Shown one piece after another: positions 1 to 64,000 of a stretch of DNA of 64,000 bases. Under the pieces are notes generated by a model that saw nothing but the letters and a program-made list of their open reading frames with translations, was not told the DNA's origin and searched no databases. The DNA lies in the NCBI GenBank assembly GCA_963681965.1, contig OY820579.1:559078-623077 (forward strand), given 5' to 3'. Origin of the DNA: a bacterium. GTDB lineage: Bacteria > Electryoneota > JAOADG01. Position numbers and translations under genes: made by a program. The stretch's first letter is position 1; each line of letters begins with the position of its first letter.

Positions 1-1000
1 GCCGGCTGGTGACGTATTTGCCGTCGCGTCCGGAAAACGGCGAGGTATTGATCGAGAACACCATTTCGAGGGTCGGTTCGTCGATCTTCAGCGGCGGTAA
101 CAGTCGCGGATTGTCGGTATCGGTCAGCGTATCGCCCAGTTCGATCCCTTCGACACCGGAAATCGCGACGATATCGCCGGGATTCGCTTCTTCGATCGGA
201 ATTCGTTTCAAACCGGAGAATCCGAATAATTGCGTAATCTTCGTCTGCTTCAGTTGGTTTTCGTGACTCCCCATCATCACCTGTTTGCCGACGCGGATAC
301 TGCCGTTGGTGACGCGCCCAATGCCGATACGACCCAGATAGTCGCTATAGTCGAGCGAGGTGATCTGAAGTTGAAGCGGATGCCCTTCGATGAACTTTGG
401 CGGCGGCACTTTCTCGATGATGACATCGAACAACGGTTGCAGATTCGTTCCGGGAACCTTCAGATCCATCGTTGCGGTTCCGGCGCGGGCATTGGTGAAA
501 ATCACCGGGAAGTGGCACTGCTCTTCGCTGGCGTCGAGATCGAGAAATAGTTCGAGTACTTCGTCGACCACTTCGTCGATCCGGGCATCGGGACGATCGA
601 TTTTATTGATCACCACGATCGGCGAGAGATTGTTTGCGAGTGCATTCGACAATACATAGCGGGTCTGCGGTAACGGTCCTTCGGATGCATCGACCAGCAG
701 CAAACAGCCGTCGACCATTTTTAAAATGCGTTGCACTTCACCGCCGAAATCGGCATGACCGGGAGTATCGACGATGTTGATCGTGTGATCGTGATAAGGG
801 ATGGCGGTGTTCTTCGCCATGATCGTGATACCCTTCTCGCGTTCGAGATCGAGTTTATCCATGGCGCGTTCCGCGACCTGTTCGTTGGCGCGGAAAATTC
901 CGGATTGATGAAGCATGGCATCGACCAACGTCGTCTTTCCGTGGTCGACGTGGGCGATGATGGCGAGATTGCGCAATTCATTGCGATAAAGCTTTGACAC
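1..1000 (-). CDS. typA: Translational GTPase TypA/BipA; N-terminal part only, the gene continues past the window start
   Basis: The reverse-strand translation begins VSKLYRNELRNLAIIAHVDHGKTTLVDAMLHQSGIF...DTPGHADFGGEV, a TypA-type G1-G3 signature. GTG start at 998-1000 preceded by aggaaa. The M-start ORFs listed on the opposite strand here are antisense shadows. Confidence 0.88.
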   Translation of the reverse strand, partial: MSKLYRNELRNLAIIAHVDHGKTTLVDAMLHQSGIFRANEQVAERAMDKLDLEREKGITIMAKNTAIPYHDHTINIVDTPGHADFGGEVQRILKMVDGCLLLVDASEGPLPQTRYVLSNALANNLSPIVVINKIDRPDARIDEVVDEVLELFLDLDASEEQCHFPVIFTNARAGTATMDLKVPGTNLQPLFDVIIEKVPPPKFIEGHPLQLQITSLDYSDYLGRIGIGRVTNGSIRVGKQVMMGSHENQLKQTKITQLFGFSGLKRIPIEEANPGDIVAISGVEGIELGDTLTDTDNPRLLPPLKIDEPTLEMVFSINTSPFSGRDGKYVTSR

Positions 1001-1144
1001 TGTACTGTTTCCTGTGATTGAATCGTCCCAAGATAGAACGGGAACGGGCAGAGGGCAACTAAAACCCGCAAAGTACTATGGAATAAGAGTTTCAGGTGGA
1101 AGCAACCGTTCGTTAGACTTCCAATTACACTATATGTACGTGAA

Positions 1145-1459
1145 ATGAGGTCAATTATGGATAGCAATCAACTGCCATGCGCATTTCAGGTCGCCGAAAT
1201 CGGCGAGAAACTCGGGATTGTCGCAACCCGGCTGGAGCGGATTCTCGCGGCACAGGAAGAGTTGCTCGAATTGAATCGCAATCTGGCGACGCAACTGCAT
1301 CCCGCCGAACAGGAGCGCCGCACGAGGATGTTACTGGAGGAATCGTCGTCAAAATTGCGCGGACTTCACGACAGTCTCGAGAAACGCCTCACGATCAAGT
1401 GGCTCGGTGTGACTTCGCTGTTCGGGTTTATTGTGTATGTCGTGCAGTTGTTGAAGTGA
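1145..1459 (+). CDS. Hypothetical small protein with a coiled-coil region and a C-terminal transmembrane helix
   Basis: 104-aa ORF with an ATG start, in an intergenic position; the LEEL-rich stretch and the hydrophobic C-terminus (LGVTSLFGFIVYVVQLL) were read directly. No homology recognised. Confidence 0.4.
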   Translation: MRSIMDSNQLPCAFQVAEIGEKLGIVATRLERILAAQEELLELNRNLATQLHPAEQERRTRMLLEESSSKLRGLHDSLEKRLTIKWLGVTSLFGFIVYVVQLLK

Positions 1460-1648
1460 AAAAAAATGATTTTTAAATCCATGAGAAAAGTGTTGCAGGG
1501 TTTCTGTTAGTATAGTAGATTTCATTCTAAAGTCTATCTGCACACACTTCTTGGTTAAAGTAACTGGCAATCGGAACGACCCATACTTCTCTTCATGACA
1601 GCTAACTTTCATTAGCAGGAATATACTTTGCGTTTAGGAGATAAATGT

Positions 1649-3151
1649 ATGTATCGGATGTTAATTTCAATCATCGCATTACTTGTTGCCTCCACCATGA
1701 GTATTGCGCAATTGACTATTGTTTCAACATCACCGTCCAACGGTGCAGTGAATGTTTCTTCACAAACTTCTCTTGAAATCACATTTTCAGCACCATTAGA
1801 TACATCAATTCGATATTCGTCGGGATGTCCGATCGCGATCTTACTCTCTGGTCCAACTCTTACAAATCCCAATTTAACATACTCGATGAGTACAGATCTC
1901 AGAACGATCCGATTTCCACTTACAATTCCGGTGAATACTGATTGTGGATTCATTATTTTTAATGCGCAATCGACAACAAGACAAGGGATGAGTCATCTCT
2001 ACGCATCGAATTTTACGAGTATGAGCAGTTTTGGAATTTATAATATCTCTGGTTCAATAAGTTATCCAGAAGGGAATCCTGTCAACTCGTTCGTAGCTTT
2101 GTTTCAATCCGGAAGTGACAATCCAATTTTATTCGGAGTATGCAGTCCCGGACAAGCAACATATACAATAAATGGATTGAGGGGTGGTGGACAACATTAT
2201 GCCCTTGTCGCAGGACTAGATTTAAATGGAGACGGTGAGTTAAATAATGATCCCGGCGGTTGGTATGATACAAATAACGATGGTGAACCCGATGAAATAA
2301 TCGTTGATAATGTCAATGTCTCCAATATTAATATCACGTTACATCTTGAATTGCCGATTACTGCCCTCGAGCGAATTGCAGCAGTCCGAGCCTATATTGC
2401 TTCGATCGATCCCAATGCAACAATCAAGGGACATTGGGGAGATGATGATGCAAATCTTCCAACCGGTAGAAGTTATACATGGCAATTCCGAGTACTGTCT
2501 CCACTGTTAGATAGTATGTTAGAGCTAAGAGTAAATTCTTATCAAATTCGTCGAAGTACGAGCAATCCGACTGAGCCTGGAATCGGGTATGGTCTTGATT
2601 TTCCGCTGAGCGGTATCGATAGTGATAGTGCATTCCGAGTTGCTGAAAGAAATGGTGGAGCACAATTACGCAATGCCTACCCAACAACCCATGTTGTCAT
2701 GACTTCTAAAACTGATTACGATGACCCGGAAAATCCGATTTTAACTTGGCACGTCTGTTACAATACGGAATCATCGCAATTTAATTATGTTCTCCGGATT
2801 GATATTGATGTGATATCCGGAGCGGTTAGACAAATTCTGTGGAATCCCGATCGGGGTGTTGACGATCAGAAGATCTTTTCTACTCCAGATTTTTGTTCAC
2901 TGAATGGCTGTTATCCGAACCCATTCAATGCGACCACTGAAATCAAATACACGATTGCAAAGACAAGTAATGTCGATTTGCGACTGTTCGATGTGACAGG
3001 ACGAGAAGTAGCGAAGTTAATCAACTTCGATCAACATCCCGGTAGCTACACCTATCGATTAAACGGAAGCGTGCTGGCAAGCGGCACGTACTTCGTTCGG
3101 TTGCAGACCGGTTCGACTAATCAGACTCAAAAAATCATTTTACTCCGATAA
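1649..3151 (+). CDS. Secreted protein with a T9SS C-terminal sorting domain
   Basis: ATG at 1649 follows aggag; the track start at 1628 is TTG. N-terminal signal peptide MYRMLISIIALLVASTMSIAQ. C-terminus CYPNPFNATTEIKYT...GTYFVRLQTGSTNQTQKIILLR is a typical Por/T9SS C-terminal domain. A hairpin follows at about 3185-3210. Confidence 0.8.
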   Translation: MYRMLISIIALLVASTMSIAQLTIVSTSPSNGAVNVSSQTSLEITFSAPLDTSIRYSSGCPIAILLSGPTLTNPNLTYSMSTDLRTIRFPLTIPVNTDCGFIIFNAQSTTRQGMSHLYASNFTSMSSFGIYNISGSISYPEGNPVNSFVALFQSGSDNPILFGVCSPGQATYTINGLRGGGQHYALVAGLDLNGDGELNNDPGGWYDTNNDGEPDEIIVDNVNVSNINITLHLELPITALERIAAVRAYIASIDPNATIKGHWGDDDANLPTGRSYTWQFRVLSPLLDSMLELRVNSYQIRRSTSNPTEPGIGYGLDFPLSGIDSDSAFRVAERNGGAQLRNAYPTTHVVMTSKTDYDDPENPILTWHVCYNTESSQFNYVLRIDIDVISGAVRQILWNPDRGVDDQKIFSTPDFCSLNGCYPNPFNATTEIKYTIAKTSNVDLRLFDVTGREVAKLINFDQHPGSYTYRLNGSVLASGTYFVRLQTGSTNQTQKIILLR

Positions 3152-3184
3152 CACATTTACAACCTCATAATCCATTATTGAATC

Positions 3185-3210
3185 GGCGGACTTTTCAGTC
3201 CGCCGGTTTC
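3185..3210 (+). terminator. Stem-loop (ggcggact-tttc-agtccgcc) after the T9SS gene
   Basis: Perfect 8-bp inverted repeat followed by ggtttc; the same ggcggact/agtccgcc hairpin recurs at 19250-19265 and 19293-19310. Confidence 0.5.
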
Positions 3211-3500
3211 GATTCTACCCATCCATAATTCGTGAAACTTTTTCTCCCGTGAGATGGAGGCGCTCCTCTCACGAGAGGCGACTCACCTCTCATTGGAGGA
3301 GCTCCACCTCCGAGGAGAGCAGCAAAAAAGAGGCGATTCAAACGATAGCGGGGAGTTTTAAAACGGAGTTCATGTCCATCACATCCATTCAAACGGAAGG
3401 TAGACGCTCGGCAAACCATTCTTTCACCCCTCCTCAAACAATGGGGGTGTAGTTTGTCATCGTAAGTACGTCAAACAGGTTTTTCATCGAGAGGTGAACC

Positions 3501-5195
3501 ATGATATACACAAGAATAGCTTCCGGACTTGATTTCATCGATGCAGAATTCGGCGGCATCTACGCCAACCGAACCTACTACCTTCGTGGTCCTGCACGTT
3601 CCGGTCGCACGACAATCGGTCTCCAGTTTCTGCTCGCCGGACTCGAAAACGGCGAAAACAGCATTCTGATCTCCAGCGACCGGATCGAAGACGTGATCCT
3701 GAAGTCGGAAACGATCGGTTTGACGCTGGAACAATATCTGGTGGAAAATCGCCTGATCCTGATGGAATATCCCAAGGAAATTCAAAATGGGCACTATCAG
3801 TTGGGTGGCGTGATCCATCTCCTCGGCGAGATCGAGAAATATATCAAGACGTACAATTGCACCCGAATCGTATTCGATACCCTGATGCCCTTATTACTAA
3901 AGGCACGGGATGCACAAGTCGCCAATTATGTTTACTCCTTAATGAATGCAATCGAAGCGCTTTCCTGCACCGCCTTCGTGACAACCGGCGAACCGAATAG
4001 CCCCCAGGCGGGTCGGATTGCCGAATTGATCGAAGATGCCGCTGCCGGCGTGTTCTCGACTTCGGCGGTTTCAATGAAGGATAGTCAACAGCGGATGTTC
4101 TGGGTGCACAAGATGGTCAATCCGATGACCCCGCCGACTCCTTATAAGACCAAGTTCGAATATGGTACCGGTGTCGTACAGGACCTCGGCGAGCGCGCTC
4201 CCGATATCCGCCGACCGAATACGGTCGAACAAGTAACCGGTCCGGTGAGCATTAACGACCTACCGATGCGAATAGCTGTGATCGATGGCGAAGAAGATGT
4301 CGTCGCGCAGTTCGAAGAGATCTTCCCGAAAGCACAACAGGTCGACGATTACAGTACCGATAGCGAATTTATTCGCGGTCACCGGGATGTTGGTTACGAC
4401 GTGTTGGTCGTGAATGCATCTTCGGTCGTGAATTGGTTTCTAGCGGTACACCAGATCCGCGAACGCAACGAGAAGTTGCCGATTCTGATTGTTTCCGAAC
4501 AATTAACGGCACAATTGAGTTATCAATCTGCGAAACTTGCCGGTGCCGACGCATTGTTCATGCACCCGTTGGTGAAGGGCGATGTCGTCCGTGCCTTGGA
4601 AAAAGCGCTGAAGAACTACAACACCTATCAGGAAATTGCCAGTCGGCTCGCAACTCGCACACAGCTATCCAATCTTCCCGAGGATTTCGGGTCGCTCCTG
4701 AACACCGTGATGGAATCGGACTTGGGTGGAAAGCAAGGCGATACACTGATTAGCGTTGGCGATTTCAAAGAGAAACTCCACGAGCAGATTTGGCGCAGCA
4801 GCCAAAAGCAATTGACGTTCGCAGTCGTGTCCTTCCGAATGATCAATACCGGCGAAATATCAAAACTTCAGAACCTGCCCCGCGGCTTGGAATTGGTCAA
4901 GCGTATGGCAGGGATTGTCGGAAATGCGATGCGCGGATTGAACGATAGCGCCTGTCGCAGTATGGACAAGATTGTGGTTCTCTTGGAGAATTGCGATCGC
5001 GAAGGTGCCGATGCATTTGTCGCTCGGGTCACTGCCGATGTGAAAACGGAATTGGGCGACAAACTCGGTGTTCAATTGGGTCGTCATCTGGTCATTTCAA
5101 AAGCGATGGCGATGTATCCCGAAGATGCCGACAATGTTCAGGATTTGCTGTCCCGGGTAACCGAAACCACCCGTAATTTCAAGTTAATTCACTAA
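3501..5195 (+). CDS. Three-domain protein: KaiC/RecA-superfamily ATPase-like domain, receiver-like domain and degenerate GGDEF-like domain, all with active-site substitutions
   Basis: N-terminal GLDFIDAEFGGI..YLRGPARSGRTTIGLQFLLAGLENGE matches the KaiC/RadA P-loop fold, but Walker A reads GxxxxGRTT (Lys replaced by Arg) and the catalytic Glu pair is replaced by SDRIED. The middle domain (RIAVIDGEED...YDVLVVNASS..LPILIVSEQ) is receiver-like, with the phospho-acceptor Asp replaced by Asn. The C-terminus (FAVVSFRMIN....RSMDKIVVLLENCDREGADAFVARV) has a GGDEF fold with the GG(D/E)EF motif replaced by SMDKI. ATG at 3501 follows gaggtg. Confidence 0.75.
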   Translation: MIYTRIASGLDFIDAEFGGIYANRTYYLRGPARSGRTTIGLQFLLAGLENGENSILISSDRIEDVILKSETIGLTLEQYLVENRLILMEYPKEIQNGHYQLGGVIHLLGEIEKYIKTYNCTRIVFDTLMPLLLKARDAQVANYVYSLMNAIEALSCTAFVTTGEPNSPQAGRIAELIEDAAAGVFSTSAVSMKDSQQRMFWVHKMVNPMTPPTPYKTKFEYGTGVVQDLGERAPDIRRPNTVEQVTGPVSINDLPMRIAVIDGEEDVVAQFEEIFPKAQQVDDYSTDSEFIRGHRDVGYDVLVVNASSVVNWFLAVHQIRERNEKLPILIVSEQLTAQLSYQSAKLAGADALFMHPLVKGDVVRALEKALKNYNTYQEIASRLATRTQLSNLPEDFGSLLNTVMESDLGGKQGDTLISVGDFKEKLHEQIWRSSQKQLTFAVVSFRMINTGEISKLQNLPRGLELVKRMAGIVGNAMRGLNDSACRSMDKIVVLLENCDREGADAFVARVTADVKTELGDKLGVQLGRHLVISKAMAMYPEDADNVQDLLSRVTETTRNFKLIH

Positions 5196-5264
5196 TCCAG
5201 TATCGCAATCGAATTTTATTAGTTCAGTACCGGGTAACCGGATAGCGGAAGCAAGGAGAAGAAA

Positions 5265-5825
5265 ATGGAAACCATGTCGAATTTCACGCACAACACGTTA
5301 TTGGCAACAGTATTAACCGGCTCGATCGGAGCATTGAGCTACGCCGCAAACCGGGTACGCGAACGGGTATTAACGGTGGGAAACGTTCAGCGAGCTGCAG
5401 TCAATTTCGAATCATCGATGAAACCGATTTATCTGCCGGAACCAACGGCTAAGTCTGAGAAGATCATGAATACTATTAGTGGCAAATGGGATGCACGCGA
5501 AACGCCGCAGTCGGAAGTGGACAGTTTCATGTCGGATTGGGTAAATGGCTCGTGGGAAGGTATTCAGAACGCACGCAGCTACAGCAATAGCGTTGCGCAA
5601 GACGACATTCGCACCGTCTCGACACTGCAAAGACGTATTGCCGCCAATCGCGCCAGTTGGACACGGTTAACTGCAGAACCATTACCGGAAACCCGTAAAC
5701 CGGCAAAGATCGAGATGGTCAGCTCGACAATGGCGATCGATACCAATTGGATCGACGAGTGGATCGGAAAGCCGGTTACCGAGGCGATCGAGATTACCAA
5801 CCCGATGAATCGAATCGCGTTTTAA
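5265..5825 (+). CDS. Hypothetical protein, second gene of the KaiC-like operon
   Basis: 186-aa ORF with an ATG start preceded by aaggag, 70 bp downstream of the previous gene on the same strand. No recognisable domain. Confidence 0.55.
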   Translation: METMSNFTHNTLLATVLTGSIGALSYAANRVRERVLTVGNVQRAAVNFESSMKPIYLPEPTAKSEKIMNTISGKWDARETPQSEVDSFMSDWVNGSWEGIQNARSYSNSVAQDDIRTVSTLQRRIAANRASWTRLTAEPLPETRKPAKIEMVSSTMAIDTNWIDEWIGKPVTEAIEITNPMNRIAF

Positions 5826-5932
5826 TCGAAGTTCAGTAAGGTCATGCGATCGCTCAGTTGGATCGCATCAACCACGATCAAGTCAATCAGAATTAACTCA
5901 GTTGTATCAAGATCGATTGTCAGGAGTATAAA

Positions 5933-6868
5933 ATGGATGTCATCGCAATGTTATCGAGAGTCATATTGGTCGTCGCAATCATCACTTTTTGCGTAGCGAT
6001 TATATCGTATGTGATCTTCCGGGTGAAAGAGCATGCTCACAAGCCTGCATCGGCACCGCGAAATATCGATTTACACGCAGCTCCAGTCAATCATCTTGCT
6101 TATATGCCTCTTGCGACCCTTCCGGTAGAACCGGTAAACGGTACTCCAAAAGCAATCCACAACGAGCTGGAAGTACCCACGCTAGCCAATGGGATCGTCA
6201 ATGGATATCACCGTCCTGCAGTCACGAATAGTATACCTGCAGTGGGGATTGCCACTGATACGACGAAAAACGGATCTTTCGATTATCGACCACCAGCAGT
6301 AGAACCGATTGCATTTGCCGAATTAAATGGTTCGAAAACGATCGACCGAGAACTCCAACTCAACGCCGATATTTTGGAACATGCCATTCGAGTCCTAAAC
6401 GAATCGGATACTACCACTCGGAATGGTTATCAAAACGATTATCAAAATCAACCTATTATTTTCAACGGAAATAAACCGATCAATGGGTTTTCAAATGGTC
6501 AATTGAACGGAAATTTTAACGGACATAGTAACGGTAGTATGAATGGATCAGTTAATGGTCATGGAAAACCAGCAATAAATGGAAATGCAAATGGATACGT
6601 TAACGGAAATTCAGATGTAAATGGAAAATCGAATGGACATAATGGAAATTCCGTCGAGGGCAACGGACAAGAAATTCAGCTAACGCAATCACAATCAGTA
6701 TTTCTAAAATCATTTACCAATTATTCCTCGACTGCCAATTCGGATATGTCAATCGGTCATCCCGATGCGCCATACTCATCCTTAAAGCCGAGATTTTTCC
6801 GTGTCAACGGTCAAAACAGTAATGAAAATGTATACGGCAAAGGTGAAGCTCCGGCAAATTGGAAATAA
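5933..6868 (+). CDS. Hypothetical membrane-anchored protein with an Asn/Gly-rich low-complexity repeat region
   Basis: N-terminal transmembrane helix (VILVVAIITFCVAIISYVIF). Degenerate NG(x) repeats (NGFSNGQLNGNFNGHSNGSMNGSVNGHGKPAINGNANGYVNGNSDVNGKSNGHNGNS). ATG at 5933 follows caggag. An intrinsic terminator follows. Confidence 0.6.
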   Translation: MDVIAMLSRVILVVAIITFCVAIISYVIFRVKEHAHKPASAPRNIDLHAAPVNHLAYMPLATLPVEPVNGTPKAIHNELEVPTLANGIVNGYHRPAVTNSIPAVGIATDTTKNGSFDYRPPAVEPIAFAELNGSKTIDRELQLNADILEHAIRVLNESDTTTRNGYQNDYQNQPIIFNGNKPINGFSNGQLNGNFNGHSNGSMNGSVNGHGKPAINGNANGYVNGNSDVNGKSNGHNGNSVEGNGQEIQLTQSQSVFLKSFTNYSSTANSDMSIGHPDAPYSSLKPRFFRVNGQNSNENVYGKGEAPANWK

Positions 6869-6893
6869 TGATTTATCTCCAAAGCGGACAATA

Positions 6894-6925
6894 ATGCGGG
6901 TCGAAGAACCCGCATTTTTTGTTTG
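6894..6925 (+). terminator. Rho-independent terminator (atgcgggt-cgaagaa-cccgcat followed by TTTTTTgttt)
   Basis: Stem-loop plus U-run immediately after the 3501-6868 gene trio. Confidence 0.7.
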
Positions 6926-7436
6926 CGAGCTGCCAAGAATTGAATGCTCGATCAATATTGATTGTCACGTTGTCAATTCATTATCGATTGCTATGTTACA
7001 AACCGAGCAAACGAATCGGTGGAAAAATGGCGGTACAGCGCTATTGATGATTCCAGGAGCAGTTTTTAAACGTCTGTGAAAATCGAAGTAAAGATTATGA
7101 ATATCTTATATTTAGATAACAAAAAAAAGAGCAAACGTTGAGTTTGATTAAGTATATATCCAACGTCCTAAACCGTTGTACAATATCCTATCGGGTATAT
7201 ATATTAGCAGTTCGACCGGAGTTTGGAGGTTCACTCCCCATCTTTGAAGTGATCCATTGACCGAATTCGGAAAGTTGAATTAGTAGAAACATCGGAATTT
7301 GATTTCCTGTACAGAACTTAAAATCAGTAAGTATTTGAAAAAGGGGTAGTGTTTCGTTTGTGATTCGATATTCCGGTTATCGCGATAATCCATAAGAGCA
7401 CCGGACACACGCAACATAAAATGAAACCGAGACGAT

Positions 7437-9299
7437 ATGTATCGTAAAATGAATTACAATACTCGCTTGATTCTCAAGATATTTCTCGATTCATTTGCGA
7501 TTATTTTTGCGTTTGTCTTTGGCTATTTCCTCCGCTTCCCATGGGATGCATTTCTCAAAGAGATGCATACACTCGGTTACTTCCTAATTGTTGTGCTCGT
7601 CGTTCGGTTGGTCTGTTTTTCCTCGTTTCGGCTCTATTCGACCATGTGGCGCTATTCCGAATTGCCTTCGATTATGGCGTTAATGAAGGCAACGGCTGTC
7701 GGAAGTATTTTATTGGTAATCAGTCATTACTTTTTGCTACCCAAGCATAATATCCCGCGATCCATTCCCTTTATCGATTTCTTGTGTGTGGTTTTTCTTG
7801 CCGGAAGCTTCCGTTTCTCGATCCGATATTTTACCACGCGAAAGAGGGATACCGGGTCTAGCACTGCTCCGCGTCGTCGCGTATTGATCTACGGCGCTGG
7901 CGATACTGGTGAGCAGTTGTTGCGCAATATTCAGCAATCGAAGATCATGTCGGGAATCGATGTCGTCGGCTTTATCGACGACGACTCAAATAAGCGCAGT
8001 CAATACATTCACGGTAAACGCGTGCTTGGCGGACGAAATGACGTCAGTGCACTGGTTAAGCAGAAAAAAATTACCGGAATATATTTTTGTGTACCCTCCC
8101 TTTCCGGTTCGGAAACTCGCGAATTATTCCGATCGATCAATGAGCAAGTCGGTTCGGAAATTGAAATTCTTACGATTCCCGGTCTTTCCGATTTGGTGCA
8201 GGGACGCATCTCGATTAATGTTCTGCGAAAATTTGAATTGAGTGACCTCTTACGTAGAAGTCAGGTTCACCTCGAACGCGAACCGGTCGAACAATTGATC
8301 AAAGATCAAGTCGTGTTGATTGTCGGCGGCGGCGGTAGTATCGGTCTTGAGTTGTGCCGGCAAGTGGCAGGATTTCTACCGAAAGAACTCGTGGTGGTTG
8401 ATGCCAGCGAATTTAATACTTACACTGCCGAGCAAGTGCTTCGCAAGAGTTTTCCCAAATTAAATCTTACACCGCTGGTTGCCGATGCCTGTAACAACGA
8501 ATTGTTGCGGAATATTTTCGAGCGGACGAAACCGGCAATTGTCTTCCATGCTGCCGCGTACAAGCATGTTCCGTTAATGGAAGAAAATCCGTGGGCGGCA
8601 ATTTACAATAATCTGACCAGTACATTGCAGTTGACGCGGTTTGCTTCGGAATTTGGGGTCAAACGGTTTATTCTCATCTCATCCGATAAAGCGGTGAAGC
8701 CCACCAGCGTGATGGGCGCGACGAAGCGGATGTGCGAACTGATCATGTTGCTCGAGCAACAGCACAGCAATACCGATTTCATGGCGGTTCGGTTCGGTAA
8801 TGTACTTGGCAGCTCTGGAAGCGTGATTCCGCTGTTTCAACAGCAAATTACCAACGGTGGACCGATCACCGTTACACATCCGGAAATTACCCGGTTCTTT
8901 ATGTTAATTTCGGAAGCCGTGGAATTGGTGTTACAAGCCGGCGCTGTCGGTGCTTCCGGTCAGATCTATGTATTGGATATGGGAAAGCCGATTCGTATTG
9001 CCGAATTGGCAGAATACATGATCGAGATCTGTGGTTTGCGTCCGCATCGCGATATTAAGATCGAGTACACCGGTTTGCGTCCGGGCGAGAAACTGTATGA
9101 GAGTCTTTATTTCGAAGGGGAAGAGACCCCGACACGCGTTCCCAATCTCTTTGTATTGCAACCGAAGCTAAGTGTCGATCAAAAGTATATCGCCGAAATC
9201 GAACAGTTGATCGTTCGAAATCCCCGGTTGTCCCGCGATGAATTAATGGCGGAAATCAAGCGTTTCGTACCGGAATTCATTACGAATGGCAACGGTTGA
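7437..9299 (+). CDS. Polysaccharide biosynthesis protein, membrane-anchored UDP-GlcNAc 4,6-dehydratase of the PglF/WbpM/CapD family
   Basis: Four N-terminal transmembrane helices. Rossmann motif VLIVGGGGSIG. Short-chain dehydrogenase/epimerase core ...FHAAAYKHVPLME...ISSDKAVKPTSVMGATKRMCE... matches CapD/PglF. Confidence 0.85.
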   Translation: MYRKMNYNTRLILKIFLDSFAIIFAFVFGYFLRFPWDAFLKEMHTLGYFLIVVLVVRLVCFSSFRLYSTMWRYSELPSIMALMKATAVGSILLVISHYFLLPKHNIPRSIPFIDFLCVVFLAGSFRFSIRYFTTRKRDTGSSTAPRRRVLIYGAGDTGEQLLRNIQQSKIMSGIDVVGFIDDDSNKRSQYIHGKRVLGGRNDVSALVKQKKITGIYFCVPSLSGSETRELFRSINEQVGSEIEILTIPGLSDLVQGRISINVLRKFELSDLLRRSQVHLEREPVEQLIKDQVVLIVGGGGSIGLELCRQVAGFLPKELVVVDASEFNTYTAEQVLRKSFPKLNLTPLVADACNNELLRNIFERTKPAIVFHAAAYKHVPLMEENPWAAIYNNLTSTLQLTRFASEFGVKRFILISSDKAVKPTSVMGATKRMCELIMLLEQQHSNTDFMAVRFGNVLGSSGSVIPLFQQQITNGGPITVTHPEITRFFMLISEAVELVLQAGAVGASGQIYVLDMGKPIRIAELAEYMIEICGLRPHRDIKIEYTGLRPGEKLYESLYFEGEETPTRVPNLFVLQPKLSVDQKYIAEIEQLIVRNPRLSRDELMAEIKRFVPEFITNGNG

Positions 9300-9328
9300 T
9301 GAACGGTGCCGGTCGATCCGATTTTCTG

Positions 9329-9355
9329 AAAGGCGCGGATATGCGCCTTTTTCCG
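9329..9355 (+). terminator. Rho-independent terminator (aaggcgc-ggatat-gcgcctt followed by tttcc)
   Basis: Inverted repeat plus T-run directly after the dehydratase gene. Confidence 0.6.
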
Positions 9356-9595
9356 CGAATCAACCGTGATGACAGTGCAACATAAATTTGAATTCATTCC
9401 GAATGTTTCACAGATCGATTTTAAAATTCGTATTTTATTTTTTACGATGATTCCCAAATATTCCGACTTCAGAGAGAAAACCTGGGGAACAGGATGTCTG
9501 ATCGATCGGTAAGTTGATTGAGATTAATGTTATCAAAATACATTTCGACCGTTCAACCAGTATCGCGATTGCGATAATTAGAAATCGAGCAAATA

Positions 9596-10810
9596 ATGAT
9601 GAAAATCCCATTTTTCCGAACAGCGTTGGATGAAAGTGAAATTAACGAAGTAGAGGATACGCTTCGATCGGGTTGGTTGACGACTGGACCGAAGACGAAG
9701 AAATTCGAAGCCGATTTTGCTGCTGCTGTCGGAGCGAAGCACGCGATTGCGTTGAATTCGGCAACAGCCGGTCTGCACCTTGCACTGGAAGCGGTTGGAT
9801 TGGAACCGGGCGAGTTAGTGCTGGTTCCGGCATTGACCTTTGCTGCGGGCGCAGAAGTCGTGCGCTACGACCGTGCGACACCGGTATTCGTCGATTGCGA
9901 CGAATCACTCTGCATGAGTCCGGCAGCATTGGAAGCGACGCTGACTGCCATCGAGCAAGGGAAACCAATCTATGGCTACAACCCGCCGTATACCAAGATC
10001 CGCGCGATTATGCCGATGCATTACGGCGGCTATACCTGTGCCATGGACGAGATTATGGCAATCGCCGCGAAGCGTAGTATTCCCGTGATCGAAGACGCTG
10101 CCCACTGCGTGTTCTCCAAGTACAAACAAGCGGATGGACAATGGAAGATCGCCGGTCGATTCGGTGTCTCGGGTGTCTATTCGTTCTACGCCAACAAATG
10201 CATCACCACTGGTGAAGGGGGCATGGTTGTCACCGATGACGACGATACCGCGAACCGGATTCGGCTGATGTCGTTGCATGGCATGAACAAGGATGCGTGG
10301 AAGCGCTTCACCGATCAAGGCTCGTGGTACTACGAACTGACGGCAGCCGGATTCAAATACAATCTCACCGATATGGCATCGGCACTGGGTATTCACCAAC
10401 TCGAAAAAGTGGAAATATTCCGGCAGAAACGCGAAGCGGTTGCCATGAAATTCAATAGCTTCTTCGCGAATTTACCGCAAGTGCAATTACCACCGAATAA
10501 TCCGGACAAATGCGTTCACTCCTGGCACCTTTACTGCTTACGCTTGAATTTGGAACGTCTGACGATCGATCGCGCACAATTTATCGAAGAACTGAAAGCG
10601 CTCGGCGTGAGTTGCTCGGTGCATTGGATGCCGTTGCCGATGAATCCGTACTACGTTCAACACTACGGTTTCAAGGGTGGCGAATTCCCCGCAGCCGAAG
10701 CGGTCTGGCCGCGCCTGGTATCGTTACCGATTTTCCCGGCGATGACCAATGAAGAGATCGATTATGTCGGTTCGGTCGTAGAGCAAGTGGCGACGAAATT
10801 CGCGAAATAA
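9596..10810 (+). CDS. DegT/DnrJ/EryC1/StrS family aminotransferase (sugar aminotransferase)
   Basis: 404 aa. N-terminal IPFFRTALDESEINEVEDTLRSGWLTTGPKTKKFEADFAAAVGAKHAIALNSATAGLHLAL is the typical PLP-dependent DegT fold. Adjacent to the 4,6-dehydratase. Confidence 0.85.
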   Translation: MMKIPFFRTALDESEINEVEDTLRSGWLTTGPKTKKFEADFAAAVGAKHAIALNSATAGLHLALEAVGLEPGELVLVPALTFAAGAEVVRYDRATPVFVDCDESLCMSPAALEATLTAIEQGKPIYGYNPPYTKIRAIMPMHYGGYTCAMDEIMAIAAKRSIPVIEDAAHCVFSKYKQADGQWKIAGRFGVSGVYSFYANKCITTGEGGMVVTDDDDTANRIRLMSLHGMNKDAWKRFTDQGSWYYELTAAGFKYNLTDMASALGIHQLEKVEIFRQKREAVAMKFNSFFANLPQVQLPPNNPDKCVHSWHLYCLRLNLERLTIDRAQFIEELKALGVSCSVHWMPLPMNPYYVQHYGFKGGEFPAAEAVWPRLVSLPIFPAMTNEEIDYVGSVVEQVATKFAK

Positions 10811-10889
10811 CGCGAGTGGAAAAAATATTATGATTGCGAGGCGGGAATAGCGTTCCCGCATTTGACAATGGAATGAGGCAACTGAGTCG

Positions 10890-11699
10890 ATGGAATACGA
10901 TCCGATCAAAGATAAACTGTTCGGTATCACCAAGAATAGTGTGTTTCTGCGCGATGCATTGTTTTTCGCGATCGGACACACTTTTTTGCGTGAAGGTCAT
11001 GTCAAACGCCGGATAAAATTGGCACAGTTGCCCGACAATGCCGCGATTCTCGATGCCGGTTGCGGATTGGGGCAGTATGCGCTCTGGATGGCAAAAAAAC
11101 TGCCGGGCAGCACAATTTTCGCGGGTGACGTGAAGAAGCATTTTATCGATGCGGGTAATCATCATGCTGCCGCGAAAGGTTTAAAGAACGTCACTTTCGG
11201 CGAATTGGATCTCTTGAAACTCGAGCAGAAAAACAAGTACGATTTCGTGTTGTCGATCGATGTACTCGAGCACATCGAGGACGACGTCGACCTGATGAAG
11301 CGTTTTAATCATGCACTCAAGCCGGGTGGACAATTGATGATTCATTCGCCGGGTGCCGAGGAAGACTCGCGGACATCGCATCACGATCCGAAAAGTTTGG
11401 TGGAAGAGCACGTTCGCGAAGGGTATGAAAAGAATGAAATCATCGAGAAGATGACGGAAGCGGGATTTGCCAAGGTCGATGTGTATCCCACCTATAAACC
11501 ATTTACCGGACCACTAATTTGGCGCTTGTGGCAGAACATCCCGCTGAAATTTACAAAGCTCGGTTTATTGGGATATGCTCTTATTCCGCTCTGGTTTCTA
11601 CTCGCATATCCGCTTGGATATCCCTTTTGGTGGAGCGATTTACACGTTCCGAAAAAGTGGGGATACGGGGTTTTAGTGGTGGCACGGAAAGCCTCTTAG
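10890..11699 (+). CDS. Class I SAM-dependent methyltransferase with a hydrophobic C-terminal tail
   Basis: SAM-binding motif LDAGCGLGQYALWMA. Motif II/III region YDFVLSIDVLEHIEDD...LKPGGQLMIHSP. Confidence 0.75.
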   Translation: MEYDPIKDKLFGITKNSVFLRDALFFAIGHTFLREGHVKRRIKLAQLPDNAAILDAGCGLGQYALWMAKKLPGSTIFAGDVKKHFIDAGNHHAAAKGLKNVTFGELDLLKLEQKNKYDFVLSIDVLEHIEDDVDLMKRFNHALKPGGQLMIHSPGAEEDSRTSHHDPKSLVEEHVREGYEKNEIIEKMTEAGFAKVDVYPTYKPFTGPLIWRLWQNIPLKFTKLGLLGYALIPLWFLLAYPLGYPFWWSDLHVPKKWGYGVLVVARKAS

Positions 11700-11727
11700 T
11701 TTTCAAAACAATCTTTTAAGATATTGA

Positions 11728-11756
11728 AACGGCGTACGATGTGCGCCGTTTTTGAT
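11728..11756 (+). terminator. Rho-independent terminator (aacggcgtac..gtgcgccgtt followed by tttg)
   Basis: 10-bp stem with one mismatch plus a T-run after the methyltransferase gene. Confidence 0.55.
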
Positions 11757-11772
11757 TCAGTGGCATGATGGA

Positions 11773-11834
11773 CTTGACAAATGGGGATCGGTTATAGTAA
11801 TTTAGTTAAACGACTGACTAAGTTGTTCGTTTAA
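11773..11834 (+). promoter_or_regulatory. Candidate promoter and TetR operator upstream of the tetR-efflux operon
   Basis: TTGACA at 11774-11779 with TATAGTAAT about 13-16 bp downstream. Inverted repeat TTAAACGA(11806-11813)-N13-TCGTTTAA(11827-11834) lies 20 bp upstream of the tetR ATG. Confidence 0.45.
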
Positions 11835-11852
11835 TTAATAAGGCATTCTGCA

Positions 11853-12602
11853 ATGAAAAAAAATGACCCCAAACCCGATAAAGCCGAACACCCGATTCGG
11901 GCGCTGCACCTGAAAGGGTATCACCACTTCAAGGAGATTATCCAACAGCTCCACGATAAAGGATCGCACGATGGCGATGATTCCCCGCGTTCGCGGATTC
12001 TGAGTGCAGCCTTCGAGAAATTCGCTGAAAAGGGATTCGAAGCGACTGGAATTCGGGAAATTGCCGAAGCCGCCAAAGTCAATCAGGCGATGATCCATTA
12101 TTACTACGGGTCCAAGGATAACCTCTACCATCAGGTAATTGCCGAACAAATTGGAAAATTCGCATCTGCGGCGTTCAGCGAATTACGGGAAAGTGAATTG
12201 CTGGAAGAGGTCGTGTTCGGAATTCCGATACGGATCAATGGTATGTTGCGGAAAAATCCGCTCTGGGCACGATTAATCTTTCGCGAAGTCGCGGAAGGTG
12301 GCGCGCATCTCGAGCAGGCGATTGAGCAGCTCGGTGAATTGGGTCCGCTCGGGTTTGCCAAACATCTTAGCGAAGCGTATGCCGAATTGGTCAAAGCCGG
12401 TAAAGTGGCTGATCTCCCACCGAAACTAGTGGCTCCATTGCTGATTGGTTTGAGTTTCAGTTCGGTTTTTATCGAACCGTATTTCCGGATCCTGACCAAA
12501 CAGGTCCCCGATGAATCGAAAACGCAGGAAATTAGGATGAAAATGGTGAACGAAGTGCTGCGACACGGATTGTCGACACAACCGAAGAAGGTGAAAAAAT
12601 GA
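11853..12602 (+). CDS. TetR/AcrR family transcriptional regulator
   Basis: N-terminal helix-turn-helix SRILSAAFEKFAEKGFEATGIREIAEAAKVNQAMIHYYYGSKDNLY. Its stop overlaps the start of the downstream TolC gene. Confidence 0.85.
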   Translation: MKKNDPKPDKAEHPIRALHLKGYHHFKEIIQQLHDKGSHDGDDSPRSRILSAAFEKFAEKGFEATGIREIAEAAKVNQAMIHYYYGSKDNLYHQVIAEQIGKFASAAFSELRESELLEEVVFGIPIRINGMLRKNPLWARLIFREVAEGGAHLEQAIEQLGELGPLGFAKHLSEAYAELVKAGKVADLPPKLVAPLLIGLSFSSVFIEPYFRILTKQVPDESKTQEIRMKMVNEVLRHGLSTQPKKVKK

Positions 12603-13912
12603 AGTATCGATTCTGGATAGTAGCATTGCTATTAATCGGGCTTGCTGCAACTTCTCCGGCGGCAGACAGTGCGAAGCGATGGACGTTGGAAGAGTGTCTA
12701 CGCAATGCTGGAAAGCAGCCAAATCGCGTTCGCGCGAGCGAATGGCAATACCGTTCCGCCGAAGCAGGATGGCGCGAGGAGCGGGTTGCGCGGTATGGGT
12801 CGGTGGATGCCACCGGAACATACTCCCATAGCACCGATGTGCAGACACTCAGCATACCGATTTCGATTCCGGGAATGAAGATTCCCGAAACGAAATTCGG
12901 CGATGGGAATGTCTACGATCTCGCGGTGACTGCGAAAATTCCGTTGTTCACCGGTGGTGCGCTAAAGTATCGCGAACAGGCGGCGCGCTCCGGAGCCGAT
13001 GCGGCGCAGTACGATTGGAAAGCCGAAAAAGCATCGTTCGCTGCGGAAGTACGTCGCGCATTTTATCAAGTGCTAGCGGGTGAAGCGGCACTGAAAATTG
13101 CAACCAATAATCGCGATAAATTGCTGCGCCATAAAGGCGAATTGGAAGATGCTGTTACCATTGGAGCGGTTTCTAGAGAAGCATTAATCCAGAATGAAGT
13201 GGCGCTGAAACAAGCCGAGAGCAGTCAGATCGTGGCGGAAGGAGATTTGAAAGCGGCGCGGATTGCATTGTGCGAAATCACCAAAATTGATGAAAGCAAC
13301 GCGGAATTCGATGGCAATCTGGAAATGTCGTTGCTGACACGATTCGATTCGATTTCGGTACCGACCAACGATCATCGTGGTGAATTTGCCGCGATGCAAC
13401 ACCGGGTGGCGCAAGCGACGTGGGCAGCCAATGCGGTTCGTGGCAGTTGGTATCCGAGTGTTGCGGCACAAGCGACTTACCATTATGCCAAACCGGGCGT
13501 GCAAATGATTAAGAACGAGTGGATGAGTTACGGGGTTTTCGGCGTATCGGCATCATGGACGATGTGGGATTGGTTTGCTCGAGATCGTCGTATCGAAAAG
13601 GCACGCAACAGTGAGAATGCGCTGCGCTTCAACAATTTCGAATTGTCGCGCAACCTGAAAACCGCAGCGAAAGTCGTTTTCGAACGATTGGAAACGGCAA
13701 AGCGGAATCTTGCAGTGCAGAGCAGCCGAATGGAATCAGTACAGACTCGCGCAGGTATGGTGGAAGAGCGCTGGAAACAGGGACAGGCTACCGAAAGCGA
13801 ATGGCAGGATGCACAGGACGATGTGACGCAGGCGCATGAAAATGTGCTGTCGGCGACAGTGCGGCTGAGGCTGGCGGAAGTGGAATGGCTGGTGACCGAT
13901 GGCGCTGAGTAA
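12599..13912 (+). CDS. TolC-family outer membrane efflux protein
   Basis: Signal peptide MKYRFWIVALLLIGLAATSPAA. 437 aa with the two-repeat outer-membrane efflux protein architecture. First structural gene of the efflux operon. Confidence 0.75.
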   Translation: MKYRFWIVALLLIGLAATSPAADSAKRWTLEECLRNAGKQPNRVRASEWQYRSAEAGWREERVARYGSVDATGTYSHSTDVQTLSIPISIPGMKIPETKFGDGNVYDLAVTAKIPLFTGGALKYREQAARSGADAAQYDWKAEKASFAAEVRRAFYQVLAGEAALKIATNNRDKLLRHKGELEDAVTIGAVSREALIQNEVALKQAESSQIVAEGDLKAARIALCEITKIDESNAEFDGNLEMSLLTRFDSISVPTNDHRGEFAAMQHRVAQATWAANAVRGSWYPSVAAQATYHYAKPGVQMIKNEWMSYGVFGVSASWTMWDWFARDRRIEKARNSENALRFNNFELSRNLKTAAKVVFERLETAKRNLAVQSSRMESVQTRAGMVEERWKQGQATESEWQDAQDDVTQAHENVLSATVRLRLAEVEWLVTDGAE

Positions 13913-13970
13913 GAAATCTATTGGACGATTGAAAGTAGATCGGAACGAAGATCAAGCAGGTGAGACGAAA

Positions 13971-14867
13971 ATGAAGCAGCAAAAATTGATTTGGTTGATT
14001 ATTGGATTGGCGATTATCGCGCTAAGCGTGTTTGCCGGTTGCGGAAAAAACAGTAACGGACTTCGTCCTTCGGGAACGTTGGAAGCAACGGAGGTCTCGA
14101 TTTCCCCGCTGTTGTCGGGTCGGGTTCTGGAATTGCGCAAACAGGAAGGCGACGAAGTTAAAGTCGGCGACACGCTGGTCGTGTTGGATACCGAATTGCT
14201 TGGCTTACAGCGAAACCAGAGTGAAGCACAGCTATCCGAGTTAGCGGCAGCATACGAGGCATTGCAGGCGCAAAAGACGCAGTGCGAGTTGCAGATCAAA
14301 AATTACTCCGACAAGCTTTCCCGGCAAACGACGTTGTTGGAAAAAGGTAGCAGCTCGCGACAAATCGTGGATGATTTAACTTCGCAACGCGACATAGCAC
14401 AGTCGCAGTTGAAAGCGATTGCCGCACAATCGTCGGCAAATGTCGCACAACGGAGTCGCATCGAAGCGGGTAAGAAAATGATCGAGCGACAATTGCGCGA
14501 CGGCGTGATCGTATCGCCGTTAAAAGGTACCGTTCTGGTGAAAGGGAGTGAACCGGGTGAGTCAGTTACGCCGCAGACGATCGTATACAAACTTTCGGAT
14601 CTAACGAACCTGACGGTAAAGATCTATCTCACCGAACCGGAAATGGGAAAAGTGAAGATCGGTCAAAAAGTCGTGTTGCGCGTGGATGCGCTCGACAAAA
14701 AGATTTTCGAAGGGGTGGTAAGCTTTATCAATCCAACTGCGGAATTCACACCGAAAAATATTCAGACCAAGAAGACGCGAGCCGATCTGGTCTTTGCCGT
14801 GAAATTGAATGTAGCCAATCCGAGCGGTGAACTGCACGGCGGAATGCCGATCGAAGCGGAGCTATAG
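13971..14867 (+). CDS. HlyD-family membrane fusion / periplasmic adaptor protein
   Basis: The start is probably ATG 13971 (MKQQKLIWLIIGLAIIALSVFAGC, a lipobox-like signal, after caggtgag); the track start at 13899 overlaps tolC. Coiled-coil region plus a beta-barrel hairpin (VLVKGSEPGESV...). Confidence 0.75.
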   Translation: MKQQKLIWLIIGLAIIALSVFAGCGKNSNGLRPSGTLEATEVSISPLLSGRVLELRKQEGDEVKVGDTLVVLDTELLGLQRNQSEAQLSELAAAYEALQAQKTQCELQIKNYSDKLSRQTTLLEKGSSSRQIVDDLTSQRDIAQSQLKAIAAQSSANVAQRSRIEAGKKMIERQLRDGVIVSPLKGTVLVKGSEPGESVTPQTIVYKLSDLTNLTVKIYLTEPEMGKVKIGQKVVLRVDALDKKIFEGVVSFINPTAEFTPKNIQTKKTRADLVFAVKLNVANPSGELHGGMPIEAEL

Positions 14868-15805
14868 TGTCGAATGGAACATTGGCAATCGATGTCGATC
14901 GAATCAAAAAAAAGTACGGCGCAATCGAAGCGGTCAAACTGATATCGTTAACGGTTGCTCCCGGTGAAATCGTCGGTTTGATCGGTGCCGATGGTGCAGG
15001 AAAGACCTCGACGATCAAGATGATCTGCGGGCTACTCGCGCCGGATGCCGGAACGATTCGCGTGTCGGGATTCGATGTTCGTAAATCAGCCGACGAAGTG
15101 AAAACCCGTCTCGGGTATATGCCGCAGCGATTCAGTCTATACTCCGATTTGTCGGTGGCGGAAAACATCCGGTTCTTTGCCGATCTGTTCAAATTGACGG
15201 AATCGCAGCGAGCGCAGCGCGTTGCGCGATTGTACGAATTTTCGAAACTCGGTCCGTTTCAGAAGCGGCGCGCCGGGCAGCTTTCGGGTGGTATGAAGCA
15301 GAAGTTGGCATTATGCTGCAATCTTATCCACGAGCCGGAAGTGATGGTGCTCGACGAACCTACCTTCGGGGTCGATCCGGTTTCGCGTCGCGAGTTGTGG
15401 GATATCCTCGGCGATCTGAAAAAGCGCGGATCGGGTCTGTTGGTGTCGACGGCATACATGGATGAAGCGGAATTGTGCGATCGGGTTTATCTGATGCATG
15501 AAGGACAATTTCTCTGTTCGGGTGAAACTAAATCGCTTCTGGCAAATTTCGAATATCAGTTGTTAGAACTGTTTCGGGATGAAATCGATTTTCATGTCTT
15601 CGAGCAGCTATCGAGTAAGATCGCACAACTAACTGGTGTCCATAGCGTGAATCGTTTCGGCGACCGGCTGCATGTCGCATTCGATCGCAAGATGGGGAGT
15701 GATCGAATTGTCGCGGAAGCGGAGCAATTCGGATTTCATTCGCATCCAACCCATCCTGTGATGGAAGATGTGTTTGTCAATAGGGTGCAGAACAATGGCA
15801 ACTAA
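14867..15805 (+). CDS. ABC transporter ATP-binding protein (first of two)
   Basis: Walker A GADGAGKTST, signature LSGGMKQKLALC, Walker B VMVLDEP. GTG start overlaps the HlyD stop. Confidence 0.85.
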   Translation: MSNGTLAIDVDRIKKKYGAIEAVKLISLTVAPGEIVGLIGADGAGKTSTIKMICGLLAPDAGTIRVSGFDVRKSADEVKTRLGYMPQRFSLYSDLSVAENIRFFADLFKLTESQRAQRVARLYEFSKLGPFQKRRAGQLSGGMKQKLALCCNLIHEPEVMVLDEPTFGVDPVSRRELWDILGDLKKRGSGLLVSTAYMDEAELCDRVYLMHEGQFLCSGETKSLLANFEYQLLELFRDEIDFHVFEQLSSKIAQLTGVHSVNRFGDRLHVAFDRKMGSDRIVAEAEQFGFHSHPTHPVMEDVFVNRVQNNGN

Positions 15806-16559
15806 TCCACCTAACGAACAATATGCCGTCGTAGCGCGCAATTTGACGAAGAAATTCGGATCATTCATCGCCGTCGACAATCTCTCGATTGAAGTGAAGC
15901 AAGGTGAAATCTTCGGATTTCTGGGTGCCAATGGTGCCGGTAAGACCACCGCGATCCGGATGTTTTGCGGGTTATTGGAGCCATCTTCGGGCGAAGCTTC
16001 GGTTGCCGGATGCAATCTGCTTCACGAGGTGAAAGCGCTGAAACGCAAGATCGGCTACATGAGTCAGAAGTTCTCGCTCTATGACGATCTCTCGATCGAA
16101 CAGAACATCGATCTATACGGCGGTATCTATTTACTCACCGACGAGCAGATTGCCACTCGAAAAGCGGAATTGCTCGCGAGTGTCGGATTAACCGGTATGG
16201 CGGATCGGGTGACGCGCGATCTGCCGTTGGGATATAAACAGCGCTTGGCGCTCGGTTGCAGCATTCTGCACCGCCCGCAGGTGGTGTTTCTCGACGAACC
16301 GACGAGCGGCGTCGATCCAGTCGCACGCCGAAAATTCTGGAACCTGATCTACCAAATCGCCGACAGCGGTATGACGGTATTCGTGACCACGCACTATATG
16401 GATGAAGCGGAGTATTGCAATCGCGTCAGTTTGATGGTTGCCGGAAAACTGCGCGCACTGGATACACCGACCGCATTGAAACGAATGACCGGTACCAGTT
16501 CGATGCAGGATGCGTTTCTGAAATTGGTCGGCGAAGCGCCAGTGGAGGTGCCATTGTGA
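15796..16559 (+). CDS. ABC transporter ATP-binding protein (second of two)
   Basis: Walker A GANGAGKTTAI, signature LPLGYKQRLALG, Walker B VVFLDEPTSGVDP. ATG at 15796 overlaps the upstream stop. Confidence 0.85.
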
Positions 16560-17674
16560 GACGGTTACTGGCAATCGCAATGAAGGAAGTTCTGCACATC
16601 AAGCGCGACCATCGCACGCTATTCGTCGCGATTGCCATGCCGATGGCGATGTTGATGCTATACGGATACGCGATCGACATGGAGTTGAAGCATGTCCGGA
16701 TCGGGGTCTACGACCGGGATTGTAGTCCGGAAAGCCGTGCATTGGTGGAGCGAATCACGGCGGGCAACACTTTCGTGATCACTGAATACTTAAACGATCG
16801 TGCTGATTTCGAGAATGGATTCAAGGCGAACCGCTATCGGGCAATTCTCGCGATCGAACCGGGTTATGCGCACGATATCGCAACCAATAAAAATGCCGAT
16901 TTTCAAGTCATTGTCGATGGCAGCGATGTCAATTCGGCAAATGTCATCTCGAATAACATCAGTGCGGTGGCACAACAATTGAGCAATGAACGTCTGCAGC
17001 AGCGGTTTGGAAAAAAGATTACCCCTCCCATCGAATTGCGCACACGGATCTGGTTCAATGAGGAGTTGAAGAGTCCAATTTTTATCGTACCGGGGCTGGT
17101 GGCGCTGTTTCTGGTGATGGTGTGCGCGCTGCTAACCAGTGTCGCCATTGCCCGCGAGCGCGAGAACGGCACCCTCGAGCAGATTTTAACGACACCGGTG
17201 CATCCGGTGGAAGTGATTATTGGTAAAGTATTGCCGTATCTAGCGATTGCCGTAATCGACGCGGTACTGACGGTTTCGGTGGGATATTTCGTTTTCGATG
17301 TACCGCTTCGCGGCAGTTTACTGGCGCTGACAGCATACAGCACGATCTATTTGATTGTCGCATTGGGGATGGGTTTGCTGATCAGTGTATTTGTCAAGAC
17401 GCAGCAATTGGCGCTGATGTTTGCACTGATCCTGACACTATTACCGACACTGATGTTATCCGGTCTGATTTTTCCGACTTCATCAATGCCGTTTCCGCTG
17501 CAAATGCTCTCGAAGATTGTACCGGCGACGTGGTTCATCCCGATTGTTCGCGGAATCATGTTGAAAGGGGAAATCTGGTTTCCGGTCGAGGGGAGTGTGT
17601 TGATCGGTATGGCAATATTATTGCTGAGTGGCAGTGTTGCCGGATTTCGCAAGATCATTCGCGAAGGAATGTAA
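16556..17674 (+). CDS. ABC-2 family transporter permease (first of two)
   Basis: GTG at 16556 overlaps the upstream TGA. N-terminal TM helix, large periplasmic loop, then C-terminal 5-TM ABC-2 domain (IFIVPGLVALFLVMVCALLTSVAIARERENGTLEQIL). Confidence 0.8.
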   Translation: MRRLLAIAMKEVLHIKRDHRTLFVAIAMPMAMLMLYGYAIDMELKHVRIGVYDRDCSPESRALVERITAGNTFVITEYLNDRADFENGFKANRYRAILAIEPGYAHDIATNKNADFQVIVDGSDVNSANVISNNISAVAQQLSNERLQQRFGKKITPPIELRTRIWFNEELKSPIFIVPGLVALFLVMVCALLTSVAIARERENGTLEQILTTPVHPVEVIIGKVLPYLAIAVIDAVLTVSVGYFVFDVPLRGSLLALTAYSTIYLIVALGMGLLISVFVKTQQLALMFALILTLLPTLMLSGLIFPTSSMPFPLQMLSKIVPATWFIPIVRGIMLKGEIWFPVEGSVLIGMAILLLSGSVAGFRKIIREGM

Positions 17675-17700
17675 CGGTTCGAAACCGACTGAAGGGTGTA

Positions 17701-18824
17701 TGAGACAATTACTGTTTTTGTTGCGCAAAGAATTCCAACAACTGCGTCGCGATCCGGCAATGATGCGGGTGCTGCTGGTGGCGCCATTGGTGCAGATGCT
17801 GGTTTTGTCGTATGCGATCAATACCGATTTGAAGGAAATGAAAGCGGTGATGGTCGATCTCGACCGGACACAAGCGAGTTCGCAATTCATAGCGAAATTT
17901 TTCGGCACGGATTATTTTCAGCGGGTACATCCGGAAGTTGGTACGTTCAGCGAAGCGACGACATTACTGGAGCACGGTAAAGCGGATCTGATTGTAACAA
18001 TTCCGCGTGGATTTGCTGCCGATAAATTGAAGAATGCGCAGATTGGATTGACGGTCGACGGTCAAAATTCCAATGTTGCGGGGCTGGGGAGTGGCTACGC
18101 CGCCCGATTGATTGCCGATATGAACCTTACGCAGATGAAGGAGTGGAAACGGCAGGGACGACTGCCGGAAGGGACCGATGTCCAAATTCGTCCGGTGGTG
18201 CGGTTCTGGTTCAATCCCGAGTTGGAAAGCAAACATTTCATGGTGCCCGGAATTGTCGTGATGTTGATTTCGACGGTATCGGGTATGCTGGCGGGGATTG
18301 CTATCGTGAAGGAGAAGGAGATTGGAACGATCGAATTGCTGCTGGTGGCACCGTTGGAACGGTGGCAACTGGTTGCTGGAAAATTGCTGCCGTTCTTTAT
18401 TCTATCGTTCGGTGCGATGAGTCTGGCGTTGGCGATCGGGATGATTTGGTTTGGCGTGCCATTTTCCGGATCGTCGTTGACTCTGATCGGCGGGGTATCG
18501 CTCTATCTGGTGGTGATGCTCTCGGTCGGACTGCTGGTTTCGACGATGTCGGCAACACAGATGCAGGCGATGTTTTCGGTCTGGTTCGTGTTGATCTTTG
18601 GGATTATGACCAGTGGATTCTTTTTTCCGATCGAGAATATGCCGAAGTGGTTGCAGTATATCACGATTCCGAATCCGATGCGATACATGATGGAAATTAT
18701 GCGCTCGGTGCTGATCAAAGGATCGTCGCTGGTCGATTTGAAACAACAATTTGCGATGCTGACCGGACTTGGAGCAATCGTGTTTGCGCTGGCGGTGACA
18801 CGCTTTCAGAAACAGTTGGGGTGA
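17701..18824 (+). CDS. ABC-2 family transporter permease (second of two)
   Basis: ATG at 17701 (MRQLLFLLRKEFQQL). Same architecture as the preceding permease (KEKEIGTIELLLVAPLERWQ). Confidence 0.8.
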
Positions 18825-18899
18825 CGAGTTTCGCGTGCTTGGTGTTTGATTCTTGGTGTTCGGTTTTTGGTGTTCAGTTCCTGGTGCTCAGTGCATGGT

Positions 18900-19340
18900 A
18901 GCCCAAACCTCCGAACTCGCGTTCTTGCATTTTAGTAGGGGCGCCTCCCCGCGGGCGCACATTCTTTTATCATTTCATCTTTTCCCATCCCCCAACACCT
19001 ATCCCCTACCACCCATTTTGTTGGTGGCGCAGGCCTCCGAGCCTGCGTTCTTGTATCTTTTTTTTAAAGTACTGCCCAACTCCGATTGGACGAATCCCTG
19101 CTTTTCCGTAGGTCAGAACTTGTTCTGACCACCGCTAGTATCCTGATTTGTCGTTGCGAGGAAGATGCGTAGCATATGACGTGGCAATCTTCTCTTGTGT
19201 AGCCGCAGGCTTTAGCCTGCGTTTTTTGAATCATGTTTTCTGTGGTAGCGGCGGACTTCAGTCCGCTTTTTTTTTATTTTTTCAGGAATGGCGGACTAAA
19301 GTCCGCCGCTACCAAAAATCGGGAGGGCTCACGAGCCATC
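18900..19340. repeat. Cluster of GC-rich palindromic REP-like hairpins and terminator-like stem-loops
   Basis: tagtaggggcgcctccccgcgggcgc with gcgttcttgcatttt. gcaggc-ctccga-gcctgc with gttcttgtatctttttttt. ggtcagaac-ttg-ttctgacc. gcaggc-ttta-gcctgc followed by ttttttt. gcggact-tc-agtccgc followed by T9. ggcggact-aa-agtccgcc. gggagggctc-ac-gagccatccc. The shared motifs (tagtaggggcg, gttcttgtatc, gggagggctc) recur at 21598-22180 and 43480-43850. Confidence 0.6.
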
Positions 19341-19342
19341 CC

Positions 19343-22300
19343 CTACTTCAATAACACGATCTTCTGTGTCTTGCTGAACGTTCCCGCCTGCAATCGTACA
19401 AAATACGTTCCACTCGCTAATCGTGAACCGTCGAGCAATACCCGATACGTTCCGGGACGCTGCTCGCGCTGCACAAGTGTCGATACTTCGCGACCGGTGA
19501 GATCGTAGAGACAAAGCTCGACGTGAGATGAAATTGGAAGGGTGTAGGAAAGAGTAGTGGTGGCGTTGAAGGGATTCGGAAAAGCCTTAATGCTTGCGCT
19601 TTGCGGAAGAATCGTTAACTTTACTTCATTTGCATCAGTCGATTCCGGCAAAGTAATAAACTTCACGATAAAGGCATCCCACCCGCCTTGATTCGTGCTA
19701 TCGATTGCAGAACCGGTCACTGGGAAATTGGTACTATTCGTTCTGCCAACAATCGCTAATGTATCACTACCCACTAAAACCGAACCTTCACAATTATCGT
19801 AATTATTGCCACCGATAAATGTACTGTACATTAGTGTATCCAAAGTACTGTTAAACTTCATGATGAAACCGTCAGTACCACCACCATTGTAGAGTGAATC
19901 GAAAGAGTTGATCGTGACAGGGAATTCGGTGCTGACTGTTACGCCAGCTGAATAAACACAATGATTGAGTCGATTAAACTGAGCACTGGTTGAGTAGTCG
20001 GTCATGCTACCACCTATATATGTGCTTAAGAAAGATGATTCCGTCGATGTATAGGTCATGTGTCCGACGAAGGCATCACCTAATTCACCGCCATGATAGG
20101 TCGTGTCGTAACCATGAGGAGATACTCGAAAATCGGAACTACAAGTAATTCCAGAGATAAACCAACCACCGAGACCGTCATTTGATAGACCATAGATTCG
20201 ATCGGTACAATTTCCACCGATATAAGTACTATAGGCAAGGGATCTGCAATCGGTAGAAAACACTGTAAGGAAACAGTTTCCACCGCCACGCAACTGAGAA
20301 CTATAGCAATTGGATGTTGTCGGAAGATTTGTACTAGCTGTCATCCCAGCAATCGCTACCCTTCCAGAGTCATCAAAATCAATTTTATATGCGATCGTTT
20401 GAGAATTTCCACCAAAATAAGAACTGTAGATAAGGTTCGATCCAGTACTGTTAAGGTGAGTAAGAAATACATTGGTACTGTAAAATGGCAGAGTACTATA
20501 AGCATCGGAAGTACAGGGAAAATTCAAACCCTCAGTGTACCCAGTTACGTAAGCACCACCGTTTGCATCGCTGATAACAGATTGAGCTTCTTGGAGAGCA
20601 TTATTACTGCCGAGAAGGAAACTATAGATGATTCGCGAACCGGATGCGTTGAGACGCATAATGTAACACTTATTATCATGGATCGGTTGTGTTCGATCGA
20701 AGGCAGTAGCTGAAACTGGAAATCCTGCACCACCCGTCGAACCGCAGACAATTGTTCCACCGGTAGGATCGGCACAGATTCCAACAGCAAAATCATCACT
20801 ATTTCCACCGAGATAGGTACTGAACAGCAGTTGATTGTCTAACGAGTTGATTGAAGATACAAAAACATCCGTAGCGGAAAGTGTCGTATCGAAAGCTCCA
20901 GATGTTACCGGAAAATCGCTACTCTGCGTGTCGCCCGCGACAACGATATTTCCAGTTGTAGTTTTACAAATTACCATTCCTTCATCTGTACCACTTCCCC
21001 CCAAATACGTGGAATACACCAGCGGATCAATTCTGAGCGTCTGCGAGGCATCATATCCAATCGGTAAATCGATCGCGAAGACATTTCTCGTCTCGAGTCT
21101 GAACTGTGCTGCGACATCGTTTCCGCGAGCGCCATTCGAGGTGGTTTGGTAGGCGCCCGGAATTTTCATCCGCAATTCACCTAGGGAGGTCATGAGTGAC
21201 AGTTCATTCGACAAGAGGGAGTCGGACACTCCTGTCCGACTCCCTTTTGTGACAGAAATATCTGAGTCGACGGACAAGAGTGTCCGTCCTCCGCCTGCGA
21301 TCGGTGCTTCCAATCCTTCGCACACCATCTGGATTTGCTTCGGATCGGCACCGGGATGCGCGACGAAATCGAATTCGAGATGCCCCTTGCTCTCGTAAAA
21401 TTCGACATCGATTCCCGCCCACACCTCGCGATACACCACGCGTGTAAAATTGCGGCAATCCGGTGCCCACTTCGAAGAATCATTCCCGAGAAAATAGTTG
21501 TTGTGCCACGATAGTTCACCCTGTGCATCAATCCGCTTTGCTTGTGCGAAGGGTAGGTCGGAATTTATTCCGACTTCCTCTTGTGTCGAATATTTTTCTG
21601 TAGGGGCGTATGGCATTCGCCCTAATCTTGTATCTTGAATCCTGATTTTGTATTTGCGAGGAATGAACGAAGGAACGTGCGAAGCACTTCCGAAGTGGAA
21701 TGACGAAGCAACCCCGAAGGGCTCACCGAAGGTAATCTCCTCCTGAGTCTTTGATTCATTTAAAGAGTAGATTGCTTCGTCACTTCGCTGCGGCTTTCCG
21801 CCTTCGGCGGACGATCCTTCGCTGCGTTCCTCGCAAAGACAAGTGAAAGCATCTTGATCGGATAGGGGCGTATGCGATTCGCCCCTACGGGAATCAACAA
21901 ATCTAAATTTGAGCGCGTGAGATTTTAAACGGGAATGATGGATACGACCATTGGGATCGAATCGTGCATCATTAACGGACACGGGCGGTTCGCGAACCGC
22001 CCCTACCAAAGAAGAAGGATCAAAAAATGTCAAGAGTGGATTGCCACGTCCGCCGCTTTGCGGCGTCCTCGCAATGACAGAATTAAATGCGGTGGGCGAA
22101 CACGGGGGTCCGCCCCTACTGGAAAAAGGATCGACGGGCGGGCGCGGGGACCCGCCCCTACTTGAGTCAACAATTGAGGTGACGAGGGTGACACCATCGC
22201 GCTCAAGGAACCAGGTGAAACCGTCGCGGCGGACTTCGCACTTGTAGAGCACGGCACTATCCCACTGTCCCTTGTTCTCGGTGAATTGGAAGGGATGCGG

Positions 22301-22399
22301 CAAGCGCGACGATTGTACACTCACCGCTAACGCGGAGTGCAACCACAAAACAAGCAGTAATAAAACAAAATAAACGGTTCGGGAAAGGTCTCGCGGCAT
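19343..22399 (-). CDS. T9SS-secreted SBBP (beta-propeller) repeat protein whose N-terminal region contains a roughly 580-bp in-frame block of REP-like repeat DNA
   Basis: ATG at 22397-22399 (MPRDLSRTVYFVLLLLVLWLHSALA signal); the track start is TTG. FTENKGQWD...WFLERDGVTLV, then ...NYFLGNDSSKW...EFDFVAHPGADPKQIQMVCEG, multiple YSTYLGGSG.D.G SBBP repeats, and a T9SS C-terminal domain (FPNPFNATTTLSYT...GTYFVRLQAGTFSKTQKIVLLK). Residues about 75-270 (SSRGGSPRPPVDPFSSRGGPP...) are encoded by repeat DNA. Confidence 0.7.
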   Translation of the reverse strand: MPRDLSRTVYFVLLLLVLWLHSALAVSVQSSRLPHPFQFTENKGQWDSAVLYKCEVRRDGFTWFLERDGVTLVTSIVDSSRGGSPRPPVDPFSSRGGPPCSPTAFNSVIARTPQSGGRGNPLLTFFDPSSLVGAVREPPVSVNDARFDPNGRIHHSRLKSHALKFRFVDSRRGESHTPLSDQDAFTCLCEERSEGSSAEGGKPQRSDEAIYSLNESKTQEEITFGEPFGVASSFHFGSASHVPSFIPRKYKIRIQDTRLGRMPYAPTEKYSTQEEVGINSDLPFAQAKRIDAQGELSWHNNYFLGNDSSKWAPDCRNFTRVVYREVWAGIDVEFYESKGHLEFDFVAHPGADPKQIQMVCEGLEAPIAGGGRTLLSVDSDISVTKGSRTGVSDSLLSNELSLMTSLGELRMKIPGAYQTTSNGARGNDVAAQFRLETRNVFAIDLPIGYDASQTLRIDPLVYSTYLGGSGTDEGMVICKTTTGNIVVAGDTQSSDFPVTSGAFDTTLSATDVFVSSINSLDNQLLFSTYLGGNSDDFAVGICADPTGGTIVCGSTGGAGFPVSATAFDRTQPIHDNKCYIMRLNASGSRIIYSFLLGSNNALQEAQSVISDANGGAYVTGYTEGLNFPCTSDAYSTLPFYSTNVFLTHLNSTGSNLIYSSYFGGNSQTIAYKIDFDDSGRVAIAGMTASTNLPTTSNCYSSQLRGGGNCFLTVFSTDCRSLAYSTYIGGNCTDRIYGLSNDGLGGWFISGITCSSDFRVSPHGYDTTYHGGELGDAFVGHMTYTSTESSFLSTYIGGSMTDYSTSAQFNRLNHCVYSAGVTVSTEFPVTINSFDSLYNGGGTDGFIMKFNSTLDTLMYSTFIGGNNYDNCEGSVLVGSDTLAIVGRTNSTNFPVTGSAIDSTNQGGWDAFIVKFITLPESTDANEVKLTILPQSASIKAFPNPFNATTTLSYTLPISSHVELCLYDLTGREVSTLVQREQRPGTYRVLLDGSRLASGTYFVRLQAGTFSKTQKIVLLK
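21598..22180. repeat. REP-like palindromic elements embedded in-frame inside the SBBP gene
   Basis: ctgtaggggcgtatggcattcgccctaatcttgtatc (21598-). ggataggggcgtatgcgattcgcccctacggg. cgggcggttcgcgaaccgcccctacc. cgggggtccgcccctactgg. cgggcgggcgcggggacccgcccctacttg. These are the same hairpin units as the intergenic REP-like elements, and the sequence between them resembles non-coding DNA. Confidence 0.6.
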
Positions 22400-22544
22400 C
22401 GCTGCACCTCTGGCATAAGGCAAGTAGGGATCTTAGAAAATAATATAATCAATATTCTTAAATATTCTGACTATTGTCCAACCCTCTTCAATCTTGCCGT
22501 GAGAACTATTGTATGTGGCGCAAAAATAAGTGATATATCGAGGT

Positions 22545-25490
22545 TTAATACTGTTTGTCGTCCAAAACGACACGCAGTTTTTCCGATAGACTTCGCATCG
22601 TAAACGGTTTCTGAATGAAGTAAATAGTCTTATCGGACGTGGTTTGGTTCGGCAAGATCTCCGCCGAATATCCCGACATGAATAAGCATTTTATGGTTGG
22701 AAATTTTTCTTTGAGTGCCACCGTCATATCCCATCCGTTCATTTCGGGCATGACGACATCAGTAAGAACCAATTGGATTTCACCGGCGTACTCTTCCGCA
22801 AGTTTCAGCGCCTCAAGTGGCGACAATGCTTTCAACAGAGTGTAACCTTGTCGTTCAAGCACCTTCGAGATCATTTTCAATACGGCAGTTTCATCTTCAA
22901 CGAGTAAAATAATTTCGTTGCCATAGATATCAAGAGTCTGTTCTTCGCTAACTGAAGCCGACCGCGTGGTTCCCTGAAATCGCGGCAAATAAATATTGAA
23001 TGTCGTTCCCTGACCGATCTCACTCTCAACCTCGATCATTCCGTTGTTCTGCCGGACAATACCATAGACCGTTGCCAATCCCAAACCAGTGCCCTTACCG
23101 GTCTCTTTGGTAGTAAAAAACGGTTCAAACAGTCGATCGATCGTTTCGCGATTCATTCCACAACCGGTATCGCGCACCACTAAGTGGATATATTCTCCAA
23201 TTGGAAGACTCGAGTGCGCAGAGCCGGTTTCGGCAGTGACCGTCAAGTTGTGAGTTTCAATGGCGATTTTGCCGATATTCCCAATGGCATCGCGGGAATT
23301 GACACAGAGATTTGCCAGAATCTGATCAATCTGCGATGGATCCATTCGTACCGACCAAAGATTAGGGGCGGGCAGCCATTGCAAATCGATATCCTCACCA
23401 ATCAATCGGCGCAGCATTTTGAGCATACCGTCGATCGTTTCGTTGAGATTGAGCACTTTTGGGATAACCGTCTGTTTGCGTGCAAAGGCTAGCAGTTGCC
23501 GGGTTAAATCGGCAGATCGCTGAGCACATTTCTGAATTTCTGCAAGATTCTCCAATACCGGTTTGTCATCGGCGGTATTTTGGATTGCCAGCTCCACATT
23601 CCCGAGAATTGCTTGAAGCATATTATTGAAATCGTGTGCGACACCACCGGCGAGGCGTCCTACCGACTCCATTTTCTGCGCCTGTTGCAACTGAGCTTCC
23701 AGTTTCGCGCTTTCCTCTTCGGCATGTTTCCGGTCGGAGATGTCGGTAATCGTACCGACGATTCGTAATGGTTTTCCTTCGGAATCGCGTTCAACAATTC
23801 GACCGCAATCGAGGATCCAAATCCAATCGCCGCTCTTCTTTCGCTTCCGATACTCCATCACAAACATCGGTGTTTCACCGCTCAAATGACGGTCCAGCCC
23901 TTCACGAACTTTCGCGACATCTTCCGGCATCATCGTTTGAGTCCATAACCGGTTGTTCGCGTCAACTTCGGCTTGCGAATAGCCCAATAATTTTAACCAT
24001 CCCGGGCTGTAGTAATTCTGGTCGTTACTCAGATCCCAATCCCATAATCCGGTATTGGTGGCATCGAGCGCTAGCTGCATACGCTCTTCGTTCAATCGCA
24101 ACGCTGCTTCGGCACGTTTCTTGGCAGTGATGTTTTTACCTTCACCCAGAACGGCAAACGGTTTACCTTGTTCGTCGCGGATCAGACTGAAAGTATTATC
24201 CGACCAATAGGTCGAGCCGTCTTTGCGGTAAAATTCCAATTCGATGGATCGGGAAAAATTGTAATTCGGATCCGCCATCGCTTTCTGCAGCTCTTCATGG
24301 TAGGCTTTGATCGCACGCTCGTAACTCTCGGCAGTGATCTGCTTTTCCATGGGTAATTGCTGAATTTCTTCCAGTGTGTATCCGCGGACCCGCTCAATCG
24401 AGGGACTGATGTAAGTCGTGTACCAATTCAAATCCATCAATGAGACGGTGTCGTTCATGTGATCGGCAAGAAACCGGTAGCGGGCTTCACTTGCTTTCAG
24501 TTCATTCTCGGTACGTTTCCAGTCGGTGATATCCATCGTGAATCCTGCCAGCAAGACGGGACTACCCGGACGGGAAATCGGAAATTTCGTGGTGATATAC
24601 TGGCGACCGTTTAATTCTTCATATAGTTCGATCGATTGTCTTTGAGCAATGATTTGTTTGTCGTCCTCGATCATCTTTTGGGCAAATTCGGTCGGGAACA
24701 GATCAAACATCGGTTTTCCCAGCAGGGTATTCAGTGGTCTACCGATCATGTTTTCGAAATTTCGACTAAGGAGCAGCGTTTTTAGATCCTGATCCTTGAA
24801 GAAGACATAAACGGGACAATGATCCATGAAGAGTTGAAACAGATCTTCTTTTTCTTGTAGCGCCTGTTCACTTTTTTTAAGTGCGTTTGCAGTAATCTGT
24901 AAAGTATTAATGCGCTCTTCTTCGAGGAGTTTGAAATGTCGACGCAAAATCAGGATCAATACCCCTGCGATAACCACACATACTAGAATGGAATAGCCGG
25001 TGATAACTGAGCGCGAATCGTAGTGGGAAAATTGGAGTAAGAAAGTGCTCGAAATTGCTAACACGGCAATCACGATCGATGTGATTTGAGGCGAGAAGGC
25101 AATCGCAGTCACGATGATCGGGATAATCGCGGTGGCTAATACCCCGATTTCCGCATTGGGGTCGGGCATAAATGGTGCAACGATCGGAACGAGTAAACAC
25201 GTGACGATGTAAATCCACAATCCGGTAAGGTAGTTGCCAGTTCGCAAGAACCCGTATGCGAGCGCGACAAAAAGTAATCCAAAGCAGACAATCAAGAAAT
25301 CCAGATCACCCAAAATCGACCGATGTTCATACGTTACCCAAAGCACATCCAGTATTATCGCTGCGAGCGTCGCGAAACCAATATGCGCGAGCATCAAGGA
25401 CTGAAATAGTCGAGCAGTCCGGTGTTGAACCTGATCGGTAATTCTGTGGTGTGGTCGGGTGGCGGTATCCCAAAATGCCGTTAAGTGCAT
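22545..25490 (-). CDS. Hybrid sensor histidine kinase: multi-TM N-terminus, three PAS domains, HisKA, HATPase_c and a C-terminal receiver
   Basis: About 6 TM helices in the first 190 aa. PAS-type segments, each followed by a PAC-like tail. H-box ESVGRLAGGVAHDFNNML. ATP lid VVRDTGCGM...GTGLGLATVYGIV. Receiver ILLVEDETAV...LVLTDVVMPEMNGWD. ATG start confirmed at 25488-25490. Confidence 0.85.
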   Translation of the reverse strand: MHLTAFWDTATRPHHRITDQVQHRTARLFQSLMLAHIGFATLAAIILDVLWVTYEHRSILGDLDFLIVCFGLLFVALAYGFLRTGNYLTGLWIYIVTCLLVPIVAPFMPDPNAEIGVLATAIIPIIVTAIAFSPQITSIVIAVLAISSTFLLQFSHYDSRSVITGYSILVCVVIAGVLILILRRHFKLLEEERINTLQITANALKKSEQALQEKEDLFQLFMDHCPVYVFFKDQDLKTLLLSRNFENMIGRPLNTLLGKPMFDLFPTEFAQKMIEDDKQIIAQRQSIELYEELNGRQYITTKFPISRPGSPVLLAGFTMDITDWKRTENELKASEARYRFLADHMNDTVSLMDLNWYTTYISPSIERVRGYTLEEIQQLPMEKQITAESYERAIKAYHEELQKAMADPNYNFSRSIELEFYRKDGSTYWSDNTFSLIRDEQGKPFAVLGEGKNITAKKRAEAALRLNEERMQLALDATNTGLWDWDLSNDQNYYSPGWLKLLGYSQAEVDANNRLWTQTMMPEDVAKVREGLDRHLSGETPMFVMEYRKRKKSGDWIWILDCGRIVERDSEGKPLRIVGTITDISDRKHAEEESAKLEAQLQQAQKMESVGRLAGGVAHDFNNMLQAILGNVELAIQNTADDKPVLENLAEIQKCAQRSADLTRQLLAFARKQTVIPKVLNLNETIDGMLKMLRRLIGEDIDLQWLPAPNLWSVRMDPSQIDQILANLCVNSRDAIGNIGKIAIETHNLTVTAETGSAHSSLPIGEYIHLVVRDTGCGMNRETIDRLFEPFFTTKETGKGTGLGLATVYGIVRQNNGMIEVESEIGQGTTFNIYLPRFQGTTRSASVSEEQTLDIYGNEIILLVEDETAVLKMISKVLERQGYTLLKALSPLEALKLAEEYAGEIQLVLTDVVMPEMNGWDMTVALKEKFPTIKCLFMSGYSAEILPNQTTSDKTIYFIQKPFTMRSLSEKLRVVLDDKQY

Positions 25491-25793
25491 AACAGAAATA
25501 GTTTCCTTTGGGTCGCTGAATGGGATTCAATCATCGATACGAGAGGGTTACGCTTGCGCGAGGAAATGCCATCCCGATCAATTTAAGTTTTTTAAAGATA
25601 CGGAAATTCTTCGCTTCTGACGAAAAAAAAATGAAATTAGTTAATTTTGTCTCGGAATTAGCGAGATACTTCCAAATTACCACTTATTTATAATCGTCAC
25701 TCAAATAGAACAACGGTCACAATTCGATTATCTGTAGGCTACTCAAGATGTTCTAAATAAAATTGCCGGATTTGAAGTTTTATGTGTATATTT

Positions 25794-25809
25794 GTATATG
25801 CGCATATAC
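25794..25809. promoter_or_regulatory. Perfect 16-bp palindrome GTATATGCGCATATAC, a candidate ArsR/SmtB operator
   Basis: Located 60 bp upstream of the arsR start in the divergent region shared with the hybrid kinase gene. ArsR/SmtB repressors bind AT-rich imperfect inverted repeats of this size. Confidence 0.5.
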
Positions 25810-25868
25810 TAACATAGAAACTCTAGATGGATTGCAATTCGGTTTGTTTTGGAGTGGGAAGACAGAAA

Positions 25869-26237
25869 ATGGACAATCTCGCGCAGTTATTTGGATTATT
25901 ATCGGATCCGGTGCGGTTGAAGTTGTTGGGGTTACTCGCCGGTGGCGAGCGGTGTGTCTGTCAGTTGCACGAACCGCTCGGATTGCAGCAGAGTACCGCC
26001 AGCCGGCACTTAATGCTGTTGCGTACCGCCGGGGTTGTCACATCGCGTCGCGTCGGAACGTGGATGCATTACCGCATTGCACCGGAATTGTGGAAAGCGG
26101 AATGGAAAACTATTCTTCCCCAAGCTATCGAAACGGCAGCAAAACAGCTCCAAATGGTGACCCCGAAAATTATCTGTAGCGCTCCCAAAGCAATGAAACC
26201 AAGTAAAGAATCAAAATCGATATTACCGGCATCATGA
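25869..26237 (+). CDS. arsR: ArsR/SmtB family metalloregulatory transcriptional repressor
   Basis: LSDPVRLKLLGLLAGGERCVCQLHEPLGLQQSTASRHLMLLRTAGVV is the winged-HTH with the ELCVCDL-type metal-site motif. Start placed at ATG 25869 (MDNLAQ), with gggaag 11 bp upstream, rather than the track start at 25827. Confidence 0.8.
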   Translation: MDNLAQLFGLLSDPVRLKLLGLLAGGERCVCQLHEPLGLQQSTASRHLMLLRTAGVVTSRRVGTWMHYRIAPELWKAEWKTILPQAIETAAKQLQMVTPKIICSAPKAMKPSKESKSILPAS

Positions 26238-27277
26238 ACAACCTCTTTCACCGTCCTCAAAACTTACGATCCACGATCCTCACTGGTATCGTGACACTCG
26301 TTCTCTGGTGGTTGGTTTATTCACAACTAAAACCGTTTGCCGACTGGTTTGCCTATTCACTGTGCGGACTATCGGAGCATGAGCAACTCGGCTCTGCAAT
26401 TGCCTTCTTTCTGTTTGAAGCACCGAAAGTGCTGATGCTGCTCACGCTGATCGTGTTCTTCGTTGGAATTGTCCGCTCGTTTTTTACACCGGACCGCACT
26501 CGCCGAATACTGATCGGTAAGCGCGAAACTGCGGGAAATCTATTCGCTTCGCTCTTGGGCGTTGTCACACCATTCTGTTCCTGTTCGGCGGTGCCGCTCT
26601 TCATCGGTTTTGTCACGACCGGGGTACCACTCGGGGTGACATTTTCCTTTCTGATTTCGGCGCCGATGGTGAATGAGGTGGCACTGGTGCTGCTGTTCGG
26701 TCTGTTCGGCTGGAAAGTCGCCGGTCTCTATCTGGCAACCGGTCTGCTGATCGCCTTTTTCTCTGGTTGGATTATTGGAAAATTGAAATTGGAACGATGG
26801 GTCGAGAGCTGGGTGTATGAACTCCCATCCACTACCGAAGGGAGTCTGGAGGAGCAGATCGATTGGTCGGAGCGTATCGAAAAAGGGATCGATGCGGTAA
26901 AAGATATTGTCGGGAAAGTATGGTTGTATGTGTTGCTCGGAATCGCGGTCGGTGCTGGAATTCACGGCTATGTCCCGGAAAATTTCATGGCATCGATCAT
27001 GGGAAAAGAGGCGTGGTGGTCGGTACCGGTAGCCGTATTGATCGGGATTCCGATGTACTCGAATGCGGCTGGCATTATCCCAGTGGTAGAAGCGCTGCTC
27101 GGAAAAGGTGCTGCGCTCGGAACCGTACTCGCATTCATGATGGCGGTGATCGGCTTGTCGCTGCCGGAAACGATTATTCTCCGTAAAGTTTTACGCATCC
27201 CGCTGATTGCGACGTTTATCGCAGTGGTTGGATGTGGAATTTTGATCGTGGGTTATCTGTTCAATCTCATTCTTTAA
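26234..27277 (+). CDS. COG0701/DUF318 family permease (ArsP-like organoarsenical or thiol permease)
   Basis: Multi-TM protein with the conserved TPFCSCSAVPLF motif. Translationally coupled to arsR (ATGA overlap). Followed by the small thioredoxin-like 'redox-active disulfide protein 2', a common genomic pairing. Confidence 0.7.
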   Translation: MNNLFHRPQNLRSTILTGIVTLVLWWLVYSQLKPFADWFAYSLCGLSEHEQLGSAIAFFLFEAPKVLMLLTLIVFFVGIVRSFFTPDRTRRILIGKRETAGNLFASLLGVVTPFCSCSAVPLFIGFVTTGVPLGVTFSFLISAPMVNEVALVLLFGLFGWKVAGLYLATGLLIAFFSGWIIGKLKLERWVESWVYELPSTTEGSLEEQIDWSERIEKGIDAVKDIVGKVWLYVLLGIAVGAGIHGYVPENFMASIMGKEAWWSVPVAVLIGIPMYSNAAGIIPVVEALLGKGAALGTVLAFMMAVIGLSLPETIILRKVLRIPLIATFIAVVGCGILIVGYLFNLIL

Positions 27278-27294
27278 ATCATTCGGGAGTTACC

Positions 27295-27531
27295 ATGAAA
27301 AAGATCGAAGTACTCGGCAGCGGTTGTGCGAAATGCAAACAGCTTGAAATGAAAGTACGCGAATTATCCGCCGACAACGATATCGAGGCGAATATCGTGA
27401 AAGTGTCCGACATCAAAGAAATCATGAAGTATGGTATTCTATCCACGCCCGGACTGGTGGTCGATGGTGAAGTGAAGTGGTCGGGTAGTATTCCGAAGGA
27501 CGAGCAGATCCTAGCCTGGTTGAAAGGATAA
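27295..27531 (+). CDS. Small thioredoxin-fold protein (redox-active disulfide protein 2 type)
   Basis: MKKIEVLGSGCAKCKQLE... with a CxxC motif, 78 aa. ATG at 27295; the track start at 27232 reads through the intergenic region. Confidence 0.7.
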   Translation: MKKIEVLGSGCAKCKQLEMKVRELSADNDIEANIVKVSDIKEIMKYGILSTPGLVVDGEVKWSGSIPKDEQILAWLKG

Positions 27532-27537
27532 TCTATC

Positions 27538-27960
27538 ATGAAACGAATCATTCTCTTGACACTCGTTTTGGTGATTGTTAATCTCTGTTTCGCGACGGAA
27601 ACCGTTCCATCGAAAACAGCAGTTACACCCGATACGAGCGCAATCAAAAAAAATGAACCATTGGTAACATTCGTCGAACTCGGATCGGTGAATTGCGTAC
27701 CGTGCAAACAGATGCAACCGGTAATGAAAGCGATCGAAGAGAAGTACGGCGATCAGGTGAAGGTGGTTTTCCACGACGTCTGGAAGGAAGATCAAAAGAA
27801 ATTCGCGAAAGAATTCAAAATCCGGATTATTCCAACACAAGTGTTTCTCGATGCCGCCGGTAAAGAATTTTTCCGACACGAAGGTTTTTATGCCGAAAAG
27901 GAAATCGATAAGTTGGTACAGGAAAAGGGTGCGAAACCTAAATCAGAAACTAAGGAATAG
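27538..27960 (+). CDS. Periplasmic thioredoxin-family protein (signal peptide, CVPC active site)
   Basis: Signal peptide MKRIILLTLVLVIVNLCFA. LVTFVELGSVNCVPCKQMQPVM thioredoxin motif. Confidence 0.75.
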   Translation: MKRIILLTLVLVIVNLCFATETVPSKTAVTPDTSAIKKNEPLVTFVELGSVNCVPCKQMQPVMKAIEEKYGDQVKVVFHDVWKEDQKKFAKEFKIRIIPTQVFLDAAGKEFFRHEGFYAEKEIDKLVQEKGAKPKSETKE

Positions 27961-27963
27961 CGC

Positions 27964-28662
27964 GTGAATACGCTGTTTACTACTTTATCGGAGGCGATGT
28001 TCGCCAATATCGGAATCGCGATCGCGGCTTCCTTTGCATGGGGTATCCTGAGTATTCTGCTCAGTCCATGCCATTTGTCGAGTATACCGCTGATCGTTGG
28101 ATTCTTAGCCAGCCAGAACAACTCATCTACGAAACGCAATCTCGGATTATCGCTGGTATTTGCCGCTGGTATTCTCCTGACAATCGCCTTGGTTGGATTG
28201 ATTACTGCCATGATGGGGCGGATGCTGGGCGATGTTGGACCTTATGGCAAGTATCTCGTCGCAGTGGTTTTCTTTGGGGTCGGATTGCACTTAATGGACA
28301 TCTTGCACCTGCCCGATTTCAAATTTGGATTGAAACCACTCGCGACTTCATCCGCTTACTTGCGTGCATTAGGACTCGGCATCGTGTTCGGTTTTGCACT
28401 GGGACCATGCACTTTCGCATTCATGGCACCGGTGCTCGGTGTCGTATTCAATCTTGCCAGCAGCAATCCGCTGGGCGCTGGAATTTTGTTGTTCGCTTTC
28501 GCGCTGGGACACTGCGTCGTGATTGTCGTGGTGGGAATGTTAACCACGAGGATTCAGGTATATCTCGATTGGACGAATCGCTCGAACACGATTATCTGGA
28601 TCAAGCGGATCGCAGGTGTGCTGGTGATTCTGGGCGGGATCTATCTGGTAATGAACGCGTAA
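27964..28662 (+). CDS. ccdA: CcdA/DsbD-family transmembrane thiol-disulfide electron transporter
   Basis: 6-TM protein with a conserved Cys in TM1 (LLSPCHLSSIPLIV) and a second in TM4 (ALGPCTFAF), as in CcdA. GTG start at 27964. Confidence 0.7.
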   Translation: MNTLFTTLSEAMFANIGIAIAASFAWGILSILLSPCHLSSIPLIVGFLASQNNSSTKRNLGLSLVFAAGILLTIALVGLITAMMGRMLGDVGPYGKYLVAVVFFGVGLHLMDILHLPDFKFGLKPLATSSAYLRALGLGIVFGFALGPCTFAFMAPVLGVVFNLASSNPLGAGILLFAFALGHCVVIVVVGMLTTRIQVYLDWTNRSNTIIWIKRIAGVLVILGGIYLVMNA

Positions 28663-28770
28663 ATATTTCTATGCATTAGATCATATTCGCTATTCACTTT
28701 TCGACTGAATACTATTGATTGGAGCAATTGAATTTTCATTCTTCGCTACCGAACGTAAGGAGAAATTCCA

Positions 28771-29385
28771 ATGCGACTTGAAGTAATTATCTTGCTTTGG
28801 CTGCTCTATTGTGTTATTCACAGCGGTTTGATTTCAATAACGGTATCACGAAAACTGCAACATTGGATGGGTACCCATTACCGCTTTTACCGGCTCTACT
28901 ACAACCTCTTTTCCCTACTCACATTGATCGGTTTGATCTACTTCACCAATGAACCGCGACGCGAGTTGATACTTGTTTGGTCGGGGTATTATCATCTAAT
29001 CCAAATTGCATTGACTGCGATTGCAGTAGTTATCCTAGTGTTGGGAGGACGCAGTTACAATTTAAAATACATGCTCGGGATCGAGCAGATTCGAAATTAT
29101 CAACCGGAGAAACTTCAATCCGACAGCCCGATTGTCGCGACCGGAATTCTTGGATTTGTCCGCCATCCCTGGTACTTGGGAGTGCTAATTTTACTCTGGA
29201 TGAGCAATCAGGATATCACCTCGATGATTGTAAATGGGATCTTGAGTCTTTATCTGGTGGTTGGCTCCATTCTCGAAGAGCGGAAGTTGGTAGCAGAATT
29301 CGGTTCCGCATATCGGGAGTACCAATCTCACGTATCGATGCTTTTTCCTTGGAAATGGTTGAAAGCGGCAATACACAATGGGTAG
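28771..29385 (+). CDS. Isoprenylcysteine carboxyl methyltransferase (ICMT) / phospholipid methyltransferase family membrane protein
   Basis: 204-aa 4-5 TM protein with the C-terminal motif GILGFVRHPWYLGVLILLW...EERKLVAEFGSAYREYQ characteristic of the ICMT/PEMT family. ATG follows aaggag. Confidence 0.65.
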   Translation: MRLEVIILLWLLYCVIHSGLISITVSRKLQHWMGTHYRFYRLYYNLFSLLTLIGLIYFTNEPRRELILVWSGYYHLIQIALTAIAVVILVLGGRSYNLKYMLGIEQIRNYQPEKLQSDSPIVATGILGFVRHPWYLGVLILLWMSNQDITSMIVNGILSLYLVVGSILEERKLVAEFGSAYREYQSHVSMLFPWKWLKAAIHNG

Positions 29386-29439
29386 ACGAGTGAACTCCAA
29401 CATTCGAATGAAGACAACAAATATCAATCGGGAGCAGCC

Positions 29440-30492
29440 ATGACCAAACCGCAGCGCTTGTCGTTTCTCGACCGCTTTCTGACACTCTGGATCTTTCTGG
29501 CGATGGCGGTCGGAATCGGTATCGGTGTGCTGGTTCCTGCATTTACCGAAGCGATCACCTCGCTGTCGGTCGGTACGACGTCGATTCCGATTGCAATCGG
29601 ACTCATCCTAATGATGTATCCGCCACTCGCGAAAGTACGATACGAGGAACTCGGCGAAGTATTCCGCAACTGGCGCGTGCTGCTGCTATCGCTTGTACAA
29701 AATTGGATTGTCGGACCAATCTTGATGTTTGGACTTGCGATTCTATTTCTGCGCGATTATCCCGAATACATGACTGGACTCATTTTGATCGGTCTCGCGC
29801 GGTGTATTGCGATGGTGATTGTCTGGAACGATCTCGCCAAAGGAAATCCGGAATATGCCGCCGGACTCGTGGCGTTCAATTCGATTTTTCAGGTGCTGTT
29901 CTATTCAGTGTATGCGTACTACTTTATCACCGTGTTGCCGCAGACCTTCGGGATGACGGGTTACGAAGTTCATATCACCATCGGACAGATTGCCGAAAGC
30001 GTATTCATCTATCTCGGAATTCCATTTATTGCCGGATTCTTGACGCGATTTATTTTGATTCGCATCAAGAGCAAAGAGTGGTATCACCGGGTATTTATTC
30101 CGAAAATCAGTCCGATTACGCTGATCGCGCTGCTGTTCACGATCATCGTGATGTTTTCGCTGAAAGGGGATCGCATACTTGCACTTCCGTTCGATGTCGT
30201 CCGAATCGCAATTCCGCTGATTATCTATTTTGTAGTGATGTTCTTTGTCTCATTTGCGATGAGCAAGAAAGCCGGTGCCGACTATTCGAAGAGTTGCACG
30301 CTTTCGTTTACGGCGGCGTCGAATAATTTCGAATTGGCGATTGCAGTGGCGGTGGGGGTATTCGGAATTCATTCCGGAGCCGCGTTTGCCGCGGTGATTG
30401 GACCATTGGTGGAAGTGCCGGTGTTGATTTTGCTGGTGAATGCCGCGCTCTGGATTCAGCGGAAATATTTTGCAGAAGGAAAAACGGCATGA
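29440..30492 (+). CDS. acr3: ACR3-family arsenite efflux transporter
   Basis: [23 protein letters not shown]...[19 protein letters not shown]...[12 protein letters not shown] is a strong match to the ACR3/ArsB bile-acid:sodium-symporter-fold arsenite pumps. 350 aa. Confidence 0.85.
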
Positions 30493-30908
30493 TCCGAAAA
30501 GTACTCGTACTCTGTACCGGAAATTCCTGTCGCAGTATCATGGCAGAAGCGCTGATCAATCATGTTCTCGGCGACCGTTGGCAAGCCTTCTCCGCCGGCG
30601 TGGAACCGTCGCGGGTCAATCCACGCGCAATTCAAGTGATGGCGGAAATCGGCATCGATATCAGCGGTGCGCATTCGAAATCGGTGGATGAATTCCTCGA
30701 TCGCGACGATCTCGATCTGGTGATTACGGTGTGCGATCATGCGAAGGAGTCGTGTCCGTTGTTCCCGAAACCGGTGCGACGCATTCATATCAGTTTTCCC
30801 GATCCCGCGCCGTTCACCGATGAGCCGGATGACGTGGCGCTGCAGGAGTTCAGGAAGGTGAGGGAGGAAATTCGAGACAAATTGCTTGAGCTACTAAGCA
30901 AGATGTGA
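30489..30908 (+). CDS. arsC: Arsenate reductase, thioredoxin-coupled LMW-PTP type
   Basis: [19 protein letters not shown]-loop (CX5R) and [15 protein letters not shown] with the downstream Cys pair. Translationally coupled to acr3 (ATGA). Confidence 0.85.
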
Positions 30909-30944
30909 TTATTCGGAGTACCTTTGAATAACAACCGGCGGAGC

Positions 30945-30970
30945 TTTCACTCCGCCGGCTTCTATTCATG
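30945..30970. terminator. Bidirectional stem-loop (ccggcggag-ctttcac-tccgccgg) between the convergent arsC and flotillin genes
   Basis: 8-9 bp GC-rich inverted repeat between two convergent stop codons. Confidence 0.55.
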
Positions 30971-30980
30971 AAGAGATTAC

Positions 30981-33020
30981 CTATTCCTGCGGTAACGGTG
31001 GAACGGTCGCCGCGTAGGGGCTCTCGGCGAGTGGTGCCGGAGGCAGTGCCGCAGATGGTTCCGGCGGTAAAACATCTTTCGGAGACAGTGTCGGTGCGAA
31101 TTTCTTGATCAACGTCGCCGCCAATCCTTCGAGTGCACCACCACCTCCACCGCCCATCACGAGCACTTCGGGAACAAACCGCTGGTTCCCCTTCCCTTCG
31201 GCAAGCGCCGTCACAATGTTCACGCCGGCAGTTGCTTCCTTGCCCAATGCTTCGACCTGCGCCTTGTACGCTTTCGCCTTGGCAAGACCGACCGCTTCAA
31301 CTTCCGCCGATTTCGCGGCACCGGTTTCGCGGATGTAGGTCGCTTCACCATCGGCACGCGCCTTGTTGGCGTTGGCGTTGTTCCGCTCGATGTCGACATT
31401 GACACTCGATTGCGCCAGCTTCGATTGCATATCCGCCGTACCCTTGGCATGTTCGGTCTGGATACGTTGATCCTGCGCTTCACGCTGCTTCTTGAAGGTT
31501 TCGACTTCCTGCGAGGCAATTTCGCGCTGCGTCAACACGGTTACCAGTGCTTCCGGCAACACCACATCCTGAATATAGACACCCTTCGCCTCGACATCGT
31601 ATTGACTGAGCTGGTTGCGAATGTGCTCGAATGCCTCTTCCTGCACTTGTTGACGCGTCTGGATGAATTTTACCGCCGGCATACTCTGCAACTTGTCGCG
31701 GAAGTGATTGCCGACCGCAGCCTGCAACACTTCGTTCACCAGATTTTGCATCGTTCCGACCATCGAAATCACGCGCGGTGCACGCGTATCGGGCACATGA
31801 ATCTGCACTTGCAGGTCGATTTTAAAGACAAACCCTTCGCAGCTTTTCGCCGTGATCTGACTGAGTTGCCGGTCGAGATTGTGCGCCTGCGACACTTCAT
31901 TCGCCCAGTTCAGCGTCAGGATTGCGGTCGGCACCAATTCCGATTGATAACAGCGCGGATTGATCGGGTACTTGCCGGTACGCAACGGTTCCCGCCAGAT
32001 ACCACGATGCCCCGGCACGACTAATGAGCCGTATTTAAATTGATCGCCGGACGTATCCTGCGTGACCAATCCGACATACGATTTGATAACCGCTACTTCG
32101 CCCTGTTTGACGACCAGCATCGGTACCATTTCTACCGCGACGAGGAATGGATTCAGCGTAAATTCACCATACATCAAGGTATCGTGCTGCAAACCGATCC
32201 GACCGCCGTGATCGAGGAATGCTTGGAAATCCTGATAGTTGTTGTGCAATTTATTCTTGTGTCCGAGCAACACTTCGATGATTTCGGCATCGTTTTGACC
32301 GGATTTCTCCATCACGCCGATATCCTCGAATCCGCCCAAACGGCTGGAGATATCGCCCGATGGCAACGGTTCCCCTTCAAAAGTGGTAACGATACCAACC
32401 ATATCGATGATCTGACCGCCCTGCGTTTGCTGCGGTTGAATCTTGACCAGATCGAGTTGCTCGGCATTCAGTCCGAACGATTGCGGCAGCAATCGCCCAT
32501 CGCGATTCTGGCGCTTTTTGAGATCGGGCGAGACCGGTAGACCATACACCTGATTCTTGGTGATCACGAGAAATGCAACCGGATGAATTGGCGCCAATGT
32601 TCCCGGAGGCAGTACCGGACGTTGCACACCCTTTTCGCCATTCAATTCGATGAACGACTTCAGGTTGGTATAACTACTGAAGCGCGGATCGTAGCGCGCC
32701 GATTTGGCACCGATCGGAAGCGGTTTACCGATTTGCGCGATAATGACACCGATTTCACCGGCGGGAACCTGCACCCACGGGAATTTATCGACGCGGTACA
32801 GAATCCAGAATTTGAATCGCCAGCCCGGCATCAATAAATTCGCCTGATAACCAGCTTCGCCATTGAATGCAATCGGGTTGTCTTCCGATAGTTTCTTTCC
32901 GGAGAAACGCTTGGTGATAAGTCCTACCTCGGTCGGTCCGATACTCCGGAGCGACGGGAAGAACAAAATCGCGAATAGAACAACTCCCCAAAAAATCGTA
33001 AAACCAATGAGGCCTAACAT
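30981..33020 (-). CDS. Flotillin / SPFH (band-7) domain protein, YqiK-like
   Basis: N-terminal membrane hairpin, SPFH domain, long Ala/Lys/Glu-rich C-terminal coiled coil (..KARADGEATYIRETGAAKSAEVEAVGLAKAKAYKAQVEALGKEA..). ATG at 33018-33020 with an aggag ribosome-binding site. Confidence 0.8.
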   Translation of the reverse strand: MLGLIGFTIFWGVVLFAILFFPSLRSIGPTEVGLITKRFSGKKLSEDNPIAFNGEAGYQANLLMPGWRFKFWILYRVDKFPWVQVPAGEIGVIIAQIGKPLPIGAKSARYDPRFSSYTNLKSFIELNGEKGVQRPVLPPGTLAPIHPVAFLVITKNQVYGLPVSPDLKKRQNRDGRLLPQSFGLNAEQLDLVKIQPQQTQGGQIIDMVGIVTTFEGEPLPSGDISSRLGGFEDIGVMEKSGQNDAEIIEVLLGHKNKLHNNYQDFQAFLDHGGRIGLQHDTLMYGEFTLNPFLVAVEMVPMLVVKQGEVAVIKSYVGLVTQDTSGDQFKYGSLVVPGHRGIWREPLRTGKYPINPRCYQSELVPTAILTLNWANEVSQAHNLDRQLSQITAKSCEGFVFKIDLQVQIHVPDTRAPRVISMVGTMQNLVNEVLQAAVGNHFRDKLQSMPAVKFIQTRQQVQEEAFEHIRNQLSQYDVEAKGVYIQDVVLPEALVTVLTQREIASQEVETFKKQREAQDQRIQTEHAKGTADMQSKLAQSSVNVDIERNNANANKARADGEATYIRETGAAKSAEVEAVGLAKAKAYKAQVEALGKEATAGVNIVTALAEGKGNQRFVPEVLVMGGGGGGALEGLAATLIKKFAPTLSPKDVLPPEPSAALPPAPLAESPYAATVPPLPQE

Positions 33021-33291
33021 TTACTTACTCCTTTCGAAGCAGTCGCCGAAAAACGGCAAGCGGCAGCTTGAGATGTGATGCTTTTGTGTGATGAAAGATG
33101 AAAAATGGATTTCTAGATCTTTTTGGTTTATCCTATAAGGTAACTCGTAATATTAGTGGTGAAGAACTAGTTGCAAGTTGCAGCTCGAAATTTTTCGTAA
33201 TTGCTTACTCGTAATTAGTAGCAACCACACAGATACTAACAATCTAACTATAATATTATCAATTACATATGTTTACTTGTGGAGTAAGATA

Positions 33292-33723
33292 ATGCTGGGG
33301 AAAGCGATTCAATTATCCGTCTCGGAGATTCGCGTGAACCAACCTGATCGAGGTTGGTTATTACAATTGATGCCGATCATACAACCGTATCTCGACGATA
33401 TTAACGATATTCATATTGTCACTTTGGAGCCGGGCATCGTTCGTGGAAATCATTATCACCGTCAAGGAACGGAAGTACTGATTCCTTTAAGCGATCAGAT
33501 GACGATTGCGTGGCAGGAAGGTGATACGAAAACAGAAGTCGCATCGAAAGACGGCAACACAATTTTCATTTTTCCACCGGAAGTACCGCATGCGATCCGC
33601 AATGATTCGCCAATTACAGCAAGGTTGATTGCAATCGGTAATCGGGCATTCGATCCGGATTATCCCGATCGTTTTGCATTTCCACTGCTAACGGAAATGC
33701 GACCAGCGAATAAAAAGGTTTAA
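33292..33723 (+). CDS. Cupin domain protein
   Basis: VRGNHYHRQGTEVLIPL...FIFPPEVPHAIRN matches the two cupin motifs. ATG at 33292 follows ggag; the track start at 33178 is upstream and unlikely. Confidence 0.65.
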   Translation: MLGKAIQLSVSEIRVNQPDRGWLLQLMPIIQPYLDDINDIHIVTLEPGIVRGNHYHRQGTEVLIPLSDQMTIAWQEGDTKTEVASKDGNTIFIFPPEVPHAIRNDSPITARLIAIGNRAFDPDYPDRFAFPLLTEMRPANKKV

Positions 33724-33733
33724 TCAGAATGGA

Positions 33734-36700
33734 TTAATTGGTCGAGTTCTCAAAATATGTTTCGGGATACAATTTCTTCAAGCAATCGGGGCAGATACTA
33801 TGCGTGAATTGTGCCGTGGAGTGTTCGGTGATATACTGCTCGATCTGTCCCCAATAGCCACGGTCGTCGCGGATCTTCTTGCAATTCGAACAGATCGGAA
33901 GCAAACCGCTTAACTTTCGAACTTCCGACAATGCCACCTGCAGTTCTTGAATCAACTTTTCCCGCTCCGCTTCGACATTTTTTTGCCAAGTGATGTTTCG
34001 ACAACTGATACGTCGACCATTGGTATTTCCTTCGGAATCGACAACTCTTACACAAGAGTGATGAATCCAGACGAGATCTCCTGATTTGTGGACAATTCGG
34101 TAAATAATGTGGCGAGCATTTTCATCTTCACGGGCGGTACAATTGTGTTCTTCGAAAAGTTTCCGATCTTCCGACCAAACGATTTGAGCCAGTAAAGTCG
34201 GTTGTGCGAGAAATTCCTCGCGAGAATATCCCGTTACCGCTTCGCACGATGGTGAAGTGTAAAGAAGATTGCCGTCGTTGTCGACCCATAATTCCCAGTC
34301 GAAAGTAAAATCGGCGATTGTGCGGAATTTTTCTTCTTTGTCGCGCAATGCTTGTTCCATCGATTCGCGATCGGTCACATCATGGATAATCGCAAACAAC
34401 ACCGTCTTTCCACCAGTCACCAATGGCGAAAAGTGTACTTCGACAATTCGCGATTCGCCATTTGCCAAACGGTGATTGAAAATAAATCGGTTCTTCTCTT
34501 TCCGCATTGCTTGGATTCGAACCGCCTTCGCTTCTTCGCGCGAAAAGGTGTTGACGTCCTGAGTCGTCATCGTTTTCAACTGTTCGCGAACAAATCCGTA
34601 GAACTTCTCGGCGGCGTTGTTGGCATCAAGAATCCGTCCGGATTCCGGGTCGATTAAAGCCATAATTGCGTCATGATGCTCGAACATATTCCGGAATTGT
34701 TCTTCGCTAGAGCGGAGACTGTCTTCGACCGTCTTTTTAGCAGTTATATCGGTCACAACGCCATTGGTAATAATCGGTTCTTGCTTCGAACCATACTCGT
34801 ACGATTTTGAATCGTGCATCCATCGATACGATCCGTCGGGCATTTTAATCCGATATTCGCATTGCAATACTTCATCTGGATTCGCACGTTCCAGCAATCC
34901 TTAATCATCTTGTCGATTACTAACTGATCGTCGGGATGGGTGATCTCTAGTATTACTTTGGAAGGATCGCGAACAAATGTTTCGAATGGAATTCCGGTCA
35001 TTTTTTCGATCGACGGCGAAATAAATTCGTAGCGATTTTCCCGTTGATTGTAGCGGTACACAACATCGTTGATTTTATTCAAGAACTTATTGAATTTCGC
35101 TTCGCTTTCACGGAGTGCTTGTTCGGTTTGCTTAATTTCGGTCACATCGCGAATAACGCCGTTTATTACGATCGGTTTGCCACGACTGTCATATTCGTAC
35201 GTCTTCCAATCGAGCAACCATCGGTAAGTGCCATCTGGTTTTACCACCCGGTATTCGAGTTGTAACGGTCGTTTGCTTGGTCCTTTGGTGTGGAATTCTT
35301 CAATTTCTACCCACGTCCTGTCCCAATCGGTCGGATGGGTACACATTTGCGTATACCGTCGCGGATCTTGTAGTAATTTCTCTAGCGGAATGCCTAATAA
35401 CTGTGCCGTCGAAGGCGAGATAAAATCGTAAGAATTCGAATCGATGTTGTACCGATATACAGCATCGTTTACGGTATTTAAAAATCCGTTGAAGCGCTCC
35501 TCACTGGACCGCAACTCCATCTCGATGCGTTGCCGATCGAGAACTTCTTCACGTGAATCGCGATACAATGTCGCATTGTTAACGGTAACGGCGATTTGTG
35601 CGGCAATTGATTCCGCCATACGCAATTTCTCGGAATCAAAAGCATTGGAATGGGAACTGAATATTTGCACAATTCCGGTCGCTCGATTGGCAAGCAATAA
35701 GGGAACCACGATCGCGGAACGCATTACCGAATTGGTTCGATCGGATATAGCAGACGTATTTTCCAAATCATCACTGTAGATCACTTTATTGGGAGCAACC
35801 TGCGAATTGTAATCTGCAATGATCGTAGATTCTTTCGATTTAATTACCGTTGCTTGAATTCCCTTACCATCGAAAACTAACGGTAATTCGGGAAATTGCG
35901 AGACATCGATCCAATTATTGTCGCTATAGTAAGCGCGACACTTTATGGTTTGATGTTGCTCGTTATAGGTTGAAATCGAAATGGAATCGCAGTCCATACA
36001 CTGCCCGATCAACTGACGTGCAGTCTCGTAGATTTCAGCCGACTCCAGCGTGTTCCCCAATTGGATTGTGGCTCGGTAAAAACGATTGGTTCGATCGGTT
36101 GCTTCCCGAAGTTGCACCTCGGCTCGTTTACGATCGGTAATATCGAACATCGTTCCGATCCGAACATGCCGACGCTCCAGCCAAAAACCGGTTTTTTCAA
36201 TACACTGAAACCATTGACCGGTATTCTCTTGGTAAATTTCTGTTTGCGTTACATTGGAAATCCAGTTGATATTGGATCGGTCCGAGCGATTAAATCCGAT
36301 GTACTTTAACTCGGATGCCAGTGCGTAAAAATCGCGTCCGATGTTCTCGACACCGAAAACATTTTTTCCCGGAATGTTTAAGTGGACGAGTTTTCCCGTT
36401 TCAGATTCGAAAACATAAACAATCGATTCTAAGTTGTCGAATATTTCGAGCAATTGTTTATTGAAACTATCGCGTCGATGTAGCTGCAAACCGCGCAAAA
36501 CAATCAGGCTGGCGTGGAAGAGTGCCATGATGGAAACAATCAATATCATTAACTGAATTTCCATCCAGAGCTGTATTTGGTGGTTTTGATCGAATCCCAG
36601 ATGGTCTAACACCGACACTTGCTGTCCCAAGCGCGCAACTACGATCGCTAGATTGGCAAGTACAGCACCGGGAAGCGCAAACCGAGCCGATACAAACAAT

Positions 36701-37389
36701 AACAACACAACCAGAGTAAATTTTCCAACCCATGCGAATTGACCCGATTCACCGGAAACCAGCCAAGTTAAAAAAAATACTGTCAGAATTAAGACGGCAA
36801 TTTCCGATATTTTTCGAATTCGATTGGTGCTGATACCGCGTAGATAATATTTTTCTCCCACCAAAATCAGTGGGGCAAAAATAACGATACCGATTAAATC
36901 GGCGAACCACCATATTATCCAGGATTGCCAAATATTCTGCGAAAACATAAAAGAAATTGTTAGTATCGCGCCGAAAGTAGCAGCAAGCATTGTACTGAAA
37001 ATTGAAAAACCGAGAAAAATGAATAGATTTTTGGGCTTGTCAATTTCAATCTTGTCGCCGAGGATTTTTCGGATTGCATATGCTGCCAATCCTGCTTCGA
37101 TCGCATTGACAACAAAAAATGCCAACGCAATGAAGATGGATCGATGAATCGTCGTGAAGTAGAAAATCTGTGCGATACCAGCCGCGAGGAATAACCACTT
37201 CCAATTCCGGAAAGGTGCGAGCAGTAGTACGGACAAGAATAAACCACTTGCCGGCCAAATGACTTCGGTTTGGGATGTTTGATTGGTAAGAAACGAACAA
37301 AGGTAACAGCAGAAAAAATATGTGACACCGAAAATCGTCGTCTGAAACCAGAATGGATAAGGATTTCGAGTAGTGGTGCCGGAAACCAT
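33734..37389 (-). pseudogene. MASE1-PAS-GAF-PAS-PAS sensor protein with a C-terminal Cys4 module and no kinase or cyclase output; the reading frame is broken by a single-nucleotide frameshift near 34885-34900
   Basis: Track ORFs 34753-37395 and 33734-34897 overlap by 145 bp, and one PAS domain reads straight across the junction (..ITHPDDQLVIDKMIKD|LLERANPDEVLQCEYRIKMPDGSYRWMHD). Restoring a T in a TT run gives KDLLERANPDE. The downstream 'M' is TTG. N-terminus (IWPASGLFLSVLLLAPF..) is MASE1-like. C-terminus ends LPICSNCKKIRDDRGYWGQIEQYITEHSTAQFTHSICPDCLKKLYPE. Confidence 0.65.
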
Positions 37390-37810
37390 CTGCACGAGAC
37401 TCCCAGTGTTCAGTGATATGTTGCTAAGGTCACTTCAATTTACTGTAACTAGCTGAAGTTAATTGTTTCCTTCTCTTACAATATAACTCGGATACGTTTT
37501 TTAGCAACAGAAAAATAGCAATAAAGTAATTTTTCGGGATATTTGTTCATCTCTACCCCTTTTGAATCGCATCGTATTCGAAGCCTCTTCGTGAAACATT
37601 TTACATACTTTTTGGGTTTCCCTGCTAGCACCGTGATCAATCGAAAAGATGAACAACTTGGATTGAAACAGAACATTACATTTTTAAGATCGGGATATTG
37701 ACGCATTTACGCGGAATAAATCAAATTCGACCCAGTTTCAGGTAAAAACTATTTCCATCGCTGACCATAGCGTAATTATATTATACCGATCGATATTCTG
37801 GAATTTACCT

Positions 37811-38242
37811 ATGTCATTCGAAGATCTTTACCAAGATATATTACTCGACCACTACAAACAGCCGCGAAATGCCGGGCAAGTTAGTGGTGCGACGTGCAGT
37901 ATTCACGACCACAACCCGTTGTGTGGCGACGATATTACCGTTCACATGAAGATCACCGACGGAAAAGTCGAACGGGTCGGATTCGAAGGCAAGGGGTGTG
38001 CGATCAGTATTGCTTCCGCGTCGATGATGACGGATCAAATTCAGGGCAAACCGGTTGATGTTGCCAAACAGGAAGTCGAAACCTTTTTGGCGATTATGCG
38101 TGACGAAGACAGTTTCGACAACCATCCCGAATTCGAAGAAGCCACATCGCTGAACGGAGTGAAAAAGCTTCATGCTCGGATCAAATGCGCCACTTTATCT
38201 TGGAATACCGCAAAAAAGATGCTGAATGGCGAAACGGAATAG
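37811..38242 (+). CDS. sufU: SUF-system Fe-S cluster assembly scaffold, SufU/NifU-like
   Basis: MSFEDLYQDILLDHYKQPRNAG....NPLCGDDITV...GKGCAISIASASMMT...ARIKCATLSW shows the three conserved Cys and the SufU-specific insertion. A strong terminator follows. Confidence 0.85.
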   Translation: MSFEDLYQDILLDHYKQPRNAGQVSGATCSIHDHNPLCGDDITVHMKITDGKVERVGFEGKGCAISIASASMMTDQIQGKPVDVAKQEVETFLAIMRDEDSFDNHPEFEEATSLNGVKKLHARIKCATLSWNTAKKMLNGETE

Positions 38243-38268
38243 TGAATGAGTTAATACCCATACAAATC

Positions 38269-38296
38269 GGGCGGCATTTGCCGCCCTTTTTTTTGT
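38269..38296 (+). terminator. Rho-independent terminator (gggcggc-attt-gccgccc followed by T8)
   Basis: Perfect 7-bp GC stem followed by eight T residues after sufU. Confidence 0.8.
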
Positions 38297-38344
38297 TCAC
38301 CGAATGAACGCCTAATTGTTTCCTAATTACGGTTAATCTGACCA

Positions 38345-39175
38345 TTAATAACCGGTAGAGTCGACTTTGCTATAATACATGTCGCCGTGAAGATTCCAAT
38401 CAATTAGGAGTGCGGTGGGTTGAAGCGTGTCGATTATGGTAAACCGGCATTCCGCACCATCCAAAGCGATGACTTGCGGATCGATTATCCGCCACTTTCC
38501 AGTGATCGTTTGCTTCGGCATGAGGGTATACCAGATGAAAGAACCATCGCGACGGAACTGAAATCGATAAAGTGGAGCGCTCCCTTGATTGCTTCGGGTA
38601 TCCCAATCCCCACACAGTATCCGTTCCTGCGCGCGCATTTCGGTTAGCTCCTCCTCAGTTAACGACCTGATTGGGGGCAATCCACTGGGCGGTGTACCCA
38701 AGTATCGATCGAAGTACAATCGGGAATCATCTACATCGAGAATCAAATTATTGCGGTCGGATGAGTAATCGAATGAACATTCTTGTTTGTCAATTGTTAA
38801 CGTTACTGGCGACGAAAAGCGCCAGTTTCGAATCTCGATACGATTCGTTTCGCGATGAAAAATTTCCAACCGGTTATCGACATTGAAAAACCAAACGGTA
38901 AGTGGTTCCATTTCGGATTGATACCAGCTTGTAAAAATCAGTGTTGCCACATGACGGGAATGGTATTGAGCCGGGAAAAGATGCCGATACAGCCAGCCTT
39001 CGTGATAATCGAAGGATTGAATCGAATAGGACGATTTTCCGCGGTAGGTGGTGCGATGTGCAATCGGAAACGTTATGAATAAGAGTAGAATTGCCGTGAG
39101 AATAATCCCAACGACTAGCGAAATGATTCGGTTGATCGATTTGCCATTCGGTTTATCGGTAATCGGTTCAGACAT
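38345..39175 (-). CDS. Hypothetical membrane-anchored protein
   Basis: ATG at 39173-39175 (MSEPITDKPNGKSINRIISLVVGIILTAILLLFITF); the track start at 39187 is GTG. One TM helix followed by a 240-aa domain with no recognised homology. Confidence 0.5.
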   Translation of the reverse strand: MSEPITDKPNGKSINRIISLVVGIILTAILLLFITFPIAHRTTYRGKSSYSIQSFDYHEGWLYRHLFPAQYHSRHVATLIFTSWYQSEMEPLTVWFFNVDNRLEIFHRETNRIEIRNWRFSSPVTLTIDKQECSFDYSSDRNNLILDVDDSRLYFDRYLGTPPSGLPPIRSLTEEELTEMRAQERILCGDWDTRSNQGSAPLYRFQFRRDGSFIWYTLMPKQTITGKWRIIDPQVIALDGAECRFTIIDTLQPTALLIDWNLHGDMYYSKVDSTGY

Positions 39176-39370
39176 TTGCAACTCCACGTGGAGGAGATTG
39201 ATTGGGTGGTGAATTCAAGAGAGCAAGCGTAGCGAGCACGCCGTCAATAACGAGCGATGCATCTCTTCATGGTAGTGAAGATAAAACACAATATAAACAA
39301 AATACAAGACTTAACTAGAAGTAGAGATCGTTAAACTGTAACTGTGTTTTGTGTTGTCGATCCAATCGAA

Positions 39371-40941
39371 TTATACACCATTTAACATAATCGTCACGTC
39401 GAACCAGTGCATCGCGTTGGGTGGTAGCATTACAAATAGACCTTCGTCATTTAACTCGTTACCGTCACGGAGATAAGTTGTATCGGTCATCCGGTCGTGA
39501 AGTTTTACTTTCCGTCCAGCGATACCCACGATATGCAGTGGTACTCGTCCACATGCCATTTGAGCGGATAAATTTCCAATCCATAACAATCGATTTTGAC
39601 CCGAAGTCCACAGCACCGGAACTAACGCTTCAAACGATTGATCGTCCGAACCGGAACTGATCACTCCAACCATTTGTGCACAGGCAGTTTGGAAGGGAAA
39701 CTCGGTGATCCAAGTGTTCATTTTGCCAATAAATTCTTGAACCGATGGCAAAGGCGGCTCGATGGGTCGGCGATCAAGTTGGATTGGCAACTTTATTCTT
39801 GCACCCGTCTCCAACCCCTCGTGCCAGAGGATATGTCCGGGCTGCATCCACATCAGTCCATACAACACTGGCAGCCATTCCGGGGGAACGTGAAAGGCAA
39901 TCCGGCTTTCGTCGTGATTTTCCAAGAATCGGAGACGGTGTTGTCCCCAAGCTCGTCGTTCTACTAAGGTAGATCGCAGTTCATTGGCATTACCTGAAAA
40001 AGCACGAGTTACGAAGTCCTTATCATAAACCAGATCGAATCCCATTTCCACCAATTTATTTTCGGTACCCCAATAGCACTCGGCAATAAATAAAAACGAT
40101 GGTTTCACAGCCCGCACAGCATCGATCGCCTGCACCCAAAACTCCATTTGAGGTGCTTCGCCGTTTCCCCAAGTTTTCTTGAAAATATTGTTCAAGACCA
40201 GCATCGCCATATCACATCGGACACCATCGCAATGGTCGGCAATTTTTAATAACTCTTCAATCAACGCCGTGCGGGTTTCGGGTTTCCGGTAATCAAGTTG
40301 TGCAGTATCGGTCCAAGCGGGATAATACGGATCACGCCCATGTGCGATCCAGCAGGTTCCTTGCCGGGTTTTGGCGGCAAACCATCCGTGCGGTGGTGTA
40401 GAGGTGTCGGCAAAATCGGTACGGTGTATAAACCGTTCCGGTCGGCTGTAGATCCACGGGTGATCGATTGCCATGTGATTGGGTACAAAATCGAGAATCA
40501 GTCCTAAACCGCGATCCGACAACCGTTTCCGAAATCGAGCAAATGCTTGCGGAGTTCCGAGGTTCTCGGATGGTTCGTACTCGTTGATTGCATAGGGCGA
40601 GCCGACGACATCGCCAGCATTCCAATCGGGCAATGCGTCGCTGTACGATTTTCGCAAATCGGGGTGCATCAATGCCACTTCGCGACCGGCAGGCGATCGT
40701 TTCCAAGCGCCCATCCCCCACACGTGGGTGATCGGTTGCTCACACCAACGGTCCAATTCCGCATCGGGAATATTATCTAGCGACGGTTGGGATCCTAGTG
40801 GGGTAAATTGGCGGACAGCGGTGAAAAGATTGACTTCGCGGATAATTTGTCGTGTTACCATGGTGCCTCGGTGGTCGTAATCTTCCGATTCTTTATCGAC
40901 CTGATTTACGTCTAAGATAACAACAAACCCGGTTTTTTCCT
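39371..40941 (-). CDS. GH13 alpha-amylase-family glycoside hydrolase
   Basis: GH13 region I GLILDFVPNHMAIDHPW and downstream catalytic regions. No signal peptide. The start is ambiguous: TTG at 41014 (track) or ATG at 40939-40941 (MEEKEKTGF..). Confidence 0.7.
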
Positions 40942-41005
40942 TTTCTTCCATCCAATGGGTATATTTTGCGATAGATTTTATGTACTTTATATCATACGGT
41001 TTCGC

Positions 41006-42055
41006 ATGAAGCAATCCGATGGTATTGACAATTCAACACCTCGATTCGATGAATTCATGCGGGTTATCCATTCGGAAAAGATACTCCGAGATCTTCAATT
41101 ATCTTCACAGGTAGGTTCTATGCCACCACTTCGCAACGCCGACGACATTATCCGTCGCGCTCAGGAAGTTGCCTCCGAGCAGGGGATCCCTTCAGTTGCT
41201 GTACCCGCCGCTGGTGATGACGATGTTATTGGCGCCATCAAAGGGGCTACCGATGCCGGATTTGTTCGGGCTATCCTGATCGGCGATGAACAGAAAATCA
41301 ATCACTTCTGCGATGAATTAAAAGTTAATCGTGAAAAAGTAACGATTATTGCGGCTGCCGATGACGGTGCCGCGGCGAAAATCGCTTGCACCATGGCAGC
41401 GAATAAAGAAGCCAGCTTGATCATGAAAGGCAATATGCCGACCGGCAAGCTGTTAAAAACAGTTCTTGCCAAGGAATACGGTTTCCGCACCGGTCGCATC
41501 CTCTCGCATGTTGCCGTGTTGTCAATTCCCAACTTTCCACGTCTGCTCGGTATCACCGACGGTGGTATGGTGGTCGCACCAACCGAACAAACGCGCGCCC
41601 AATTGGTTGAAAATGCCGTAGAAGTCTTTCATGCGTTGGAAATTCCCGAGCCGAAAGTGGCATTACTTTCCGCAGTGGACAACATCCGGCTCGATCTTCC
41701 GGCAACGCGCGATCTTGCCGCCTTTGCCAAAGCCGCCGAGCGTGGTTTGATTAAAGGTGCCATCGTCGATGGTCCACTGGCATTCGATAGCGCAGTGTTA
41801 CCTGCGGCTATCGATAAAGTCGGATTTCGGTCACCGGTAGTCGGTGCCGCCGATGTTCTCGTCGTCGGTGGATTTGAGGCGGGGAATATCATTGTCAAAT
41901 CGTTGGATATTTTAGCCGAAGCGGTCTTCGCGGGTGTTATTGTTGGAACCAAACTACCGGTCGCACTGGTTAGTCGCTCCGACACGGCACGGAATAAACT
42001 GACTTCGGTTGCTTTGGCAACGCTGGTCGCAGCCAAATCAAGGAGTGCATCATGA
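41006..42055 (+). CDS. Phosphate acetyl/butyryltransferase (PTA_PTB) family protein, paralog 1
   Basis: ...IVDGPLAFDSAVLPAAIDKVGFRSPVVGAADVLVVGGFEAGNIIVKSL..VIVGTKLPVALVSRSD matches the Ptb/Pta C-terminal half. ATG at 41006 avoids overlap with the amylase gene. Stop overlaps the next gene (ATGA). Confidence 0.75.
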   Translation: MKQSDGIDNSTPRFDEFMRVIHSEKILRDLQLSSQVGSMPPLRNADDIIRRAQEVASEQGIPSVAVPAAGDDDVIGAIKGATDAGFVRAILIGDEQKINHFCDELKVNREKVTIIAAADDGAAAKIACTMAANKEASLIMKGNMPTGKLLKTVLAKEYGFRTGRILSHVAVLSIPNFPRLLGITDGGMVVAPTEQTRAQLVENAVEVFHALEIPEPKVALLSAVDNIRLDLPATRDLAAFAKAAERGLIKGAIVDGPLAFDSAVLPAAIDKVGFRSPVVGAADVLVVGGFEAGNIIVKSLDILAEAVFAGVIVGTKLPVALVSRSDTARNKLTSVALATLVAAKSRSAS

Positions 42056-42966
42056 ACGACGATCAACTCACCATAACCTTACAAGATTATCTTGAATCAC
42101 ACCCCTTGTGGACAAAGCGGTCTGGCGAAAAGATGAAACGTCGTGTCGGCATTCTGTTGCCGGTTCGGTCGATGGAAGTGGAAACAATTCGCAAAGCCTG
42201 TTCCGAGAATTGGGTTGAACCGGTTCTGATCGGCAGCGAAAAAGACGTAACCAATTTTCAAACGAATTTTAAGAATCCCGGTACGACAACAGTCGTCGGT
42301 GCTAGCTGGTCGGATGCGCTGCAACAAGCGATCGAAACCAAGGCAATCGATATTTTGCTCGAAATCGAGCATGATGTTCCCGCTCTGTTTAAGAAATTGT
42401 TGTCCATTCCCGCATATCGAACCGGTTGGGTCTCGCAAGTCGCACTGGTGCTGCCTCCTCGATTGGAAGAACGATTGCTATTGCTTTCCGATGCCGGCAT
42501 TACGATCAAACCGACACTGGAGCAACACATCAAGATCGTCGAAAACGTAATCGGCGTGGCGCGCAAACTTCAATTCGAACCGATTAAAGTAGCTCTGTTG
42601 ACCGCAGTCGAAACCGTTTCCGCCGATATTCCTTCGGGGATGCATTCGGCAATCATCGCTAAGATGGGTGAGCGTGGTCAATTCGGAAACGCGCAAATCG
42701 AGGGACCGCTGGCGTTGGATTTAGCACTATCCGAAGAAGCGGCAATCAAGAAAAAAGTGAAGAGCCCGGTAGCAGGACACGCCAATATTTTGATCGCTCC
42801 GAATTTGGAGGCGGGAGCAGGCTTGTATAAAGCGATGACGGCATTGGCAGGATCGGCATCGGCATCCGTGGTGGTTGGCGGTTGTATTCCTATTGCGTTG
42901 CCGTCGCGGGTCGACAACCCTGCCGCAATCGTATCGTCAATTCTTTTTGCGGCAATGCTGTCATAG
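42052..42966 (+). CDS. Phosphate acetyl/butyryltransferase (PTA_PTB) family protein, paralog 2
   Basis: ...IEGPLALDLALSEEAAIKKKVKSPVAGHANILIAPNLEAGAGLYKAM..VVVGGCIPIALPSRVD. aggag ribosome-binding site. Translationally coupled to paralog 1. Confidence 0.75.
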   Translation: MNDDQLTITLQDYLESHPLWTKRSGEKMKRRVGILLPVRSMEVETIRKACSENWVEPVLIGSEKDVTNFQTNFKNPGTTTVVGASWSDALQQAIETKAIDILLEIEHDVPALFKKLLSIPAYRTGWVSQVALVLPPRLEERLLLLSDAGITIKPTLEQHIKIVENVIGVARKLQFEPIKVALLTAVETVSADIPSGMHSAIIAKMGERGQFGNAQIEGPLALDLALSEEAAIKKKVKSPVAGHANILIAPNLEAGAGLYKAMTALAGSASASVVVGGCIPIALPSRVDNPAAIVSSILFAAMLS

Positions 42967-43064
42967 CAGTGTTTTGAGTAAATCTGCTTGATTACCTTTT
43001 ACAATCTTGATTTTCATTGTAGCCGGACACGGTTACAGGTTGCAGAACAAGAAGGAGATTGTGT

Positions 43065-43469
43065 ATGAACCGCGACAAAGTGAGAGCACGCATTATTATC
43101 GGAGTGGTTATTGGTTTTGTGTTTGCAATTGCTTTGTCGTGGTGGAATGAATATTACGATTTCAAACTTGCCAAGTATGTCCACGACTTCAACTGGTTAT
43201 CGCCGGGACTGGAGACGGTGTTGATTATCGGGCTGGCATCATTGACGATTTACAACACGGTCTGGTCGTTTCGGCACATGAAATATCTCGAAGGATTTCT
43301 GGCGGTATGTTCCTCCTGCAAGAAAATCCGGGTGAATGAGAATTGGATTCCGTTTGAAAAATTCATTTCGACTCATTCCGAAGCCGAATTCACGCATAGT
43401 ATTTGCCCCACATGCTACGAGAAGCATTACGGTGAGTTTCTCGCCAACAATCCGAAGAAACCGCAATAA
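43065..43469 (+). CDS. Small two-TM membrane protein carrying the same C-terminal Cys4 module as the PAS sensor
   Basis: ATG at 43065 follows aaggag; the track start is TTG. TM1 IIIGVVIGFVFAIALSWW and TM2 LETVLIIGLASLTIY. C-terminus LAVCSSCKKIRVNENWIPFEKFISTHSEAEFTHSICPTCYEKHYGE aligns with the sensor C-terminus (C-x2-C-KKIR...FTHSICP-x-C). Confidence 0.6.
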   Translation: MNRDKVRARIIIGVVIGFVFAIALSWWNEYYDFKLAKYVHDFNWLSPGLETVLIIGLASLTIYNTVWSFRHMKYLEGFLAVCSSCKKIRVNENWIPFEKFISTHSEAEFTHSICPTCYEKHYGEFLANNPKKPQ

Positions 43470-43479
43470 CGAATTTTTT

Positions 43480-43850
43480 TTCCGTAGGGGCGTATCGCAT
43501 ATGCCCTTTTCTTTTTTTATTCATGTCGTTTTTTTTAGTAGGGGAGGGCTCCCACGCCCTCCCGTGTTTTTTTTAGTAGGGGGGCATCCCCGCATGCCCC
43601 CGTTCTTGTATCTTTTTTCCGTAGGGGCGTATGGCATACGCCCTTTTCATTTTTTATTCATGTCGTTTTTTTAAGTAGGGGATGGCTCCCACGCCCTCCC
43701 GTTCTTGTATCATTTCTCCGTAGGGGCGTATCGCATACGCCCTTTTCTTTTTTTATTCATGTCGTTTTTAAGTAGGGGAGGGCTCCCACGCCCTCCCGTT
43801 CTTGTATCATTTCTCCGTAGGGGCGTATGGCATACGCCCCATTTGTCCGT
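43480..43850. repeat. Tandem array of about 3.3 copies of a roughly 98-bp REP-like unit, each with two hairpins and a T-tract
   Basis: Unit: ccgtaggggcgtatSgcataYgccc - ttttcttttttattcatgtcgttttt - agtaggggagggctcccacgccctccc - gttcttgtatcatttct. Copies start near 43489, 43622, 43720 and 43817 (partial). The first copy carries an extra agtaggggggcatccccgcatgccccc hairpin. Confidence 0.8.
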
Positions 43851-44026
43851 CATGAGGAGGACACCGAATCAAACGACAGGCAAGAGCGCCTGTCGCAACG
43901 GATGATGAATAAACACATCGCAGGCTCGGAGGTCTGCGTCACCGACAGACGGCGTCTGGTGCTGCCTGCCGCTTCGGACGAATGCGATTCGCCCCTACGA
44001 GAACAATCGCGCTCTCTTCTGGATTT

Positions 44027-45877
44027 TTATTTCTCGACCGAAAGAAGCAGCATTTCGCGATAATGCGCCGGTTCCACCGTGACAAAGTAAGTACCCGACA
44101 CAGCAGGTTTACCCGATTCGGTACGACCATCCCAAACCACTTGAAATTGTTGGATCGTGTTGCGCGGAATCGGAATCGAGCGGACTAGTTGTCCCATCAC
44201 ATTGTAGATCTTCACCTGTTGCGGAATCCCCCACGACGAACTGGTGCCGCTGATAGTAAACTGAGGGTTGCCGGGATTCGGATAGATTCGTAATGTCTTG
44301 TAGTACGGCAGTTGAATCGGTGGTGGTGCGGAAGCATTACCAATCGTCAGCGTATAATACTCGGTCGGAACATTTTCCGGTGCATAGCCAACATTCTCCC
44401 ACATATCCTCGGCACGGAAATAACACTGATAACGCCCTTCCCGCATCGGTGCGGCAAACCCGACCGAATACCAATGCGTCGAATCGCGAAGCATATCGAA
44501 CACCAGAGAATCGCCAGTCAGCGAATCGCGAATCACCCATTGCGGTTTCCAGACCGAATCGTTGTCAGTGATGTATGCTCGGAAATGAACAATCTGCTCT
44601 GGTGCATAGACCGTGGCAGTGTCGATCAACGTAGAAACGACTGGTGGCAGCGTGTCAGGATGAATGATTCCTTCCACTTGGTAGAACGAGTTGTCAAGTG
44701 TCGTATCTGCCGTCGAAACGCGTAACAGAGTGTAGAGTCGAACCCTATTAGGTTGCAGATCGGTTGATAAGAGATCACATTCGACAGAATGCTGAGCATT
44801 GCTTTGAGGTGCTGTGGAAACCAACTTAAATGGATACCAACTTCTTCCATGGTTAGCCGAAATTGCAAACCGCGAAAATGGTTGGCTGTCTGCTATCTGC
44901 GATCCGGGATCCCATAGCGAATCAGCCGTATGGATTCCCAAAAGCCGTCCGCATCTCGAAACAACATTGGCATATTCGTAAGCAGTATGGAATCGACGCA
45001 TCACTTGCCAATCCGACCAGGTAAAACCATTATCGATAGAAGTATTCAGCAATACACCATAATAATTCAACTGTTCATTATAATCGTTATTTCCGGTGGT
45101 AAGAAGAAGCGCATGCCCTTCGTCATCAATCGTTATTTTTGCATCGCGAGTTACGCACAAATTCGGATTAATTATAAATGGTTCAGAAAAAGGGCCACCA
45201 TTGATTCGGCGTCGAAATATCCGCGCTCGATACGATTCGTTTGGTGGAGCATAATTGCATGCCAGATACATCCATTCATGATTGGATCCAACGGAAAGTG
45301 TCAGATAGTATGTAATATCGTTACTGAGAAACTGTTGATTATCCTGATAAGTCACGCCACCATCGTTCGTCCAACATACGAACCGTGAACTGCTTCGAAC
45401 AAAAACCGTATCACCTGTTTGACCCAACAAATACAATCCTGGAAGTAGTGTTGTCGGTGCAATCCAAGTTTGTCCCAAATTCGTAGTTCGATAAAATCCG
45501 TTACCTCCCATCCACCTTGAACGTGAGGAAACTAATATTCCCTGCGTAGTAATAACCGGTTTAATGAGCCCAGTACCGGATGAGATGTTAGTATCACCGA
45601 CGATACTCCAGTTGCTCCAAGTTTGTCCATTGTTCGAACTAATTTTTATCGCTGGAAAAGAACCCGCTTCGACAGTCCAATAACTGCACAACGCGACGAT
45701 TGTATCCCCTTTGCTAGCCATTTTATTTGTATTATAAGTCGTCGTCGATAGAATCGCTCGCTTTGGCGACCATGTGATCGGAGCTTGCGGTTGCGCCAGC
45801 ACAACCGGACTCAGGAGGATCAGCCAGAGCCATATTGCGGCGATTCGGAAGGAAAAAGGGGATAAGTGGTTGAGCAT
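44027..45877 (-). CDS. T9SS-secreted BNR/sialidase-like beta-propeller protein
   Basis: Signal peptide. Repeated SxDxGxTW-type BNR motifs (SSNNGQTW, TTNLGQTW, TNDGGVTY, IDNGFTW, ANHGRSW). T9SS C-terminal domain (LRIYPNPGNPQFTIS...GTYFVTVEPAHYREMLLLSVEK). ATG at 45875-45877. Confidence 0.75.
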   Translation of the reverse strand: MLNHLSPFSFRIAAIWLWLILLSPVVLAQPQAPITWSPKRAILSTTTYNTNKMASKGDTIVALCSYWTVEAGSFPAIKISSNNGQTWSNWSIVGDTNISSGTGLIKPVITTQGILVSSRSRWMGGNGFYRTTNLGQTWIAPTTLLPGLYLLGQTGDTVFVRSSSRFVCWTNDGGVTYQDNQQFLSNDITYYLTLSVGSNHEWMYLACNYAPPNESYRARIFRRRINGGPFSEPFIINPNLCVTRDAKITIDDEGHALLLTTGNNDYNEQLNYYGVLLNTSIDNGFTWSDWQVMRRFHTAYEYANVVSRCGRLLGIHTADSLWDPGSQIADSQPFSRFAISANHGRSWYPFKLVSTAPQSNAQHSVECDLLSTDLQPNRVRLYTLLRVSTADTTLDNSFYQVEGIIHPDTLPPVVSTLIDTATVYAPEQIVHFRAYITDNDSVWKPQWVIRDSLTGDSLVFDMLRDSTHWYSVGFAAPMREGRYQCYFRAEDMWENVGYAPENVPTEYYTLTIGNASAPPPIQLPYYKTLRIYPNPGNPQFTISGTSSSWGIPQQVKIYNVMGQLVRSIPIPRNTIQQFQVVWDGRTESGKPAVSGTYFVTVEPAHYREMLLLSVEK

Positions 45878-46088
45878 GATCGGCGATCCATGACAGTTAA
45901 AACAATTTATTCATTAAAGATCTTAAAATCTATTGGATTCGCATCCCCAATAAAAATTTCTACCCAAATGATTTTTACTTCGTAACCTATTTGCCATTTA
46001 TTCTACCGAAAAATAATCGCGAACGCATTTTCCCGTTCCAATCGCAGGTTCCGACAATTATATTGATAAAATGGGAGGGGGAAAGAAT

Positions 46089-46851
46089 GCGTTCTAAATA
46101 TACAATCGCAATTTTTATCGTCTGGATTGGGTGGGCCATCACTGCTCGGGCGGCGGAAGATCCGACGGACACCAAGCCTTGGGAAATCGGCGTGACACTC
46201 TCGAGCCGATATATTTCCCGTGGTGCCGAAATGCTCGAGCGTGAACCGGCAGTTCAACCATTTATCAACTACACCTACGGAAATTCCGGCTTCACTGCCT
46301 CGGCATGGTCGTCATTTGCGCTCTCGAAACGGGATCAGGAAGAGATCAAAGAGTGCGATGAAGTCGATTTCACGCTGGCATACGCCCGGACAATCGGAAT
46401 TGTCGATATCACTATTGCCGCCGACCACCTCAATTTCATCCAAGTTGAGGGTTACCCCGACAGTCATTCGACTGATTACGACCTTGCCGGAACGATCTCT
46501 TTTCCATCCCTCCCGCTTTCGCCTTCCCTCCTTTTTATCAACAGTTTTAATCGCGACGGTGACGATGGTCAATATCTGGAAGGGGCGATCTCGGATGAAA
46601 TCAATCTGATTCCAGCGCTACCGATCACCTCTACCCTTAGTGCCGGTTATACCAATCAAAGTTGGTTGATCGACGAAGACGACACGCGATCTCCCGGAAT
46701 TTCACATATTACCCTCAGTTTTCAGCATGAATTTACCGTCGGATCGTTCGCAATTGAACCAGTTTTCAATCTTACATCGACCCAAAACCGGCAAATCAAT
46801 CCGGACAAACTCGCAATTTGGGGCGGAATCACCCTGAAGCACAGTTGGTAG
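46089..46851 (+). CDS. Putative outer-membrane beta-barrel protein
   Basis: ATG at 46089 follows gggaggggga. Signal peptide MRSKYTIAIFIVWIGWAITARAA. Alternating amphipathic strands. C-terminal aromatic residue (..ITLKHSW). Confidence 0.5.
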
Positions 46852-47018
46852 CACCCAACCGCCAAGAGGATAATCAGGTTCGGGAATTACCCCGGTTCCT
46901 GCAAAATAGAAATTTACTCCGTATATCTTTTCTAGTGACAGATTGTACATACCGAGTACTTTCGGATTCACCGAAATTGACTCGCCAATTCTGGATATTG
47001 CCAATACATTGTATCGTG

Positions 47019-47121
47019 GTTCTTGAAAATAAGTTGTCCTGATTCGGTGTCAGGCTTCGCCTGACCTGCGGGCGGACGCGGGGATCCGCCCCTACTACCG
47101 ATAACAACTTCTTTTCAAGAG
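47019..47121 (+). mobile_element. MITE-like element of about 102 bp with 17-bp terminal inverted repeats (copy A)
   Basis: tcttgaaaataagttgtcc...gataacaacttcttttcaagag. The internal part carries gtcaggc-ttcg-cctgac and gcgggcggacgcggggatccgcccctact hairpins. Near-identical copies lie at 61291-61393 (inverted) and 63961-64000 (truncated by the window end). Confidence 0.75.
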
Positions 47122-47229
47122 ATGCTATATGATCCATTCACCGACTCTGTCATGAATAACGTATGGTTTCAACACACTCGACCGTCGAGTGGTCCCCAAA
47201 CAACCGTTTAGTATGGAGAGACCAAGACA

Positions 47230-48411
47230 ATGCCGCAAAAGGCGAAAACTCCCGAAAAATCCGCGACAGCAATAGTAAAGAAGCAGTCGCAAACGCCGGA
47301 CGAAAACCGCGACCTAATCCTCAAAGTTGGTGACGGCGCATTGCTCCATGTCGCCAAAGGGACAGCAAATGCTGCCGACGAGTTGATCTTACCGGCTCAA
47401 TTCCGGCTGAAACACGAACAGCGTCTGGAACTGCTCTACCTGATGAAGCTTACACGCGGTACCGAAAACCGGATCATCAAGCTGTACCGGCAGGGTAAAA
47501 TTGTCGGTGGTGTTTACACTGGCGCCGGTCAGGAAGCCACGGCGGTGGGAAGCGCATTTTCGCTGAATCTGGAAGATTATCTGGTGCCGATGCACCGCGA
47601 TATGGGCTCGCATATTACCCGCGGACAGTTGCTGCGGAATATTTTCTCGCAGTATCTCGCCCGGGTTACGGCACCGACCCGCGGGAAAGAGGGGAATATG
47701 CACATGGGTGATTTCAAGAAACAGATCACCTGTATGATCAGTCACCTCGGTGCCAATCTCCCGGTTGCCTGCGGAATCGGCTACGCCTATGTGATGCGCG
47801 GCGAAAAGAAAGTGGTGCTCACCTATATCGGCGATGGCGGTGCCTCGATCGGCGATTTCCATGAAGCGCTCAATTTCGCATCCGTCGTCAAATCTCCGAT
47901 GGTGCTCTGTATCGAAAACAATCAATTTGCCTATTCGACACCGACCCGCCACCAGTACAACTGCGAGCGGATTGCCGATCGCGCATTGGCGTACGGTATT
48001 CCCGGTTATGTTGTCGACGGCAACGATGTCGAAGCGGTTTATGCCGTGACGAAATCGTTGGTGGAACGCGCGCGCGAAGGTCACGGTCCAGCTCTGTTCG
48101 AAAGTATTTCGATGCGCATGACTGGTCATAGTGCTCATGACGATGCGTTTTACGTACCGAAGGGGATGTTCGAAGAGTGGGCGAAGAAAGACCCGATTGC
48201 CCGGTTCCAGTCGAAACTGATGGAAGAAGGGGTGCTCAGCGAGCATGAACTCGGTACTATCGATCATCGCGTCGAAGCGGATATCGATGAAGCAGTCGAA
48301 TGGGCATTGGCGCAACCGGAACCGGAAGGATACGAAGCGGCGATGGGCGTGTATGCGGATGAAGAACCGCAGCTTTGGGCAGAGTACCGCGAGCAGCCAA
48401 AATTGTTTTGA
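47230..48411 (+). CDS. 2-oxo-acid dehydrogenase E1 component alpha subunit (TPP-dependent; branched-chain or pyruvate type)
   Basis: TPP-binding motif GDGGASIGDFHEALNFASV. ...YRMTGHSAHDD. 393 aa. Confidence 0.85.
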   Translation: MPQKAKTPEKSATAIVKKQSQTPDENRDLILKVGDGALLHVAKGTANAADELILPAQFRLKHEQRLELLYLMKLTRGTENRIIKLYRQGKIVGGVYTGAGQEATAVGSAFSLNLEDYLVPMHRDMGSHITRGQLLRNIFSQYLARVTAPTRGKEGNMHMGDFKKQITCMISHLGANLPVACGIGYAYVMRGEKKVVLTYIGDGGASIGDFHEALNFASVVKSPMVLCIENNQFAYSTPTRHQYNCERIADRALAYGIPGYVVDGNDVEAVYAVTKSLVERAREGHGPALFESISMRMTGHSAHDDAFYVPKGMFEEWAKKDPIARFQSKLMEEGVLSEHELGTIDHRVEADIDEAVEWALAQPEPEGYEAAMGVYADEEPQLWAEYREQPKLF

Positions 48412-48526
48412 TCTTTTTGTAGCAGCGGGCGTTAGTCCGCGCATTTTAACGAACGAAGTGTAACTGAACGCAGGCTGAAGCCTGCGGCTACAAAGAAATT
48501 CCGAATTACACTACTGGAGGAACACA

Positions 48527-49519
48527 GTGGCGGACAAAGGGCGTGGTGAGGTCGTTACTTATATCGATGCCATCACCATCGGTTTACGGGAAGAAATGGA
48601 ACGCGATTCGCGGGTCTGGTGTCTCGGTGAAGATATCGGTGTATACGGCGGAGCGTTTAAAGTTACCAAGGGGTTTGTCGATAAATTCGGCGAGAAACGG
48701 GTGCTTGATACCCCGCTTTCGGAATCGGCAATTATCGGTGTCGCGATTGGATCGGCACTCAATGGAATGATTCCGGTGGCGGAAATGCAATTTGCCGATT
48801 TTATCACTTCCGGTTTCAATCAGATTGTCAATCAGGCTGCCAAGATGCATTACCGTTACGGCGCTCCGGTACCGATGGTCGTGCGATGTCCGACGGGTGG
48901 CGGGGTGCATGGCGGTCCATTCCATAGCCAGAATCCGGAAATGTGGTTTGTGAAGACCCCGGGTTTGAAAGTGGTGGAACCCTCCACACCGTATGATGCA
49001 TATGGATTGATCAAGGCGGCGATTCGCGATCCGAATCCTGTTATTTTCTTCGAACATAAATATTTATACCGACGCATCAAAGAGCGGCTGCCGGACGAAG
49101 AGTATGTCGTGGAAATCGGGAAAGCCGATATTAAACGCGAAGGTTCGGATATTACTGTGGTCACCTATGGCTCGATGGTGCATTTCTCGCTGGAAGCGGC
49201 AGAAATTCTATCGAAAGAAGGGGTGGAAGTCGAAATCGTCGATTTGCGCACGCTATTGCCGATCGATAAAGAAGCGGTTCTGAAGAGTGTTCGGAAAACC
49301 GGTAAATTGTGTACGATCCATGAAGACACGCTGACTGCGGGGATGGGTGGCGAGATTTCCGCCATTGTCGCGGAACACGCCTTCGACAGTCTCGACGCGC
49401 CGATCAAACGGATTGCCGCCATCGACACCCCGGTTCCGTATGCACCGCCGTTAGAGGAGTTCTTTTCGCCGAATACCGATAAGATTCTCAAGGCATTACG
49501 CGAGTTGGCAGCCTATTAA
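48527..49519 (+). CDS. 2-oxo-acid dehydrogenase E1 component beta subunit
   Basis: VTYIDAITIGLREEMERDSRVWCLGEDIGVYGGAFKVTKGF...FEHKYLYR matches the transketolase-like E1 beta subunit. GTG start after ggagg. Confidence 0.85.
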   Translation: MADKGRGEVVTYIDAITIGLREEMERDSRVWCLGEDIGVYGGAFKVTKGFVDKFGEKRVLDTPLSESAIIGVAIGSALNGMIPVAEMQFADFITSGFNQIVNQAAKMHYRYGAPVPMVVRCPTGGGVHGGPFHSQNPEMWFVKTPGLKVVEPSTPYDAYGLIKAAIRDPNPVIFFEHKYLYRRIKERLPDEEYVVEIGKADIKREGSDITVVTYGSMVHFSLEAAEILSKEGVEVEIVDLRTLLPIDKEAVLKSVRKTGKLCTIHEDTLTAGMGGEISAIVAEHAFDSLDAPIKRIAAIDTPVPYAPPLEEFFSPNTDKILKALRELAAY

Positions 49520-49579
49520 TCGTAAATCCCCGGGTGCGTTTCAAGTAAATGCACCATTACCAAAAGGTTGGAGTGCACT

Positions 49580-49837
49580 ATGGCACATTTTTCCATCAGT
49601 GAATTAACGACGATGCGCGAAATCCTCGAGATGGCGATGAAACGCGAACAGGATAGCGTCAACTTCTACACGACGGCGGCAGAACGCGCCCAAAATAACA
49701 CCGAAAAGAAAATGTTCCTCGATTTGGTGGAAGAGGAGCAGGGTCACCGCGATGCACTTGCCCGTCAATTGGAAGAGGTTCTGGCGCAAATGGAGATCGA
49801 TCGCGCCATCACTGGCGAAGATCCGATGATTGATTAA
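49580..49837 (+). CDS. Small two-helix ferritin-like / rubrerythrin-half protein inserted between the E1beta and E2 genes
   Basis: ATG at 49580 (MAHFSISELTTMREILEMAMKREQDSVNFY...LDLVEEEQGHRDALARQLEE), 85 aa, with E-x2-E and E-x2-H motifs on two predicted helices. The track start at 49568 is TTG. Confidence 0.5.
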   Translation: MAHFSISELTTMREILEMAMKREQDSVNFYTTAAERAQNNTEKKMFLDLVEEEQGHRDALARQLEEVLAQMEIDRAITGEDPMID

Positions 49838-49942
49838 TAAGAAATTACCAGCATTCATTCTGCGGTGAAAATATAATCTGTTGTTTTATCGTATTCGCCG
49901 CGAGCACACTCATTTATTACAAATTTAAGTGCAGGAAAACAA

Positions 49943-51436
49943 ATGGCTAAAGTCGATATGGTGATGCCGCAATTAGGCGAATCGATTGCCGAAGGCACGA
50001 TTGTTAATTGGAAAGTGAAAGTTGGTGACAAGGTCGAGCGCGACGGTACGATTCTGGAAGTCGCGACCGATAAGGCGACCTTGGAAGTTCCTTCCCCGGC
50101 TACCGGAATTCTGGCTGAAATTCTTGTAAATAAAGATCAAACTGTGCCAATTAAAACGGTGATTGCGCGGATCGAGACCGATGTTACCGCTTCGGTAGGG
50201 GTGACACCCGAGCCGAAGGTCGACCGCCCGAAGGATTTTCCGGAACCAGTTCACACCGAGCAGGTGGATGCGCGCAGTACCTCTCCGCATGACGGTTCGG
50301 ATCGTGGTGGATTGGAACCGAAGGTTTTTCAACGAGGTGGAAAGTCGGAACCGGCTCCTGCACCGGTCGCACCGGTGGCAAAAACGGCGGCAGCGCCCGT
50401 GGTTTCTGGCGAGAAGCGGTTTTATTCGCCGGTGGTCATGAAAATTGCCGCAGATAACATGATAGGAATGGAAGAGTTAGCTCGAATTCCCGGGACTGGT
50501 CTTGATGGTCGTGTATCGAAAAAAGATCTCGAAGCCTATTTATCGCATCGGGTAGTTTCACCTGCCACTTCCGTTTCATTAGTAATGGAGCAAACAGCTC
50601 AACCGACTTCGAGTTATGCACCGCCGCCACCGCCTCCACCAGCACCAATTGCGGGTGTGGATAACTCCGGCTATCTCATGGTACCGAATTATCCACAGTA
50701 TCAAGCGACTTGGAAAGAGGGCGATCGGGTCGAAGTGGTCCCGATGGAATACATCCGGCGTAAGATCGCGGAACATATGGTGTATTCGAAACATACCGCA
50801 CCACACGTCTATTCCAGTTGCGAAGTCGATCTGACTCGCATTATGAAGTGGCGTGAAATCAATAAGAAACGAATTCAGGATCGCGAAGGGGTCAACCTGA
50901 CGCCAACCGTTTTTGTGACATATGCGGTGATTCAGGCACTGAAGGAGTTCCCGTGGGTGAATGCGTCGGTGCGTGGTACCGAAGTGATTGTTCGGAAAGA
51001 TTATCACATCGGGATTGCCACCGCTACCGAAAAAGATCTTGTCGTTCCGGTTGTCAAACATGCCGACCAGCTTTCGTTGATCGGGATTGCGAAACAGATT
51101 TCCGCATTGGCAGCGAAAGCGCGAAACAAGACGATTACCCCGGATGAATTGCAGGGGGGAACGTTTACGATCACAAATGCCGGTATTTTCGGCAATATCT
51201 GGGGTGCACCGATCATTAATCAGCCGCAAGTCGCGATTCTCAGTACTGGCGCGGTGGTCAAGCGGGCGTGGGTGTTGACCGATGCCGACGGCGAAGATAC
51301 GATTGCGATCCGCAGTATTATGGCACTGACGCTCAGTTACGATCATCGTGTGGTCGATGGAATGCTCGGCGGCAAATTCCTCAGCCATATCCGCAAGACC
51401 CTTGAGGCGCTGAAACCGGAGGAATTAGGTTTGTAA
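49943..51436 (+). CDS. 2-oxo-acid dehydrogenase E2 (dihydrolipoamide acyltransferase)
   Basis: N-terminal lipoyl domain (..ILEVATDKATLEVPSP..), Pro/Ala-rich linkers, E3-binding domain, catalytic domain with LSYDHRVVDG. Confidence 0.9.
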   Translation: MAKVDMVMPQLGESIAEGTIVNWKVKVGDKVERDGTILEVATDKATLEVPSPATGILAEILVNKDQTVPIKTVIARIETDVTASVGVTPEPKVDRPKDFPEPVHTEQVDARSTSPHDGSDRGGLEPKVFQRGGKSEPAPAPVAPVAKTAAAPVVSGEKRFYSPVVMKIAADNMIGMEELARIPGTGLDGRVSKKDLEAYLSHRVVSPATSVSLVMEQTAQPTSSYAPPPPPPPAPIAGVDNSGYLMVPNYPQYQATWKEGDRVEVVPMEYIRRKIAEHMVYSKHTAPHVYSSCEVDLTRIMKWREINKKRIQDREGVNLTPTVFVTYAVIQALKEFPWVNASVRGTEVIVRKDYHIGIATATEKDLVVPVVKHADQLSLIGIAKQISALAAKARNKTITPDELQGGTFTITNAGIFGNIWGAPIINQPQVAILSTGAVVKRAWVLTDADGEDTIAIRSIMALTLSYDHRVVDGMLGGKFLSHIRKTLEALKPEELGL

Positions 51437-51462
51437 GAAACGTCAATGTTTCTCGTAAACAC

Positions 51463-51492
51463 AACCGGGCGTCTGTAGAGGCGCCCGGTTGT
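51463..51492 (+). terminator. Stem-loop terminator (caaccgggcg...cgcccggttg) after the E2 gene
   Basis: 10-bp GC-rich inverted repeat 27 bp after the stop, followed by AT-rich DNA. Confidence 0.55.
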
Positions 51493-51713
51493 ATATTATA
51501 TAATTAATAACTAATGCTAAGCTTTAATTTTGTATTAAGTGGTTTAATAACAATTAAGTTAAAAAACTACATCTTATTCTTGCAAAAGATTGTATCATGT
51601 GTTATGTTTATTTTTTTTATTCCAGACGTAGACAAATACTCTTAGAGGAAGTATGTACTATTGCATTGATGATACTATCCGTAGTATTATGAGAAACTAT
51701 TTCGGTCAGCTCT

Positions 51714-52064
51714 ATGTCAAAGCGAGTTGATAAGATTCTTGCAAAATGGCGTGTAACTGGACAACCTATCCCGATCAAAGAGGTGTACGCCGTTTTAGAA
51801 GAGTATCTTAACAATTATTGGCGTAAAACGAATGGCACATCTCATCAAATTCAAATTGAACATCCGATTCTGTCTTCGATTCCTTGTGTTAGCAATCCAT
51901 TAGGGGTAATGACTATCTGTGTAGATGGAAACAATGTTAAACCTTTGTATTGTAGACGCTTACTTAAAGTAATCGACGCACTTAAGGATAACTCCCATGA
52001 CAAAGAAAACCTTAAATTATTACTTGAATCAGAGATATCCGATTCAATTGATACAACTGACTGA
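51714..52064 (+). CDS. hicA: HicA-family (YcfA-like) toxin with N- and C-terminal extensions
   Basis: ..YWRKTNGTSHQIQIEHP...VDGNNVKPLYCRRLLKVIDAL matches the YcfA/HicA pattern (G-S-H-x-x-x-x-H-P ... lksILkqagl). Sits in an AT-rich islet. Its 3' end overlaps the antitoxin gene. Confidence 0.55.
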   Translation: MSKRVDKILAKWRVTGQPIPIKEVYAVLEEYLNNYWRKTNGTSHQIQIEHPILSSIPCVSNPLGVMTICVDGNNVKPLYCRRLLKVIDALKDNSHDKENLKLLLESEISDSIDTTD

Positions 52065-52545
52065 TAATGACGGAGGAGGATGGAATGCTTCGATTCCGCA
52101 ATTGGGATCGTACACATTTCAAGGCGATGGCGATACTATTGAAACGGCACTGGAGAATTTAGACGCAGCGAAACGTGAATTCTTTCAATTGGCGATTGAT
52201 CGCGGTATTGAACTTCCTGATCCAATTAGCGAGAATGAAGAAAATTATAGTGGAAAATTTGTTGTACGTGTTCCTAAAAATCTTCATCGCTCGCTTTCAG
52301 AAGCTGCAACTGAAAATGAGTGCAGTTTGAATCAGTACGTCGTCTCACTACTATCTTCAGGAGTGACATCGAAATATTTCAAAGCTGCTGCTGACAAATG
52401 GCAACAAGAAGTATTGCATCAAATGCTCCAAGAAATTACTCATGTTAGGAGTTTACTGCCTCATAGGCATGATTTTGATCGAAGTCTTGTAGATTTCCAA
52501 TCGCACTCTCGAGAAATTAATTATCCATATGCAAGGGCGATTTGA
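51997..52545 (+). CDS. hicB: HicB-family antitoxin with a roughly 60-aa C-terminal extension (candidate chaperone-addiction segment)
   Basis: N-terminal RNaseH-like HicB domain (YPIQLIQLTDNDGGGWNASIPQLGSYTFQGDGDTIETALENLDAAKREFF). Ribbon-helix-helix (GKFVVRVPKNLHRSLSEAATENECSLNQYVVSLLS). Then an extra tail ..SKYFKAAADKWQQEVLHQMLQEITHVRSLLPHRHDFDRSLVDFQSHSREINYPYARAI. The start could also be TTG at 52024. Confidence 0.65.
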   Translation: MTKKTLNYYLNQRYPIQLIQLTDNDGGGWNASIPQLGSYTFQGDGDTIETALENLDAAKREFFQLAIDRGIELPDPISENEENYSGKFVVRVPKNLHRSLSEAATENECSLNQYVVSLLSSGVTSKYFKAAADKWQQEVLHQMLQEITHVRSLLPHRHDFDRSLVDFQSHSREINYPYARAI

Positions 52546-52546
52546 T

Positions 52547-52993
52547 ATGTCAGAACAATCCCAAAACAAGCTTCCTTTCAAGCTTAAACCTGAAGAATAT
52601 CAAGAACTTCTTAGCGCAACTGAATTGGAGAATATCAGTCTTATCAATTGGCATGTCCAGTTATTATGTAAAGAATTTCCTCAATGTGGTCAAGTATTAA
52701 AAATTGGTGTTAAATCAGAGAACTCAATCATCTCAGATGAAAAGGCAACAATTCATCACACTTATACTTTAGACGTAAAAGGTGAAAAAAATGGCACAAA
52801 GACATTAAAAATTACCGCGACTTATCTACTCGAGTTTTCTAGTAGTAAACGATTATCGAATGATTTTTTCGAGGTTTATAATAATGTAAGCTTACACACT
52901 ACAATTTGGCCTTTTTTTAGGGAATTGGTCTCCAATAGTACTGCAAGATTAAATATTCCTCCATTAACAATCCCGTTACTAAAATCATTGTGA
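52547..52993 (+). CDS. SecB-like chaperone (third component of the TAC module)
   Basis: MSEQSQNKLPFKLK... and C-terminal TTIWPFFRELVSNSTARLNIPPLTIPLL parallel E. coli SecB MSEQNN..FQIQRIY and [30 protein letters not shown]. Starts 2 nt after the hicB stop. An in-frame ATG at 52529 is an alternative start. Confidence 0.7.
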   Translation: MSEQSQNKLPFKLKPEEYQELLSATELENISLINWHVQLLCKEFPQCGQVLKIGVKSENSIISDEKATIHHTYTLDVKGEKNGTKTLKITATYLLEFSSSKRLSNDFFEVYNNVSLHTTIWPFFRELVSNSTARLNIPPLTIPLLKSL

Positions 52994-53209
52994 TTTATTA
53001 AAAAAGGGCCAATCGACTCTTTTTTCATGATCACTGCAGTTTCAGATTACGGATAGTGTTTCTGTTGATTCACTTATTGACTTGAGTGGAGCAAAAGAGT
53101 TCTTAAAATTGACTAAAGTCGTTGGTATAAAATAAATATACTTGTCTTCCATTAATCCAATTCCCAAAAGATACAATCCAACTAATAATAATATTACTGG
53201 GAGTCGCGA

Positions 53210-54202
53210 TTGAAATCGTGGATTGTTGTATTCGTTTCATTACTTGTTATCATGCATCTTGGATTTACCGCTGAATTGCACCAACCGGGTTGGCATGAAC
53301 TGTCGCTGATGGTGGGGAATGTCGAGCGGTGGTATCGGGTATATGTGCCTGATGACCTGCCGGAACATGCACCGGCAGTGATGCTGCTGCACGGTGGTAC
53401 ACAGAGCATGCGAAAGATTTTCGAGCGCAAGAACGGCGGTACCCAATATTGGCTCGATCTGGCGAAACGCGAAAAATTCCTGCTGATTGTTCCGAATGGC
53501 ACCAACCCGAAAACCGGCGATACAAAGGATGATAAACAGCGTTGGAACGATCTGCGCAAGCCGATCACCGCGACACTCGGAAAAATGGATGATGTGGGAT
53601 TCATCCAGACGCTCCTTGATTGGTCAATCCGAACCTACGCACTCGATTCCACGCGAATATATCTGACCGGCGCATCCAATGGCGGAATGATGTCCTATCG
53701 ATTGCTGCTGGAATTACCGGGTCGGTTTGCTGCGGCGGCTGTGTTTATCTCCTCTATCCCGAACGATCCGAACGTATTACAGCGACACGATGTTCGACCC
53801 ATCCCGCTATTGATCGCGAATGGTACGAAAGACCGCTTCTTCCACTGGAATGGTGGGTATCAAAAGCAGGTCGGTGATGTGATCGGCGCGAATCAGTTAG
53901 TGTCTTGGTGGAATCGAACCAATCAAACCGATTCAACTAAAGCGGTGAGCGATACTCTGCCCGATCGCGATTCCAAAGACGGTTGCCGGATATATCGAAC
54001 CTACTACCCGCCGCAGAAAAATGGTGCTCCACTCGTGTTTTACCAGATCGATGGTGGTGGACACAATTTGCCGTCAATCGCTTACACGATCCCGCAGAAT
54101 TTTATGGTGAAATGGATCTTCGGAACGAATTGCCGTGATGCCGAAGGAGCAGAGCTGGCGTGGGAATTCATGAAAAAGTTCCGTAGCGGAGATAATCGCT
54201 AG
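53210..54202 (+). CDS. Secreted alpha/beta-hydrolase, PHB-depolymerase / esterase family
   Basis: TTG start after tgggag, with a signal peptide. AVMLLHGGTQS oxyanion-hole region. GASNGG nucleophile elbow. GC content returns to the chromosomal level. Confidence 0.7.
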   Translation: MKSWIVVFVSLLVIMHLGFTAELHQPGWHELSLMVGNVERWYRVYVPDDLPEHAPAVMLLHGGTQSMRKIFERKNGGTQYWLDLAKREKFLLIVPNGTNPKTGDTKDDKQRWNDLRKPITATLGKMDDVGFIQTLLDWSIRTYALDSTRIYLTGASNGGMMSYRLLLELPGRFAAAAVFISSIPNDPNVLQRHDVRPIPLLIANGTKDRFFHWNGGYQKQVGDVIGANQLVSWWNRTNQTDSTKAVSDTLPDRDSKDGCRIYRTYYPPQKNGAPLVFYQIDGGGHNLPSIAYTIPQNFMVKWIFGTNCRDAEGAELAWEFMKKFRSGDNR

Positions 54203-54426
54203 GAATCGATCTTGATTCTAGAAACCTACCGATTCGCATTATCGATCTAGTTCATACTGTCAATTAATATTCGCGAATTGGTAATGCTTGTATATTTTGA
54301 TCGCATCAAGATTTTTTCTGCTTGGGAAATTTCCATTGCAGAAATTCGATAATTGCTAAATACACAACAACAATCACTAATAGTGGTAAAGAAACAAGCC
54401 TACGATCCTTTATACCGTTTCTCATA

Positions 54427-55490
54427 AATAGTGTCGCATTGTTTCTTATCTTTATTTCATGCGACCTTTATCTCCTAATCCTGCGAATGGTACTTTGGAC
54501 GAGATCGAAGAAGCCCTTCGTTGTTCGGTTGACCATGACGAGCACTGTCGCTTTCAAGGGATTAAAATGCTCTTGTTAGGGTTACCGGACAATCAAGTTT
54601 GTCAAGTGTTGTCGGTTGTACCGCGATCTTTACAGCGGTGGGTTCAGCATTGGAACGCCGGTGGCATTGACCGTTTGAAACGGATACCGCGACCGGGACG
54701 ACCGCGCAAAGCTAACAAAGAACAACGGTTTCTGGTTGTCGATTGGCTTACCCATCCCGAGCAGCACGGACAGACACACTGGACACTACGCAAGTTGCAT
54801 GGCGTATTGCGTAGCGAACTACGCATCGAATTGGGCTATTCCACGCTCGCCCGTCTTGTTCGCGATGAACGATTTGCCTTGAATATGCCGCGATCCTGGC
54901 CGGCAAAACAGGATGCCGAGGCCCGGTTGGCTTTCACAGAACTGCTGTCGTCGCTGCTTGCCAGCGATCCCAATCGGATTTGGTTCTACGACGAAAGCGG
55001 CATTACCGGCGATCCACGCCCGCGCCGACGCTGGATGCGGAAAGGAGAACGACAAACGGTTCCCTTTACCGGCACCCATTTGCGGGAAAACATTTTGGGC
55101 GCGGTACAACCCTTATCCGGTCGGTTGTTTTCGCTGCAAATGCCGGAAGTGGATCGGGAACTGTTCCAGATTTTCCTTGACCACTTCGCCGAATATACCA
55201 AGGGCGAAAGGGTAACAATGGTGCTGGACAATGCCAGTTGGCACAAGGTTAAATCGTTAAACTGGCATCATATTCAACCAATATTCTTGCCACCCTATTC
55301 ACCCGATCTCAACCCGATAGAACGATTGTGGTTGTATATCAAAGAGCATTACTTCAACCATTGGTACAGCAAGTCCAGAGAAGAACTAAGAGATCGGGTA
55401 ACATGGGCAATACAACAGCTACTCAATCAACCAGAAATTGTAAAATCTGTAACACGAGTGTGAGAGTAAATCACAATGCGACACGATTTT
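54427..55490 (+). mobile_element. IS630-family insertion sequence, about 1.06 kb
   Basis: Imperfect terminal inverted repeats aaatagtgtcgcattgtttc (54427-54446) and the reverse complement of aatcacaatgcgacacgatttt (55469-55490). Contains a single transposase ORF. Confidence 0.7.
54459..55463 (+). CDS. IS630-family transposase (DDE_3)
   Basis: N-terminal HTH (..VPRSLQRWVQHWNAGGIDRLKRIPRPGRPRKA). DDE core ...IWFYDESGIT...VLDNASWHK...LPPYSPDLNPIERLW. Confidence 0.85.
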   Translation: MRPLSPNPANGTLDEIEEALRCSVDHDEHCRFQGIKMLLLGLPDNQVCQVLSVVPRSLQRWVQHWNAGGIDRLKRIPRPGRPRKANKEQRFLVVDWLTHPEQHGQTHWTLRKLHGVLRSELRIELGYSTLARLVRDERFALNMPRSWPAKQDAEARLAFTELLSSLLASDPNRIWFYDESGITGDPRPRRRWMRKGERQTVPFTGTHLRENILGAVQPLSGRLFSLQMPEVDRELFQIFLDHFAEYTKGERVTMVLDNASWHKVKSLNWHHIQPIFLPPYSPDLNPIERLWLYIKEHYFNHWYSKSREELRDRVTWAIQQLLNQPEIVKSVTRV

Positions 55491-55793
55491 CAAGAAATGG
55501 TATAACAAACTGTCCGGAAGCGCATAGCGGACAAACGAAAAAACGAGCATGGAAATTAGGATAAATCCGAAAACGATCTGCGCCGCAACAGCCTGCTGAA
55601 CTTTCGGATTGGTAATCGCAGGCAGTTCATTCGACCATTGTCTAATGATTATCCAGAAAATTCCGGCATAGGCGATTATCATCGCCATACCCAATAGAAT
55701 CCAGCGCGACATACACACTCCGTAAACTCCAAACCGGAAACGATTCAATCTTTTTATCCAAGCGACCGATCGAACGATGGTTGTAGTATACAT
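55491..55793 (-). CDS. Small membrane protein whose 3' end runs into the IS630 right end, so it is probably truncated by the insertion
   Basis: Minus-strand ORF 55419-55793; the last 24 codons lie inside the IS. Two predicted TM helices (WILLGMAMIIAYAGIFWIII; IVFGFILISMLVFSF). The start is uncertain (55793 or ATG near 55713). Confidence 0.3.
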
Positions 55794-55865
55794 TAAATAT
55801 CGATATTCAAATTAATTTAATGTTCTTCGTAATTTATTTCAAATAATTATTCTGGATTTTAGAAA

Positions 55866-55900
55866 AAAAAAGACGCAAGAAGTGTATCCTTGCGTCTGCT
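55866..55900 (-). terminator. Rho-independent terminator of valS (gaagcagacgcaagg-atacactt-cttgcgtct followed by T9 on the minus strand)
   Basis: 9-bp stem followed by nine U residues when read on the minus strand, 27 bp after the valS stop. Confidence 0.75.
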
Positions 55901-55926
55901 TCTATCGACTTTATTGAATGTCGTGC

Positions 55927-58722
55927 CTACTCGCCCAGCGACGCGAGATGCTCCTGCTGCAAGGCAATCTGCTCGATCAGGCGGTCGCGGGCATCCACAA
56001 TCACCTGCACCGCTTCCGGCTTTGCCTTACTGACGAAATTTTCATTCGCGAGTTGTGCATTCTTACCGGTAAGCTGTTTGTTCAAATCTTCGAGCTTCTT
56101 GCGTCCCTTCGCTCGTTCGGCGTCAAGATCCACCAATCCCGCCAGCGGAATATAGACCGCAGTCGGACCTTCCGGCAGAATAAACGATGACGACGATTCC
56201 GGTCGCGCCAGATTTTCACCAATGGTGAGTTCCGCCAATCGCGCCGATTGCCGAATCACCGACTCCATCTCACGCAACTCATCGCGGACCTCCGCGGCAG
56301 CGGTCGAGCAAATTACCGGGAGCGGTGTCTTGTCGGTGAGACCCACCGATGCACGCACATTGCGAATGCCACGCACCAGATCCATCATCACCATGAATTT
56401 CTGCTCGAGCGACGGATCGCGTCGCGTTTCTTCGAGCTCCGGCCAATCCGACACCACCAACAGGGTTCGCATTCCGTGCGGACCCCGTTCCGCCGTCGGA
56501 TGACGTTGCCACAACTCTTCGGTGATATGCGGCATATACGGATGCAGCAACCGCACAAAGGTATCGAGCACCGTGTTCAGAGTACTGCGCACTTCGTTTG
56601 CACTCTGCAATTCATCCGCTGTCGGTGTACGTCCTTCCTCGTTCGGTGCCACCGCTTTCAAGCGCGGTTTGATCAGTTCCAGATACCAATCGCAGAATTC
56701 TTTCCAGAAGAAATCATACAGCGCAAGAGCACCGTCGTGCATCCGGTATTCACCGATTGCCGCCGTCACTTCCTTGTTCACATACTGCAGCCGCGAAAGA
56801 ATCCAGCGATCTTCCCGCGCCGATGGCTGTGCCGGAAGCGATTGCGGAGTCGCTGTTTCCAGAGCAGTATAAGCAAACCGCACCGCATTCCAGATCTTAT
56901 TCGCGAAATGCTTGCCCATCTCCATCCGATCGGCACTCAGCTTAATATCCTGTCCCTGCGTTTCAAGCATCATCAGGGAGAAGCGCACCGCGTCGCTGCC
57001 GTACTGATCGATGAGATCGATCGGATCGATGCCGTTACCGAGCGATTTCGACATTCGGCGACCCTGTGTGTCAAGCACGGTGCCGTTGATATACACGGTC
57101 TGGAACGGACAATTTGTTTCCACCGATTTCCCGTCGAGTTTCATGGTGCCGGTGTGGGGTTTGAATTTCTCACCCGCCATCACCATGCGCGCCACCCAGA
57201 AGAAAATGATTTCGCGTGCCGTCACCAGCAGATCGCCGGGATACCATTTCTGTAAGTCGGGTGAATTCGTATCGGGCCAACCGAGCGTCGAGAACGGCCA
57301 GAGCTGCGACGAAAACCAGGTATCGAGCACATCGGGATCCTGCTCGAGCGCATGGCTGCCGCACTTCGGGCAAGTCGTCGGATCTTCGCGATATGCGGCA
57401 ATATGTCCGCAATCGGTACAAGTCCAAATCGGAATTCGGTGACCCCACCAGAGTTGGCGCGAAATACACCAGTCGCGCACTCCTTCGAGCCATCGTTCGT
57501 ATGTCGTGCCGTAACGCGACGGCACAAATTTCAGGCGACCTTCGCGATACGCTGCCAGTGCCGGTTGCGCGAGTGGCGCCATCTTCACGAACCACTGTTC
57601 GGAGAGATATGGCTCAATCACATCGTCGGTACGATAGCAATGACCCACGGCATGGCGGTACGGCTCTTCTTTGATCAGCAATCCCTGCTCGGTCAAATCG
57701 GCAATGGCTACTTTCCGACAGGCGAACCGTTCGAGACCGCGATATTTTTCCGGTGCATTGTCATTCATCGTACCATCGGTGGCGATCACCACGAATGGTT
57801 CGAGACCGAATCGTTTACCGATTTCGAAGTCGTTGGCATCGTGTGCCGGCGTGATTTTCAAGCAGCCGGTACCGAAATCAAGCTCCACGGCAGAATCGCC
57901 AATCACCGGGATCAGACGGTCGGTCAACGGCAACTTCACCATCTTGCCGATATGTTGATTCCAGCGGGGGTCGTCGGGATGCACTGCCACCGCCATATCG
58001 CCGAACAGCGTTTCGGGGCGGGTTGTCGCCACCACCAGTTGACCACTGCCATCGGCGAGCGGATACGCGATATGCCAGAGGAACGAATCCTCGTCGCGAT
58101 GTTCCACTTCATCGTCCGCAATCGCGCTGTGACAGGTCGGGCACCAGTTCACGATCCGGAGTCCGCGATAAATTAAATTTTCTTCATAGAGTGTACAGAA
58201 CACTTCGCGCACCGCTTTCGCGAGCATATCGTCGAGCGTAAACCGCGTGCGCGACCAGTCGCAGGAGCAACCGAGGCGGCGCAACTGTTCGAGGATGCGT
58301 CCACCGTACAACTCTTTCCACTCCCAGACTTTCTTGATGAAATCTTCGCGTCCCAGCTCGTGTCGATTCGAGCCATTTTTCTTCAGTTCTTTTTCCACCA
58401 CGGTTTGCGTAGCGATACCGGCGTGATCGGTACCGGGCAACCAGAGTGCATCGAAGCCCTGCATTCGTCGCATCCGGATCACTACATCCTGAATCGTGTT
58501 GTTCAGTGCGTGACCCATGTGCAGCGCACCGGTCACATTCGGCGGTGGAATCATGATGGCAAACGGCGGGCGACCGCGATCGCGCGCGATAAAGGCACCA
58601 CTCTCTTCCCAAATCTTATACCAGTGCTGTTCCACCGATGCCGGTTCGTAGGCACCACTCGGTTTCTTTTCCACTGTGGGTTTCGCTGGATTTTCAGTCG
58701 GTTTTGACATTTTCTTTCTCAT
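55927..58722 (-). CDS. valS: Valine--tRNA ligase
   Basis: PPNVTGALHMGHALNNTIQD (HIGH), RRMSKSLGN (KMSKS), C-terminal coiled coil. 931 aa. Confidence 0.95.
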   Translation of the reverse strand: MRKKMSKPTENPAKPTVEKKPSGAYEPASVEQHWYKIWEESGAFIARDRGRPPFAIMIPPPNVTGALHMGHALNNTIQDVVIRMRRMQGFDALWLPGTDHAGIATQTVVEKELKKNGSNRHELGREDFIKKVWEWKELYGGRILEQLRRLGCSCDWSRTRFTLDDMLAKAVREVFCTLYEENLIYRGLRIVNWCPTCHSAIADDEVEHRDEDSFLWHIAYPLADGSGQLVVATTRPETLFGDMAVAVHPDDPRWNQHIGKMVKLPLTDRLIPVIGDSAVELDFGTGCLKITPAHDANDFEIGKRFGLEPFVVIATDGTMNDNAPEKYRGLERFACRKVAIADLTEQGLLIKEEPYRHAVGHCYRTDDVIEPYLSEQWFVKMAPLAQPALAAYREGRLKFVPSRYGTTYERWLEGVRDWCISRQLWWGHRIPIWTCTDCGHIAAYREDPTTCPKCGSHALEQDPDVLDTWFSSQLWPFSTLGWPDTNSPDLQKWYPGDLLVTAREIIFFWVARMVMAGEKFKPHTGTMKLDGKSVETNCPFQTVYINGTVLDTQGRRMSKSLGNGIDPIDLIDQYGSDAVRFSLMMLETQGQDIKLSADRMEMGKHFANKIWNAVRFAYTALETATPQSLPAQPSAREDRWILSRLQYVNKEVTAAIGEYRMHDGALALYDFFWKEFCDWYLELIKPRLKAVAPNEEGRTPTADELQSANEVRSTLNTVLDTFVRLLHPYMPHITEELWQRHPTAERGPHGMRTLLVVSDWPELEETRRDPSLEQKFMVMMDLVRGIRNVRASVGLTDKTPLPVICSTAAAEVRDELREMESVIRQSARLAELTIGENLARPESSSSFILPEGPTAVYIPLAGLVDLDAERAKGRKKLEDLNKQLTGKNAQLANENFVSKAKPEAVQVIVDARDRLIEQIALQQEHLASLGE

Positions 58723-59180
58723 TTCATAAAATAAAAAAATCGGGGCGATTGCCCCGATTCAGACTCGTTGGTGGTGTCGAAGTCAGGGCGTGTCAATTCG
58801 GCGGTGTTACGACCGCACTTTCGATAACGCTACTAACAGGCGACAATTGCATGCTTCCACCCTTCAATTGATTAACGGCACCAATATAATATGATCCCGT
58901 CTCAAAACAAAAATATTCGCGAAATACACAAAGGCGGTCTCTTCGAAAAGAAACCGCCCGCTAACCATTGTTCTCAACTTGACAAACACGAAAATCTCAT
59001 TACATCGGATCGAACCTCATCACCACTTACCCATCCCGAGTTCTTATTATGCAGAGCGCGTGCCATCTCTTATCGTTTCACAATACATTGTAATAATTGG
59101 ACATAAAATGTGCCCTACGCAGAAAATGCAGGCGTATTCGCGCAAAGATTGCGTAAAAGATGCAGACTTTTCGCGATTGG

Positions 59181-60698
59181 TTACCGTGAAAATTCGGTCA
59201 GGCTGGTGGTGAGTAAGAAATTGGTCAAGCGGGGATTATGGATGCCATACGAACCGTCGCGGGAGAGGAATTGGTAGATCCAGCGCGCCTCACGGTACGC
59301 AATACTAGCGGTGTCGGATAATGACTGGTGTTGTTGTATCCTAGTGGCAAGGGAGTCCAGTTTCATGCGTACCGATTGTTGCGATTGTGCGATGAAATCC
59401 AACCCACTACCCGGATGACAAAACTCGCAGGCTTGGGATGTAACTTGGAAACTGTGATCGCTCCTCGCAGATACCCCTTGTTGCCACGGTTCGCGATAAA
59501 GATGACAAATCGCGCAACTGCCGCCCAAATTACCATGCTCACCGGAAAGCGGTGCGGTGCTATCCGAGCCGTATACAATCGCAGTCAAATTATGCGTCAG
59601 CAGATCCGCTTGTGGATGTATGGGCAAGTGATCTGAGTTGAGCGGTAAATCGATATTCGGTTGATGACAGCGCTGGCAAAGCAAATCGGGTGTCAGACGC
59701 AGCATTTTATAAGTCGGGTGCCGGGGATGCGCCGAATGGCAAACCGCACACCCGATTATGACGGGTTCAGATTCGGCGCTATTCCAGAACGCAACCGAAT
59801 CGCCGTTTAAACGCTTGATCGCTTGGCTGGTTTGATGGCAACCGGCACAGCGATTGGGATCGGAAGATGCCAAAATCTCGGCACGAATGAGTGTCGATTT
59901 GCGGTTATGGGTCTGGGTATCGATGGATGTCATCGGATGTTGCGAAATGAGCGGTAAAGTCCGATGACAGCGGATACACTGCTGTTGCGCGGCAACGTTA
60001 TCGCGAAAACCATTGATCGACAAATGCTGCGAACCACCATAACCGTAGCGTTCCGATGGACCATGACACGCTTCGCATTGAATGCCATTCATTCGGTCGG
60101 TGAAAACTTCATCGGCACCACCATTAGCCAGTATCGTATCGTATCCGGTGGTATGACATTGACGACAAACGGCATTGACCGTCGATACCGTTAAAGATGC
60201 ATGTGCCGTTCCCGACCAAGCCACCGCAAATGCGTTGTGGCACTGGATGCAACCGTTGTCCGTTCCCCGATATTGGGGATGATCGACAGCGATATATCCG
60301 GCAATTTTCTCTTCAAGCGCCCCAGAAACCGACCAATCCGATCCATATGCAACGCACTGGATCCGAAGTGAAATCATGTGTACCGATGAGTCCGGTATGA
60401 CAATCGTCAAGCGGTTCGTAATGATCGATAAATGAGTTGTATCGATCGATTTCCACTCACCGGCAGCGTCGCCTGCCAAGAATTGCCAAACATAGATCAC
60501 ACTATCATTCGGCGCATTTTTAACTACTGCATCAATCGTGTCGATCGATCCGGAAATGAAAATGCCACGATGTGTTTTGTGCAATTCCAGCGAAATAGGG
60601 GCATCGGTATGCGATTTATCGCAACCGGTGAATATAACGGTCAGATAACTGAGAACTATGAAGAGAAGTGGCAACCGATAATATGAGTTGATTGACAT
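59181..60698 (-). CDS. Multiheme c-type cytochrome lipoprotein with nine CxxCH motifs
   Basis: Lipoprotein signal MSINSYYRLPLLFIVLSYLTVIFTGC. CIQCH, CRQCH, CEACH, CIRCH, CAGCH, CAVCH, CQRCH, CAICH and CEFCH were counted directly. Confidence 0.8.
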   Translation of the reverse strand: MSINSYYRLPLLFIVLSYLTVIFTGCDKSHTDAPISLELHKTHRGIFISGSIDTIDAVVKNAPNDSVIYVWQFLAGDAAGEWKSIDTTHLSIITNRLTIVIPDSSVHMISLRIQCVAYGSDWSVSGALEEKIAGYIAVDHPQYRGTDNGCIQCHNAFAVAWSGTAHASLTVSTVNAVCRQCHTTGYDTILANGGADEVFTDRMNGIQCEACHGPSERYGYGGSQHLSINGFRDNVAAQQQCIRCHRTLPLISQHPMTSIDTQTHNRKSTLIRAEILASSDPNRCAGCHQTSQAIKRLNGDSVAFWNSAESEPVIIGCAVCHSAHPRHPTYKMLRLTPDLLCQRCHQPNIDLPLNSDHLPIHPQADLLTHNLTAIVYGSDSTAPLSGEHGNLGGSCAICHLYREPWQQGVSARSDHSFQVTSQACEFCHPGSGLDFIAQSQQSVRMKLDSLATRIQQHQSLSDTASIAYREARWIYQFLSRDGSYGIHNPRLTNFLLTTSLTEFSR

Positions 60699-60820
60699 AT
60701 TTCATCTATATTTCGACGATTTGTTAACAAAGTTAATACACAATTCATAGCTTTGGTACTCGGGTTGGAATTTTCAAGATTTTTTTCCATTTTCTAGACG
60801 ACAACCATCGAGGAGCAACC

Positions 60821-61279
60821 ATGCCTAAGAAAATTACTAAATCTCCTGCTAAACCGTCTGTTTCCAGTTCATCCACCACCGATTTCAACGGTAATCTCCC
60901 GAAAACCAACTCGGTAATCACGCGTCACCTCTGTCTAAATCGAGATTTAGGTGTGGGCGGGAACCTGTTCGGCGGGGTGATGTTAAGCTGGATCGACGAG
61001 GCGGCTGGGATCTACGCCATGCTGGTAATTGGTTCCGAAATGATTGTGACTCGAGCATTTGAGCACGCCGAATTCCACCATCCCGTTCGTCTGGGCGATC
61101 TCGTCGAGTTTATTGCCGATGGCTACAAAATCGGTCGCACCAGTATCACCGTGAACCTCCGGGTAGTCATACTCGAAGTATCCACTGGGCACCGGATCGA
61201 CACGCATTCGGTCGCTGTGACCATGGTTCATGTCTCGCGCAGCGGTTTCCCGCTTGAAATCAAGAAAGTCGGCGTTTAA
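60821..61279 (+). CDS. Hotdog-fold acyl-CoA thioesterase (YciA-like) with a Lys/Ser-rich N-terminal extension
   Basis: ..DLGVGGNLFGGVMLSWIDEAAGIYA.. is the characteristic thioesterase motif. ATG follows gaggag. Confidence 0.7.
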   Translation: MPKKITKSPAKPSVSSSSTTDFNGNLPKTNSVITRHLCLNRDLGVGGNLFGGVMLSWIDEAAGIYAMLVIGSEMIVTRAFEHAEFHHPVRLGDLVEFIADGYKIGRTSITVNLRVVILEVSTGHRIDTHSVAVTMVHVSRSGFPLEIKKVGV

Positions 61280-61290
61280 CAACAATCGTT

Positions 61291-61393
61291 TCTCTTGAAA
61301 ATAAGTTATCATCGGTAGTAGGGGCGGACCCCCGCGTCCGCCCGCAGGTCAGGCGAAGCCTGACACCGAATCATGACAACTTATTTCAAGAGC
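61291..61393 (-). mobile_element. MITE-like element, copy B, inverted relative to copy A
   Basis: tctcttgaaaataagttatc...gacaacttatttcaagag. The reverse complement matches 47019-47121 at roughly 95% identity and includes the tagtaggggcgg...ccgcccgcaggtcaggcgaagcctgac core. Confidence 0.75.
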
Positions 61394-61515
61394 CACTAGA
61401 GAAATTGCTTCACGTTACTCGGTGAGTACGTACTAGCAACAATTTGATCTCCCAAAGATTGCTGCGATTTTCCCGATTGCTCGCTTCGCAATTCCCGATA
61501 GCGTATCTTTTCACC

Positions 61516-62694
61516 ATGCTTGATCCAACCCATCACAAACTTCAGGAACGCGTCAAGGAATTGACGGCGTTGCATCGTACTGCGCGCCTGCTTCAGGACG
61601 ATTCGCAACCTCCGGAATTGCTGATGCGCGAGATTGCGACGCTGTTACCTCCGGCATGGCAGTATCCCGAAGTGACGGAAGCGAGGATCCGGTTCGAGGA
61701 TATCGATGTTGCAACACCGGGATTTGTCATCACTCCTTGGCTTCAACGAGCGACATTTTTACCCCGGTTAGGCAATACCGGAACCATCGAAATCGTATAC
61801 ACCGCAGAACGTCCTCCCGAGGTGGAAGGGGTATTCCTAGCGGAAGAGCGCGACTTGATCGACTCGCTGGCGGAAATGCTCCGCGCCTATTTTCAGAAGA
61901 AGCTTGCCGATCGGGAATTGCAGCAGGCACACGAAAACCTCGAACAACTCGTCGCTGCCCGAACCAGCGAGCTTCAGGCGACGAATGCCGAATTGGCGAA
62001 AGAAATCGAACGACATCAGTTGGCGAGAAAGCAGATCGAAGAGTATCAGGATCGCTTGCGTAAATTAGCCACCGAATTGACATTGGCGGAAGCGAAAGAA
62101 CGACGCGAGTTGGCGGTCGATCTGCACGATCATATCTCACAAGAATTTGCGTTTATCAAGATGCGATTGCAGCAATTCAAAGGGGATGCAATCTTCTGCG
62201 GGTTCGAGAATAATCTTGATGAAATTCTTTCGCTAGTCGACAAAGCGATCCAGTATACCCGCAAATTGACTTACGAAATCAGCTCACCGATTCTTTACGA
62301 ACTGGGTCTATCGGCGGCGCTGGAGTGGTTGGCAGAACAATTCGAAAAAAAACATCAACTCAAAGTCGTCGTTACGCTGCACTCGCATCCACTCAATTTG
62401 TCCGAAGCCATACGAGTAATGTTATTTAAATCGGTCAATGAGTTGTTAACGAATTGCGTTAAGTACGCTCAGGCAAGTAAGATCACGATCACTGTCGAAC
62501 GGCGAATGGGTAAACTCGCCATTGTCGTCGCCGATGACGGTGTCGGCTTCGATACGAATAAACTGGAGTCGGTGGATACCGAGCGCGGCGGTTTCGGTCT
62601 GTTCAGCATTCGTGAGCGATTGCGGTACTTCGGTGGCGAAATGTCGATCGTCTCGATTTTGAATTGCGGTACAACGATTACAATCGCGATCTAA
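61516..62694 (+). CDS. Cytoplasmic sensor histidine kinase (HisKA_3 / NarX-DegS type)
   Basis: H-box ELAVDLHDHISQEF, coiled-coil region, HATPase_c (..VADDGVGFD...GGFGLFSIRERL..). The track start at 61444 is TTG; ATG 61516 was chosen. Confidence 0.75.
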   Translation: MLDPTHHKLQERVKELTALHRTARLLQDDSQPPELLMREIATLLPPAWQYPEVTEARIRFEDIDVATPGFVITPWLQRATFLPRLGNTGTIEIVYTAERPPEVEGVFLAEERDLIDSLAEMLRAYFQKKLADRELQQAHENLEQLVAARTSELQATNAELAKEIERHQLARKQIEEYQDRLRKLATELTLAEAKERRELAVDLHDHISQEFAFIKMRLQQFKGDAIFCGFENNLDEILSLVDKAIQYTRKLTYEISSPILYELGLSAALEWLAEQFEKKHQLKVVVTLHSHPLNLSEAIRVMLFKSVNELLTNCVKYAQASKITITVERRMGKLAIVVADDGVGFDTNKLESVDTERGGFGLFSIRERLRYFGGEMSIVSILNCGTTITIAI

Positions 62695-62706
62695 CACGAG
62701 GATTTC

Positions 62707-63360
62707 ATGGCATCGATTCGATTATTACTGGCTGACGATCACAAACTATTCCGGGCGGGATTGAAACAAATTCTCTCGCGACAGCCGGAACTACTGGTGG
62801 TTGGCGAAGCCGAGAATGGATTTCAAGCGGTCGAATTGGCAATGTCATTGAAGCCGGATCTGGTATTGATGGATATCTCGATGCCCGAATTGAACGGCAT
62901 CGAAGCAACCCGGCGCATCCTCGAAACGAATCCTACCATCAAAATTGTGATTCTATCGATGCACTCCGACCGCCGGTATATTTCCGAAGCGTTGCGGGTC
63001 GGCGCAAAAGGATATTTACTCAAAGACTCGGCGCCGGAAGAGTTGAATCTCGCACTCCACAAGGCGATGCAGAATCAATTTTATCTATCGTCAAAAATTA
63101 ACGAGCAGGTGATCACCGATTTCATCCGGTTATCCGACGCCAATGCCGAAACGGCATTCAGTACTCTGAGTGCACGCGAGCGCGAAGTGCTGCAACAGCT
63201 TGCCGAAGGAAAATCGACCAAGCAAATTGCCGATAAGTTGTTCGTCAGCGTGAAGACCGTCGAGACGCATCGCATGCACATTATGGATAAATTGAATATT
63301 CACACCATTGCCGAATTGACCCGCTACGCGATTCGCGAAGGGTTGACACCACTAGAGTAA
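62707..63360 (+). CDS. NarL/FixJ-family response regulator (receiver plus LuxR-type HTH)
   Basis: IRLLLADDHKLFRAGL...DLVLMDISMPELNG (phospho-Asp). LSAREREVLQQLAEGKSTKQIADKLFVSVKTVETHRMHIMDKL. Confidence 0.9.
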   Translation: MASIRLLLADDHKLFRAGLKQILSRQPELLVVGEAENGFQAVELAMSLKPDLVLMDISMPELNGIEATRRILETNPTIKIVILSMHSDRRYISEALRVGAKGYLLKDSAPEELNLALHKAMQNQFYLSSKINEQVITDFIRLSDANAETAFSTLSAREREVLQQLAEGKSTKQIADKLFVSVKTVETHRMHIMDKLNIHTIAELTRYAIREGLTPLE

Positions 63361-63371
63361 GGAGATTCAAT

Positions 63372-63812
63372 ATGTCGACATTAACCGATAAACAGTCGTT
63401 TCTTGCCGGAAAGCGCTTTGCCGTCGTCGGAATTTCTACCGGTAGAGGATTTGGAAACAGTGTCTATCGCGATTTAACCGCAAAAGGATACACGATGTAT
63501 CCCGTCAGTATCAGTGCAACGACAATTGAAGGCGTTCAGTGCTACAAAAAACTGTCGGATATTACCGAACCGATCGATGGTGTCATCACGGTCGTACCAC
63601 CGGCGGCAACCGAGCAAATCGTTCAGGAATGCATTGCACTTGGGATCAAGAAAATATGGATGCAAGTCGGATCGGAATCAAAAACCGCAATCGCGACAGC
63701 GCAGGCAAACGGTATCACCGTGATCAGCGATCACTGCATCATGATGTATGCACAACCATCCTTCCCCCATAATTTTCACGGCTGGATTGCGAAAATGACC
63801 GGTAAATATTAG
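63372..63812 (+). CDS. CoA-binding domain protein (YccU/YneT-like)
   Basis: KRFAVVGISTGRGFGNSVYRDLTAKGY..YPV.. is the CoA-binding Rossmann-like motif. ggag ribosome-binding site. Confidence 0.7.
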   Translation: MSTLTDKQSFLAGKRFAVVGISTGRGFGNSVYRDLTAKGYTMYPVSISATTIEGVQCYKKLSDITEPIDGVITVVPPAATEQIVQECIALGIKKIWMQVGSESKTAIATAQANGITVISDHCIMMYAQPSFPHNFHGWIAKMTGKY

Positions 63813-63960
63813 GCGTTAGATAAGCTCCCCCCGTACCCCTTTCCCGACTTCTTATTGAAGTCGGGTTTGTTGTATCAGTTATTCCCTACTGAAAATCAGG
63901 ATTCTCCCGATACCCCTTTTTACACACATCCACTACTTTGGTAACGGTAGTAAACTAAGA

Positions 63961-64000
63961 GGTTCTTGAAAATAAGTTGTCATGATTCGGTGTCAGGCTT
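63961..64000 (+). mobile_element. MITE-like element, copy C, left end only; truncated by the window end
   Basis: ggttcttgaaaataagttgtcatgattcggtgtcaggctt is identical over 40 bp, with one mismatch, to the left end of copy A. Confidence 0.6.

Follow-up and report, generated by a model that had tools for sequence, protein, structure and literature searches.

Palindromic repeats of intergenic families read in frame within loops of the DUF7948 domain in a paralog family of predicted secreted proteins

Palindromic repeats inside bacterial genes

REPs are by definition extragenic. Those tagged with GTAG are imperfect palindromes of 20-40 bp, present in high copy number, mainly extragenic and often located just 3' of genes, and genomes with REPs or REPINs also hold the gene of a cognate RAYT (a Y1 or IS200-like transposase), which is typically flanked by REPs. 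To our knowledge, the contribution of selfish palindromes to protein evolution is known from few cases, mainly in Rickettsia. Intragenic GTAG- and CGTC-tagged REPs were described by Di Nocera, De Gregorio and Rocco in 2013, for example in Opitutus terrae, Thauera and Rickettsia conorii (PMC3733652); the published clusters encode 20-30 amino acids, at most 43-82, and the cases involve genes with no relation to one another, of which many function in DNA repair (PMC3733652). The Rickettsia palindromic elements (RPEs; Ogata et al. 2000, as summarised in PMC10969869) measure about 100-150 bp, have one conserved peptide per family and occur in many unrelated genes. REPINs were characterised by Bertels and Rainey in 2011, and are defined as extragenic elements mobilised by a single-copy RAYT (PMC3116915; PMC3337134). 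Finally, bacterial MITEs which form in-frame fusions include ERIC, BOX and Nezha-type elements (review PMC10969869).

Here we analyse a gene located in a stretch of 64,000 nucleotides (the window) of a bacterial genome. The sequence-only reading of this window had called REPs inside an intact ORF unusual, which is true, yet the precedents just cited exist (PMC3733652, PMC10969869): intragenic palindromic repeats are already known, and what is unusual here is the scale and the recurrence. Like the GTAG/CGTC-tagged REPs (PMC3733652), our elements are palindromes of 20-40 bp ended by GTAG, mostly extragenic and occasionally found within ORFs as read-through units, dimers and clusters. They differ in that a single 245-aa domain has gained about 180 amino acids from nine or more elements of several families, that three fixed loops (zones A, B and C, Table 1) are occupied in about 20 paralogs of one secreted-protein family as well as in a related genus, and that the host belongs to an FCB-group lineage. 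Like RPEs, they are selfish palindromic repeats lying in frame in protein genes, apparently translated and compatible with the fold. Unlike RPEs, most are REP hairpins of 22-26 bp which occur in either orientation and in two or more phases, so that the same repeat yields different peptides, and within the DNA sampled the intragenic copies are confined to one paralog family; judged on length (100-150 bp for RPEs), fixed-frame peptide and spread over many unrelated genes, they would not be classed as RPEs. Inverted REP doublets with a spacer, reminiscent of REPINs, are seen in zone B of the sister gene P0002, in the REP_B1/REP_B2 pair, at locus L049, at 19237-19319 and in zone C, but the doublets in paralog genes are coding, and many REPs within genes stand alone or form direct arrays. 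The element at 21648-21842 has terminal inverted repeats (TIRs) and is read through within the host ORF like the fusion-forming MITEs, from which it differs by being nested in a REP doublet that itself lies inside a gene.

The window gene and its repeats

The product of the window gene (database protein P0001, whose start is the ATG at 22399) has a hydrophobic N-terminus and matches the Pfam families DUF7948, SBBP and Por_Secre_tail with E-values of 2e-40, 9e-9 and 4e-9, respectively, the DUF7948 match being divided into two stretches with the inserts in between. Having a signal peptide in addition to these three domains, the protein shows every feature expected of a DUF7948-SBBP T9SS cargo and is predicted to be one. 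No terminator-like sites were found on the sense strand within the gene. Comparison of the last 50 codons, which encode the T9SS tail, with those of P0002 gave 13 synonymous and 0 non-synonymous codon differences, which argues for purifying selection acting on the window gene.

Table 1. Repeat elements, native segments and intergenic arrays in the window (positions are those of the window; intergenic copies at L030 and L031 lie elsewhere in the same genome).
Feature	Positions	Strand	Description
Intergenic repeat cluster	18830-19342		directly downstream of the gene's stop; GTAG hairpins 18933, 19108-19130; PAL copy ~19148-19188; REPIN-like inverted doublet 19237-19319
Host gene, 1026-codon ORF	19343-22423	minus	signal peptide, DUF7948, SBBP beta-propeller repeats, T9SS C-terminal sorting domain, in this order (predicted)
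Zone C, hairpins C1 21266-21292 and C2 21217-21244, mutually inverted	21217-21292	minus	reads GGGRTLLSVDS...SRTGVSDS; pLDDT <50 at model residues 373-393
Zone B repeat array, 112 codons	21553-21888	minus	loop between LKSHALKFRFV and AKRIDAQGELSWHNNYF; pLDDT <50 at model residues 178-277
REP_B3 GTAGGTCGGAATTTATTCCGAC	21553-21574	plus	antisense, reads VGINSDL; identical intergenic copy L031 1405-1426
REP_B2 GTAGGGGCGTATGGCATTCGCCC	21600-21622	plus	antisense GTAG, reads GRMPYAPT; 92-96% identical to intergenic copies 43614-43839
MITE-like palindrome, 195 nt	21648-21842	minus	nested between REP_B1 and REP_B2; reads ...CLCEERSEG...IPRKYK...
REP_B1 GTAGGGGCGAATCGCATACGCCCCTA	21863-21888	minus	sense, phase 1, reads RRGESHTPL; 92-96% identical to intergenic copies 43482-43840
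Native coding segment VSVNDARFDPNGRIHHSRLKSHALKFRFVDS between arrays, 93 nt	21890-21982	minus	not repeat DNA; conserved beta-strand LKSHALKFRFV
Zone A repeat array, 60 codons	21983-22162	minus	loop between strand GVTLVTSIV and native VSVNDARFDP; pLDDT <50 at model residues 95-146
REP_A3 GTAGGGGCGGTTCGCGAACCGCCC	21983-22006	minus	phase 0, reads VGAVREPP; identical intergenic copy L030 4625-4648
PAL_A, 41-nt palindrome TTGCGAGGA...GGCAATC	22038-22078	minus	GTCATTGCGAGGA...variable hairpin...GACGTGGCAATCC, reads VIARTPQSGGRGN
REP_A2 GTAGGGGCGGACCCCCGTGTTCGCCC	22094-22119	minus	phase 1, reads SRGGPPCSP; 93% identical to intergenic 61317-61343
REP_A1 GTAGGGGCGGGTCCCCGCGCCCGCCC	22136-22161	minus	sense GTAG, phase 1, reads SRGGSPRPP; 93% identical to intergenic 47069-47096
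Intergenic array of GTAG REPs	43472-44026		same families as the in-gene REPs

The sequence-only reading had described one in-frame insert of about 580 bp, made of REP hairpins and lying at 21598-22180. The segment is indeed repeat-derived and in frame, its three quoted hairpins are those listed as REP_B2, REP_A2 and REP_A1, and its translation SSRGGSPRPPVDPFSSRGGPP... is correct, but it is neither single nor contiguous, since a native coding segment splits it into two arrays. Besides REPs it holds the 41-nt and the 195-nt palindromes, and its limits were drawn too narrowly, repeat DNA reaching further to REP_B3 and to the zone C doublet. With six GTAG REP hairpins (four sense, two antisense), one PAL, one 195-nt palindrome and the zone C doublet, the window gene has the heaviest repeat load of its family, about 180 extra amino acids. 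The native strand between zones A and B (LKSHALKFKF) is conserved in homologues of other genomes and corresponds in the AlphaFold model to strand 158-168, with a pLDDT of about 96. Zones A, B and C are the only long segments with pLDDT <50, the flanking strands having values of 90-98, and the model thus predicts that the three zones are disordered loops; this agrees, together with the low-complexity translation, with the disordered linker which had been proposed. The predicted peptides of the repeat zones include GGSPRPPVDPFSSR and MPYAPTEK.

Some elements are composite. PAL_A has a second copy with the same termini in the intergenic region at ~19148-19188, and REP_B1 and REP_B2 form an inverted pair. 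The 195-nt element enclosed by this pair has TIRs of 16 nt (TTGTATTTGCGAGGAA / TTCCTCGCAAAGACAA, 94% complementary) and more inverted repeats inside; having TIRs, a length below 500 bp and no transposase, it would be classed as MITE-like. It is present in P0003 and P0004 and missing at the same site in the sister P0002, a comparison that gives no clean empty site; neither a target-site duplication nor a parent IS was identified for it, and no further copies were found beyond the paralogs in the DNA sampled. For none of the elements did we find a target-site duplication or a clean empty/filled pair.

The in-gene hairpins belong to the same families as those lying between genes, as had been noticed from the letters: alignment identity to the intergenic copies of the window is 89-96%, and it reaches 100% for copies elsewhere in the genome (REP_A3 and REP_B3). 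The motif CGCCCCTAC occurs 13 times in the 64-kb window against 0.21 expected, with five copies in region 21598-22180 and the remaining ones intergenic (18935, 43484-43998, 47087 and 61318). Tagged hairpins of the window are distributed as nine intergenic, four in the window gene and one weak match in another ORF, and 11 further loci contain 18 in intergenic DNA (11 kb) and 20 in paralogs (30 kb), while no convincing one was found in the 31 kb of other coding DNA at these loci, nor in about 83 kb of such DNA overall. Within the ~135 kb sampled of the 4.34-Mb genome, REPs avoid genes other than this paralog family, and several intergenic copies come directly after stop codons. The REP units measure 22-26 nt with stems of 7-12 bp, and all six in-gene REPs as well as the intergenic copies begin with GTAGG. 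As short palindromes with a GTAG end and many dispersed, mainly extragenic copies in the ~135 kb sampled, they would be assigned to the GTAG-tagged REPs. A Y1 transposase (RAYT) domain was not found in nine small ORFs of the window, the transposases near paralogs are of the IS3 and DDE types, and a search of Rfam gave no match at any gathering score, only generic hairpin noise.

Reading frame and repeat mosaics in the paralog family

Region 21598-22180 has 0 stops in the frame of the gene and 5, 13, 10, 8 and 6 in the remaining five frames. The chance of such an open frame is 3.5e-4 when computed analytically, and 5 of 20000 shuffles were open, close to the value of roughly 1e-4 first proposed. 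The suggestion that selection preserves the frame is strongly supported at the level of the family. About 21 paralogs are dispersed over the single 4.34-Mb contig and 19 are intact, with differing repeat mosaics in the same three loops and domains of 245-425 aa. Seven distinct lengths occur in zone A and seven in zone B, and all 14 are multiples of three, from which we infer that selection keeps the frame; the single out-of-frame copy measures 245 nt. The two broken paralogs are L030, which has a stop, and L031, which has a -1 frameshift in zone B. Heads of sense GTAG repeats lie in phase 0 in 13 cases and in phase 1 in 13 cases, the phase that would read TAG being never used, and antisense heads use two phases. 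One REP family is consequently read as VGAYGIRP, RRGESHTPL or GRMPYAPT by phase and orientation.

The load varies strongly: P0019 and P0017 are repeat-poor, and repeat-free homologues exist, with domains of 229-249 aa. The sister genes P0001 and P0002 each share modules with more distant paralogs. In a related organism, whose GyrA is 86% identical, against only 54-59% for the named GyrA neighbours, several paralogs contain in-frame GTAG REPs and REP doublets within zones B and C, and repeat-free minimal forms occur as well; the same architecture is found in independently assembled relatives (JGI, GTDB). A search for strains with or without the insert found a protein cluster of a single member; the genome is not among the GTDB representatives, and identity to the nearest relatives in metagenomes is only 50-66%. 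A search for other hosts with the concatenated peptide of zones A and B returned one N-terminal fragment of a pseudogene only; it missed known positives including P0001 and is hence uninformative, the limit being probably set by low complexity or by the word index.

Origin and possible roles of the in-gene repeats

The in-gene elements belong to intergenic REP families; all are placed in loops that connect conserved beta-strands, and the reading frame runs through them uninterrupted. The explanation we hold to be probable is that the genome's own non-autonomous palindromic repeats colonised insertion-tolerant surface loops of the DUF7948 domain. They would have spread by the usual REP/REPIN route, presumably with a RAYT-type tyrosine transposase, and would tend to land beside existing hairpins, so that arrays may grow and nest. 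Insertions into coding DNA would normally be purged, but the three loops may be structurally permissive in a large paralog family, and survivors would therefore be those which preserve the frame and whose tag is not read in the TAG phase. These repeats would be translated into disordered extensions rich in Pro, Gly, Ser and Arg, and more insertion, loss and gene conversion between paralogs would shuffle the modules and give each copy a different mosaic.

A second explanation, which we consider rather unlikely, is exaptation: the zones would be functional as hypervariable disordered surface loops, as recombination junctions between paralogs or as cis-acting hairpins in mRNA or DNA. The conservation of zone C speaks for it, and counts against purely neutral tolerance, which does not predict such conservation. 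The zone C hairpins are invariant in nucleotides, synonymous sites included, in nine paralogs (missing in P0019), with 3 of 49 variable columns against 21 of 56 in the spacer and flanks; the RNA folding z is -4.8, and within the DNA sampled the motif was found in family members only. Repeat modules have an identity of 0.8-1.0 at 4-fold sites against 0.54-0.66 in the conserved cores of the host, and they must thus be younger than the paralogs or constrained in their nucleotides; young copies would also give high nucleotide identity. Recent gene conversion as the general cause of N-terminal conservation was rejected, since synonymous-site identity in the N-terminal cores is 0.54-0.66, and in the propeller 0.51. 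Individual tracts do occur: P0017 and P0018 share a 324-nt core which is 98.5% identical, with flanks of 62-79%, and since zones A and C mark the exact ends of this tract, the zones may be more than passive passengers, although a heterologous insert halts a conversion tract with or without function. The module sharing of P0001 and P0002 with distant paralogs and the persistence of the habit in the related genus also speak for a role; the haphazard composition of the modules, with both orientations, several phases and different peptides per REP, and the equally intact appearance of the repeat-poor P0019 and P0017 speak against it. It is unlikely, in particular, that in-frame REP/REPIN hairpins have been co-opted as cis-acting junctions, with the invariant stems of zone C, which would bound conversion tracts, allow exchange of modules and supply hypervariable disordered loops; if true, the repeats would be the drivers of a cassette or diversification system for T9SS cargo.

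That the window gene is a decaying pseudogene, or has received a very recent insertion whose frame is open by luck, is very improbable. The two broken members among ~21 paralogs and the record load of the window gene would fit it, but luck has a chance of about 3e-4 for the window gene alone and would have had to leave 19 paralogs open through 14 distinct lengths. Moreover, the zones lie between the upstream signal peptide and the downstream T9SS tail, and a product hence requires read-through, and the tail shows the excess of synonymous differences given above. The sequence-only reading had itself offered a very recent insertion, which is insufficient alone, the related genus having the same habit.

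It is hardly credible that the zones are a native low-complexity linker whose likeness to intergenic repeats is coincidental or reverse in direction. Several peptide modules are common to paralogs, and shared segments conserved as protein had been named as grounds for doubting a repeat origin. Formally such sharing is found, but the repeat origin stands, because the conservation is nucleotide and synonymous rather than at the protein level and the modules are identical to intergenic REPs; the same REP is also read in differing frames and orientations, and repeat-free homologues exist. An assembly artefact through repeat-induced mis-joins is scarcely conceivable, even with a long-read metagenome-assembled genome on a single contig and one frameshift that could be a homopolymer error, since the same architecture recurs at over 12 loci, each with unique flanks of its own, and in the independently assembled relatives, always with the frame preserved.

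The family offers a natural series within one genome, from repeat-free members (domain of 245 aa) to heavily loaded ones (425 aa). The series reveals which loops of the fold tolerate insertion, that frame and the avoidance of stops are the only things filtered by selection, and that the modules turn over more rapidly than the genes which carry them. For annotators, it implies that repeat DNA, once translated, can look like long Pro/Gly/Ser/Arg 'linkers' in proteins of metagenome-assembled genomes. Should the hairpins prove functional, REP biology would be connected with the way secreted proteins diversify.

Anatomy of the repeat-bearing gene

The region at 21598-22180 lies inside a minus-strand ORF of 1026 codons (19343-22423). 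The database entry for its protein, P0001, begins with the ATG at 22399, and its Pfam matches are DUF7948 (2e-40, split over two stretches), SBBP and, for the T9SS, Por_Secre_tail. A sequence-only reading had proposed that about 580 bp of REP-like DNA was inserted in-frame in this SBBP gene. The hairpins that it quoted were located where it had put them and the open frame is improbable, as it had argued: over 583 nt the gene frame has no stop and each of the five other frames has 5-13, the chance of such a frame being 3.5e-4 analytically and 5/20000 in shuffles. In similar-sized intergenic repeat clusters the longest open stretch does not exceed 92 codons. Alignment with homologues, suggested in that reading, and a hairpin map nevertheless gave two arrays around native coding sequence and not one contiguous insert (see the table). 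The observation was thus real but its boundaries were wrong, and of the interpretation the repeat origin and the selection on the frame are supported, while the single ~580-bp insert is abandoned.

Coordinates of the repeat zones and their elements in the window gene
Feature	Position	Description
Zone A	21983-22162	three sense-oriented GTAG REPs (22136-22161, 22094-22119, 21983-22006)
Zone A palindrome	22038-22078	41 nt, termini TTGCGAGGA...GGCAATC
Native segment between arrays	21890-21982	encodes VSVNDARFDPNGRIHHSRLKSHALKFRFVDS
Zone B	21553-21888	REP_B1, 195-nt element, REP_B2, further inverted REP
REP_B1	21863-21888	
MITE-like palindrome in zone B	21648-21842	195 nt, 16-nt terminal inverted repeats
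REP_B2	21600-21622	inverted
REP_B3	21553-21574	further inverted REP, other sub-family
Zone C	21217-21292	two mutually inverted hairpins (21266-21292, 21217-21244); outside the insert first proposed

The LKSHALKFKF strand of the native segment is conserved in other genomes. REP_B1 and REP_B2 constitute an inverted pair, and since zone B of the sister paralog P0002 carries a comparable pair (~100 nt) without the 195-nt element, the arrangement in the window gene is a nested one. In an AlphaFold2 model of residues 1-470 (78 aligned homologues, pTM 0.63), conserved strands have a pLDDT of 90-98, including ~96 for the native strand 158-168 between zones A and B, and no long segment falls below 50 except 95-146, 178-277 and 373-393, which correspond to zones A, B and C. 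The repeats therefore lie in inter-strand loops and are predicted to be disordered. The zones are placed after the signal peptide and before the sorting domain, so a functional product has to be translated across the repeats.

Elsewhere in the window, ORF 1628-3151 is another T9SS cargo gene, ending (2810-3148) in a sorting domain that shares 45-63% identity with the one found in the paralog family. At 51997-52545 lies a HicB-family antitoxin-like ORF (Pfam 3.8e-14); the 154-aa ORF that comes next overlaps it and matches nothing in Pfam.

Kinship with intergenic repeats

The motif CGCCCCTAC, comprising tag and stem, has 13 copies in the window versus 0.21 expected, five of them in the region and the others intergenic. 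The in-gene hairpins are 89-96% identical to intergenic arrays at 43482-43999, 47069-47096 and 61317-61344, the 41-nt zone A palindrome has an intergenic sibling at ~19148-19188, and two REPs have exact intergenic twins at other loci of the genome (REP_A3 at L030 4625-4648, REP_B3 at L031 1405-1426). The window holds 14 GTAG-tagged perfect hairpins (0-5 in shuffles), nine intergenic, four in the window gene and one, a weak six-pair match, in another ORF. Across eleven further loci of the same genome, 18 GTAG hairpins fell in intergenic sequence (11 kb) and 20 in the paralogs themselves (30 kb), and the remaining genes (31 kb) had no convincing one; in the window and these loci, GTAG REPs thus avoid genes outside the family.

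Related elements also flank the family. A REPIN-like inverted doublet at 19237-19319 (GTAGCGGCGGACTTCAGTCCGC ... GGCGGACTAAAGTCCGCCGCTAC) lies ~25 nt downstream of the window gene's stop and gave in Rfam only sub-threshold, microRNA-like matches. Several paralogs have a GTAG REP directly after the stop codon (L031 4494, L034 4328, L035 4508, L032 5491). The hairpin GTAGGTCAGAACTTGTTCTGACC, present downstream of the window gene at 19108-19130, is also found ~160 nt upstream of three paralog starts (L032 2338, L035 1339, L036 1338) and may belong to an upstream region that these have in common.

Frame preservation and age of the repeats in the paralog family

The genome is a single contig of 4,339,467 bp (ENA ERZ21878129) carrying ~21 dispersed paralogs with unrelated neighbours. 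In most of them, zones A, B and C hold modules derived from repeats, combined differently from copy to copy. From FTENKGQW to IDPLVYS the domain ranges from 245 aa in P0019 to 425 aa in P0001, which has the heaviest repeat load. Ten copies were read as DNA: zone A measured 246, 165, 162, 75, 117, 162, 165, 99, 150 and 117 nt, and zone B 375, 180, 402, 81, 246, 267, 237, 81, 81 and 245 nt. Each of the two zones has seven distinct in-frame lengths, all multiples of three, and the sole off-frame length is the 245 nt of L031. Sense GTAG heads occur in phase 0 (n=13) and phase 1 (n=13), never in the TAG phase, and antisense heads use two phases; with several phases and both orientations, one REP family is read as VGAYGIRP, RRGESHTPL or GRMPYAPT. 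Such a pattern is left by many separate events on which the only filters were frame and the avoidance of stops, and not by an element with a designed coding frame.

Two paralogs are split: L031 (1668-4480) by a -1 frameshift inside zone B (246 nt in P0005), and L030 (1904-4573) by an in-frame stop outside the repeats, in the conserved WIDA*GELSWHNNYF. They could be true pseudogenes or reflect long-read errors. P0017 and P0019, the paralogs poorest in repeats, are each followed directly by an IS3-family transposase pair (HTH_Tnp_1 + rve; L033 5146-6281 and L118 4279-5414).

The conserved protein cores of ten paralogs combine an amino-acid identity of 0.8-1.0 with a four-fold-site identity of 0.54-0.66, near the 0.51 of the divergent propeller, so that the paralogs are old and their N-terminal domain is kept by protein-level selection. 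Repeat modules show the opposite pattern (0.6-0.9 and 0.8-1.0, respectively), and so are of more recent date than the genes or under constraint at the nucleotide level. P0001 and P0002, 55 kb apart, have identical C-terminal 406 residues and share 1050 nt of propeller region at 100% identity (window 19343-20560 versus L028); the final 50 codons, which belong to the T9SS sorting domain, differ at 13 codons, all of them synonymous. These sequences point to a conversion or duplication of recent date together with purifying selection acting on the T9SS tail. Each of these sisters also has modules in common with more distant paralogs. Between P0017 and P0018, a core of 324 nt is 98.5% identical and its flanks 62-79%; the core is bounded exactly by zones A and C, whose contents differ between the two, and is a gene-conversion tract ending at repeat zones.

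Origin of the repeat zones and their place among known systems

We consider it probable that GTAG-type REP/REPIN hairpins and related palindromes, ordinarily purged from coding DNA, repeatedly colonised three loops of this family that would be structurally permissive, and that only frame-preserving, stop-free states survived, to be translated as disordered extensions. Insertion, nesting, loss and inter-paralog conversion would then generate the mosaics; mobilisation may be due to a RAYT-type transposase, and insertion may occur preferentially beside existing hairpins. This scenario builds on what is demonstrated: the elements match intergenic repeats, they lie in loops, they are filtered for frame, the gene is under purifying selection and the phenomenon recurs.

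The main rival, that the repeat zones were co-opted, appears unlikely but draws on several observations, the coincidence of conversion tract ends with the zones among them. Zone C hairpins, compared over window 21196-21300 in nine paralogs, are near-invariant, synonymous sites included (3/49 columns variable), versus 21/56 in the 23-nt spacer and the flanks; their motif CGGACANNNNTGTCCG was found, in the DNA sampled, only within the family and their RNA fold has a z of -4.8. P0019 lacks the zone C element, and in P0018 another inverted doublet occupies its place. Each of the minor rivals (pseudogene or chance, native linker, assembly artefact) conflicts with several results: multiple-of-three lengths, repeat-free relatives, nucleotide conservation of the modules, mixed phases, the synonymous-only tail and intergenic REP twins.

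In their account of REPs tagged by GTAG or CGTC, Di Nocera et al. (PMC3733652) reported intragenic copies in several species, mostly dimers that encode 20-30 aa, the largest clusters reaching 43-82 aa. By sequence, the elements of the window gene can be classed as GTAG REPs. They are not the in-frame Rickettsia palindromic elements summarised in a MITE review (PMC10969869), since they have neither their size, nor a fixed coding frame, nor, in the DNA sampled, a spread over unrelated genes. Several aspects are new. In scale, a single domain of 245 residues has gained ~180 more; the insertions are confined to three loops of a single family of secreted paralogs and recur in ~20 paralogs and in two genera; element types of several kinds are nested; and the hairpins show excess nucleotide conservation.

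The lineage belongs to the FCB group, its nearest phylum-named GyrA being 54-59% identical (Zixiibacteriota, Calditrichota, KSB1, LCP-89, Ignavibacteriales). A more distant homologue, L054 (Ga0247841_10005403), has different insertions in the same domain, one of them (QRIKQIERIEPGSESASSVSSAVN) inside the otherwise conserved G.LEFDFV strand region, and DUF7948 loop insertions thus seem widespread. The habit of hosting in-frame REPs predates the window genome, since a related organism whose GyrA is 86% identical likewise encodes many paralogs: some have 229-aa domains free of repeats, and in others zones B and C hold, in frame, GTAG REPs or REP doublets, such as GTAGGGGCGGACCCCCGCGTCCGCCC, read as SRGGPPRPP.
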